A DNA stretch of 39,528 nucleotides from Polyangiaceae bacterium (GTDB lineage: Bacteria; Myxococcota_A; Polyangia; Polyangiales; Polyangiaceae): contig JBNKBE010000035.1 in assembly GCA_050287085.1 (NCBI GenBank), positions 1-39,528 of the forward strand. The letters are read 5' to 3'. Position numbers and translations under genes: made by a program. The notes under the pieces are model-generated. The model saw nothing but the letters and a program-made list of their open reading frames with translations. It was not told the DNA's origin and did not search any database. Below are positions 1 through 39,528 of the stretch, piece after piece; within the stretch, counting starts at the first letter, position 1, and the number at the start of each line of letters is the position of its first letter.

Positions 1-78
1 GACTCATCCGTAGAGCTGGCGCTGCTGCTGGTTGAGGGAATTTCGTTGCGCCTGCAGCACAAGCGCATACCGTTAGGG
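1..78 (+). repeat. attC site, right part only (cut by window edge)
   Basis: Ends GCAGCACAAGCGCATACC-GTTAGGG (R' at 72-78), the same layout as the attC end at 1299-1322; an ORF starts 10 nt later. Confidence 0.7.
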
Positions 79-88
79 GGAACCACAG

Positions 89-631
89 TTGGAATTTCAG
101 AGCTATTTATCGGCAGTTCGGGCGGCGTATGCGACGCAAGGTCGCGAACTCTCTCTTAAGAGCCCGGCGAAGCCTGCCGAACTCGACGCCGCAGCAAAGG
201 TCCTCGGATGCAGCCTCCCTGAGGAACTCCGGGAGATTTGGAGCTACGCCAATGGGACCACGGAGGAACACCCGTTCTTCCTGCGTCCTGGGTACCTCAC
301 GGCGTACTCTCTCTTGTCCGCCAAGGAGTCCGCAAGGCAGGCGGAAGCCCTGAAAAGGCGTGCACCTCAGTATGGAAACTATGTGGAACCCAAACCGCGG
401 GCACCTCAGCTCTCCCCAAACTGGCATGAGCCAGGCTGGTTTCCGTCCGCTGAATTTGCCGGACTCCTCCTGATTCTCGATCAGTCGCCATCTGACGCAG
501 GCAACCCCGGTCAGATTATTTCGTTCACCCATGACCCCGACGAGATGCAATATCATGCTGCGTCGCTCTCCGAATTCCTCGACCTTTGCGCGGCGGAACT
601 GGATTCATGGATAGAAGAGGCGCTCCTCTAA
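89..631 (+). CDS. SMI1/KNR4 (SUKH) family immunity protein
   Basis: PAKPAELDAAAKVLGCSLPEELREIWSYANG and LDQSP..GNPGQII.F.HD motifs; TTG start just after R'. Confidence 0.8.
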   Translation: MEFQSYLSAVRAAYATQGRELSLKSPAKPAELDAAAKVLGCSLPEELREIWSYANGTTEEHPFFLRPGYLTAYSLLSAKESARQAEALKRRAPQYGNYVEPKPRAPQLSPNWHEPGWFPSAEFAGLLLILDQSPSDAGNPGQIISFTHDPDEMQYHAASLSEFLDLCAAELDSWIEEALL

Positions 632-642
632 CATTCCACGGT

Positions 643-666
643 GCTCAACAAGTCACTCGAACGCGA
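643..666 (+). repeat. Vestigial attC left arm
   Basis: GCTCAAC-AAGTCACTCGAACGCGA just after the SMI1 stop; matches an R''/L'' layout but has no right arm. Confidence 0.35.
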
Positions 667-669
667 AGT

Positions 670-1125
670 ATGCCCGACGACTCTGACAATCCACTTCTAG
701 TCTCATCCGACTACGCTTTGGTTCCGGGCCCGCTCGTACTCCGCGAGCCAGTCTTGAGCTTTGAGCTGCGGGATGATTTCGAACTCTATCCACCAGTTGA
801 GTTCTGCCATGCTGTCACCTCCCTCCCGGGCGTGTCTGCGATCGGCGATCCCGAGGATGACTGGTACTCCTGGACAGCTCGCTGGTCGGAAGGCGATCGT
901 TCAATCGAAATGGAAATGGCAGGACCGCTGGAGCCTGACAACGCACACCTTCGCGAAGCCTGGGGTGGTACGGCATTGATTCTCAATTGCCGCCTCTCGG
1001 ATCTGCTAACGCTGTGGAAAGCGATCCGCACACGACTTCCTGCCTGCTGGCTCCACGACGCCGACTGCAACATGTTCTCACCTGAACGGTTCGAAGCGAT
1101 ACAAAGAGGCAATTCGGACACCTAG
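670..1125 (+). CDS. Hypothetical cassette protein
   Basis: ATG at 670 within ORF 586-1125; ends just upstream of the attC at 1167. Confidence 0.6.
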   Translation: MPDDSDNPLLVSSDYALVPGPLVLREPVLSFELRDDFELYPPVEFCHAVTSLPGVSAIGDPEDDWYSWTARWSEGDRSIEMEMAGPLEPDNAHLREAWGGTALILNCRLSDLLTLWKAIRTRLPACWLHDADCNMFSPERFEAIQRGNSDT

Positions 1126-1166
1126 CCACCTCGTCAACGCCACTCTTACCGAGGGCGACGATTTCC

Positions 1167-1322
1167 CCCTAACAGGCCGTTGGTGACCGACGGCCACCGC
1201 CAACCCTTTCGCCTTGCTGAAGGGCTTTCGTGCGGCGCTCTCTCTTCCCCCTTTGGGGTCGAGCGCCGGTCGTCGTATTCTGGTGAGGCCTCGGGCCGCG
1301 GCACAACGGCGAGGCGTTAGCC
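1167..1322 (+). repeat. attC site (156 bp)
   Basis: R'' CCCTAAC, R' GTTAGCC; left arm GCCGTTG(G)TG(A)CCG(A)CGGCC pairs with GGCCGCGGCACAACGGC, leaving three extrahelical bases. Confidence 0.9.
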
Positions 1323-1340
1323 TGACTGAAGCCACTCGCG

Positions 1341-1680
1341 ATGGACCCCAAGGCCCCAAGTACATTGGACGAAGTGGTCGTGAGAGACACGCCAGCGTCT
1401 GTTGCGACCTGGGTCGCCGCTCCCGATGAGCAAGTCGACGGTGGCGCCACGCCGTCCTCGACCGGCATCGAGTTCGTTGACTCCGCACCGGGGGCTGCTG
1501 CGCAGGTTGGGCGGGGGCCCGAGATGGTGCGCGAAACTGATGAGCCTTGTAAGGCACCGCCGGGTCCTCGAACTCGACGCGCATCGCGATGGCCAGGGCT
1601 TGCTCTCTTTGTCTTCGCCGGACTGTATTGTCTCTACCTGGCTGCCTTCCATGCCTGGGCTGGTTCCGGGCCGCCATCAC
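1341..1680 (+). pseudogene. Truncated membrane-protein gene, in frame with the downstream antitoxin
   Basis: ATG 18 nt after R'; one hydrophobic segment WPGLALFVFAGLYCLYLAAFHAWAG; reads through the TA promoter without a stop. Confidence 0.4.
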
Positions 1681-1686
1681 CAGGCC

Positions 1687-1721
1687 TTGCCCCCGGATTC
1701 CTACCGTGGTATGAAATCGCC
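1687..1721 (+). promoter_or_regulatory. Sigma70-type promoter of vapBC, probably leaderless
   Basis: TTGCCC-17 nt-TATGAA (with extended TG), 6 nt before ATG 1722; a TACC-GT-GGTA inverted repeat overlaps the -10. Confidence 0.55.
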
Positions 1722-1949
1722 ATGGCGGAAACAGTTGCGAAGCTCTCTGTAAGCATTCCGACGGAGCTGGCCAAAGCAGTCCGACGCCGGGTCGGGCCCC
1801 GGGGGCTCTCCGGCTTCGTCGCGATGGCCATTTCCCACGAACTCGAGCGCGAACAGCTCGGGACGTTTCTTGGTGAGCTCGAGGAAGCCGCCGGCTCTGT
1901 TTCTGATCACGAGCTCGCCCGGGCACGACGCGCATGGCCGAAGCGCTAA
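1722..1949 (+). CDS. vapB: Ribbon-helix-helix antitoxin (VapB-like)
   Basis: KLSVSIPTELAKAVRRRVGPRGLSGFV RHH pattern; overlaps the PIN gene start. Confidence 0.8.
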   Translation: MAETVAKLSVSIPTELAKAVRRRVGPRGLSGFVAMAISHELEREQLGTFLGELEEAAGSVSDHELARARRAWPKR

Positions 1950-2356
1950 TCCTTGATTCCGAAGCAATCAACGCGCTCGCCAATCCGACGCTTCGCAGCG
2001 TCCTAGCCGTCCGGGCTCGGGCAATCCTCACGATCGCCCACGAGCGCCGCGCCCTTGTCCGAGTTCCCGCACCGGTGCTCGCCGAGGTTTGTCGAGGGCC
2101 AAGGTTTGATGCACCGGTCAACCATTTGCTCAACGGCAGAGGGATCAACGTCATAGAGCTCAATCGCGAACTCGCACAGCGCGCCGGAGGTCTGCTCGCC
2201 AAGCAACGACTCGGTTCACAGCACGCGGTAGACGCGTTCGTGGTCGCGTCCGCAATGGCGTTTGATACCGCTGTCATCGCCACGGGCGATCCGGAAGACA
2301 TTAGGCGACTGATCGGAAGTTCGAGGAAGATCAAGGTCTTCTCGCTGTCTGCGTGA
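1934..2356 (+). CDS. vapC: PIN-domain toxin (VapC)
   Basis: LILDSEA, VLAE, AVDAFVVA and ATGDPED acidic PIN motifs; 140 aa. Confidence 0.88.
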   Translation: MAEALILDSEAINALANPTLRSVLAVRARAILTIAHERRALVRVPAPVLAEVCRGPRFDAPVNHLLNGRGINVIELNRELAQRAGGLLAKQRLGSQHAVDAFVVASAMAFDTAVIATGDPEDIRRLIGSSRKIKVFSLSA

Positions 2357-2364
2357 CGCGCGCA

Positions 2365-2526
2365 GGCTAGCACGCCAATGAACACCGACGGGGAGCCTGA
2401 CGCGCCTCGCCTTGCCGGAAGGTCTCCTGCACGTGGCGGCTGGTCGCCGCCACGGTTTGCTGGTAGCCTCGCTACCTGGTAGGTCTTGCCAGTAGCTCCC
2501 CGCGGGTGAATGACAGGACGTTAGCC
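2365..2526 (+). repeat. attC site (162 bp) with mutated R'' (GGCTAGC)
   Basis: Arms GCCAATGAACACCGACGGGGAGC and GCTCCCCGCGGGTGAATGAC, R' GTTAGCC; closely similar to 7381-7522 and 10141-10281. Confidence 0.88.
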
Positions 2527-2538
2527 TGACGCAAACAC

Positions 2539-3603
2539 ATGACGACTGAAACCGGCGCACTTCTCGAGGGTTTGGACGACATCGATTGGGCCCAGCTGGC
2601 GCACGCATACGGGTCTGCAAGCGACGTTCCTCAGCTGATTCGCGACCGCGCCTCGCAAGACCCAGAAGCGGTGAAGAACGCTGACTACGAATTCTACGGG
2701 AACATCTGGCACCAAGGAACCATCTACGCGGTTACACCAACGGCCACCCGCTTCCTTCTTAGGCTCCTGTTCGCCGAGGCAACGCTTGACCGCCCCGGAC
2801 TGGCCCTACTCGTTGGCACCCTCGTCCGCGGAAACCAGCGAAGCACAGAGTCTGGTGAGATTCGTGCTCAAACGATGGCGGAGGTCATCCCGCATGTTGA
2901 CGCGCTCTGGGCGCTGCTTGCTGCGGACGACAGGCTCCTATCCACAGTTGCATACCTCCTTGCCGGACTGCCCTCGACCCATCCCCAGCTCCCAGCCCGA
3001 CTGTTGCCCCTGATAGCCGCCTGCCGAAATGATGAGGCGTGTGCTTCCATGGTCAACGCCATGGTTGAGGCGACCCGTGGAAGTGACACCGCCCATGAGA
3101 CGTTTACGGAGCTTCTCGGCAGTGACAGCATGCCGGTGCGTTTTGCAGCGGCTATTGGCCTCTGCCTTGGCACCGGACAGAAGAACCCGCAACAGCTCAG
3201 CGCAACGATTCTCGAACAACTATCCTGCGAGCACGTGTTCGAAACGACCTCCCAGTACTGGGCCTGGAGCACCTGCCAAGAGCTTGTGGGTGAAGTCCTT
3301 CGGCATGCTGATCGCGCCTTCGCTCGCGCGTTCGTTACCGAAACACTATCGTCACTTCCCAGCCTAGATGGCTACGCGGCGAGCTGCCTCGCCTATGACG
3401 CGCTACCGCTATTCTTCGATGCTAGCTCACCGTGCGGGTTGTCCAGCCTCACAGACACCCAGGCGGCGTTGCTTGTTCAGTTCGCTCGAGACACAAACGT
3501 GCTCTATTCCGATGAAACGGTTAGGCGCATCCTCAAAGACAACCACGCCAAGAACATGGCTCAACTTGCGCAGCGTGTGGGCTCGCCGGTAGGGGCAGGC
3601 TAA
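2539..3603 (+). CDS. HEAT/alpha-solenoid repeat-like cassette protein
   Basis: N-terminal LDDIDWAQLAHAYGSASDVP...WHQGTIY motif; Leu/Ala-rich helical composition; the TAA stop lies inside R''. Confidence 0.7.
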   Translation: MTTETGALLEGLDDIDWAQLAHAYGSASDVPQLIRDRASQDPEAVKNADYEFYGNIWHQGTIYAVTPTATRFLLRLLFAEATLDRPGLALLVGTLVRGNQRSTESGEIRAQTMAEVIPHVDALWALLAADDRLLSTVAYLLAGLPSTHPQLPARLLPLIAACRNDEACASMVNAMVEATRGSDTAHETFTELLGSDSMPVRFAAAIGLCLGTGQKNPQQLSATILEQLSCEHVFETTSQYWAWSTCQELVGEVLRHADRAFARAFVTETLSSLPSLDGYAASCLAYDALPLFFDASSPCGLSSLTDTQAALLVQFARDTNVLYSDETVRRILKDNHAKNMAQLAQRVGSPVGAG

Positions 3604-3612
3604 CACGCCATT
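3598..3612 (+). repeat. attC left end interrupted by an IS
   Basis: GGCTAAC-ACGCCATT matches the start of the other attC sites and is followed directly by an IS terminal repeat. Confidence 0.75.
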
Positions 3613-4760
3613 CTGAAGGATCCCCACGAATATCAGGGAGTCGCTCCTATTCGGACGAGGCCTGTTAGCGTTGAAAGAGCGCGTTTAAGCGCTTCGCCGG
3701 GTGGGTGCAAACTAGGCCTAAGCATGATCTGCTGGCCGAGAAATGGGATTGAGAGGACCCGCCGGTTACGCACGGTGTTAGCCTGAAAGTGACGTAGCTG
3801 GTTCTTGGCTGACGCGTGAAGCCCGACCAACCAGAGAACCAAGGCGGCGAGCGTGCCAATAAGCAGGAGCTGTTCAAGTCGCGCAGCCGAGCGGCAACGT
3901 GCATATCTCAATCCAAAGCCGTGTCGGTGACTCTTGAGGTCTCTGAAGGTTTCCTCGTTCTGCATTCTTTGGGTGTACAGCTGCTTAACGCGTCGGCATG
4001 CAAGCCTGTTGCGGGGCAGAGAGGTCGCCAGGAGCCATGGTGCCCGATGCAGGCGACGGTACATGGTGGTAGCCTGGCCCTTTGGTCCGCGGCGAGGGGG
4101 GCGGCCCACCCGTGGCTTGTCGGCACGTACTAGATAAAGCCGAAACTTGTACTTGAGGCGCTTCGACAGCTGGACTTCTCCGATGTGCCGGACCCGAGGG
4201 GTTGCTGTCCTGTACAAGCTACCAACGAAGGACCAACGTTTCGTGCTGGTATTGTAGTATTTGATCGTGTTGCGCACGCGGCCTACCCAATGCCATCCCA
4301 GGGCTTCAACATCGCGAAACCAGGGGCCGCGGAAGCCGGCATCGGTGACCAGTATTGGCCTACAACCGGCGGGACCGCGCGGCCCCCGACGGGCATCGCC
4401 GCCTTCAGCATTACCCACTCCCGACCAAGCTCAAAGTCTGACCAGTCAATGAGGAGCACGGGCTCGCGTAGGCCCGAAAGCAGGGTCTTGGCTAAGGCTC
4501 GGTAGATCCCATCGCGTTCCGCCGCAAGATGGGGGTTGCCGAGCAAGCGATCCACCGCCTTGATATGGTGTTTGACGTGTGCCGCTGCGCGCCCCCGTCC
4601 CAAGTGAGTCAGGCCAACTTGCTGCCGGAAAGGAGACTCCCGACGACCCGCTGAAGCGCTTCAGCCCTACGACTGTGAGCGATGACGCTGTGATTGTTTA
4701 ACCAATGTGATAGAAAGCTGGTGGCGTGCATGGCGATGTCCTTCGAAGGCGTTGTGTAGG
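3613..4760 (-). mobile_element. IS4 family (IS10-like) element; transposase pseudogene; left end missing
   Basis: Terminal CTGAAGGATCCCC at 3613. Transposase split over three frames (MHATSFL...; KHHIKAVDRLLGN...IDWS; VTDAGF...Y..RMQNEETFRDLKS), with a frameshift near 4611 and an internal deletion near 4375. Confidence 0.85.
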
Positions 4761-5221
4761 AAGGCGCAAGGGTCGAGTTCGAGTGGCAAGGCACCAGCGG
4801 AAAGATCGATCAGCTTGACTGCAGCGATCTTTACGGTGTCTCAATGGGAGCCGAGCCCGATTTCTACCTGCCTGGCGCTGGCATTTTCGTGGAGGTGAAA
4901 GGGCAGATGACGCTCCACCAAGTGTCGAAGATGCTCTACTTGGCTGCCAACCATCACTATTACGTCTATCAGCACAGCGAGGTGGACTGGGACCCGACGC
5001 TTGGCTCGTTTATTGACGTTTCGACATCACTGCCGAGTTCGACGCAGATCGCCAAGCGAAAGGCGTTCAATCGCAGCCACCAACAGCGTGAACTTTGCTA
5101 CCTAGCGAGCAACCGGGCGCTGGCCGCTCGGGTCGGGGCCGTTACGGCTAACCGCCTTCGGGCCTACGTTCAGTTCTTCAACAAGCATGTTTGCCATGCG
5201 GTCGGTCGAGGTCTCCTGTAG
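4760..5221 (+). pseudogene. 5'-truncated PD-(D/E)xK nuclease-like gene
   Basis: PDFYLP...VEVKG motif; the frame stays open upstream of ATG 4844 (VEFEWQ...) back to the IS junction with no earlier start codon. Confidence 0.55.
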
Positions 5222-5235
5222 GCGCGGGAAACCTA

Positions 5236-5395
5236 CGCCAACAACGGTTCGCACATTGACGTGGCCCTCCGCGAGACCGCGGTCTCGCCCGCGTCCCAGT
5301 CATAACCGAGACTGTCGGTCATGACTGCGCCTCGGCCAAGGCCCGGTGGGTTGGTCGTCAAGACTGTCTAGCGCCTTGCAACTGAGCCCCTACGC
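5236..5395 (+). repeat. Possible degenerate attC
   Basis: CGCCAAC lies 15 nt after a stop codon; weak pairing with GCAACTGAGCC; no GTT at the expected place. Confidence 0.25.
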
Positions 5396-5410
5396 GGTAT
5401 AACCTTTGGT
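5376..5410 (+). promoter_or_regulatory. Promoter/operator of the mazEF-like module, probably leaderless
   Basis: TTGCAA-16 nt-TATAAC, 7 nt before ATG 5411; GGTAT repeated around the -10 and the start codon. Confidence 0.55.
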
Positions 5411-5647
5411 ATGAAGACCGCTATATCCATCCCGGACGACGTTTTCGAGCAGGCGGAAGCTACAGCGAAGCGACTCAAGATGAGCCGTAGCGAGCTCTAT
5501 AGCCGCGCCGTGCAGGCGTTTCTTGACGCGCACTCGCCCGACCAGGTCACCGATGGCTGGAACGCTGTAATTGGCGAACTCGGACAGCCTGATACTCTGC
5601 TCGCCTCTGCTGCCGCTCGCCACGTCTTCGAGTCAACCGAGTGGTGA
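5411..5647 (+). CDS. RHH antitoxin (ChpI/MazE-like)
   Basis: MKTAISIPDDVFEQAE...MSRSELYSRA; ends ...STEW, overlapping the toxin GTG. Confidence 0.85.
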   Translation: MKTAISIPDDVFEQAEATAKRLKMSRSELYSRAVQAFLDAHSPDQVTDGWNAVIGELGQPDTLLASAAARHVFESTEW

Positions 5648-5985
5648 TCTCCCAGGGCGATGTCGTGTGGGTCGAGTTCCCCGATGCCGTGGGCTCGGGC
5701 CCCGGATTTCGACGTCCTTCAGTCGTCGTGCAAGGTGACGCTCTCAATCGAAGCGCGCTCGCCACAGTCGTCTGTGTGCCGCTTACCGGGACGCTGAAGT
5801 GGGCTGCGGCTCCGGGCAACGTGCTGCTGCCTGCGCGCGCCACCGGACTCCCGAAAGATTCAGTGGCGAACGTTTCCCAGGTCACCGCAGTAGATCGGAG
5901 GCTCCTGCGTGACAGAGTGGGTAAGCTGTCAATGGCAAAGCTGAGCGCCGTGCTCCAAGGTATCGACGTCGTACTGGGGCGCTAG
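5641..5985 (+). CDS. mazF: PemK/MazF family endoribonuclease toxin
   Basis: QGDVVWV...GSGPGFRRPSVVVQ...VPLT...LPKDSVANVSQ motifs. Confidence 0.92.
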   Translation: MVISQGDVVWVEFPDAVGSGPGFRRPSVVVQGDALNRSALATVVCVPLTGTLKWAAAPGNVLLPARATGLPKDSVANVSQVTAVDRRLLRDRVGKLSMAKLSAVLQGIDVVLGR

Positions 5986-5996
5986 GGGCCTGGGCA

Positions 5997-6048
5997 GGCC
6001 AACAAGGTTTGAACCAGACCGGGCCCCTGGAGCGCCTCGCCAGCTCGC
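5997..6048 (+). repeat. attC left half, truncated by IS debris
   Basis: GGCCAAC-AAGGTTTGAACCAGACC...GCGCCTCGC; the last motif is shared with the other attC sites. Confidence 0.6.
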
Positions 6049-6451
6049 TGCCTTCGTCTGCGAGCTGCATCACGAGATCACGGCGCTGTTTCGCGACGTG
6101 CTCCTCTACGCCTCCGAGCTGGGCTTGATCGGAAAACAAAGCGCTCCGCCTCTGCCCAGGAGGACCTCAACAAGATCGCCCGCTATCGCCTAAAGGTCGC
6201 TCAAATCAGGGAATTCCTCCAGAACAACCGCAAGAAGCGCGGCCCCTCCGGCAACGAACAGAAGAGCAACCTCACCGATCCCGAGAGCGCGAAGATGACG
6301 AGCTCTCGCGGCGTTCTGCAGGGATACAACGGACTTGCCGTCGTAGATGAGCGCAGCCAATTCGTCGTCCAGGCTGAGGGCTACCTCGTCGACCGCTTCA
6401 GAGCGCCGCTGACCGCCTGTCGCGGCTGCCATCTGCGAGACCAGTGTCTGC
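6049..6451 (+). pseudogene. IS1182-family transposase remnant (several internal deletions)
   Basis: Fragments LFRDVLLYASELGLIG, KSNLTDPESAKM..GVLQGYNG and CRGCHLRDQC. Confidence 0.75.
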
Positions 6452-6703
6452 GAGCTGCGTCGTATCCTCTACACCACCAACGCTATCGAGTCCTTGAACT
6501 CGCAGCTCCGAAAGGTCCTGCGCAACCGCGGTCCCTTTCCCGACGACGACGCCGTCTTCAAGTCGCTGTTCCTCGCCCTCCGACACGCTAAGTCCAACTG
6601 GCGCGCCGCCAAGAACTGGAACAAGGCACTCGTACAACTGGATATGTTTTTCGAAGGACGTCTCCCGGTCTAAGTCAAGTTACACGGAAATTCTGACACC
6701 CTC
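6452..6703 (+). mobile_element. IS256-family 3' remnant with right inverted repeat
   Basis: LYTTNAIESLNSQLRKV...RGPFP...FEGRL* (stop 6671-6673), then GTTACACGGAAATTCTGACACCCTC. Confidence 0.85.
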
Positions 6704-6903
6704 GCGGCGCCACCACCCAACCTTGGCCTCATCGCCTCAATGCTCCACCTGCCATGCTCCTGCGGGTGGCTGCCAATCTCGCCAAGCGCCAGCTCCACCG
6801 CGTCTGCAAAGGCCGCACCCAGCCCAACCGAGCGCGCTTCGTACCACAGTGCCGCAGCCTCGAGCTCCTCCTGCGCCTCAGGCAGCAGTCTGACTGGCTT
6901 CAT
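6704..6903 (-). pseudogene. RelE/ParE family toxin, 3'-truncated
   Basis: LLPEAQEELEAAALWYEARSVGLGAAF...HP N-terminus; the C-terminal half is lost near the IS256 end. Confidence 0.75.
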
Positions 6904-7139
6904 CGATTCGCGAGCCGCTCACGCACTCGCGCCAACGCTTCGTTCGCAGGAATCGCTTCCACCGCGCCTGTCTCGTAGGCGTCCAGACGCCGCTTGAGCT
7001 CCGCCGCCCAGGCCGCCGCCCACTCCTCGTCTTCCGGACCCTCCACGCTCGCGAGCAGCTGATCCGCCAGCTCCAGCTTTGCCGCGGTCGGAAGCTGCAA
7101 GGCTTTCGTCATCAGCTCCGTTGGGTCGGTCGACGCCAT
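6900..7139 (-). CDS. Addiction-module antitoxin (ParE partner)
   Basis: ALQLP....LADQLLASV...AWAAELKRRL.....G.VEAIP pattern; ATGA overlap with the toxin. Confidence 0.85.
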   Translation of the reverse strand: MASTDPTELMTKALQLPTAAKLELADQLLASVEGPEDEEWAAAWAAELKRRLDAYETGAVEAIPANEALARVRERLANR

Positions 7140-7174
7140 TCGCAAAGACTACCTGACCTCGCCCCAAAGGGCAA
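7140..7174 (-). promoter_or_regulatory. Promoter of the parDE-like module, probably leaderless
   Basis: On the minus strand: TTGCCC-17 nt-TAGTCT-6 nt-ATG. Confidence 0.6.
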
Positions 7175-7380
7175 AGCCCAACGGGCGCTCCTTCCGAGCT
7201 CGGAGCCCGCCCCAATGCCTTGGTATCCTGCCCTTCTTGTCCCCCAGGACCCGGCCTTGCCCTTGCACGTCGCCGCCGCATGGACTCGCCCTGACATCCG
7301 CAGATGTGATGCATTCACGAGGAGCAACCCAAGCTGCAATCGCGGACCACGTGGCCTCTGCCACTGCAAGAGCTGTCGCT

Positions 7381-7522
7381 GCCCAACAGGCCAATGTACA
7401 CCGACGGGGAGCCTGCAGCGCCTCGCTCCGCTTGAAGGTCTTCTGAAGGTGGCGGCTGGTCGCCTCGCTACCTGAACCCTCATGCCGGTAGCTCCCCGCG
7501 GGTTGTTGGCAAGCCGTTGGGC
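7381..7522 (+). repeat. attC site (142 bp)
   Basis: R'' GCCCAAC, R' GTTGGGC; arms GCCAATGTACACCGACGGGGAGC and GCTCCCCGCGGGTTGTTGGC. Confidence 0.9.
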
Positions 7523-7615
7523 AGACTCAAGCGCCGAGCCTGCCGGTGTCGGATGCACGACCTGGTTCCCCACCCCTGTTTCGCGCCGGTCTGGCATTTG
7601 CATGAACCACTCACC

Positions 7616-8995
7616 ATGCGCTCGTTGCCGAAAATCTGTGCCGTTCTGTGCCGCGACCTTCTCCATGCAACAGCGCGTGCCCTTTCGATTGCAGTCTTTT
7701 TCGCCTGCAGCCAGCAGGTTCCTGTTGACCAATCCGGGAGTGTTCGCGAAGGCGCTCAAGATGGCGGCCTCTCGCCAACGGATGTAGTGGCCCGGTTCGA
7801 CAGCGACTCCGGTGTAGAAGACCGGCTTGTCGACGACAGCAGCCAAGCACGAGACGCCGCGCCGCTCAGCGCTGACAACCCTGACTCCGAAGTCAAAGAT
7901 GGCTCAATCAGCCAATCCACCGCACCTGCAGCGCTCAACGGCGACACGCCGGTCGGCTACGACCTCGAAAGCCCCGTCTGCCAGGCGGAAGAGGTCATGT
8001 TCTCTGGTGGGTTCGGCTGCATCATCTCTGAGAGCAGGCACCTACATTGCTGGGGTGGCAACTCCACCTTCGCGGCTGGCGTTCGTGGTGGACAACCATG
8101 TGGCAGCGACCCGGAGAGCGTCTGCATTCGCGAGCCCAACCTCGTCCCGGGCATCGACTCAGTCGCGGCCGTCGCGTCTGCGCCCGGCGCGACCTGCGCG
8201 GTCCGCGACGATGGCAGCGTATGGTGTTGGGGTTCCAACATTTCGGGGCTGCTTGGCAGAGGCATCGAGGAAATCTGCGACGGCCCAGGCGCTGCCACGA
8301 GAGATGGAGAGCCACAGCCGTGTACCCCTGACCCTGTGCGAATTCAGGGGCTCGAAGATGCGACTGACATCGATTCCTGGGGAGCGATGTGCGTCTCCAC
8401 GTTAAGTGGTTCGGTCTACACCTTCGGGTGGTATGGTCGAACATCCCCAGTGCCCGTAACTGGTGTCACCAATGCTGTGGCTGTGGAGGACGGCTGTGCG
8501 CTGCTGGACGACGGCGGGGTCGTGTGTTGGCCTCCCGACACGCTGGCATCGGAATCCATAGAATGGGACGGCCTGGCAACAGACTTCACCCTCGGATACG
8601 CGATGGGATGCGTGATCAACGACGATGGTAACCTCTTCTGTTGGAACCTCGATCGACCGGACAACTACGGGGATTGCTTGTCGGGCATCTCTTGTGCCTA
8701 CAAAGCGCGGCTATTCGAGCTGGACTGGCCTGTGGTCGATGTCAGTGGGGGTTACGATGTGATGTGGATTCTGACGGACGACGGTCAAGTTCGACCCATC
8801 GTATTGGGTGAACTAGGAGACCCCGTACCGCTCCCCGCTCCAGCCGTGCAGATATCGGCAGCGTCCGGTGGCGCATGCGCCCTACTCGATGATCGGGCGG
8901 TATACTGCTGGACCGCTCCGGGTGTTACCAACGACTATCTCGAACTGAGCCCAGAACCGACGAAAATCGAACTCTGTCAGGGCTCGACGCAGTAG
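7616..8995 (+). CDS. RCC1/BLIP-II repeat Cys-rich lipoprotein (cassette-borne)
   Basis: Lipobox-like FFAC; repeated C-x-DG.V.CWG.N units; start codon uncertain. Confidence 0.85.
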   Translation: MRSLPKICAVLCRDLLHATARALSIAVFFACSQQVPVDQSGSVREGAQDGGLSPTDVVARFDSDSGVEDRLVDDSSQARDAAPLSADNPDSEVKDGSISQSTAPAALNGDTPVGYDLESPVCQAEEVMFSGGFGCIISESRHLHCWGGNSTFAAGVRGGQPCGSDPESVCIREPNLVPGIDSVAAVASAPGATCAVRDDGSVWCWGSNISGLLGRGIEEICDGPGAATRDGEPQPCTPDPVRIQGLEDATDIDSWGAMCVSTLSGSVYTFGWYGRTSPVPVTGVTNAVAVEDGCALLDDGGVVCWPPDTLASESIEWDGLATDFTLGYAMGCVINDDGNLFCWNLDRPDNYGDCLSGISCAYKARLFELDWPVVDVSGGYDVMWILTDDGQVRPIVLGELGDPVPLPAPAVQISAASGGACALLDDRAVYCWTAPGVTNDYLELSPEPTKIELCQGSTQ

Positions 8996-9003
8996 CAGTC
9001 GCT

Positions 9004-9161
9004 GCCCAACAGGCCATTGCACGCCGACAGCGGGCCTGGGCTGCCTCGCCTCGCTGCTACGCCCCGGTAGGTGGCGGCTGCTCGCCGCCGCTTCCTCATG
9101 GTAGTCTCGCCACCCGAACTGCTTTCCTTGCCCGCTGCGGGTGAATGGCAGGCCGTTTAGG
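9004..9161 (+). repeat. attC site (~158 bp)
   Basis: R'' GCCCAAC; GCCATT(G)CAC(G)CCG(A)CAGCGGGC pairs perfectly with GCCCGCTGCGGGTGAATGGC apart from three extrahelical bases; R' reads GTTTAGG. Confidence 0.9.
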
Positions 9162-9186
9162 GGGACTCCAGGAGTTACCGCCGTCG

Positions 9187-9594
9187 TCACTCGCGCGGAC
9201 TGTGAAGCTCAAAGTCCAGCACCTTAGCGTATTGAGCGAAGTCCCCGTCCGTCGTGTAGATCGCCAGGTCTCGCCGAGACGCAACCGCACAGAGCAGAAA
9301 GTCCATGTTGGAACCCTGGATCCCCTTCCCACGGCATCGGTTGAATGCGCTCGCCGCTTCTTCGTAGTCGGCCTCTTCCAGCTCCAAGTCCGGAAACGCC
9401 CGCAGGTGCTCGCGCAGCAGTTCGAACTGGGCTTTTGCCTTGACTCCGGACAACAGCTCCTGACGCACAGCCCCCATCAGGACTACCCGGCCTTCTTGAA
9501 TCAGCTCTCCCAGTTCCCGGGTCGTCGTGTCGTCCACTCGCTTCGCACGCCGCAACGCCAGAGACCACACCGACGTGTCCACCAGCACCCTCAC
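9187..9594 (-). CDS. vapC: PIN-domain toxin (VapC), no adjacent antitoxin
   Basis: VLVDTSVW, QELLSG, DFLLCA and IYTTDGDF motifs; GTG start. Confidence 0.88.
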   Translation of the reverse strand: MRVLVDTSVWSLALRRAKRVDDTTTRELGELIQEGRVVLMGAVRQELLSGVKAKAQFELLREHLRAFPDLELEEADYEEAASAFNRCRGKGIQGSNMDFLLCAVASRRDLAIYTTDGDFAQYAKVLDFELHSPRE

Positions 9595-9694
9595 TGGCCT
9601 GGGGTGCATCTGGAAGGTGTTTAGGACCGCTCGAAAACAGCTCACCAAAGTTTCACCACTCCCCACGCGATTGAGCCGATGCTAAGCTGTCTGC

Positions 9695-9860
9695 GTGTTG
9701 GACACCTCTCCAGAAGCTGCTCAAGCGCAGGTTGAAGCTCATCGAAGAATGGGTCCAGCTCGTAGATTTCGAACGGCTTGCGACATGAGTGACGCGTTTC
9801 GCCGAGTCGCACTGCAACGCGTCCGACAGCAGCATCCCGAACTCTCCGAGCACGGTTGTA
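9695..9860 (+). pseudogene. Small antitoxin-like gene fragment (DTSPEA type)
   Basis: MLDTSPEAAQAQVEAHRRMGPARR...RQQHPELS followed by unrelated sequence; preceded by TG-C-TAAGCT 6 nt before the GTG. Confidence 0.45.
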
Positions 9861-10140
9861 AAAGGCAGTCACCCGACTCGACTTGCCACAATTCGAGCCG
9901 TCCTCCTGCCTCTGCAACCGCAGCCGACTTCCGCCTCGGCGCCCGACCTCCCCGTGCAGGCCCGTTTCAGCGCTGCCGAGCCTTCGTCCTGTTCGCGTCC
10001 AGCAGGCAATCCTCGCCACCTGCTCCACAGACCGCGACCTCGGCTGCCCAGCTCAAGACCTGACGCCCCACGCCGGCGCCTAGCGCAGCGCTGAAGACCC
10101 CCCTTCGTCTGCAAGTCGATGACCACGTAATACGGACTAC

Positions 10141-10281
10141 CCATAACGCCAATGAACACCGACGGGCAGTCTGAAGCGCCTCGCTTCGCTTGAAGGTCTC
10201 CTGAAGCTGGCGTCTGGTCGCCGCCGCGGTTTGCTGGTAGCCTCGCATCCTGGTAGGGCTTGCCAGTAGCTCCCCGCGGGT
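10141..10281 (+). repeat. attC-family copy lacking R'
   Basis: Near-copy of 2365-2507 (GCCAATGAACACCGACGG...GGTTTGCTGGTAGCCTCGC...TTGCCAGTAGCTCCCCGCGGGT); similarity stops before L'/R'. Confidence 0.8.
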
Positions 10282-10427
10282 TTCGGGCTGGAAACGGTCA
10301 CGGAAAATGTCGGCAGGAGGACTTACACGTTTGAACAGGATTCCCAAAGAATGACCACGCGTGCGGAAGGCCCCATTTGCAATCCCAAGCCGTGACGGCC
10401 ACGATAACCGATCGCAAGAGGTGAACG

Positions 10428-10979
10428 ATGTGGGAAGAATTACGATCCAGCCTGAAGTCGATTCCTTCGCGGGGTAGGGAGTTTCCGCTACCAACGGATG
10501 CGAGTCTGGATGCGGCCGAAAAGAAACTCAAACTCAAATTGCCCGCGGGTTATCGGGAATTCGCGAAGGCTTTTGGTTGCGGCAAATTGGGCGATTACTT
10601 CCTCATAAGCGTTCCGGTCAAGGATTTGCAAATGTCGGACTTGGCCTTCTTTTCGGATTTTGTCCGGGACAATGCCGAGCTTTACGAAGACATGTACGGA
10701 GACAAGGCTTTCGTCAAACGAATGGTCGGTTTCGGATCCACGGTTGGCGGGGATATCCTGGTCTGGGATCCCAAGGACGTCACGGACAAAGCCAACAATG
10801 AATATGGGATTTACGTCCTGCCCGACGACAAGGATAAAATCGTGAAGCTGTCCAAGGACTTCGCGGGTTTTGTCGAGAACGCCGTATTCGGCGCCAATTT
10901 CAAAAAGGCTCTGAAATTGAAGAAGTGGACGACGGAAAAGACTTTTGAGCCCTGGGGCAAAGACACACCGGGAGTGTGA
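10428..10979 (+). CDS. SMI1/KNR4 family immunity protein
   Basis: LDAAEKKLKLKLPAGYREFAKAFGCG...GFGSTVGGDILVWD motifs; GAGG RBS; visibly more AT- and Lys-rich than neighbours. Confidence 0.85.
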   Translation: MWEELRSSLKSIPSRGREFPLPTDASLDAAEKKLKLKLPAGYREFAKAFGCGKLGDYFLISVPVKDLQMSDLAFFSDFVRDNAELYEDMYGDKAFVKRMVGFGSTVGGDILVWDPKDVTDKANNEYGIYVLPDDKDKIVKLSKDFAGFVENAVFGANFKKALKLKKWTTEKTFEPWGKDTPGV

Positions 10980-10984
10980 CTGGA

Positions 10985-11264
10985 ACCGAAGGCATCGACT
11001 CGGGTGCAAGACCGGAGTCAGCGTCGCACTTCCAGCGCTGCCCGGCGCGCCAGCCGTGGTGGAGCTGCCTGGCACGCCGGTCGTGGCGCCACCGTCTCCC
11101 TGAGCCGGCCGTTTGTTACCCTGCGTGCCGCAGCCCGTTGAGCCGAGCATCCACGCAACCGCAAAGACTAGCAGCGAGTCCCGGCGCAGAGTCAGGCATG
11201 TGTCCCCGGATCGCCTATCAGCCGCGAAGGCGCGCGCCACATTCGTCTGGGAACTCGGCATCAA
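10985..11264 (-). pseudogene. N-terminal fragment of a lipoprotein gene
   Basis: LLVFAVAWMLGSTGC lipobox plus a Gly/Thr linker, then collides with the SMI1 gene. Confidence 0.4.
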
Positions 11265-11395
11265 GCGCCTCGTGAAAGAGGCGCCGCGCTGCGCTTAGCC
11301 GTGGCTCAACGCGACGAGCAGGCTGGCGCTGATGCCAGCACAGGATGGTTGGCGACGTTGAGCACGACCGCGACGAGCACCAGGGGAATCACTGC

Positions 11396-11430
11396 TTGGC
11401 CGCCTGTCGGTGCTGCTCTACACTGCGCTC
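11396..11430 (+). promoter_or_regulatory. Promoter of the NUDIX gene, probably leaderless
   Basis: TTGGCC-17 nt-TACACT-6 nt-GTG(11431). Confidence 0.55.
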
Positions 11431-12456
11431 GTGAGCTCGCGCGTCCAGGTCGTCGGTGCTGCCATCGTGCGTGACCAGCGGTGCCTGGTCGCGCAGCGCG
11501 GCGTGGGCATGAGCTTGGCCGGCAAGTGGGAATTTCCGGGCGGCAAGGTCGAGCCGGGTGAGGCTCCCGAGCGGGCGCTCAGGCGCGAGATCGCCGAAGA
11601 GTTGGGGCTACGAGTCGTGGTTGGCGAGCGCTTGGGCACGGGCAGTGCGCACGCCGGGCAGCGCCTGATCCTGCTCGAAGTCTTCGGCGCGAGCATTGCG
11701 TCTGGCACGCTCGTGCTGCGCGAACATGCCCAGGTGGTGTGGGCCACGGCCGACGAGCTGTCGCGCTTCGATTGGGCCGAGGCCGACGTTCCTTGCGTGG
11801 CGCCGGTTCAGGCGTGGCTCGCGCAAGGTGGGACGCCCGGGCGCGACTGGTACGAGTGCGGTGCGAACATCGTCGTGTTCTGTGGAACGCTGGGCAGCGA
11901 CGGGCTGTACCGTATCTCGTCGGCAGGCGACTCCGGTTGGGAGTTCTGTCCAGTCGGCACCCGGCTTTGGGACTGGTACCATCAGGCCGCGTTCAACGCG
12001 CATCGCGCGCAGCCCACGACCGTGGACGACCACCCCCGCTTGCCGCCGCTCCCCAGCGTCTGGCCTCCGGAGGCGAGCATCACGGTTTTGGACGCCAAGC
12101 GTCGTTCGGTTCACGAGCAGGTTGGCAGCGCCGTGTGGGTCGCGGTCGAGCGCGCCGGGGGCAAGCTGCCAGTCACCATCGTGCTCAAGGAAGACGGCTA
12201 CGAAACCAGCTTCGGCGACGGCTGTTTCCGCGACTTTCACACCGCGTGCATCGACGAGGCAATGGCGCGAACCCTGGCGGCGCAAGTGAGCGCTTCGGGT
12301 CTCCTCGCCCACGTGCGCCGAGGCTGCCTGGAGACCGAAGCGGGCGAACTGCGGCTCACCATGGCGGACCAAGATCGCACGCCCTTCGACCACGTGACTC
12401 TGGCAGACGTGTGCGACGCGCTGGCCCGCCCGCCTGGCGGTGAAGGACGCTCGTGA
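11431..12456 (+). CDS. MutT/NudG-type NUDIX hydrolase with ~200 aa unknown C-terminal domain
   Basis: WEFPGGKVEPGEAPERALRREIAEELG Nudix box; LREH and WAEAD motifs. Confidence 0.85.
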   Translation: MSSRVQVVGAAIVRDQRCLVAQRGVGMSLAGKWEFPGGKVEPGEAPERALRREIAEELGLRVVVGERLGTGSAHAGQRLILLEVFGASIASGTLVLREHAQVVWATADELSRFDWAEADVPCVAPVQAWLAQGGTPGRDWYECGANIVVFCGTLGSDGLYRISSAGDSGWEFCPVGTRLWDWYHQAAFNAHRAQPTTVDDHPRLPPLPSVWPPEASITVLDAKRRSVHEQVGSAVWVAVERAGGKLPVTIVLKEDGYETSFGDGCFRDFHTACIDEAMARTLAAQVSASGLLAHVRRGCLETEAGELRLTMADQDRTPFDHVTLADVCDALARPPGGEGRS

Positions 12457-13033
12457 CTGGTGGGCCTAGCTCGACTGGTCGAGCGCCGTAACGATCGCGT
12501 GCACGCGGCGTGCGGCTTCGCCTTCGAGCAGAAGCACCTGAGCTACCGGTGTCGGGTTGTATTCTTGGTCGGCTTGTAGAAGAGCTCGCTCAGGACGAAC
12601 TTCTTCTTCTTCGGCTCGAAGCCCCGCGCGCCTACGACTGCTCGCTCTCTGCCGAAGACATTCTGCCCCAGACGGCGTGCTCTGGCTCTCCGCCACCCGA
12701 GAGCACCGCAGCATCCAAGGTGAGTCCGACGCCGCAATGCTCGCCATCGGCCGCGTCAGCACCCTCTACGAGTTCACCTTCGGCGAAAAGTGTGAAAGCG
12801 AAGCCTCGCTCAACGCCTGCCTCGCCTACGCAGAACAGCTCGCTGAAGCGCACACCGACTGTAAGACCGGTGTTGCGATCAACCCAGAGCTCGAGTGCCC
12901 CGCCTACCCGACTATTGAGTCCTGGACCCCGCCCCGCCATGGGGCCTCGACTGACTGGGTCCCAGATGCCATTGCAGACACGGATGCGGTGCTCTACAAG
13001 AACGGCAAAACGCGTCAAAAACGAGAAGCGCAT

Positions 13034-13483
13034 ATGCCTGATCCCAAAAGAGCGCTAACGATCTGCCACGTGCGGCTCCGCGACAAAGAACTGCCGCCCG
13101 ATACCTTGATCTGGGTCCACGGCGAGAGCGACCAGTACTGGGAAGTGGAGTACCAAGATAGGCGCGGAAAAATTCCGAGGAACGCCGCGGTACCCTACCC
13201 TGTCAAGGGCCCTTCGCTGGCGAAATTGAAAAGGCTCGACTCCTGTTTTGGCTTGGAAGACGACGCGTTCGTTCTCGAGCACCTCAGCAAAGAAAGCTAC
13301 TACGAGATACTGCGGTGTCGTGCACACGGACGCCGATTCTTGCGAGACACAAGAGGGGGGATCGGGATGTACACGGTACTGACACTCTTGGAGGACGACG
13401 AAGAAGGCTCGCCTGATGATATTTGGGCACGCTACCACTGGAAGTCGGACAGCTGGCTCTCGTTGGAAGGACGAACGCTCTAG
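13034..13483 (+). CDS. Hypothetical protein (possible SH3-like N-terminus)
   Basis: Protein-like 3' part of ORF 12557-13483 (YWEVEYQDRRGKIP); the upstream part looks like patchwork. Confidence 0.5.
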   Translation: MPDPKRALTICHVRLRDKELPPDTLIWVHGESDQYWEVEYQDRRGKIPRNAAVPYPVKGPSLAKLKRLDSCFGLEDDAFVLEHLSKESYYEILRCRAHGRRFLRDTRGGIGMYTVLTLLEDDEEGSPDDIWARYHWKSDSWLSLEGRTL

Positions 13484-13561
13484 TTGCGCGGCTCGCCGGG
13501 TGGTACAAACTCGTTTAAGGCGGAGATGAACCCCGATCGGTCAGAGGGCTTCTTGGCTGTC

Positions 13562-14497
13562 ATGCAAGGTTCGGCGTCTCGGAGTGCAGGACGTCTTGGC
13601 TTGTGTGCGAGTTTGACGTCGCTGGTCGTGTGTACCGCCGGCTGTCAGCCGAAGCTGGCCCCTCCAAGCAGGCCAGCTTCTAACTCGACATCAGCCCGCG
13701 CGGACGTGCAGCTGCCGCCTACCCTACCGAACTCAATTTCGACCCGCGCTTCGCGACATCTGGAGCCGCCAGGCCCCGTCACGGTCGCCGCGCCGTCGTC
13801 GGCGCCAGCTTCACCCCCGCCAACTCCAACAACTTCAGAGTCATGGGAGAAGCGGCTCAATCGATTGTACTCAAGCTACGAAGAGGGGGCCTCAAGGCGG
13901 AGGGAGGTTTACCGCGAACTCTTCGCATCCCGTCTCCAGTTCATCAGTAGACGGAGCGTCACCCTCGAGGAGGCCATTTCCAACATGGACGCCTTCTTTC
14001 TGAGTCATCCCAACCCCCGCTACAACGTGCGGCAAGTCGAGTCCACCTCGGCCAGAGCGGCGCGCGCATCAGTTGAAGCGCGTTGGGATGAAGCGTGCCC
14101 GAGCGACTGGTCCAGAGACGACTTTGGTTGCTTCCGGCACCTGCTCTTGGATATCGCGACAGAAGCCGATGAGCTGGGCAAGATCCACCAACTCCTGGAA
14201 AGCAAGGGCCATCCGTTCCGGTTCAAGGTCGATGCGCCCTCGATCGACGCGTACCTCATTCCTCAGTCTGGTTGCGACCGCGCAACGGCTGACTTGCAAC
14301 TCCCTCAAGGAACGGTGGTTGAGGCTACCGGCCGCTACATTCAGAGTCTCAGCTGCGGCCCGTGTGAGACGTTGCTCGAGTTTCAGTACCAAGGCGGCGT
14401 CTACTGGGCTGCTCAAATGACCTGCACGCGCACCTACGATACCGAAACGGGCCCGCACACGGAGATTGAGTCGCCTTTGTTGAAGCTCGAGGACTGA
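13562..14497 (+). CDS. Hypothetical lipoprotein
   Basis: LVVCTAGC lipobox, Pro/Ser linker, globular C-terminus; start uncertain. Confidence 0.65.
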   Translation: MQGSASRSAGRLGLCASLTSLVVCTAGCQPKLAPPSRPASNSTSARADVQLPPTLPNSISTRASRHLEPPGPVTVAAPSSAPASPPPTPTTSESWEKRLNRLYSSYEEGASRRREVYRELFASRLQFISRRSVTLEEAISNMDAFFLSHPNPRYNVRQVESTSARAARASVEARWDEACPSDWSRDDFGCFRHLLLDIATEADELGKIHQLLESKGHPFRFKVDAPSIDAYLIPQSGCDRATADLQLPQGTVVEATGRYIQSLSCGPCETLLEFQYQGGVYWAAQMTCTRTYDTETGPHTEIESPLLKLED

Positions 14498-14784
14498 CCC
14501 GAAGGCTTCAGTTCTGGTGGCGAAGGCGCGATGATGCAGGCGCTCCTTCTTGAGGCTGGCAAAGAAAAGCTCGGCGACGGCCCGTTCCGCTCATGCCTTG
14601 AGAGGCTTGCCACTCCGAGCGAGATACGTTGAGCAGTCGGCATAGGCGCTTCACAGAAGAACTAGCCGCCTCCGTACGGATGAGCTCAAAGGCGCTCACT
14701 TCCGTTCCTTCACGATTGCTGCATTGGTGGATTTCCTCGGACTGTAGTCCCTTTCCGGGTGTCCACCAAACCGGGGTAACTTCA
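14498..14784 (-). mobile_element. IS3-family remnant, internally deleted
   Basis: IRL TGAAGTTACCCCGGTTTGGTGGACA; OrfB pieces FELIRTE...LCRLLNVSRS and AELFFASLKKERLH. Confidence 0.8.
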
Positions 14785-14942
14785 TCTCCGCCTTGAATCT
14801 CTCCGCGAAATGCATGGCCTCCTCGGCCTTCTCGCCCCCGGCTGTCTCAGGTCAGCTCAAGCGGCAGCTTTCCTGACACAGGACCTCGCTCTGCGTGACT
14901 GCGGAGTTAGAGGAATGCTAGCGTTGGGTCTTCACCCAGTCA

Positions 14943-16130
14943 GTGCCTCTGATGCGAACTCTCCTCTTCCTCCTGGTTCTCGTCGGCTGTAGCCCCGCGC
15001 CACAGCCACCCCCGCAGGTACCATCCCAGCCATCGGCGCCGACACCCGTGCAGGGGAACACCAAGTCGCCCCTCCCTGCAAGCGCGCCCGAAGCAAGAAG
15101 CGACGCGCCCGAGGACGTGGCCAACGCGATGCTCCCGCTCTGGAGCCCGGTCCAAGCACCAGTGATGATGGAGCCGCCAAAGCGCTTCGTCATCCCGAAC
15201 GTGAACACCATCGAAGACTTCGTGGTGGACGAGCGAGGTCGCGCCTATGCCCTCGGAACGCTCGGCGAGCTCTTCGCCATCGACGATGGACGCGTCACGC
15301 AACTCATCGGCTCGTTCGTCGAGCGCGACGAGGAGGGCAATCCCATCAACTTCGGTCCAACTGACCGCGAACACGGCATCTACTGCTCGAACCAAGACCT
15401 GTTCACCCTCGGGTCTAGTCCAGGGGTGGGCACGCCCCGCCTTCAAACGAGTCACCTCTCTCGCGAAGGGAAGCCGCTCCCCAACACCGCCGCCGTCAGC
15501 CTCTGGGGCTCAAACGACTGGCAGATGCACCACTCGGGGGGAGCCCTCTGGGTAACCATCCTGGGAGCTGTCTCGCGCATCTTCCCTGAGCCAGCGCTTA
15601 ACATCCCCAATCCGCCCACCGACTTGGTCGACTCGTGGATCCCGCTCGGGATGACGGGCTCGCCGCCTGGATACCTGGACAAGGAGGGAAACCTGCACCG
15701 CTACAATGGCGTTCGCTGGGAGCTCTCTCGCATCGAGGAACCGTCCGGCACCCGATGGGTCTCGTGGACCATTGACGCAGAGAGTAACCTCTGGGGAGTC
15801 GTCGAGGACGACCGCACCCACGCCCGCTCCGTCGTACACAACGACGGGAACGGCTGGCGTCGCGGAGTCGTCGCGGGACTAGAGGCACCGACCCACGTCG
15901 CATCGCTGGGTGGGCACACGGCTTGGATCATCGGGGAGAAGGCGGTCGCCAAGTATGTGGGTGATCGCATAGTTCTCTCCCGGGATCTGCTCCAAGGGAC
16001 CAGGCACTATCTCGATCAGCAAGGCCGGCTCTGGACCTACGCTCCCCCGGAACACGGACCGCCAGAAGATTTGTTCGACACCGTGGACTGGACGGTCCTG
16101 CTCTTCACCGGTGAGGAGACCCAATTGTGA
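14943..16130 (+). CDS. Lipoprotein, probable beta-propeller
   Basis: LLVLVGC lipobox; Trp-rich repeats (RYNGVRW, DAESNLWG, DQQGRLW). Confidence 0.75.
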   Translation: MPLMRTLLFLLVLVGCSPAPQPPPQVPSQPSAPTPVQGNTKSPLPASAPEARSDAPEDVANAMLPLWSPVQAPVMMEPPKRFVIPNVNTIEDFVVDERGRAYALGTLGELFAIDDGRVTQLIGSFVERDEEGNPINFGPTDREHGIYCSNQDLFTLGSSPGVGTPRLQTSHLSREGKPLPNTAAVSLWGSNDWQMHHSGGALWVTILGAVSRIFPEPALNIPNPPTDLVDSWIPLGMTGSPPGYLDKEGNLHRYNGVRWELSRIEEPSGTRWVSWTIDAESNLWGVVEDDRTHARSVVHNDGNGWRRGVVAGLEAPTHVASLGGHTAWIIGEKAVAKYVGDRIVLSRDLLQGTRHYLDQQGRLWTYAPPEHGPPEDLFDTVDWTVLLFTGEETQL

Positions 16131-18118
16131 GACGCGTAGCTGCCACGACCCTGGTCGCCCTCGCGGGACTGTTGTCTCGTTCGGCGCGTGGGGAGACGAT
16201 CCCCATCGAGCTCCCGCTCCCGTCGACGCTTGCCGCTGACTACCAGTTTCAGCGGGAGCTCGACCAGCCCGTCTCGGCGTTGCTCGTACAGCACGGCAAG
16301 ATCTGGGTGCGGAGCGCAGTGCCAGGCCAGGCGGAGCGCATTCATCGCTTCGACGGGACGCAGTGGCATCAGAGCGTGGGCTCAGTTATCAGCCAGGATG
16401 ATCCCGCTCTCGACTTCATTGCGGGTCTTCTCCCGTCGCCGGTGCTCGCGGGGATCTACTATACCTGCTGTGGCAACGGCGGTCCCGTCGTGCGACGCGA
16501 GCAGGGAGAGCGCTGGATCTCCGCAGCCATCAATCTGCCCGACACGGAGTTCCCGGGTCCCCTTGCCGTGGCCGCCACGACGCAGCCCATCATTTGCTCC
16601 ACGGGCAGCGCGTCCGTGTGCCAGCGCTGGATTTCTGGAAAATCTCAGCCGATCGCGTCGCTCCCGTCACCACTTCCGCAGCTCGCGGGAGCTGGCTCGA
16701 CCGCGATCGGGTTCGCAGAGGATCGCCTCTACAAGTATCACGGTAAGTGGATCCCGCTCGGCGAACCGTTCCCCCACGAGTCTGTCAAGGACGTCACCGC
16801 CATTCGCCTTGGCACCAGCGGGCGCGTCTGGTTCATTCACGAGCGCGGGTTCTCGCTCTGGGACGGCGTGGCCCACCGCGCGGTTCCGGTTCCCATCGCA
16901 GAGCCCACCGACTTGGTCGAACGTAGTCCTACGGATGTCTGGGTCGGGGGCTCACAGAGCGTGGCCCACTTCGATGGCGAGAGCTGGCGTGTGCAGGCCG
17001 GAGTTTACGGAAGCGACCTTCGGCTCGCGCTCGGAGACAACGGCGAGCTCTGGGTCGGCTCGACCACCACGGGACTGTGGCGCGGCAAGCCCGCGGCTGA
17101 CGCGGGGACAGTTCCGAAGCGCCTTTCGTTGACGGAGGCTCAGCAGCAGTCCCTGCCCGCAGTGCAGGCCGATTCGCCCCCATGGGGTCACTTCGACACG
17201 GCCATCGTCACGCTCGACCATGGCGATACGCAACTGCGTCAAGCGCGGTCCATGATAGCGCATCGAGGTGTTCGCTATCTCTACGACGGCTCACGCCTCC
17301 ATGCGTCGATCCCGGCGAAAGAGATCTTCGCTCGACCCGCGTCGCCCCTCGGCCCCTATGCCTGTAGCTTTGGCTGTCTTGCGCCCGCGGAAACAGGGAT
17401 TGCCGAACTCACGACTGGGATCCTCCGCATCACCGATCTCAACGGCCAGAAGGAACTCCTCGAGCAAGTAGCCTATCCAACGGCGGTGAGCACCGCCACG
17501 GACGAAACCCTCTGGGTGGTCGGCAACGGGGAGCTTGCAGACCGTTTCACTGTCGGTCGCTCGGGCCCCACCGGGATGGTGCTACTCGATCGCTACCCGA
17601 GCATGGCCCCCCAAGGCGTCTTCGCCGTGTCGGAGAGCGAGGCCTGGATCGCCGGAGCCACAACCCCCGGAACAGCGACCCACCCCGAGCTAGGAAGGCT
17701 CGACCAGACACAACCTGGTGGACCGGGCCTTCTGGATCACGTGCACGGCACGACAGTCGACCGCTATGCGCTCGGTGCGGGGATCCTCACGGCGGTTGGC
17801 GTCACGTCCAATGGTGACGTGGTCGCGGCCGGCGAAAGTGGGCTCATCGTGGAGCTTCACCGGGGGACCCAGCGGGTGTGGCAGCTTCCGAGTAGGCCCT
17901 TCCTCTACGCCGTCGTGGTCCTGGACGACTGTGTGTGGGTTCTCGGGGAACACGGCGTGCTCCTGCGTCGGAAGGCTGGTGTGTGGACGCGTGTCCCGAC
18001 CCCCGGCTACCTCGGTCGTGCCTACACGAGCTTGATCCGCGACGGGGATCGCTGGCTCGCCGCTGGACCCGAAAGCATCCTCGAGATCCGAGAGCGTGGA
18101 TCGCGACCCGATCGATGA
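16127..18118 (+). CDS. Secreted probable beta-propeller protein
   Basis: Signal peptide; repeats RFDGTQW, DVWVGG..VAHFDGESW, GELWVG; GTGA overlap with the upstream gene. Confidence 0.75.
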   Translation: MRRVAATTLVALAGLLSRSARGETIPIELPLPSTLAADYQFQRELDQPVSALLVQHGKIWVRSAVPGQAERIHRFDGTQWHQSVGSVISQDDPALDFIAGLLPSPVLAGIYYTCCGNGGPVVRREQGERWISAAINLPDTEFPGPLAVAATTQPIICSTGSASVCQRWISGKSQPIASLPSPLPQLAGAGSTAIGFAEDRLYKYHGKWIPLGEPFPHESVKDVTAIRLGTSGRVWFIHERGFSLWDGVAHRAVPVPIAEPTDLVERSPTDVWVGGSQSVAHFDGESWRVQAGVYGSDLRLALGDNGELWVGSTTTGLWRGKPAADAGTVPKRLSLTEAQQQSLPAVQADSPPWGHFDTAIVTLDHGDTQLRQARSMIAHRGVRYLYDGSRLHASIPAKEIFARPASPLGPYACSFGCLAPAETGIAELTTGILRITDLNGQKELLEQVAYPTAVSTATDETLWVVGNGELADRFTVGRSGPTGMVLLDRYPSMAPQGVFAVSESEAWIAGATTPGTATHPELGRLDQTQPGGPGLLDHVHGTTVDRYALGAGILTAVGVTSNGDVVAAGESGLIVELHRGTQRVWQLPSRPFLYAVVVLDDCVWVLGEHGVLLRRKAGVWTRVPTPGYLGRAYTSLIRDGDRWLAAGPESILEIRERGSRPDR

Positions 18119-18469
18119 GCGGTCCACGAGGCGATTTCTCGGATTCAAGGGTCGGTGCGTCCTGGTCGCGGTCAAGCGCGGACGTCGAGGGCTCCCACTG
18201 CCGCGGTGCCTGCGTTTTTGGCGATGCGGAATCAAAGGCCAGAGGTGAAGGTAGAAGAGAAGCAAGGAGCTTCGCTATAAAAACCCGGGGACAGCGTCGT
18301 CGCCAACGCTCACAGAGTTCTCACCGTAGCTCTGGGCGAGGTAGGCTCCTGCAAGCGACGCGGCATCTTTCTCATCAAATCCGCCCAGCTCGTTGCGTGG
18401 CAGAATCACGTGGATTCCGTCGTGCTCTCCAGTAACTGCGATCCTCACGGCCTAGAAAGCTAGCTTAAC

Positions 18470-18498
18470 AACCTGTCCGCTGGACGGGGATCACTCCA
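18470..18498 (+). mobile_element. Solo IS3-family terminal inverted repeat
   Basis: AACCTGTCCGCTGGACGGGGATCACTCCA, 22/29 identical to the IS3 end at 31260-31288. Confidence 0.55.
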
Positions 18499-18634
18499 CG
18501 TGCAGGCGGTAGCGCACAAAGCACAGTCCAAGTTACCTGGGGCGCATCTGAGCTCGCCGATGATGCCAGTGTCCGGCTTAACAGCTTAGCGACTAGCTCG
18601 CGACAGGCTTTCCCATCCGCGAGCCTAACCCGGG

Positions 18635-19490
18635 TCAGCGCGTGGTGTTTAGGACGACCGCGAGGCTGCCACCGGCGTCACCGGCGGTGATGTCCAGCTT
18701 GCCGTCTCCATTCAGATCTGCCAGCATGACGGCGTAGGGGTGGCCGACTTCCTCGAACTCCTCGGGGGGGGCGAACGTGCCGTCGCCGAGATTGCGGTAG
18801 ACCGCCAGGCAGGAGCGACTGCTGCCCGGGGTGGCGACGCCACTGTTAGCCACCACGAGCTCGGGCCACCCGTCAGCGTCGAGATCTCCCAGGGCGACAG
18901 AAGTCGGCCATGAGCCGGCGGCGTAGAGGTCGGGCTTGGAAAATGTACCGTCGCCCTGGTTGAAGAGCACGGCCGCAGACGATTCGCGTCCAACGCGCGG
19001 ACAAAATGTTCCATCGCCGTTGTTCAGAAGCGCGCTGAGGCTATCCTCGGTTGCAGTGATCAGGTCGAGCTTCTTGTCGCCGTTGATGTCGGCCACCTCA
19101 ATCGAGACCCCATGCTCGCCGAGCAGGTAGGGGCTGGCCGCAGCGAAGCTTCCGTCTCCCTGGTTCAACCATACGAAGACTCCGCCGGTGACGTTGCTGA
19201 AGTCGGCTGAAGCCACGTCGAGGGCGCCATCCCCGTTGAGATCTGCCACTCCTATGTCCATGGCCCAGGCTCCTCCGGGGTAGATCACGGGCTCCGCGAA
19301 GGAGAGTGTCCCAGACGCGTCGGCGTCGGCTTCAGCTTCACCCATGTCGACGTCGGTTTCGGCTTCACCCATGTCGGCGTCGGCTCCGGCTTTACCCGCT
19401 TCGCCATCCCCATCAGTGGCGCCCTCGTCGTTGCCGCCACCCTGGCCAGTCGCGGGTGGTCCGGCTGCGCCACCTGTGTCGCCGCCGCGC
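18635..19490 (-). CDS. FG-GAP/VCBS repeat protein, 5' end disrupted (possible pseudogene)
   Basis: ADLNGDGALD, ADINGDKKLD, GDLDADGWPE and ADLNGDGKLD repeats; no credible start; a signal-peptide-like stretch lies further upstream (~19890-19930). Confidence 0.75.
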
Positions 19491-19730
19491 GTCAGCACCT
19501 GGAGGCGTGCGGCTTCGGTTGGCGCTCGACCGCAGAAGCTGTGCGCCTCGATGGTGATGCTGTGAACGGCGTATTCAAGCTCGCGGGCTACATCACGAAG
19601 ATTGCCGGCAACACGGAGAAGACGCACGGGGAACTCGCCAAGTTGAGCAAAGTGCCGCTAATGGCGCCCAAGAACCTCCGTCGGCTCCGCTCGGGAAAGA
19701 AGTTCCTGCCCAAGCGCCGCAAAGGCGAAG
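19490..19730 (+). pseudogene. Possible rolling-circle replication protein C-terminal fragment
   Basis: HLEACGFGWRSTAE...LAGYITKIAG...RRLRSG; GFG, YxxK and RR..S spacing typical of HUH Rep motif III. Confidence 0.4.
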
Positions 19731-20172
19731 GGGCGGGCGCCCTCCTCCGGCGTTGCCCCTCCAGGGAAGGCGACGAGGTCGCCGAGGCCGTCACCCGCAG
19801 CTCCGACCCAGAGTCTGACTCCCGCCACCTTGCTGGGCTCGGTGTCGGAGCCCGACGTTTGAACCCATTCGGGCAGTCGTGCCAGCAACGGCGACGGCAA
19901 AAGCGCCAGCAAAGTCAGCGTGCTGGTCCCAGCGGCACAACCTGCCGTGCCAGTGGGTGCAAGACGAACCAACTCAAACTTTTCACAGCTTTTGACTGCG
20001 CTTGCCCCCTGCTCAAAAAGGCAATCAAGAGCGGGCGTTTCGACGAATCTCGCGCCAAGCAGTTGAAGTCCTGCTATGTTCGGACGCGTGTGCGTCGTGA
20101 CGCGAGGCGCTCAGAGCTCGTGCCGGGGATTGCGTTCGATTCTCACCAATTTTTGGAACTAGGAACGGAACA

Positions 20173-21771
20173 TTGAGCGACAAGACAGCGTTGAGACTCT
20201 TGCAGGCAGGACTGTTGGTCCTCGGGTTGAGCGCGAGCTGCGGTGGCTCGTCGGAACCCGACGCCAGACGCTCAGGTTCCCGAAGCGATGCGAACAACGA
20301 CTCCAGCGCAGAAGCGGATGCGGCCGACGGCAACACCGATACCAGCGATGGCAACACCGATGCCGGCGATGGCAACACCGATACCGCCGATGGCAACACC
20401 GATACCGCCGATGGCAACACCGATACCGCCGATGGCAACACCGATACCGGCGATGGCAACACCGATACCGGCGATGGCAACACCGATACCGGCGATGGCA
20501 ACACCGCGGCTGCTGCTGGAGACGAGAGCGGCGACGCGGGAATCGATCTCGGTGGTGGAGCAGGCGGCAGTGCCGGTGGCAGCGGAGCTGGCGTCGACGA
20601 CGTGGGGCTCGGTGTTGGTGGCGCGTCTCACGACTTCGGCGGCTCTGCGGGCGCGCCTGGCACTCCAGACTTGACACTCCCGCCCGGCTGTCGTCCCCAA
20701 TCGCCCGAGGAAACCGAAAACCTGTGCCGACTCGTCATGGAGTGCGACACATCGCCGTCAGTTCGGACATATTGCCATCGTCTCGATTCTGGCCGCTGGG
20801 AATGTCAGTGCGCGTTTCACGAGAACCTGTACCAGCTGGAAAACACCGCCGGCCTTCAGGCGTGCGCGCTCGCGGCCGAGCTGTGCTCCGAACCCGATCT
20901 CGAACTCGGTGAGGAGCAGTGTGAGCCCACCACAGAGAGCAGCCACCCAGACGACTGCCGCACCGAGCTCACCTGCGGCCGCCCGATAGCTCTCGAAACG
21001 AGCACGGAGACTCAGGCCTGGCGCGTGCGCATCATCGATGCCTCCTGCCGGCGAGACGGAACCGGAAACACGTTTGGCTGTACCTGTCAGGAAGATGGAG
21101 CAACGGATCGCTACACGCTGCGGGCCAACGGCAGCGATCTCGCTTGCGGGCCGCTCGCTGACTTTTGCATGAGTGGTGCGACCCCCGAGTTCATCGAGGA
21201 GGGGGCCTGCATGCTGAATAGCTTCATGGCTGACAGCAAAACGTGCAACCGGGTCGATGATTGCGGAGCGCAAATGCCGCTGACGGACGACGTCAGCCTA
21301 TTGGAGCTCCAACGCAGGCACGCCACTTGCGGTTCCCTTGAGGGTGGCGGCTCGAAGTGCTCCTGCGGCGGGCTCTTGTTTCAGCTGCCGACTCCCGCTA
21401 ACAGCACAAGCTGTGAGTCATCGATCTCGATCTGCGATCCGAATGCCGTGATCGTTCCGAAAGACCTCTTGAGTTGTGAGCCGCCGTCGGTCCGTCTTTC
21501 CGGGGGGAACCAGTGCGACGCGTCGCTGATGTGCTTGGTGGATGCAACGGTGGACGGTCAAAGCGTCCCGTTCTACGGCGACGTGCAGATCCATTGCCGC
21601 CGCGCCGAGACCGACATGCCATGGGTTTGCTGGTTTCATAGTAGGCAAAATTCCGGTGATATTGATATCGAGGTAGGTGCGGGCGCCGACCCCACGCAGG
21701 CCTGCACCGACGCTTCAGCCGCCATCCTCGAGCTCCCCGATTTCCACGTCAGCATTACCAACTCAGGATGA
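20173..21771 (+). CDS. Cys-rich lipoprotein with Asp/Thr tandem repeats
   Basis: LGLSASC lipobox; (DGNTDTx)8 repeat; Gly-rich linker; several C..C.C modules. Confidence 0.8.
   Translation: MSDKTALRLLQAGLLVLGLSASCGGSSEPDARRSGSRSDANNDSSAEADAADGNTDTSDGNTDAGDGNTDTADGNTDTADGNTDTADGNTDTGDGNTDTGDGNTDTGDGNTAAAAGDESGDAGIDLGGGAGGSAGGSGAGVDDVGLGVGGASHDFGGSAGAPGTPDLTLPPGCRPQSPEETENLCRLVMECDTSPSVRTYCHRLDSGRWECQCAFHENLYQLENTAGLQACALAAELCSEPDLELGEEQCEPTTESSHPDDCRTELTCGRPIALETSTETQAWRVRIIDASCRRDGTGNTFGCTCQEDGATDRYTLRANGSDLACGPLADFCMSGATPEFIEEGACMLNSFMADSKTCNRVDDCGAQMPLTDDVSLLELQRRHATCGSLEGGGSKCSCGGLLFQLPTPANSTSCESSISICDPNAVIVPKDLLSCEPPSVRLSGGNQCDASLMCLVDATVDGQSVPFYGDVQIHCRRAETDMPWVCWFHSRQNSGDIDIEVGAGADPTQACTDASAAILELPDFHVSITNSG
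20326..20505 (+). repeat. 21-bp coding tandem repeat, 8 full copies plus a partial
   Basis: Unit GATGGCAACACCGATACCG(C/G)C read directly. Confidence 0.95.
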
Positions 21772-22137
21772 GCCCCCTACCGGGCCGCTAGTGCTGGGCG
21801 GCAGGGTAGCGGAGCTGGAAGGCAGTGGCGGCCCGCTTCCCCCTTGCTGGCTTCGCCCCATGGGGCGCATAGGACAATCGAACTGGCAAACACGGTGTGC
21901 TGCCGCCTGAACCCTCGGTCCGGAAGAGCTGTCTGGAACATCGTGACGCCAACCCCTTGATTCTTGCAGCACCAGCCCCCTCAGCCCGGACGTCGCGCGC
22001 CACTCGCGCAAGGGAACCAATGCAGGAAACCCCTCCCAGGTTCTTGTTTGCGGTACAAGAAGCTCCGTGTCACAGTCGTGGGAAAAGAGACGACTCGCGA
22101 CGGTTGCGGCGTGAGGCGACAACTCCCCACGAGCACC

Positions 22138-23064
22138 ATGGGCGCCCCTTCCCGCCACGACCCCCCACGAGGTTTGAACGCCTGTCTGCAGGAGCTTCGC
22201 CGCGAGCGCGGATTTCGCGCGGAGGTGGCGCTGGGGCTCAAACAAAAGTGCATCAACGAGTACTTGACGAGGCACGACCTCGACGCCGCGGTCATCGGCG
22301 TGAGCGGGGGGGTGGATTCTGCGGTCGCGCTGGGGCTCCTCCTGGCGGCTTCTCGCGAGCCTGAAAGCCCGCTTCGCCGGGTTGTTGGCGTGGTCGCGCC
22401 GATCCACGGACCCGGCGCGACCGGGCAGGCCCGCGCCCAGTCCCGGGCGCAAAGGGTGCTCAGCGCGCTGGGCGGAGAGCTGTGGCAGTGTGATTTGAGC
22501 GCGGTGCAATCGAGCTATGTCGCGGCGATGGGACACCACTCGTGTTCCACCCCGTGGTCGGAGGGCCAGTTGCTATCCATCGTTCGCACCCCGGCGCTCT
22601 ACTATGCTGCGGCGATGCTTCAGGCAGACGGGCATCGCTCCCTCGTGGTGGGGACGACCAACCGAGACGAAGGGGCCTACCTGGGCTTTTACGGCAAGGC
22701 CTCAGACGGCATGGTCGACCTTCAAGTCATCTCCGATTTGCACAAGAGCGAGGTGGTCGCACTGGCGCGGCTGCTTGGTGTCCCTGAGGAGGTGATCGAG
22801 GCAGCTCCCACGGGGGATGTCTTCGATGGCCGCACGGATCTGGAAATGATAGGCGCGCCGTACTGGGCGGTGGAGCTCTTTCTCTTGGCGCGCTGTGCTG
22901 GCGTCCGCGTCGAAGGCGCGGACGCACGAGAAAACGCACTCTGGCGGTCGTATTCGGAGCTCCTCGAGGCCCGACATACCCGCAACGCGCACAAATACGC
23001 GGTCGGTACGCCTTCCGTTCACCTGGATGTGTATGCGAGACGTGTCCCTGGGGGCTGGCAGTGA
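22138..23064 (+). CDS. nadE: NH3-dependent NAD+ synthetase (divergent, no glutaminase domain)
   Basis: VIGVSGGVDS PP-loop, VGTTNRDE, GFYGKASDG, DLHKSEV, APTGD, TD..MIGAPY and HK motifs. Confidence 0.85.
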   Translation: MGAPSRHDPPRGLNACLQELRRERGFRAEVALGLKQKCINEYLTRHDLDAAVIGVSGGVDSAVALGLLLAASREPESPLRRVVGVVAPIHGPGATGQARAQSRAQRVLSALGGELWQCDLSAVQSSYVAAMGHHSCSTPWSEGQLLSIVRTPALYYAAAMLQADGHRSLVVGTTNRDEGAYLGFYGKASDGMVDLQVISDLHKSEVVALARLLGVPEEVIEAAPTGDVFDGRTDLEMIGAPYWAVELFLLARCAGVRVEGADARENALWRSYSELLEARHTRNAHKYAVGTPSVHLDVYARRVPGGWQ

Positions 23065-23846
23065 AAGAGTTCCGGCCCCCACCTGGCACCCTTCCTGGAG
23101 AGTGGGAGCCGCCGGCATTCGAGCTCGGCCCCGAGAGAGCCGTACGGCCTCGCCAGGTGCACGAGTTTGCCTACGTCGCCCCACGCGCGCTGTCGGCGGC
23201 AGCGTGCGCGCAGCTGTCGGAAGCCATGCGGCTGAGCGGGTGCGCTGCGCCGGTCAGCGTCAGTGGGCACCCCTCGGTTGCGACCGAGCTCGGTTCGGTG
23301 CGGGCAACGGCCTGGGCCCCTCAGCTCGCGTCTGAGCTGTGGCGTTGTCTGAAACACGTGATTCCCCCAGAGCGCCGCATGACGCCCACGACGCCGACCG
23401 ATTGGTACGCCCTCGACGGGCGGCTCGCACACCGGCACTGGCGCGCGGTCGGCATTGGCCCCGTTCTGCGCTTCATGCGCTACGAAGCGGGAGGCCGGCA
23501 TTACGCTCACTACGACATGGGGTTCGACTACCCGGACGCGCGCCGGACGCTGATGTCCCTGGTCGTTTACCTCTCAGAAGCTGCCCCGGGTGACGGGGGG
23601 TGCACCCGGATCGTGCAGGACGGTCAACAAGCGCTGCCGGTTTGGCGCCGCAACCACGAGGACTGGACCCGCGATGTCGCCGACGAGGAAGTCGTGGCGG
23701 CAATCCGCCCCCAATTGGGAGACGTGCTGATCTTCGATCACCGACTTTGCCACGACGTCGAGCCGTACCGAGGACAGTCGAGTCGAGTCATCATTCGTGG
23801 AGACGTCGTTTTTGAGGCGCTCGATCCGGGAGAGACAAGCCAGTGA
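23061..23846 (+). CDS. 2OG-Fe(II) oxygenase (prolyl-hydroxylase-like)
   Basis: RFMRY...HYD, LVVYL, GG.T, GDVLIFDH...HD and R..IR: intact HxD...H...R set; GTGA overlap with nadE. Confidence 0.88.
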   Translation: MKEFRPPPGTLPGEWEPPAFELGPERAVRPRQVHEFAYVAPRALSAAACAQLSEAMRLSGCAAPVSVSGHPSVATELGSVRATAWAPQLASELWRCLKHVIPPERRMTPTTPTDWYALDGRLAHRHWRAVGIGPVLRFMRYEAGGRHYAHYDMGFDYPDARRTLMSLVVYLSEAAPGDGGCTRIVQDGQQALPVWRRNHEDWTRDVADEEVVAAIRPQLGDVLIFDHRLCHDVEPYRGQSSRVIIRGDVVFEALDPGETSQ

Positions 23847-25438
23847 CCTGGAAGCTCGAACGCGACGTCTTCTACAACGACTTGGCGAAGCAGCACGGCC
23901 GTGCCTTCGTAGAAGAGGCCGGCTTTTTCGAGGACACCGCCAGCGCAGACGCGCCCTTGGAGAATGTTCGCCTGCTGTGCACGCCCCTGGGTAGGGCCGC
24001 TTCCAATCTTGCTCGGGCGGCGCGCCCACCGGCCGTCTTGCTCTGCACGGGCGCGTATTGCCCGGTCCATCCGGGGCACGTCGAACTGATGGAGCTGGCG
24101 AGAGCACGGGTAGAACAAGCGGGGTTCTCCGTCATTGGCGGCTACCTCTCGCCGGGACACGACGAGTACCTGCGTCTCAAGTTGAACGACGACGCGACGT
24201 CCGCGCAGCAGCGGTTGACCGAATGTGCGCTCGCCGTGCGCGACTCCGATTGGTTGGACGTCGATCCGTGGGAAGCCCTCTACTGCCGGGTCGCGGTGAA
24301 CTTCACGGATGTCCTGAGGCGCCTCGGTGCCTACCTGGACGCGCACCTGGGCCACCAGGTCACGCCCTTTTACGCGTTCGGCGGAGACAACGCCCGCTTC
24401 TCGCTGACCTTTGCCCAAAGAGGGCACGCGGTCGTCGTGGGGCGCCCCGGCTACGCCGACCGTTTTCAGCACTACCGCGCCCATGCGCTCAACCGCTACA
24501 ACCCCCGCGTGCTGTGGGCCGAGTCGGCCCTGGAGCACTCGTCCACTGCAATCCGGGAAACCGAATTACAACGGAACCCCCGTCTACGGCAGGAACACCC
24601 GACGCATCTATCGCTTCGCTGCGAAGACGCCTCCGTTGCTCCTGGGCCTCCCGTGGCGTGGCGTGACTTTCAGCAGGCGCTCGTGGGTCTGCTCCGGAAG
24701 TGGTTCGTGGTCGAGCTGCGTACCCCGGATGAACGGCAGCTGGTGTTGGAGCCGTCTACGATTAGCCTCGATCCGTTGACCCGCGCAGAGTGTACGATCG
24801 CGATATCTCGCCTGTTCGAACTCGGAGGCTATGCACAAAAGGGCTACACGGCCCGGCCGGGCTCGCCCCCGCTGGCGACGCAGTTGAGCCAGATCCCGCC
24901 GGGCGTCTACGACGTGCTGGACGATGACGCCAGCACAGGAGGGACGCTCTCGCACGTCGCGTCCCTGCTCTGGGCAAAACACTCGCCAGACCTCGAGCCA
25001 GGCCGTTCACGCAGCATCACGATCCAACACGAAACTGCACGCGTCCGGGCGGATGCCGGGGCGGAGCGGCGAGAAATTGCCGATAGCCGAGACTTCCTTT
25101 TGGGAGCCGACCACGCCGGACTGGTGATGACCCTCGGTCCCGATGCCCTAGTTCGCGGTATCTACGCGTACCCCTACGTGGACCCGACCGCCCGCTGTTC
25201 GATCCCCGCCAGCGAGGCCCTAGAATTCTCGATCGCGATCTGGCGCCTCAACGAGACGTTCCACGCGTCGACACAGAATACGGTCGACGACCTGAACACA
25301 CCGCAGCGCGCTCTCCTGCTCCGCGCGGGCTTCGGACCGACCGAACCCCTGAGCGCTGTGTGCCGATGGCACGCCAACCAGTTGGAAAATGTCAGACCGC
25401 CGGATCCCTTTCGTGCAGAGCCGCCCGGTTGCCCATGA
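23843..25438 (+). CDS. NMN/NaMN adenylyltransferase-like (HxGH) domain fused to a type I PRTase-like domain
   Basis: TGAYCPVHPGH, GGYLSPGHDEY..K, SDWLDVDPWEA, GGD and SSTAIR; C-terminal VLDDDASTGGTL PRPP-loop; GTGA overlap. Confidence 0.8.
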   Translation: MTWKLERDVFYNDLAKQHGRAFVEEAGFFEDTASADAPLENVRLLCTPLGRAASNLARAARPPAVLLCTGAYCPVHPGHVELMELARARVEQAGFSVIGGYLSPGHDEYLRLKLNDDATSAQQRLTECALAVRDSDWLDVDPWEALYCRVAVNFTDVLRRLGAYLDAHLGHQVTPFYAFGGDNARFSLTFAQRGHAVVVGRPGYADRFQHYRAHALNRYNPRVLWAESALEHSSTAIRETELQRNPRLRQEHPTHLSLRCEDASVAPGPPVAWRDFQQALVGLLRKWFVVELRTPDERQLVLEPSTISLDPLTRAECTIAISRLFELGGYAQKGYTARPGSPPLATQLSQIPPGVYDVLDDDASTGGTLSHVASLLWAKHSPDLEPGRSRSITIQHETARVRADAGAERREIADSRDFLLGADHAGLVMTLGPDALVRGIYAYPYVDPTARCSIPASEALEFSIAIWRLNETFHASTQNTVDDLNTPQRALLLRAGFGPTEPLSAVCRWHANQLENVRPPDPFRAEPPGCP

Positions 25439-25806
25439 ACGCCCGCATGCTGTCCCCGAGCGCCCCCACGATCTCAGAGAAGACTCCGATGGCAACAATC
25501 TCAGACACACGAGAACAGCTCATCTCGGAAGGGCTCGAGGTCGCTGCCGCGCTCGTCGTTGCTGCTGAGCAGTATCACGTCAAAGATGACCGCCGAGACA
25601 TCCTCGACTACGAGGCAGCCATCGTCGACGCGCACGTTCGATGGCTACGCGACGGCGTCCCGGTGCCCAGCAACCTCGAAACCTCGGTTCTCCTCGGGCC
25701 CTGGGGACGGAACCTCGACTGGAAGGAGTCGTTGCTGCTGCGGCGCGTGGCGGCGTTTCTGGACACCATGGCGAGGTTTCACCGCGCGAAGACTCCAGCG
25801 CGGTGA
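25435..25806 (+). CDS. Small hypothetical protein (start 25435 or 25489)
   Basis: ATGA overlap with the upstream stop; protein-like helical sequence. Confidence 0.5.
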   Translation: MNARMLSPSAPTISEKTPMATISDTREQLISEGLEVAAALVVAAEQYHVKDDRRDILDYEAAIVDAHVRWLRDGVPVPSNLETSVLLGPWGRNLDWKESLLLRRVAAFLDTMARFHRAKTPAR

Positions 25807-26362
25807 CGTTGCGTTCGGCGCGGGCGCTGGGGGGGGCGACCTCGCGAGCTTCGTCAGTTGCGGCGACCACGCCGCATTCAGGTCGAGCGCGCGCCTACCA
25901 CCGCGGCTTTGCACGCGAATGGTGCCTCTCCATGGCGGAGGGTAACCTCGAGGCGCTTGCGCTGCGCGCTGAGGGCACCGACAGTGACGACGCGCGCTGC
26001 GTCACGTGTGCAGAGTTCGTCTATCGCCACCTGCGTGTCGGCACGGGACCGGCAGACCACGACACTGATCGCGAGCCCTTGCGCCACCACTTAGGCGGGC
26101 TCGACTTCGTCTCGTGTGGTTGCTTCTTCCGTTGGGGGCCGGATGCAGCCCGAGCGGGGCGCAGCGCAACCCAGCGCGTGTTGTCGTTCACCCGTATTGC
26201 TCCGCTCAGGAGAACAGCAGTCCGCTCTATGCACAACTGACGAGGAGCACGCTCCTCGTCCTGGGCGCGGTGCCGCCCTCTGCGCGTGTCGTGGCGTGCA
26301 CGGCCGGGGCTGCGGGGGCGTTGCGGTTGCGGAGAGACCGGTTGGTGTTGTATTGGCTCGGA

Positions 26363-27049
26363 ATGCTTCAGATTCTCCAGGAGTGGCTGGCGACGAGGTT
26401 TGAACCTAGACCGATGATGTCAAAAGGCGAGATCGCGGCCACTCAGGCAGTCTGCTCGTTGTTCGACCGACCCCTGCGCGTACTGGAGTGGGGGTCCGGC
26501 TACAGCACGTCCTATTTCCCGAAGCGCTTGACGGCCGGCTCCACCTGGGATGCGATTGAGCACGACGAATCCTGGGCTGGGGTTGTCGCGCGGAATCTCT
26601 CGCGTTGGAGTGTGCCCGGCGCACAGGTGCACTTTGTCCCGGCGAGTCAGCCGTTCGTGGTCGGACGCGGAATTGATGGGACCGAGGCTGAGTTCGCGGC
26701 GTACGTCAGCGCGGTGGAACGATTTGAGCCTGGCGTTCTCGACGTGGCGCTGGTGGACGGGCGTGCGCGGGTTGCTTGCACGAAGCGGGTTTGGCCCAGA
26801 CTCGCTGAAGACGGCGTGGCTATCCTGGACGACGCCAACCGTCCTCACTACGCTGACGCCATTCCTGACGGGGCGGCTTGGGTGGCGCTCCGCGATACTC
26901 GCAAGCTCGTCGACGGGACACCGGTGACCGTGGTCTTCTTCTTCAAGTCCCCGGCGATGTCGGAACGGTTCGAGGCGGCCATTGCGCCCCTACGATCGCG
27001 CAAGGTCGAGGTTTGGGCGGGGCGCCACCCCGAATCCTGGCTGCGGTGA
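26363..27049 (+). CDS. Class I SAM-dependent methyltransferase-like protein
   Basis: VLEWGSGYST, IEHD..W, DVALVDGRAR and ILDD..R..Y motifs. Confidence 0.8.
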   Translation: MLQILQEWLATRFEPRPMMSKGEIAATQAVCSLFDRPLRVLEWGSGYSTSYFPKRLTAGSTWDAIEHDESWAGVVARNLSRWSVPGAQVHFVPASQPFVVGRGIDGTEAEFAAYVSAVERFEPGVLDVALVDGRARVACTKRVWPRLAEDGVAILDDANRPHYADAIPDGAAWVALRDTRKLVDGTPVTVVFFFKSPAMSERFEAAIAPLRSRKVEVWAGRHPESWLR

Positions 27050-27547
27050 CTCTGACAACGGATCGAGAGACCACTACGGCATGATCACGGAATGCTGTTG
27101 TGGAGATGGTCTCGGTCCAGCCGAACGCGTCCATCAAAGGCGGTGAGCTTGTCGATGATGACTTTCCCGGCCGCGTTGAATTTCCAGGTTTCGGCGAACA
27201 GGGTCCGGGCTCGTGCTCATCGCTCAGTAGTCAATGAGCCCAGCGAAAGAACCGTTCATTCGGTGGGATGCTTTCCAGGGCTTGCAGCGCGGCGTCAGTG
27301 ACCGAGACGTCATCAGCGGGTCCGCATACCCCGGCGCTGCAGCCAGAACGCGAGGGGCTAGTGGGGGATCGCCCATTCACCCTGGTCGCGTCTGCCCGGC
27401 GGTGCATGAGCTTCGTCTCCGCTGGTCGTGCTCCGGCAACCGCGCGATTCGTGCCAATCGTTGGTTCGATATTGAACTCTGAGGACGGCCCTGGCTCAAC
27501 CGTAGCCTAACCTCAATGCCTCCCGCCCGCGATCACGCTTGGCCGGC

Positions 27548-28051
27548 TCAGCCGAGCCGCGTAAACAACCACGTAATACCGGCGATGAACAGAATGACTG
27601 GAAGGATTAGCGCAAAGAGAAACAATGCAACAGCCCCAACCACCATCAGCCAGTCCGACCCGGTGGCTTCACCGTGCGGACCGCGGGACTTGAGCAGCTC
27701 CAGATTCCTTTCGTGCGCGCGGTAGAAAAAGTCGCCGATCCAACCGATCAACGGGACTGAACCGATCAGCGCGTCGAGAGCGAGGTTCACCAGCATTCTG
27801 GCCACAACGAGCGGATGCAGGCGCAGCTGAGCTGCCAACAGCACCCCGTATAGGCCAATGATGGCGCCTAAAGCATCGCCGGCGCCTGGGAAGACAAGGC
27901 CCAAGATTGGGTCAACGTAGCGCCGATCCATCCACTTGGCGATGGCTTCCAGTTGCCTAACACGCTCCACGGGCGGCGGCCCGTGCGACCCGCTCCGGGT
28001 TACGCCGGAACGGCCAACAGAGGAAACTGGAGAAGGAAGTTGGTCGTTCAT
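27548..28051 (-). CDS. DUF4112 membrane protein
   Basis: WMD...DPILGLVFPGAGD...RMLVNLALDALIGSVPLIG.IGD...RN pattern. Confidence 0.85.
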   Translation of the reverse strand: MNDQLPSPVSSVGRSGVTRSGSHGPPPVERVRQLEAIAKWMDRRYVDPILGLVFPGAGDALGAIIGLYGVLLAAQLRLHPLVVARMLVNLALDALIGSVPLIGWIGDFFYRAHERNLELLKSRGPHGEATGSDWLMVVGAVALFLFALILPVILFIAGITWLFTRLG

Positions 28052-28352
28052 GCGCCACCGGAGGTGCAATCCTAGTGCCCCGGGGGTCCGTCGGCCAAGC
28101 ATCGCTTGAATCGAGACGCGGCTTGGCGGGGCGCCGCGCGTCTCGACACAAACAAGAACCTCGCGTACGCGGGACCAACCAGGCCGTCGAGGAACATCTG
28201 CGCAGTTGAGCTCCCGCGTGAGTGCTGGCACAAGCTGACACAAGATCCCGGCCTCCACGTCGCGATCTCAGGCCATAAGAAGCTCAGTGCGCCGAAAAGC
28301 GAAGTGATTCCGCGGCTCTAAATGCTGGCATGCAGGTTGCTGCTCCTCGCGC

Positions 28353-30671
28353 GTGCTCCATCCCTCCCTTGTGTCCGCTTCGCGTGAACTCCCGATTTCG
28401 GCGCTCGCCCTGCTCTTGGCGTCGTTAAGCTGGAGTTGCGGCGCAGATCCTGCCGCAATGCCCGAGAACGCTTCGCAGCCTGCGGGCGGCGCGCCCCCTG
28501 TCGGGCCGATCTCCGGCGTTGACACGGGAAACTTAGGGGGCGCGGCCGGCTCGGCGCAAGCACCTGTTAACACGACCCCCGCCCTGGCGCCCATTCCCGG
28601 CGGTGAGACAGTGAACGTCGAGGTCGCGGGCGGCCCTGAGTTTCAGCAGCTGCTGAGCGCCGTCCAAGTCGCGGGGGAACTGGACGCAGCCGGTTTGCGC
28701 CAAGCTTACCCAGCGCCGGCACATCAGGCTCTGAGCTACAACCCAGCTGACGCGCAGTTTCTCGACGTGATCCAAGAATCCGCGCTCGGGTTGAACGAGG
28801 CTGAGCTGGGTAAACTAGGTGAACAGGGTTTGGTCATTTCGCAACGGCAAACCTTTCCAACTTTCTTGCGCGGCTATGCTGCGATCTATTTCGAACACTT
28901 GCCGGTGTACGTCTCGGCTGACGCCATTCTGGACACCGTGCACCGCTCCTACGACGCCATTCTGATGCTCATTGAGCAGCAGTCTTTGGTGCCCAAGTTA
29001 ACGCAACTTTTGAGCAACATGCAGACAGAGCTCGGAGCGGCGCAGGCGAGTGAACAGGCCAAACAAGATGTCGCGCTATACCTTGAAGTCGCTCAGACCT
29101 TGCTGACAGGCGCAGCCCCCAGTAGCGAAGCGCAAACTTATGTCGACCTGGCCGTACAAGCCAGCGGCGAAAAAACCGTCGAATTCATGGGTGCAAAGCG
29201 CTGGTTCGACTTTTCTCAGTTCAAACCGCGCGGCCACTACGCGGGCGACGAAGCGCTGGAGCGCTACTTCCGCGCCATGATGTGGCTCGGCCGGGTGGAT
29301 CTCCGCATCCTCGAGACGCAGCCTGACGGCTCGCAGGTGTTCAATCGCGGCCAGTATGAGATGAGCGTACTTGTTCACCAGCTGATGACCGAGCAGAACG
29401 CCTCTCTCTTCAGCGAGATAGACCAGGTGATTCGCACGTTTGTCGGCGAAAGTGACTACCTCACCGTGCCGGAACTGTCGCTGTTGGTGACTGATTTGGG
29501 CGGCGTTAGCGCGGCGGCCAGCGCAACGGGTCAAGCGATCGCCGAGCTGTTCGCGGAGAAGGGCTACGGCGCTCAGCAGATCGCCAGCCACTTGATGGTG
29601 AACGACGGCACGGTCAAGACGCTGCCACTGAACCGCAGCTTTCTGATCTTTGGGCAGCGTTACATCGTCGACTCGCACGTCTTCAGTGAAACCGTGTATG
29701 ATCGCATTTCAGACCGTCTCATGCCTTCCCCGCTCGACGCGGCGTTTGCAGCGCTGAAGAATAACGACGCACTAGCCCTGAGCCAAACCGAGCTCGCGAC
29801 TTACGATGAGCTGCCCGGCGCATTAGGCAAACTTCGGAGCGTGGTAGACGCCCACGAAAGCGATTTCTGGAACGCCAATTTCTACAACCTGTGGTTGAAC
29901 TCGTTGCGCGCGCTTTCAGACCGCACAGTCGGCACGGGCCTGCCGGAGATCACCCACACGGAAGCCTGGGGCAAGCGTTTGCTCAACGCGCAGCTCGGTT
30001 CCTGGTCGCAACTGCGGCATGACACGCTGCTTTACGCCAAACAATCGTACACCGGCGTACCCGAGTGCGAGTTCCCTGACGCTTACGTGGAACCATATCC
30101 CGAGTTCTTCGCAGCGCTCGAGGCCTACGCCGAACAGGGTGCGAAGCTGGTGGTGGACGCGCCGAACCTGCAGTCCGCGATTGCGACGTATTATGACAAC
30201 CTGCGTACCATTTCTGGTCGTCTCAGAGAGATGGCTCAAGTGCAGCGCGACGGCCTGAGCTTCAGCGAAGAACAGTTGGCGTTCATCAATAACGCTGTTC
30301 GGGTAGTGCAGGACCAAGCGGGCTGTGTGACCGTGGACGTGCCCGACGGATGGTACGCCGACCTGTTCTTCAACCGCGATGATTCAATCGTCATGGACGT
30401 CACCGTGGCGGATGTGCACACGCAACCCGCCGACATTGGCGGCGCCCTTGTGGGTCGCGTACTGCATGTCGGCACCGCGCTACCCCGGCTCATGGTCACT
30501 ACGATCGACACCTGCGATGGGCCGAAGGCCTACGTGGGCATGGCGTACAGCTACCACGAGACGGTCACTGAGAACTTCGAGCGGCTGGACGACGAACAGT
30601 GGCAACAAAAAGTACTCGGCGAGGCGCCCCCCGCCAATGTGCCGTGGATGAGCACGATCATCGCCGAGTGA
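28353..30671 (+). CDS. DUF3160 domain lipoprotein
   Basis: DFSQFKPRGHY, YFRAMMWLGR, GQRY..DS, LGSWSQLRHDTLLYAKQSY, VEPYP and VADVHT motifs. Confidence 0.9.
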   Translation: MLHPSLVSASRELPISALALLLASLSWSCGADPAAMPENASQPAGGAPPVGPISGVDTGNLGGAAGSAQAPVNTTPALAPIPGGETVNVEVAGGPEFQQLLSAVQVAGELDAAGLRQAYPAPAHQALSYNPADAQFLDVIQESALGLNEAELGKLGEQGLVISQRQTFPTFLRGYAAIYFEHLPVYVSADAILDTVHRSYDAILMLIEQQSLVPKLTQLLSNMQTELGAAQASEQAKQDVALYLEVAQTLLTGAAPSSEAQTYVDLAVQASGEKTVEFMGAKRWFDFSQFKPRGHYAGDEALERYFRAMMWLGRVDLRILETQPDGSQVFNRGQYEMSVLVHQLMTEQNASLFSEIDQVIRTFVGESDYLTVPELSLLVTDLGGVSAAASATGQAIAELFAEKGYGAQQIASHLMVNDGTVKTLPLNRSFLIFGQRYIVDSHVFSETVYDRISDRLMPSPLDAAFAALKNNDALALSQTELATYDELPGALGKLRSVVDAHESDFWNANFYNLWLNSLRALSDRTVGTGLPEITHTEAWGKRLLNAQLGSWSQLRHDTLLYAKQSYTGVPECEFPDAYVEPYPEFFAALEAYAEQGAKLVVDAPNLQSAIATYYDNLRTISGRLREMAQVQRDGLSFSEEQLAFINNAVRVVQDQAGCVTVDVPDGWYADLFFNRDDSIVMDVTVADVHTQPADIGGALVGRVLHVGTALPRLMVTTIDTCDGPKAYVGMAYSYHETVTENFERLDDEQWQQKVLGEAPPANVPWMSTIIAE

Positions 30672-30969
30672 CCGTCGAACGTCGTTGAGGCGCGGAGTTC
30701 GACCTGCATGCGGCTTCGCAACCCGCTGCGCATCACCCTTCGGTGCCAAGGAGAAACGAGCTGCTAGGTCCGGGTGGCTTGATAGTCGACTGTGTTGGCG
30801 TCAGCGCCAAGCTGAACCCCTCACCCAGCTGCTCATCATCGATATCTGCGCAAAGCCGGAGCTCGCGTTCACGGAGCTCGCGTTCGCTCGTGGGCCTGAG
30901 CTGCGCGTTCGCGGCACTCAGTACGGGCAGCGGTGCATCACCCCGAACACATCGACGTCGCGAGCTGGC

Positions 30970-31288
30970 CAGGCAGTGTACGAGCTGATTCACACGGAGA
31001 GGGCGAACATCCCAATTGCAAGAGGGTGCCGTGTTCTCGAGGTCTCTCGCAGCGGCTACGACAAGTGGCTGAACGCGTACCCCAGCACTCGCGCGGCAGA
31101 TGACGTGGAACTTGCCGCCGAGGTCGTTGAGATATACGCGGAACCAGGTGGCAGACCACACCGAGAAACTACTACAACCTCGTCGGGCTGCACTCACATC
31201 TCGACTACTTGTCTCCCGTCGAGTTCGAGACCAACTCGCCGACCCGGTTCAAGCCGTCAAACCTGTCCACTGAATCGGGGCAACTCCA
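30970..31288 (+). mobile_element. IS3-family remnant, internally deleted, with IRR
   Basis: YELIHTER...CRVLEVSRSGY, YYN..LHSHLDYLSPVEFE, and terminal TGTCCACTGAATCGGGGCAACTCCA. Confidence 0.8.
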
Positions 31289-31329
31289 CGCGCTGCCGGC
31301 TGGGGAGAGGCGCTTTTGCGTCAGCGTGC

Positions 31330-31600
31330 GAGCTCCTGGCGAATGCGCGCTACGACCGTGGCGAGCGGTATCGACTTCGACGGCAGGGATGCGCAGCAAG
31401 CGGTAACGCGCCGCGGCCAGGCGACGGTCACGCTGGGCGTCTCGGTGCCGCCCTGCGTGCCAGGCGCCGTCGACTTCAGTGATGAGCTGCGCCTCCGACG
31501 CGTAGAAGTCCGCGATGAAGCCCTGCAGCACAACCTGCCGCCGGAACGTGGCGCCAAGCTGCTTGGCGCGGAGCGCTTGCGCCCAAGGGCGGCAAGTCAG
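31330..31600 (-). pseudogene. DUF559 (Vsr-like) endonuclease, degraded
   Basis: ALRAKQLGATFRRQVVLQGFIADFY...EVDG.WH...DAQRD..L...LLRI; 5' end broken. Confidence 0.75.
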
Positions 31601-32011
31601 CCCTCACCAGCGTCAGCTGCTACGCCAGCGGGCGCGCCTCATGCGGCATGGGCCACGCAAACCGAGTGGCTGGGGTGCCCCCCATCCAGTCAGCCTGTGG
31701 CTGACTGCTTCCCCCTTGGTGTCCTCGCTCGCGAATCCAACGAATGTTCAGGCGGGGGCCCCAGCTCCCGGGCCCCACACGATGCCGGAGGCATCGGGAG
31801 GGAGGAGTTGGGTGGGCGGGCGCCGGGGGAAGGTGAGCTGAACGTCGGGGCGCAAGCTGTCTCGGCGAGCATCGCCGGTTCGGCTTGGTCACGCTTGGGG
31901 TTTCGAGTTCGTCCTTGTGGCAGGCGCTTCGGTGGGAGTGTCTCACGGCCCCGAGTCGTTGCGCTCCCTCGCGTTTTGAGATAGCTCCGCCGTACAGGAG
32001 GATACCTGCAC

Positions 32012-33055
32012 ATGGCGGCATATGGCTTCACGCGCGGCAAGCGCTGGTTCGGATGGGTGGCCTCTGGCCTCGCGCTCGCGAGTGGCTGCAAGGAGAACGC
32101 GGACGAGCGGACCCGCGCCCGAGACGCCGGCGAAGAGCGCGAGACGGCTACCACTTGCCAGGGCTGTGAGCCGGACGAGGTGTGCGTGTCCGGCGTGTGC
32201 AGCGAGCCGGGGGCCGCAGCGCTCGAGACGAGCCTCGGTAGCGGGCCGGGGGAGCTCGGTGTCCTGGTACCGGCGGAAGCGGCCGCAGTGGCACCCATGA
32301 GCCTTGCCGTTCGAGGTGACGGCATGGTTTGGATCCTAGACCAGGAAAATGAGCGGCTCCAGCTTTTCTCCGATAACGCCGTTGTGAAAGAACTACCGCT
32401 GGATTCGGGCACATACCAGGATCTGGTGTTGCTCGACGACGGGCGGCTCGTGCTGATTGACAGGCTGGTGGCTTCGGAGTTGGTCGTCTTGACGGATGAA
32501 GGGAAGGTGCAAAGCCGCCTGCCCCTGTACGGCAAAGGTCTCGACCAGCCGAGCGCGGCGGGCAACCTCGAAGTGCGCCCCGACGGCGTGTGGGTTCCGT
32601 ATCGCCGGCACATGGTGCGTCTGCTGGACGAGCATGGCGAGGCCCCCGAAGAGCGAGAGCTCGTCTGGGGGCACCTCAGCAAGGACGGCAGGAGCGTCAT
32701 CAGCGTCAAGTGGCGCAAGAATCTGCTCAACATCTTCAAGCGCAACCGCGTCGGGCGGCTCGAATCCAAAGAGGCCAACCACGACCTCGAGCGCGACATC
32801 TCCACGGTCAGCGAGACCCATACGGACGCTGCGGGGAACCTCTACCTGTTGGTGAGCCATTTCGGCAACGAGGCAGATCCGCAACGCTTTTTGATGGTGT
32901 TCGACGAAGAGCTGAAACCGGTGCGCACGCACGAGATCTTGCCGGAGGAAGGTAGCGCGGGGGGCGAAGTGTTTCGCGAGTTCGATGTCACCGCGACGGG
33001 TGACGTGTACATGTTGCGCATGGCTGGCGAAGGCGCCCTCGTGAGGAGGTACTGA
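32012..33055 (+). CDS. Lipoprotein with NHL-like beta-propeller
   Basis: LASGC lipobox; GSGPGELG...P...V..DG.VWILDQENERLQLF; AGGAG RBS. Confidence 0.75.
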   Translation: MAAYGFTRGKRWFGWVASGLALASGCKENADERTRARDAGEERETATTCQGCEPDEVCVSGVCSEPGAAALETSLGSGPGELGVLVPAEAAAVAPMSLAVRGDGMVWILDQENERLQLFSDNAVVKELPLDSGTYQDLVLLDDGRLVLIDRLVASELVVLTDEGKVQSRLPLYGKGLDQPSAAGNLEVRPDGVWVPYRRHMVRLLDEHGEAPEERELVWGHLSKDGRSVISVKWRKNLLNIFKRNRVGRLESKEANHDLERDISTVSETHTDAAGNLYLLVSHFGNEADPQRFLMVFDEELKPVRTHEILPEEGSAGGEVFREFDVTATGDVYMLRMAGEGALVRRY

Positions 33056-33056
33056 C

Positions 33057-35534
33057 ATGGCCTCGGCGAAGGGCAGTTCTGCAACCCAGGTGATGTGGTG
33101 GGCTTCGCTAGCGCACACGTTGCTCGCGCTAGTGCTCGTGAGTACCCGCGCCAGCGCCCAGCGGGAGGCGATGACGCGCGAGCAGATCCTCGACCTCGCC
33201 AAGGCTGGGATGGGTCACGGCTACAAATGGGGCGGCAGCACCTGGACGCTGGATGGCAGCCGCAAGGGTCAGTGTATGCTACGTGAGGGCTTCCCCGAAG
33301 GGTGCCCCGACTGCGACTACCCCTCCGACAAGGTCGGCGCAGATTGCGCTGGTTTCGTAGGCAAGGCCTGGCAGCTGAAAAAGCCGACCCCGGTCGATCA
33401 GGACTTCCGTCCCTACTCGGCAGGCGACTTCTTCTCGGGCAGTTCCGAGTGGAAGGAGATCAGCTTCAATGACCTGCGCCCAGGGGACGGGCTCGCTCGA
33501 AGCAGTCACACGGTGCTCTTCAAGGAGCTGTCAGGCGGGGCCTACCAGACCTACGAGGCGATGGGCTGCAAGTGGAACATGACGGAAGGGACCCACAAGA
33601 TCGACGCCTCCACAGGCGTGGAAAGCCGTCCGGGGAAGTCCGATCGCCAGTGGCGCGCGATTCGCAGGTTGGATGTCAAGGAGGCCATCGCGTGTACGGA
33701 AGCGCCTTGTGGTGATCGGGGCGAGTGCAACGAGGGCATCTGTGACTGCAAGGACAACTACGTCACTAGCCCCGAGGCGAAGATGGAGTTTCAGTGTGAT
33801 CGATGCGCCGAGGGCTTCATCAATCACCCGACTTGCCAGGAAGCCTCGACCAGCTGCACGGTCAAGTCTGCGCTTGCCTGTAAGTCGAAGTTCACCGTCG
33901 ATCCTACGGCCGACGGGAGCGATCAACTGAGCGGATACGCCTGTGGCGGTGGGGGGAGCGGGAAAGAGCTCGCCTACCGCTTCGCGCCTCCCGGCAGCGG
34001 CAAAGCCAAGTTCAAGGTGGACGGCGGCAGCGCACGCATCATGCGTGGGGCCTGCGCACCCGAGGCATGTGTGCAGACCGGGGACATGGAGCTCGAGTAC
34101 GGCGGCAACGAGGTCTTCTTCGTCGCCATCGAGAGCGACGGGAACAGCGGACCCATCAGTGTAGAGGTGGATTGCGATACGGGCGAATCGGTGTGGATCG
34201 GCGACTCGTGCAATGATGACTCCGACTGCGACATGCACCGAGCAACCGGGGAGGCGGTGAGCGGGTTCTGCTATCGAACCGAGCTCGGCGCGGGCTTCTG
34301 TGCCAAAGCTTGCACGCGCGGATGTCCAGATCTGGTAAACAAGGCGGAGACGTTTTGCGCCGCCGACCCCAAGAAGCCAGAGGAAGGTATCTGCGTCCCG
34401 AAGTCGGATTCGCGCAACAGTCACTGCACCCAAGTGCCCGGGGTTGCCCAGCGTCGCGTGAATCGCTTCATGGACGACAGTGCGGATGCCCTCGCGTGTA
34501 TGCCGGTGAGTGCTGCGGAGAGCTGTGAGGGCGACATTGCGGGGTCGGTAGTGGACGCGCTGGACCAATTCGGCGTGGACGGCGGTGTGATCGACATCAT
34601 CGACGCTGAGGGCAACACCGTTCCCAGCCTGAATATCGACGGGGATGGCGCGTTCAAGTCAGGTAAGCTGTCCTGCGGTGAATACACCTTGCTCGTCGTG
34701 GTAGATGGCTATGAGCCCGTCGAGGTCACGGCGAAGGTCACCGCCGGGGCAACGACGAACCTGCCACGCATCAAAGCGGTGCTGGAGTTTGCCTGCGAAG
34801 ACGAGGGTGACATCCTGGGAACGGTGTTCGACGGGCTCACCGAGGAGCGGGAGCTCGTCTTTGGCGCTCAGGTATCCATTAGCGAAGGGGTCAACAACGT
34901 GAGCGGCCCCGAAATAGACTCTGTCGAAACTGGGGTGGATGGTGTCTTCCAATTCTCGGAGCTACCCCCCGGCAACTACACGGTGACCGCACGCCTGGAT
35001 GGCTACTCGCTCGGCCGTGCCAACCTGGTGGTGTGCGGAGGGGAGGAGCAGCGACCTGCCGAGATCTCGATCGTCGAGCTCGAGCCCGGCCAGATGCGGA
35101 TCGTGCTCGAGTGGGAAGTACCGGCCGACCTCGACATCCATCTCCAGCTTCCAGACGGAAATGAGGTATTCTTCTGGGACCCTTGCCGACTCAACTCGGC
35201 CGCGGGGCTCGACATAGATCGTATGGCGGCAGTCGGGCCCGAGACCATTACCGTCAGAAGTCCGGGTCCGGGGCCCTACACGCTGTTCGTTCACAACTTC
35301 TCGGCTCAGATCGACGGCGCGGAGGGTTTCGCCGAGTCGAGCGCGAGCGTGACAGTGTTCGGCGACGATGATCAGGAGCTGGCACGCTTCGATGTACCAA
35401 CCGGGGGTGACGGCTTCTTTTGGGATGTTTTCTCATTCGATGGGGCCAATCCGCAGCGACTCTCGCCATTGCAGCGGCTGGTGAACAACCGCCGCAACCC
35501 TTACGACGAGTACACCGAGGAGTGCCGCCCGTGA
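33057..35534 (+). CDS. Secreted multidomain protein: NlpC/P60-like peptidase, EGF/Cys-rich, carboxypeptidase-regulatory-like and YfaP-like domains
   Basis: YKWGG, GADCAGFVGKAW, LRPGD, HTVLF and YEA; laminin/EGF cysteines; LPPGNYTVTARLDGY; DLDIH...GPETI...YTLFVHNF. Confidence 0.8.
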   Translation: MASAKGSSATQVMWWASLAHTLLALVLVSTRASAQREAMTREQILDLAKAGMGHGYKWGGSTWTLDGSRKGQCMLREGFPEGCPDCDYPSDKVGADCAGFVGKAWQLKKPTPVDQDFRPYSAGDFFSGSSEWKEISFNDLRPGDGLARSSHTVLFKELSGGAYQTYEAMGCKWNMTEGTHKIDASTGVESRPGKSDRQWRAIRRLDVKEAIACTEAPCGDRGECNEGICDCKDNYVTSPEAKMEFQCDRCAEGFINHPTCQEASTSCTVKSALACKSKFTVDPTADGSDQLSGYACGGGGSGKELAYRFAPPGSGKAKFKVDGGSARIMRGACAPEACVQTGDMELEYGGNEVFFVAIESDGNSGPISVEVDCDTGESVWIGDSCNDDSDCDMHRATGEAVSGFCYRTELGAGFCAKACTRGCPDLVNKAETFCAADPKKPEEGICVPKSDSRNSHCTQVPGVAQRRVNRFMDDSADALACMPVSAAESCEGDIAGSVVDALDQFGVDGGVIDIIDAEGNTVPSLNIDGDGAFKSGKLSCGEYTLLVVVDGYEPVEVTAKVTAGATTNLPRIKAVLEFACEDEGDILGTVFDGLTEERELVFGAQVSISEGVNNVSGPEIDSVETGVDGVFQFSELPPGNYTVTARLDGYSLGRANLVVCGGEEQRPAEISIVELEPGQMRIVLEWEVPADLDIHLQLPDGNEVFFWDPCRLNSAAGLDIDRMAAVGPETITVRSPGPGPYTLFVHNFSAQIDGAEGFAESSASVTVFGDDDQELARFDVPTGGDGFFWDVFSFDGANPQRLSPLQRLVNNRRNPYDEYTEECRP

Positions 35535-35597
35535 GCGCTGGGGCCAGGCGCGGTAGGACTGACGAGCGACCAGCTCGATCTGCCAGTCACCTGGCGC

Positions 35598-36749
35598 TCA
35601 GAAGCGCCAGATGACTACCTGCTCGCCTTCCTGGCCCAGAACATAGGCTTCGCCGGTTTCACTCACGGCGAGCCACTGCTGTGTTTGCCAGTCTGTCCCC
35701 ACCCGGGCTTGGGGAAGCACGTGACGACGGTCGAGACCGAGCGTGGCGTTGAAGACGTGGAGGTCCTGCCCCTGTCTGCCCGCCGCGACATAGCGACGCC
35801 CAAAGTAGATCTGCCCTCGCCCGTCGACGTGAACCTCAGCGCTGATCGTGCGCTCCCCCGGCAGCGTATGGCTCGTCTGGGTTGGAGGCTCACCCAATCC
35901 AGAATCGAGACGCTCTAGCACGAGGTGCAGCCCGGCCTCGTCCGTCGTTCGCGCGTTGCGCCGCGTGTGTACACTCCAGGGCGGGGCCCACCGGGCAAGC
36001 TCCGCTTTCTCCAACACGTCTCCCCGGGCATCGAGAAGGCGGTGGCCTTCGACCCCGGCACTCGTCCACTTGCCCATCCAGACGCCATCGGGGCGTGCGT
36101 CCAAGAACTCGGGGAACTGCAGACCATCCGCTTCCGTGAGCGCGCGGAGCGGGCGCGATTCACCCTGCTGGTCCAGTGTGAGCAGGCTCCGTCCCGCATG
36201 GTCGTACAGAATGAACTCTCCTCCACTCAACGGGGCAAAAAGGGTCACCGTGCTCGACGGGATGCGCAGCGACCGCTGCACCTTGCCGTGCGCATACAGT
36301 TGGAGCCTTTTGTTGTTGGCGTCGAGGACCCAGACCTCCCCGGACGTTCCCGCGACTAGGGCAGGGGGACCGTACCAGTCGGACTGGTCCATGTAGTACA
36401 CACCCAGCTGGTCGGGACCGCTGCCATAGCGAGCAGAGGCGACGGCCGTCCCAGGTGATGCACAACGTTCACCCACCAGAAACTGGGGCGCGGGACATGC
36501 GGGCTTGGCGGGCGGCGGCGTAGCCCGGTCCGCGTTGCTGACGGCTTCAGCAGTCGTGCTCGCGACAGTGGGCGCGGCAGCCGTCGACGAGGGGCTGGCG
36601 CTGGCCTGGGCCGATGGCGCTCGTGTCTCAACGGGCGCGGACGTAGGATCCGTAGCTGTATCCGAGGGCTGCCGACTGGGCGACGTGCAGGCGCCCGCGC
36701 AAATCAGCGCCAACGGTGACCATCGCACGAAGCTGCATGAGGCCCTCAT
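35598..36749 (-). CDS. Lipoprotein with NHL-like beta-propeller, paralog of 32012-33055
   Basis: CAGAC lipobox; GSGPDQLG...GEVWVLDANNKRLQLY; RPDGVW; V.ETGEAYVL. Confidence 0.75.
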   Translation of the reverse strand: MRASCSFVRWSPLALICAGACTSPSRQPSDTATDPTSAPVETRAPSAQASASPSSTAAAPTVASTTAEAVSNADRATPPPAKPACPAPQFLVGERCASPGTAVASARYGSGPDQLGVYYMDQSDWYGPPALVAGTSGEVWVLDANNKRLQLYAHGKVQRSLRIPSSTVTLFAPLSGGEFILYDHAGRSLLTLDQQGESRPLRALTEADGLQFPEFLDARPDGVWMGKWTSAGVEGHRLLDARGDVLEKAELARWAPPWSVHTRRNARTTDEAGLHLVLERLDSGLGEPPTQTSHTLPGERTISAEVHVDGRGQIYFGRRYVAAGRQGQDLHVFNATLGLDRRHVLPQARVGTDWQTQQWLAVSETGEAYVLGQEGEQVVIWRF

Positions 36750-37399
36750 GGTAAAGGGGACGATGCCACTGGTTGAGCCTCGGGACAATGACTTGCTGCT
36801 TAGAGTCGGACGAGCTCGACAACAGCGTGCAGGGTCGGGCGACGCGCGCCGAACCGCGCGGGGCGAGTCTAGAACGCGCGCTCGGACTTCGAGGAGCCGC
36901 GGATGACGTTAGCGTTTGGACGGTGACCGTGAATGTGCCGTTGGCATTCGTGTTGCCCTCTCGAGTGCTGCCCTCGATGCGGCAGTCCGATGCGATGGGC
37001 CGAGGTTGCGAAGACGACGAGGGTGGCGTTCGGCTTGATGGCGAAGCTCGGTCTCGCCCCCCATCCACCACCCGCCGCACCAGGGACCCCCGCTCGGTCA
37101 GCTGAGCTTGCAGTTCGGGAACTAAACGGCGCTCTCGCTGAGGCTGACTTGCCCCTGGAGATGTTCGAGGGGGTGCGCTGGTCCATCCTGTTGGGTGCTT
37201 TCGCTCGCGAGGAGGGTTCGTCGAGGAGCGATGGGGCACGCTGGTGCCCGAAACTTGCGTTACGACATCTCCAACGGCACTCCCGGCACGGGGTTCCATG
37301 TCCGCCACACGCCGTTCTTGCCAGTTCGATTGCCTTTTGCACCCACACCGTGCAGCAGGACGTGGGAGCGGATGGGGTCGAGCTTGCGCTCTGGAGCCC

Positions 37400-37595
37400 C
37401 TTGCTTGGAGCGCTTATCCCAGTCTCCTCGGAGCTCGAAGTTGCTGGTGGCCAAGGTGGCGGTCACCAGCTCGAACACGGTCAGCGAGACGCGGCCCGTG
37501 TTGACGTGCTCGAAGACCTGGCAGACGGCTTCCTCACGCGTGCCGCTCAGCAGGCCGATGACGGGGACGCGGTAGAGCCGGAACGCATCCCGCAC
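37400..37595 (-). pseudogene. DUF262/GmrSD-like gene fragment
   Basis: Y.VPVI.L...EAVCQVFEHVNTG.VSLTVFELVTA....F.LR.DW. Confidence 0.7.
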
Positions 37596-37869
37596 CTAGA
37601 GTCAACCCTTTGAAAACGCTGGTCCACATCTTCGCGCGGAGGGTTGACCCTTCAGGGCCCCACGTCCCCGAAGCCTCGGCCAAACCCCAACCCCTGGACG
37701 CAGCCCGGCCCTGCGGGCTCAGCGAACGCTCTCCCATGGCCCGCAGATGACCCGGAGGTGACCTGGTGCTGCATTGCCCGGGTGACGCACAACCCGGTGT
37801 GCGGAAGCAAGGCGAGTGCCCACGGATGGACCGGGGCGAGCGCTTGGCTCGCTCTCAGGGAGAAACAGC

Positions 37870-39528
37870 ATGTTTCGTCGTATTTACGTATGCGCAGGTT
37901 TGAGTCTTACCTCGTTGGTCGGCTGCGGGGCGCCCGAGGATGGGGCCTACGAGGGCGAGATCTCGTTTGCCGAGTTGGAAGAAGCGATCAACCTGGGAAC
38001 CGTGGCCAAGCCGTGGGCCAACGGGAGTACCGAGCCCGCTTGGTCCAAAGCGGTAGTCAAGGTGGCTGGCGTTTGCACGGGTACCGTCGTGTCCCCATCT
38101 TGGGTACTCACCGCCCGGCATTGCCACATACCGGTCGGAGCTGCGGTAACCAGTACGCGGAATGGCTCGACGGTGACGCGAACGGTCGACTCCGTGGTGC
38201 CGCACACCGATCCGAGCACGGACTTTGTCATGCTGCACCTCAGCCAGACCATGCCCGACATGCCCGTCGTTCCGATCGGACTCAAGGACAGCGATGACCT
38301 AGTTAGCAAGACCGCGCGCATCTACGGCTACGGTGCGAAGTCATTTTACGGTTCGTGCACGACCAATGCCAACTGCAACACGGGTGACTGGTGCCAATGG
38401 GGCGTCTGCATGGTGCCATCCGCCGACCTGCGCCGCGCGGACCTGACCCTAGAGAAGTTCCCGCATCCTCACTTCATTCAGGCGTTTCCGAACGCGCTGG
38501 GGCAGATCGGTCTGCCGGGGGACTCTGGGGGGCCCGCTGCGGTCGATGGCGCGGTGGTCGGTGTCAGCAGCTTTGGCGGCGTGACCATGGATGCCTACGC
38601 GACCACTTCCATGGCGTGGGAGTTCGTGCTTTCGCCGTCCCGGAATCACTTCGTGACCGGTGACTTCAATGGTGATGGGAAACAAGACCAGATCATCATC
38701 AACTCGAGCGGCTCCTATTGGTACTTCTCCACCGGGCGAGGGACGTGGACCGAGAAGCACCGTCGTACTGACTTGCCCCTGGACCAGGTGAAGTACGCCG
38801 TCGGCGATTTCAATGGTGATGGCAAAGACGACATGATCGTGAGCACCCGGACGAGTGCTTCCTGGCACCAGTCGAACGGAGATGGTTCTTGGGCCGTCGT
38901 ACGGACCGAAGTAGACTCGTCCATCGAAGCTGCCAACTTCATCCCGGGCGACTTCGACGGCGACGTACCGACGATTACATTCGGCAGAACCCAACGGACA
39001 GCACGTTGTTCCTATCGAGCCGCGGACAGCGTACCTCCGTGCCAGCCTGGAAGCTCGGTGAGGCACACTTCGTGGTTGCCGACTTCGACGGTGACGGCAA
39101 AGACGACGCGATCGTCACTACCGCAGCCAAATCGGAGTTGCGCCACGGCTCTGTTACCGCCGGGAGGGGGCTGACGAGTCCAACGTGGACCCGCACCGAC
39201 CTGCCGATGGATCGCGTCGAGTTCACGCCCGGCGACTTCAACGGGGACGGCAAAGATGACCTCCTCATCGTCACCGCGGGTGGCTCCTACTGGTACTATT
39301 CGACAGGGCGCGGGACGTGGACGGAGGACTACGTTCGAACGGACCTCAAGCGCAAGCAAGTGCGGTACTACCCGGAGGACTTGAACGGAGACGGCAAAGA
39401 CGACTCGAATGAGCAACTCGTCCTGTTGCCCGATGAGCTTGCTGAGAACGAGCCCGTACTGGCACAGGTGACCTCAGCCGCCGCGTCCGGGCTGCCTCCA
39501 GCCGGACCCGAGCGTCGCGAGCGCGAGC
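37870..39528 (+). CDS. Trypsin-like (S1) serine protease with FG-GAP repeats; frameshift near 38965; runs to the window end
   Basis: LVGC lipobox; LTARHC, DFVML and GDSGGP triad motifs; GDFNGDGKDD repeats continue in another frame after 38965. Confidence 0.85.

Follow-up and report, generated by a model that had tools for sequence, protein, structure and literature searches.

Three overlapping genes of a Polyangiaceae bacterium, found in a window of 39,528 nucleotides (the whole stretch analysed, contig JBNKBE010000035.1), form a mobile accessory module that is likely controlled by NrtR and likely makes NAD+ out of a precursor beyond the reach of the ordinary salvage enzymes, a reading to which we give a probability of about one half. 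The module encodes a NadE-like amidoligase, a 2OG-Fe(II) oxygenase and a fusion of an NMN/NaMN adenylyltransferase (NMNAT) to a PRTase-like domain (Table 1). Few parts of metabolism are mapped as well as NAD synthesis, and the known routes to NAD need neither a 2OG oxygenase nor a type I PRTase. From the evidence set out below we infer NrtR binding, each of the reactions and the product.

Layout and conservation of the gene trio

The genes are chained as an earlier note on this DNA had described, by GTGA overlaps between ORF1 and ORF2 (at 23061) and between ORF2 and ORF3 (at 23843), and by an ATGA overlap between ORF3 and ORF4 (at 25435). That note took all four genes for an operon. Three overlapping genes are indeed conserved together, but ORF4 is without a homolog in every related locus, and the conserved unit therefore consists of three genes; a unit of four was rejected on the same ground. 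The base use of ORF4 is coding-like, and its product had no match in Pfam, NCBIfam, PADLOC or PHROG. Neither a sigma-70 promoter nor a convincing terminator was found at the module locus.

Table 1. Features of the module locus (positions in the window)
Feature	Position	Strand	Description
predicted NrtR operator	22041..22061	.	palindrome 76 bp upstream of the nadE-like ATG
nadE-like ORF1	22138..23064	+	308 aa; single-domain NadE-like amidoligase, distinct subfamily
2OG oxygenase ORF2	23061..23846	+	261 aa; prolyl-4-hydroxylase-like fold
ORF3, whole	23843..25438	+	531 aa; NMNAT + PRTase-like fusion
ORF3, N-terminal part	23843..24592	+	conserved short lead-in, then eukaryote-type NMN/NaMN adenylyltransferase domain, residues ~43-250
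ORF3, C-terminal part	24593..25438	+	PRTase-like domain with PRPP-type loop
ORF4	25435..25806	+	123 aa; ATGA-coupled; outside the conserved module

The trio is kept in 34 of 39 informative loci and is compact, with the same gene order, in 30. It occurs as three genes, with a NadE-oxygenase fusion, or as a single protein of 1,100-1,230 residues. Among 93 loci, near-duplicates included, NadE-oxygenase fusions (the commonest type) are present in 28 and triple fusions in 4; ten triple-fusion proteins were found, and 23 of the best 150 representatives exceed 1,000 aa. The linkage with the oxygenase, on which the earlier proposal depended, is thus conserved up to gene fusion.

Homologs of the module fall into 656 clusters at E<=1e-30, partial matches counted in. 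A search of 400 genomes of the phylum found full ORF3 in 4, together with two matches to the NMNAT domain only (G292, G331) and one stand-alone C-terminal domain (G153). Carriers are scattered over bacteria, plasmids and large phages (6 viral contigs); the fetched loci are mostly bacterial, and the carrier records include Pendulispora, Variovorax, Streptomyces and Paenibacillus. Nothing in the 50,697 annotated phage records searched matched the module. A search of 40 relatives, including 17 from the same genus, also gave no match, which bears out the accessory status proposed earlier. The trio is a conserved, mobile, accessory unit.

The three proteins

Catalytic motifs had been described as intact, and they are present and conserved in the NadE, oxygenase and NMNAT alignments. 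ORF1 matches Pfam NAD_synthase (PF02540, E 4e-28) and TIGR00552 (86 bits, cut-off 63.65), falls below the cut-off of the full-length NadE equivalog models, and has only NH3-dependent NAD synthetases among its PDB matches; the top sequence match, 3fiu, which we take to be a Francisella enzyme, is nearly level with ordinary NadEs. Its subfamily is marked by GQxxSxxRTP, GKASDG and a conserved C-terminal tail ending in PGGW. The features of a PP-loop ATP pyrophosphatase (S56-G57-G58-D60-S61, T173, E178 and K203) are conserved, and the SGGxDS P-loop, E178, K187, D194, K203 and H285-K286 are found in all 44 alignment rows. Aligned to E. coli NadE, the family keeps all of the residues that presumably serve ATP and Mg, apart from the variable T211 position. 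On the side of deamido-NAD, which in E. coli NadE we take to be bound by R140, K173, D180 and H260-K261, the module proteins have K187, D194 and H285-K286 invariant; the R140 position holds V, I, Y or T, N136 is replaced by Q, and TKYGD has become GKASD. Altogether the family departs from the E. coli enzyme at N136 (Q), K138, R140, T172-Y174-G175 (GKAS) and T211, and these substrate-side changes may reflect another substrate.

ORF2 matches Pfam 2OG-FeII_Oxy_3 (PF13640, E 6e-9), and its structure model (pLDDT 92.9) has the jelly-roll fold of Fe(II)/2OG oxygenases, with H150-x-D152 and H231 present in 38 of 38 rows; R242 is Arg in 36 of these and R or K in all. In structural comparison the model reaches VIA Z 16.1 to an algal prolyl 4-hydroxylase (P4H) and 15.0 to the polyoxin-pathway oxygenase PolD, presumably an enzyme of a nucleoside pathway. 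R81, R246 and D248 are invariant; peptide hydroxylases have T and W where the last two stand. The alignment suggests that R246 and D248 would suit a charged small-molecule substrate. We know of no NAD pathway with a 2OG oxygenase.

The N-terminal half of ORF3 can be placed more closely. ORF3 matches Pfam CTP_transf_like (E 2.5e-5); its best solved relatives are eukaryotic NMNATs, and its model has pLDDT 93.3. The NMNAT domain aligns to human NMNAT3 with a Foldseek E of 3e-10 and to an Arabidopsis NMNAT with VIA Z 20.7 (rmsd 2.2, 188 aligned); VIA Z values run from 18 to 21 for eukaryotic NMNATs, from 12 to 16 for NadD, and to about 10 for PPAT. By fold it belongs to the HIGH superfamily, and it has the HxGH and SS(T)xxR motifs. 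H76-x-G-H79 is present in all 123 sequences; HxGH, DPWE, GxDN and S234 are invariant, as are H106, N153 and N183, family-specific residues near the base pocket. By the model comparisons the domain is closest to true NMN/NaMN adenylyltransferases. ORF3 scores 39 bits against the orthodox bacterial NadD equivalog TIGR00482, whose cut-off is 112, and its adenylyltransferase is of the eukaryotic type. A name in one database, "putative synthase, similar to eukaryotic protein", hints at homologs in eukaryotes.

The C-terminal domain was called a PRTase in the earlier note, and this identity stands for a strand-loop-helix segment of 40-50 residues that matches type I PRTases; a whole-domain match was not obtained. 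The loop, DDDxx[TS]GxT at residues 360-368, follows the type I PRPP pattern hhhhDDxxxTGxT (D360-D361-D362-x-x-T365-G366-x-T368) between a strand (354-363) and a helix (367-377). A profile of 55 C-terminal domains had its best matches among adenine/hypoxanthine PRTases and PRPP synthetases, at E 0.01 and over 40-50 residues only; of its 28 matches at E<=10, 25 are proteins with the type I PRTase fold, and Pribosyltran gives E<=0.1 with 4 of the 55 members. Atlas features of 0.81-0.83 serve as a lead only. When the whole ORF3 model was used for fold searches, no PRTase was among the matches listed, the NMNAT domain filling the lists, and phmmer with a single C-terminal domain returned noise only. 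R323, D414, D417, Y441 and R451 are invariant. On sequence grounds we regard the domain as PRTase-like, with a type I loop; the pyridine PRTases known so far belong to type II.

A predicted NrtR operator and the NAD genes of the carriers

The palindrome upstream of ORF1 has perfect 7-bp arms, a 7-bp spacer and a GT-N7-AC core, and it is the only one of the 30 perfect GT-N7-AC palindromes of the genome with AT-rich arms. It ranks third genome-wide, directly after the pair of sites that the genome has at its nrtR/nadV locus. A 5-site matrix scores it at 22.5 bits (next, 14.9), and a matrix from three sites of another genome at 19.4 (next, 14.9), with the rank still 3. The genome encodes NrtR, and the 21-bp GT-N7-AC palindrome upstream of the module resembles the genome's NrtR sites and is likely an NrtR operator. 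The earlier note had made no mention of such a site. Passages of PMC2330246 describe GT-N7-AC as common to NrtR sites, and binding as suppressed by ADP-ribose.

Elsewhere, 4 of 46 other loci have a GT-N7-AC palindrome no more than 200 bp from nadE (1.1 expected from shuffles), two of the four, L010 and L011, being close kin; under this strict test 42 of the 46 loci are without a nearby palindrome. Among 51 annotated loci, ten (L009, L013, L014, L015, L045, L062, L081, L092, L105 and L119) have nadV, nadR, pnuC, nadM-Nudix or nrtR within about 5 kb, the gene directly upstream of the module being nrtR in L045 and L119, and 41 have no such neighbour. Given the NrtR-type palindrome, which is the strongest evidence, and the NAD-salvage neighbours, an NrtR-controlled (ADP-ribose-induced) NAD salvage route is likely. 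Together with the accessory status of the trio, they favour the stand-alone pyridine-nucleotide module that had been proposed. Through the predicted operator the module is linked to NAD physiology without recourse to enzyme names; the operator also tells when an activity should be sought, namely after NAD cleavage.

The host genome separately encodes a glutamine-dependent NadE, NadM-Nudix, NadV and de novo NAD genes, and its gene for NrtR (Nudix + NrtR_WHD) is divergent from nadV. Among 12 carrier genomes nadA is present in 11 and nadB in 11 (one of them partial), and the idea that the oxygenase stands in for NadB was rejected. A strict stand-in for PncB, considered for the PRTase-like domain, was rejected as well: pncB is present in 5 of the 12 carriers and was not found in 7, the host included, with carriers only being counted.

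Possible roles of the module

In the reading that we prefer, cleavage of NAD would raise ADP-ribose, and NrtR would leave the operator upstream of ORF1 and the nadV sites, so that the module and nadV would be co-expressed. Oxidation by the oxygenase would free a small pyridine compound or nucleotide from a block, for example through loss of an N-methyl group or repair of a damaged ring, and the PRTase-like domain would couple the base to PRPP. Adenylylation of the mononucleotide would fall to the NMNAT domain and amidation of the acid, with ammonia, to the NadE-like enzyme, in either order. Besides the operator and the neighbours, this reading is favoured by the conservation and fusions of the trio, the likeness of the NMNAT domain to true adenylyltransferases, the ATP and Mg residues kept in NadE and the seven carriers in which pncB was not found. 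Against it stand the short motif behind the PRTase call, the type II nature of pyridine PRTases, the many loci with neither an NAD neighbour nor a palindrome, the substrate-side changes in NadE, the NAD synthesis that carriers already possess (pncB in 5 of 12), the protein hydroxylases nearest to the oxygenase in fold and the lack of a 2OG oxygenase from known NAD pathways. Conservation up to triple fusion and a predicted response to NrtR, an ADP-ribose sensor, point to a missing precursor, a damage product or an analogue. We entertain only tentatively the broader idea of a new pyridine-nucleotide pathway, in which an ADP-ribose-induced module common to bacteria, plasmids and jumbo phages would yield an NAD analogue in oxidised form, or would regain NAD from damaged material that has no known repair route, and so blunt NAD-cleaving enzymes.

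The product might instead be an NAD analogue outright: the oxygenase would hydroxylate the ring to a pyridone, the PRTase-like and NMNAT domains would build the dinucleotide, and the altered NadE would amidate it, giving a cleavage-resistant cofactor, a decoy or an NADase inhibitor. Some deamido-NAD-binding residues are lost in NadE, family-wide, and an analogue is therefore possible; the type I loop in place of a type II fold (a pyridone being the kind of N-H base that type I PRTases accept), the family-specific residues near the NMNAT base pocket, the presence of PolD among the top folds, the complete NAD pathways that carriers already possess, and the occurrence of the module on phages and plasmids all agree with it. 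Predicted co-regulation with nadV and placement within plain salvage operons nevertheless fit NAD replenishment, and defence neighbours are few; we consider an analogue unlikely. Rather less probable is a role for the oxygenase as nitrogen donor, in which oxidative deamination of a (D-)amino acid would pass ammonia to the fused synthetase in place of a glutaminase domain, the rest being a NadD/NadE-type route. The module is without a glutaminase, NadE-oxygenase fusions are the most frequent, and a gene of the Asp/Glu racemase family lies directly upstream in six loci (L092, L094, L096, L100, L105 and L116). VioC oxidatively deaminates D-arginine (PMC12721151) and two-component NAD synthetases are marked by an extended C-terminal loop (PMC3376133), which the conserved C-terminal tail found here recalls. 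The racemase is missing from most loci, the host's included, however; kilobases separate nadE from the oxygenase in the low-GC phage-like loci L037 and L080; and 2OG plus O2 is a costly price for ammonia.

A protein (prolyl-type) hydroxylase joined to a PRTase-like sensor of PRPP or ribose phosphate, the whole being an oxygen- and PRPP-gated second NadD/NadE pair, seems about as improbable. The closest folds to ORF2 are protein hydroxylases, with prolyl 4-hydroxylases giving the best structural and profile matches, and catalytically silent PRTase folds serve as regulators in PyrR, PurR and ComF. Against this, the Tyr that stands three residues before HxD in the outer shell of P4H and PHD enzymes is replaced by H147 in 35 of 38 rows and by L in 3, the invariant R246 and D248 speak for another substrate, and in the C-terminal domain many charged residues besides those of the PRPP loop are invariant. 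Plain replacement of lost housekeeping nadD and nadE is the least probable, and we give it very little credence. The earlier note had counted a lack of separate nadD and nadE against its reading, and this applies to one of the two: the host has the glutamine-dependent nadE, but canonical nadD was not found and is deleted at the syntenic place, though present in 14 of 17 genus mates. Yet nadD is present in 9 of 10 other carriers, NadM-Nudix is encoded both in the host and in G006, a genome missing nadD and module alike, and replacement leaves the oxygenase unexplained. NadM-Nudix explains the missing nadD better than the module does.

The earlier suggestion that the module rebuilds NAD during conflict has fared unevenly: its link to NAD is strengthened by the predicted operator and the salvage neighbours, while the conflict part is weakly supported. 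Phages are among the carriers, and one plasmid copy adjoins TIR, HNH and abortive-infection genes. PADLOC matched 5 of 47 neighbour proteins of related loci and 2 of 19 proteins in the window, both at least 10 kb from the module, whose own match is to a generic 2OG model; a defence island was accordingly rejected, and a defence role has little support.

Comparison with known systems

No description of this gene set was found in the literature searched by title, start of abstract and selected passages, outside subscription journals and supplements. One of its closest parallels, the Preiss-Handler route, is clustered as pncB-nadD-nadE in a gut jumbo phage, as passages of PMC11662467 describe; the likeness lies in the clustering of PRTase-type, adenylyltransferase and NH3-type NAD synthetase activities in bacteria and large phages. 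That route uses type II PncB and bacterial NadD, whereas the module fuses a type I-like PRPP loop to a eukaryote-type NMNAT and has an obligate 2OG oxygenase, a divergent NadE subfamily and triple fusions. The words "oxygenase" and "2OG" have no occurrence in the main text of PMC11662467.

The NARP systems are likewise accessory, mobile NAD-building gene sets, with an NMNAT in NARP2 and NARP3 as here. The relevant passages give NARP1 as Adps and Namat and NARP2 as Nampt and Nmnat (10.1101/2024.02.11.579819), and NARP3 as PnuC and NadR (PMC13464706). None of these gene pairs is in the module, which often lies beside nadV, pnuC or nadR; NadE and the oxygenase, both present in the module, have 0 occurrences in the parts of those sources covered. 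NARP1-3 belong to phages, whereas the module is mostly bacterial in the fetched loci.

In NrtR regulons, passages of PMC2330246 place nrtR beside nadV, nadM, nadE and pnuC-nadR, and the 21-bp GT-N7-AC palindrome is common to these regulons and the module. The excerpt of the operon table in that paper has no oxygenase or NMNAT-PRTase fusion, unlike the module, and its main text makes no mention of Myxococcus or Leptospira.

The Francisella NMN synthetase route, NadE* followed by NadM (cited in a passage of PMC3376133), shares a single-domain NadE homolog with a possibly shifted substrate. The partner there is NadM; in the module it is a fusion protein with an NMNAT of eukaryotic type. Of the N-x-x-A-R motif, 3fiu, our presumed Francisella enzyme, keeps the Asn and the Arg, both of which are changed in the NadE of the module. 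Cultured carriers and single-chain fusions make the module directly testable. The trio is likely an additional, so far unstudied route to NAD+ that includes an oxidation.

Composition and distribution of the module

The window is contig C35 of a 6.2-Mb assembly that is 96.8% complete. As the earlier note had claimed, four ORFs are chained by overlaps, with GTGA at the ORF1/2 and ORF2/3 junctions and ATGA at ORF3/4. All 16 PDB matches of ORF1 were NH3-dependent NAD synthetases. ORF4 had no match in the family search and no homolog among the related loci.

Features of the module and of the window around it
Feature	Position	Placement	Evidence
PDC-M40A-like gene	89-631		E 4e-16
DDE transposase	3633-4418		
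PIN-like toxin-antitoxin-looking pair	9187-10028		
Nudix gene, long unknown C-terminal part	11410-12456		C-terminal part matches PDC-S07, E 3e-41
Cys-rich secreted/lipoprotein-like ORF	20173-21771		series of 7-residue DGNTDT repeats; Pfam negative
Predicted NrtR operator	22041-22061	76 bp before nadE start	perfect palindrome, 7-bp arms, GT-N7-AC core
ORF1, NadE-like	22138-23064	same strand as ORF2-4	Pfam E 4e-28
ORF2, Fe/2OG oxygenase	23061-23846	same strand as ORF1	HxD...H triad intact
ORF3, NMNAT + PRTase-like	23843-25438	same strand as ORF1	fold match (N-term), PRPP-type loop (C-term)
ORF4, no family	25435-25806	same strand as ORF1	ORF call
Methyltransferase	26114-27049	just 3' of module	Methyltransf_24, weak

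The linkage of ORF1 and ORF3 with the oxygenase proved to be conserved, up to the point of gene fusion. A NadE query against GTDB genomes gave 9 loci, of which 8 (from Myxococcota, Cellvibrio, other Gammaproteobacteria and Cytophagales) hold the complete trio in the order seen here; the ninth has nadE by itself within the stretch examined. An alignment search with ORF3 returned 6 viral and 71 metagenome loci. When 9 near-duplicates and loci with fewer than 1,700 bases upstream are left out, nadE and the oxygenase gene are both present in 34 of the 39 informative loci, compact and ordered in 30 of those. Three architectures occur among 93 loci, near-duplicates included: the trio as separate genes, NadE fused to the oxygenase with ORF3 apart (28 loci), and all three joined in one protein (4 loci). 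A protein search gave 10 triple-fusion proteins (1,069-1,232 aa); in three of them (P0125, P0126 and P0130) the oxygenase/NMNAT junction holds a short helical insert that we take to be like a degenerate J-domain without HPD. A profile search found 656 representatives at E<=1e-30, partial matches among them. The trio is carried on plasmids of Variovorax, Leptospira, Streptomyces and Paenibacillus; none of the annotated phage records carries it, and an NAD-dependent DNA ligase lies near the module in 3 of 5 distinct viral loci.

The module's nearest homologs belong to Polyangiaceae and other Myxococcota. The proposed accessory status was borne out, with no module match in the 40 relatives searched (17 of the same genus) and full ORF3 in only 4 of 400 phylum genomes. 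In other genomes of the phylum, one copy of the PRTase-like domain stands by itself (L029 on G153:C11), as do NMNAT genes of the eukaryotic type (L030, L031).

Regulation

The GT-N7-AC core is common to NrtR sites, and ADP-ribose is described as suppressing NrtR binding (PMC2330246). The predicted operator is the chief new evidence: of 30 perfect palindromes of this kind across the genome, no other has AT-rich arms. Elsewhere in the genome, nrtR (Nudix + NrtR_WHD) is divergent from nadV with two similar sites between; the matching region of a related locus, L009, has three, and its nadV operon continues into the module. With a matrix of all five sites, the module site ranked third in 6.2 Mb at 22.5 bits (next, 14.9). 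With the L009 sites only, both nadV sites again headed the ranking (26.3 and 21.5) and the module site came third (19.4; next, 14.9). The signal is patchy across other loci: a palindrome lies within 200 bp of nadE in 4 of 46, versus 1.1 expected, and two of the four are close kin.

Where nrtR is divergent from nadV (contig C26 of this genome; L111:324-3818), a 395-aa gene without a Pfam match follows, and in L009 it lies between nadV and the module. It resembles a fusion of an N-terminal part of the CinA/PncC type with an adenylyltransferase-type part that carries an NPIHDGH motif.

Active sites and domains

Over 44 rows, and in E. coli numbering, the NadE family retains the P-loop, T160, E165, K173, D176, D180, K189 and H260-K261. 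It departs from E. coli NadE in having Q for N136, hydrophobic residues for K138 and R140, and GKASD for TKYGD; the T211 position is variable. The ORF2 fold is prolyl-hydroxylase-like (top Z 16.1; PolD, Z 15.0). A histidine replaces the P4H tyrosine, and R246 and D248 are invariant near the active site, from which we infer that the substrate may be a charged small molecule.

The fusion ascribed to ORF3 held for its NMNAT half, which is nearest eukaryotic NMNATs (Foldseek E 3e-10; VIA Z 20.7, rmsd 2.2 over 188 residues) and conserves HxGH, Y109, K113, DPWE, T155, GxDN, an aromatic at 190 and S234-R238. The PRTase call for the C-terminal domain, which has a PRPP-type loop, is weaker than the earlier note implied. 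A profile of this domain (n=55) had adenine and hypoxanthine PRTases and PRPP synthetases as 25 of its 28 matches at E<=10, spanning only 40-50 residues (best E 0.01).

Neighboring genes

Among 51 loci with annotated flanks, 10 carry genes for NAD salvage or its regulation at a distance of up to about 5 kb. These are TonB receptor-pnuC-nadR-nadV (L013, L014 and L062, which are probably kin), nadV accompanied by Nudix (L009) or by ADP-ribosylglycohydrolase and nadM-Nudix (L015), nadM-Nudix-nadV (L105), nadR (L045, L081), and nrtR directly upstream (L045, L119) or downstream (L092). In two Cellvibrio loci, the interval from nadV to the module holds a further, distinct 2OG-Fe(II) oxygenase gene (L013:4097-4750, L014:4862-5419).

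Participation in conflict, as the earlier note had proposed, finds no support in the bacterial neighborhoods, where few defense genes occur: of 47 neighbor proteins chosen for the comparison, 5 had PADLOC matches, three from the Leptospira locus, one being its NrtR. The one clear defense-island setting among the loci seen is L119 (NZ_CP043881.1), where nrtR and the module adjoin HNH, TIR-domain and abortive-infection genes and an integrase. For phage copies, a role against NAD-depleting defense would be plausible. The left half of the window is mobile, given its PDC-M40A-like and PDC-S07-matching genes, transposase and PIN-like pair. No methyltransferase gene like that just 3' of the module was found beside it in other loci.

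Proposed role and alternatives

We favor, at a probability of about one half, an NrtR-controlled extra salvage route to NAD+, each reaction of which is predicted. Oxidation by the oxygenase would unblock a pyridine precursor, which the PRTase-like domain would ribosylate; adenylylation by the NMNAT domain and amidation by the NadE-like enzyme would give NAD+. Synthesis of an NAD analogue, which the earlier note had also entertained, is unlikely but would be the first alternative to consider. We doubt more strongly that the oxygenase supplies ammonia from a D-amino acid, for which VioC offers a precedent (PMC12721151). In L092, L094, L096, L100, L105 and L116, the gene next upstream of nadE belongs to the Asp/Glu racemase family and is coupled to the module; the C-terminal CTE motif is kept in the five sequences read. 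Just as improbable is that the prolyl-hydroxylase-like protein is a regulatory hydroxylase and the PRTase-like domain a PRPP sensor.

Replacement of housekeeping nadD/nadE by the module is very improbable. The genome encodes glutamine-dependent NadE, NadM-Nudix, NadV, NadA, NadB and NadC, so that a separate nadE was confirmed; canonical nadD is missing from its syntenic place (C14, about 50800-51565), both flanks being on one contig. It is present in 14 of 17 genus mates and in 9 of 10 other module carriers, and all five carriers checked have a second nadE. Among 25 genomes searched, NadM-Nudix was found only here (C24) and in G006, and since G006 lacks both nadD and the module, the loss tracks NadM-Nudix, which appears to replace nadD.

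Comparison with known systems

No published description of the trio was found in a literature search outside subscription journals and supplements. NARP1-3 have neither NadE nor an oxygenase (10.1101/2024.02.11.579819, PMC13464706), and the enzymes of the pncB-nadD-nadE cluster of a jumbo phage are ordinary ones (PMC11662467). For these reasons the module, though it would function in the manner of a Preiss-Handler or NARP-type pathway, belongs to neither.

Follow-up and report, generated by a model that had tools for sequence, protein, structure and literature searches.

A mobile gene cassette with an NMNAT-phosphoribosyltransferase fusion: likely a previously undescribed route to NAD or to a close NAD analogue

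The window, by which we mean the entire stretch of 39,528 nucleotides analysed here, contains on its forward strand a cassette with the 5' to 3' order NadE-like gene, 2OG-Fe(II) dioxygenase, NMNAT-PRTase, each junction being a GTGA overlap of stop and start. The first gene (22135..23064) encodes a divergent single-domain NadE-like amide synthetase that has no glutaminase domain (PF02540, 7e-28); its longest open reading frame begins at 21964, with the ATG at 22135 as the probable start codon, and the relatives of the protein align from about residue 64-80. The second gene (23061..23846) encodes a prolyl-4-hydroxylase-like dioxygenase (PF13640, 6e-9; weak PDB match to bacterial prolyl 4-hydroxylase, E=0.004) with H150, D152, H231 and R246 invariant in 48 rows. 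The third gene (23843..25438) encodes a fusion of 531 residues, in which an adenylyltransferase domain for NMN/NaMN of eukaryotic type (23969..24598, residues about 43-252, HxGH at 24068-24079) is followed by a C-terminal type I PRTase-like domain (24599..25402, residues about 253-520); the PRPP-binding-type loop of the latter, VLDDDASTGGTL (24914..24949), was aligned to VVVDDLLATGGTM of APRT. Upstream of the cassette, at 20173-21771 (+), is a gene for a cysteine-rich predicted lipoprotein of 532 residues, which carries DGNTDT[AG] repeats in tandem close to its start and has no Pfam match; downstream are a methyltransferase-like ORF (26114-27049, +; weak PF13578) and a short ORF (25360-25806, +), neither of which has relatives in the loci fetched.

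The fusion at 23843-25438 (+) is a real, conserved gene. We found 171 relatives among 8000 scored candidates, with a query coverage of 93-100% for the 120 of them listed, and 648 clusters at E<=1e-30 in a 50%-identity library; the predicted structure of the whole protein has a pLDDT of 92.9. At source the relatives are annotated as 'nicotinic acid mononucleotide adenylyltransferase' or hypothetical. The initial annotation had described an NMNAT domain joined to a type I PRTase-like domain, and both assignments are borne out, with the active-site residues of the two halves conserved in 266 relatives; the N-half motifs that it quoted are present in the product, with the spacing between Tyr and Lys corrected to three residues. 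The halves do not always travel together intact: the C-half also occurs without NMNAT (phage ME3, L051, L116), HxGH has been deprived of its second His in a Paenibacillus plasmid copy (L111:6974-8266), whose C-half is still strong, and in a 391-kb phage record (G383) the gene is broken by one in-frame stop.

With its Rossmann-like fold, HxGH and SS..R, the N-half has the hallmarks of the HxGH nucleotidyltransferases (NMNAT/NadD group). Residues H76, H79, Y109, K113, W143, T155, D182, F190, R201 and S234 are kept in 257-266 of the 266 relatives (for example H76 in 264, H79 and S234 in 265, the aromatic F190 in 261), and R238 in 251; the domain is very probably an active adenylyltransferase. As had been proposed, it is nearer to eukaryotic NMNAT than to bacterial NadD: its best matches in both sequence and fold are eukaryotic NMNATs (human NMNAT1/3, Arabidopsis 9rpk, Chaetomium 9iw1), with which it has the GGYLSP, Y...K, DPWE, GxD and SS..R motifs in common, and the fusion protein reaches only 39.3 bits with the bacterial NadD model TIGR00482, below the curated cut-off of 112.45. 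It differs from the eukaryotic sequences compared in having HxGH where they have TxMH, with an identity of 24-28%, in its fusion to a PRTase-like domain, and in its hosts, which are bacteria and phages. In a quick tree, drawn without canonical eukaryotic NMNAT, the fusion family is one group (97), separate from NadD, and joins (94) a set of stand-alone NMNAT-like proteins. This sister family has members of about 200-245 residues (L054:1369-2067, P0271-P0306), one of them from EukProt.

The C-half has the loop typical of type I PRTases, with a hydrophobic strand, two acidic residues and TGxT. The initial annotation had staked the assignment on conservation of the DD..TGGT loop, which is indeed kept as [DE]-D-D-x-x-[TS]-G-x-T in the 266 relatives; its third position is an invariant Asp (Leu in APRT), and D310, R323, D362, D414, D417 and R438 are kept in 263-266 of them. 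A profile of 49 C-halves matches APRT first (E=0.006) and then other type I enzymes; PF00156 is matched by 8 of the 49 members, and an hhalign comparison with 25 APRTs returns 62% for a stretch of 52 columns. The Atlas search leads to unnamed PRTase-domain clusters at 0.83, which is a lead only, and the type II domains PF04095 and PF01729 have no match in the fusion protein or in the 49 C-halves. Compared with type I PRTases (APRT, HPRT, PyrR, Prs), the C-half has the strand-DD-loop-TGxT-helix-strand unit, which aligns to APRT, but matches neither the N-terminal part nor the hood; it has a DxRD after the loop, a family-specific helical part at its C-terminus, and the fusion to NMNAT. Between DSRD and the LDSRG loop of APRT there is an alignment that lacks significance; the latter precedes the PRPP loop whereas DSRD follows it, and a permutation may have taken place. 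A single-sequence model of the C-half was unusable (pLDDT 39.6), and the fold searches with the whole model listed no PRTase; their results were filled by the N-half, and they are no evidence against a PRTase fold. Taken as a sequence assignment, the C-half is quite probably a divergent derivative of type I PRTases, and its being an active PRTase is somewhat favored. To our knowledge no type I PRTase acts on a pyridine; a literature search by title or abstract start found none, and a search for a pyrazofurin-type analogy gave nothing relevant.

The NadE of the cassette retains the core signature of ammonia-dependent NadE (PP-loop SGGxDS, GTxN..E, the K and D of the FTKxGD loop, HK), scores 85.7 bits against TIGR00552 (cut-off 63.65), and has SGGVDS, N233, E236, K245, D248, K261 and H343-K344 invariant in 46 rows. 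The canonical motifs of the acceptor site, GN..ARxR and FTK[YFW]GD, are absent: GQ replaces GN (in 49/50 dioxygenase-type rows and 12/12 radical-SAM-type rows), the first Arg of ARxR gives way to a hydrophobic or aromatic residue, and GKASD replaces TK[FW]GD, whether the partner is a dioxygenase or a radical-SAM enzyme. The altered columns presumably line the acceptor and ammonia site. The top PDB match of the profile is 3FIU (108.5 bits), the Francisella NadE*, an NMN synthetase according to the available parts of two papers (PMC12143786, PMC3376133). An NMN synthetase in the cassette was nonetheless rejected as a candidate, the lead of 3FIU over ordinary NadE being 7 bits only; 3FIU keeps GN, ARxR and FTKFGD, all of which are changed here. 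Relatives of this NadE with the GQ and C-K-A-G-D motifs are also found without NMNAT-PRTase (L166, L168 and L169, two of them labelled giant-virus MAG), among genes for glycosyltransferases, UDP-sugar dehydrogenase and methyltransferases; these are possibly amide synthetases for glycans.

Among 61 distinct loci with both the family NadE and the C-half, 49 have only the dioxygenase, 11 only a radical-SAM gene, 1 neither and none both; these counts are inflated by several near copies, and 6 of the 11 loci had supplied the sequences for the radical-SAM profile. Two radical-SAM families are involved, one RaSEA-like (L047, L055, L154, L161) and one MoaA-like (L036, L157, L160, L162, L164, L165, L167). 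Two of the RaSEA-like genes score over the TIGR01210 cut-off of 212.15 (220, 214) and three under it (194, 167, 165), whereas for the MoaA-like family the only matches are to models of a generic kind (MoaA-like; viperin, 1.5e-6), none to RaSEA. The genome of the locus with neither enzyme has a RaSEA-like gene elsewhere. RaSEA-like genes are present in 3 of the 4 dioxygenase-less genomes vs 2 of the 42 dioxygenase-bearing ones, and a search of the former 4 for the family dioxygenase, run without a positive control, found none. Starting from the MoaA-like family, the full cassette was recovered in 9 of 10 viral loci, 3 of the 9 being contigs already in the set and the rest near kin. In a quick tree of NadE the RaSEA label needs 3 changes, 2 of them forced by starred branches, and the MoaA-like label 2 changes, 1 of them forced; because of these repeated changes the swap appears to be more than one event. 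The oxidative partner is thus exchangeable, not dispensable. Unrelated radical-SAM genes occur near L030, L002 and L005.

The C-half is present in 58 of the 61 loci fetched; L054, L056 and L057, which have a stand-alone NMNAT/NadD and no C-half, were left out of the counts. Of the 58, 47 have the family NadE, 49 the dioxygenase and 43 both; 4 of the 11 loci without NadE end at a contig edge. NMNAT and C-half form a single ORF in 53 loci, NadE and dioxygenase in 34, dioxygenase and NMNAT in 16 (15 of which are also fused to NadE), and all four domains in 14; a separate search also yielded ten long fusion proteins. Carriers belong to Myxococcota, Actinomycetota, Bacteroidota, Spirochaetota, Bdellovibrionota, Melainabacteria, Bacillota and CPR, and plasmid copies are found in Variovorax, Streptomyces and Paenibacillus. 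The distribution is sporadic: among 300 other members of the phylum 4 genomes have it, and 40 close relatives gave no full match. The GC content of 0.65-0.67 at the cassette vs 0.63 for the genome is a weak compositional sign of recent transfer. On viral contigs the C-half lies within the flank in 13 of the 19 loci found by the NadE profile, although some IMG/VR records may not be viral; in the cultured phage ME3 a stand-alone C-half with a degenerate loop, and no NMNAT half beside it, directly precedes NadE, and 1.3 kb upstream lies the family dioxygenase. The cassette, with NMNAT-PRTase as its third gene, is mobile and conserved across bacteria, plasmids and phages. A defence system was considered and rejected: the fusion protein has no PADLOC match, and that of the dioxygenase is to a generic 2OG model. 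No paper on the fusion or cassette was found by title or abstract start in a search that excluded subscription journals and supplements, so that a mention in a table is possible; in the accessible text of two Aravind-group surveys the cassette is absent and ME3 is mentioned only for Ter genes.

The cassette is accessory to housekeeping NAD genes. The source genome has, elsewhere, NadA, a glutamine-dependent NadE, NadM-Nudix, NAMPT and NrtR, and of 46 cellular carrier genomes (L017 and L028 were omitted) NAD-synthase matches number at least two in 37, and NadC is present in 41 and NadD in 33. NAD-pathway genes are also neighbours of the cassette, albeit in a handful of loci: a NAMPT operon in the closest relative (L001), NadR and NAMPT in L015, NAMPT in L161, NrtR in L044, a NadD-like gene in L032; a pyrophosphatase gene lies directly upstream in L030 and L031. 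An NrtR-like palindrome is not enriched upstream (8/43, vs 16/43 inside genes). NAMPT-family genes are also present in both of the complete large phages (482 and 391 kb), in one case next to a Prs/Adps-like gene. Two candidate relationships were rejected: an anti-correlation of the cassette with PncB/NAMPT, for which the PF04095 counts (11/46 cellular carriers vs 9/100 other genomes of the phylum) are uninformative, and a role of the cassette NadE as sole NAD synthetase in Obscuribacterales, where all four genomes encode a divergent nitrilase-NadE protein.

Several further gene arrangements were recorded. The nitrilase-NadE protein of Obscuribacterales (about 970-1025 residues) is encoded near NAPRTase-family and NadD matches, and these genomes (G362, G367, G371, G376) have six to seven NadD-like matches each. 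The 391-kb phage record G383 (L147, L149, L060) combines with the cassette Prs/Adps-like and NAMPT-family genes, a QPRTase, and a NadE that has its own small nucleotidyltransferase. A gene of roughly 400 residues that follows NAMPT (L001:4353-5582; in the source genome L077:327-1511, contig C26) has an unassigned N-half and, at the C-terminus, a part resembling HxGH adenylyltransferases; Pfam and TIGR00482 searches of the source genome did not pick it up. An accessory set recurs beside the cassette (L033:3621-6179, L042, L047, L048, L055, L111:8274-8894, L161:8290-8925), consisting of a cyanophycin-synthetase-like ATP-grasp, a methyltransferase-like gene and a 200-residue protein with E.SH.Y and L.DD motifs and no Pfam, PDB or reliable Atlas match.

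The reading that we prefer, by analogy and with a probability of roughly 35%, is that the cassette builds NAD+ from a pyridine carboxylate through an unusual amidation. The C-half would join nicotinate and PRPP to give NaMN, a type I fold standing in for PncB; the N-half would adenylate NaMN to NaAD, which is the best-supported step; the NadE-like enzyme, having no glutaminase and an altered acceptor site, might use an amine, for instance lysine, in place of ammonia as the partner of the carboxylate; and the dioxygenase (with oxygen) or the radical-SAM enzyme (without) would then cut the C-N bond to leave the carboxamide. The sequence base, mononucleotide, dinucleotide, amide fits because three pyrophosphate-releasing steps stand in series, and an oxidative C-N cleavage as fourth step fits because this chemistry is common to the hydroxylase and the RaSEA-like enzyme. 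There is a precedent for adding and then trimming an amine: ArcS works with lysine and not with ammonia, Asn or Gln, after which the adduct is converted by RaSEA (PMC11298593, available part). The same logic fits the predominance of NadE-dioxygenase fusions (34 vs 16). Support for the route as a whole comes from gene linkage, mutual exclusion and recurrent swap of the oxidative enzymes, the altered NadE and the NAD-pathway neighbours; against it count the small number of loci with such neighbours, the lack of palindrome enrichment, the full NAD pathway already present in most carriers, the want of a known pyridine-accepting type I PRTase, the generic matches of the MoaA-like family, the three loci in which the dioxygenase accompanies NMNAT-PRTase and NadE is missing, the degenerate loop of ME3, and the ATP-grasp, racemase and PLP-enzyme neighbours, which point to metabolite tailoring. 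Considered by itself, NAD+ as the end product is somewhat more likely than not, and the same chemistry could yield a natural NAD analogue instead. The earlier idea of a one-polypeptide base-to-dinucleotide enzyme is plausible in that both active sites are conserved, but 'one polypeptide' understated a three-gene cassette; because the fusion is encoded together with NadE and a dioxygenase or radical-SAM enzyme, the end product depends on these partners.

One alternative, somewhat unlikely, is an adenine dinucleotide of non-canonical type as the product, serving as NAD mimic, decoy or signal; it would be made from another base or keep a modified amide, and the oxidative enzyme would tailor it. 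This reading would account for the redundancy of the cassette with housekeeping NAD genes in most carriers, its sporadic spread, the altered NadE site, the extra acidic residue in the PRPP loop, and the recurring ATP-grasp, methyltransferase-like, racemase and PLP enzymes and 200-residue gene alongside; but the NMNAT half retains F190 and the other conserved NMNAT residues, NAMPT, NadR and NrtR are among the neighbours, and no exporter or resistance gene recurs among the 236 neighbours scanned. Both 2OG dioxygenases and radical-SAM enzymes carry out oxidative C-N cleavage. It is thus conceivable, if unlikely, that oxidation comes first, with nicotinate freed or made out of a pyridine that is N-alkylated, reduced or damaged, and with PRTase, NMNAT and an ammonia-using NadE then leading to NAD+. 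The dioxygenase stays beside NMNAT-PRTase in three loci that lack NadE (L013, L016, L017), and an NCS1 nucleobase permease and Nudix gene lie upstream in L037 and L041, as this order would have it, and for RaSEA the cleavage is in the literature (PMC11298593, available part); the dioxygenase is, however, fused to NadE more often than to NMNAT, and the family-wide changes in NadE would go unexplained. Quite improbable is a C-half that only binds PRPP or ribose phosphate (as PyrR and PurR do), or acts otherwise on a nucleotide, with host NaMN as the starting point: the 52 columns of the profile match extend over no more than the strand of the loop, the helix and the strand after it, the helix that follows the pyrophosphate loop in APRT seems to have no clear counterpart in the model, the loop of ME3 is degenerate, and 41/46 hosts make NaMN through NadC, yet D310, R323, D414, R416, D417, R438 and R451 show little or no variation, the pattern that an active site should have. 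Finally, type I PRTases accept purine analogues, PP-loop enzymes amidate deazapurines, and there are a RaSEA-like partner and many phage carriers, but archaeosine-like chemistry on a 7-deazaguanine-type base, serving to modify nucleotides or DNA, is very improbable, with no Que/FolE/TGT family in the neighbours scanned, NAD genes there, and an NMNAT step that gives a dinucleotide, not a DNA precursor.

The routes to NAD are thought to be well mapped, with pyridine PRTases of type II and an amide nitrogen from ammonia or glutamine. Should the proposed route be true, one or both of these rules would be broken: a fourth way to NAD+, tentative as it is, would combine a pyridine-accepting type I PRTase with a NadE using amino-acid nitrogen, later cut oxidatively. 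An NAD analogue as the product would count as a new natural dinucleotide. The interchangeable 2OG dioxygenase and radical-SAM parts point to oxygen-dependent and oxygen-free solutions of one step, and on large phages rich in NAD genes the cassette might serve as a further NAD-reconstitution route, making it a candidate for counter-defence beyond NARP1-3. With three small genes and one myxobacterium-like host, the question is directly testable.

These results can be set against three known systems. Preiss-Handler salvage (PncB, NadD, NadE) has the same three serial activities, if the C-half is a PRTase, but PncB is a type II (TIM-barrel) enzyme whereas the C-half is type I-like, and we know of no dioxygenase or radical-SAM step in that route. 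ArcS/RaSEA archaeosine synthesis is similar in its RaSEA-like radical-SAM partner and in the amine-transfer-then-cleavage logic proposed here; it differs in acting on preQ0 in tRNA to give an amidine, in an ArcS that is TGT-related where the cassette enzyme is NadE, and in having no dioxygenase counterpart reported in the available part of PMC11298593. The NARP systems are, like the cassette, mobile NAD-building genes on phages, and two cassette carriers also have NAMPT-family genes; according to the available parts of the sources, NARP1 consists of Adps and Namat and NARP2 of Nampt and Nmnat (bioRxiv 10.1101/2024.02.11.579819, where 'NadE' and 'oxygenase' have 0 occurrences in the accessible text), and NARP3 of PnuC and NadR (PMC13464706). 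The cassette has none of these gene pairs, and as described there none of the three has NadE, a dioxygenase or an NMNAT-PRTase fusion. In its proposed working the cassette resembles Preiss-Handler salvage or NARP; by gene content it belongs to neither, and it is likely a previously undescribed route to NAD or to a close NAD analogue.
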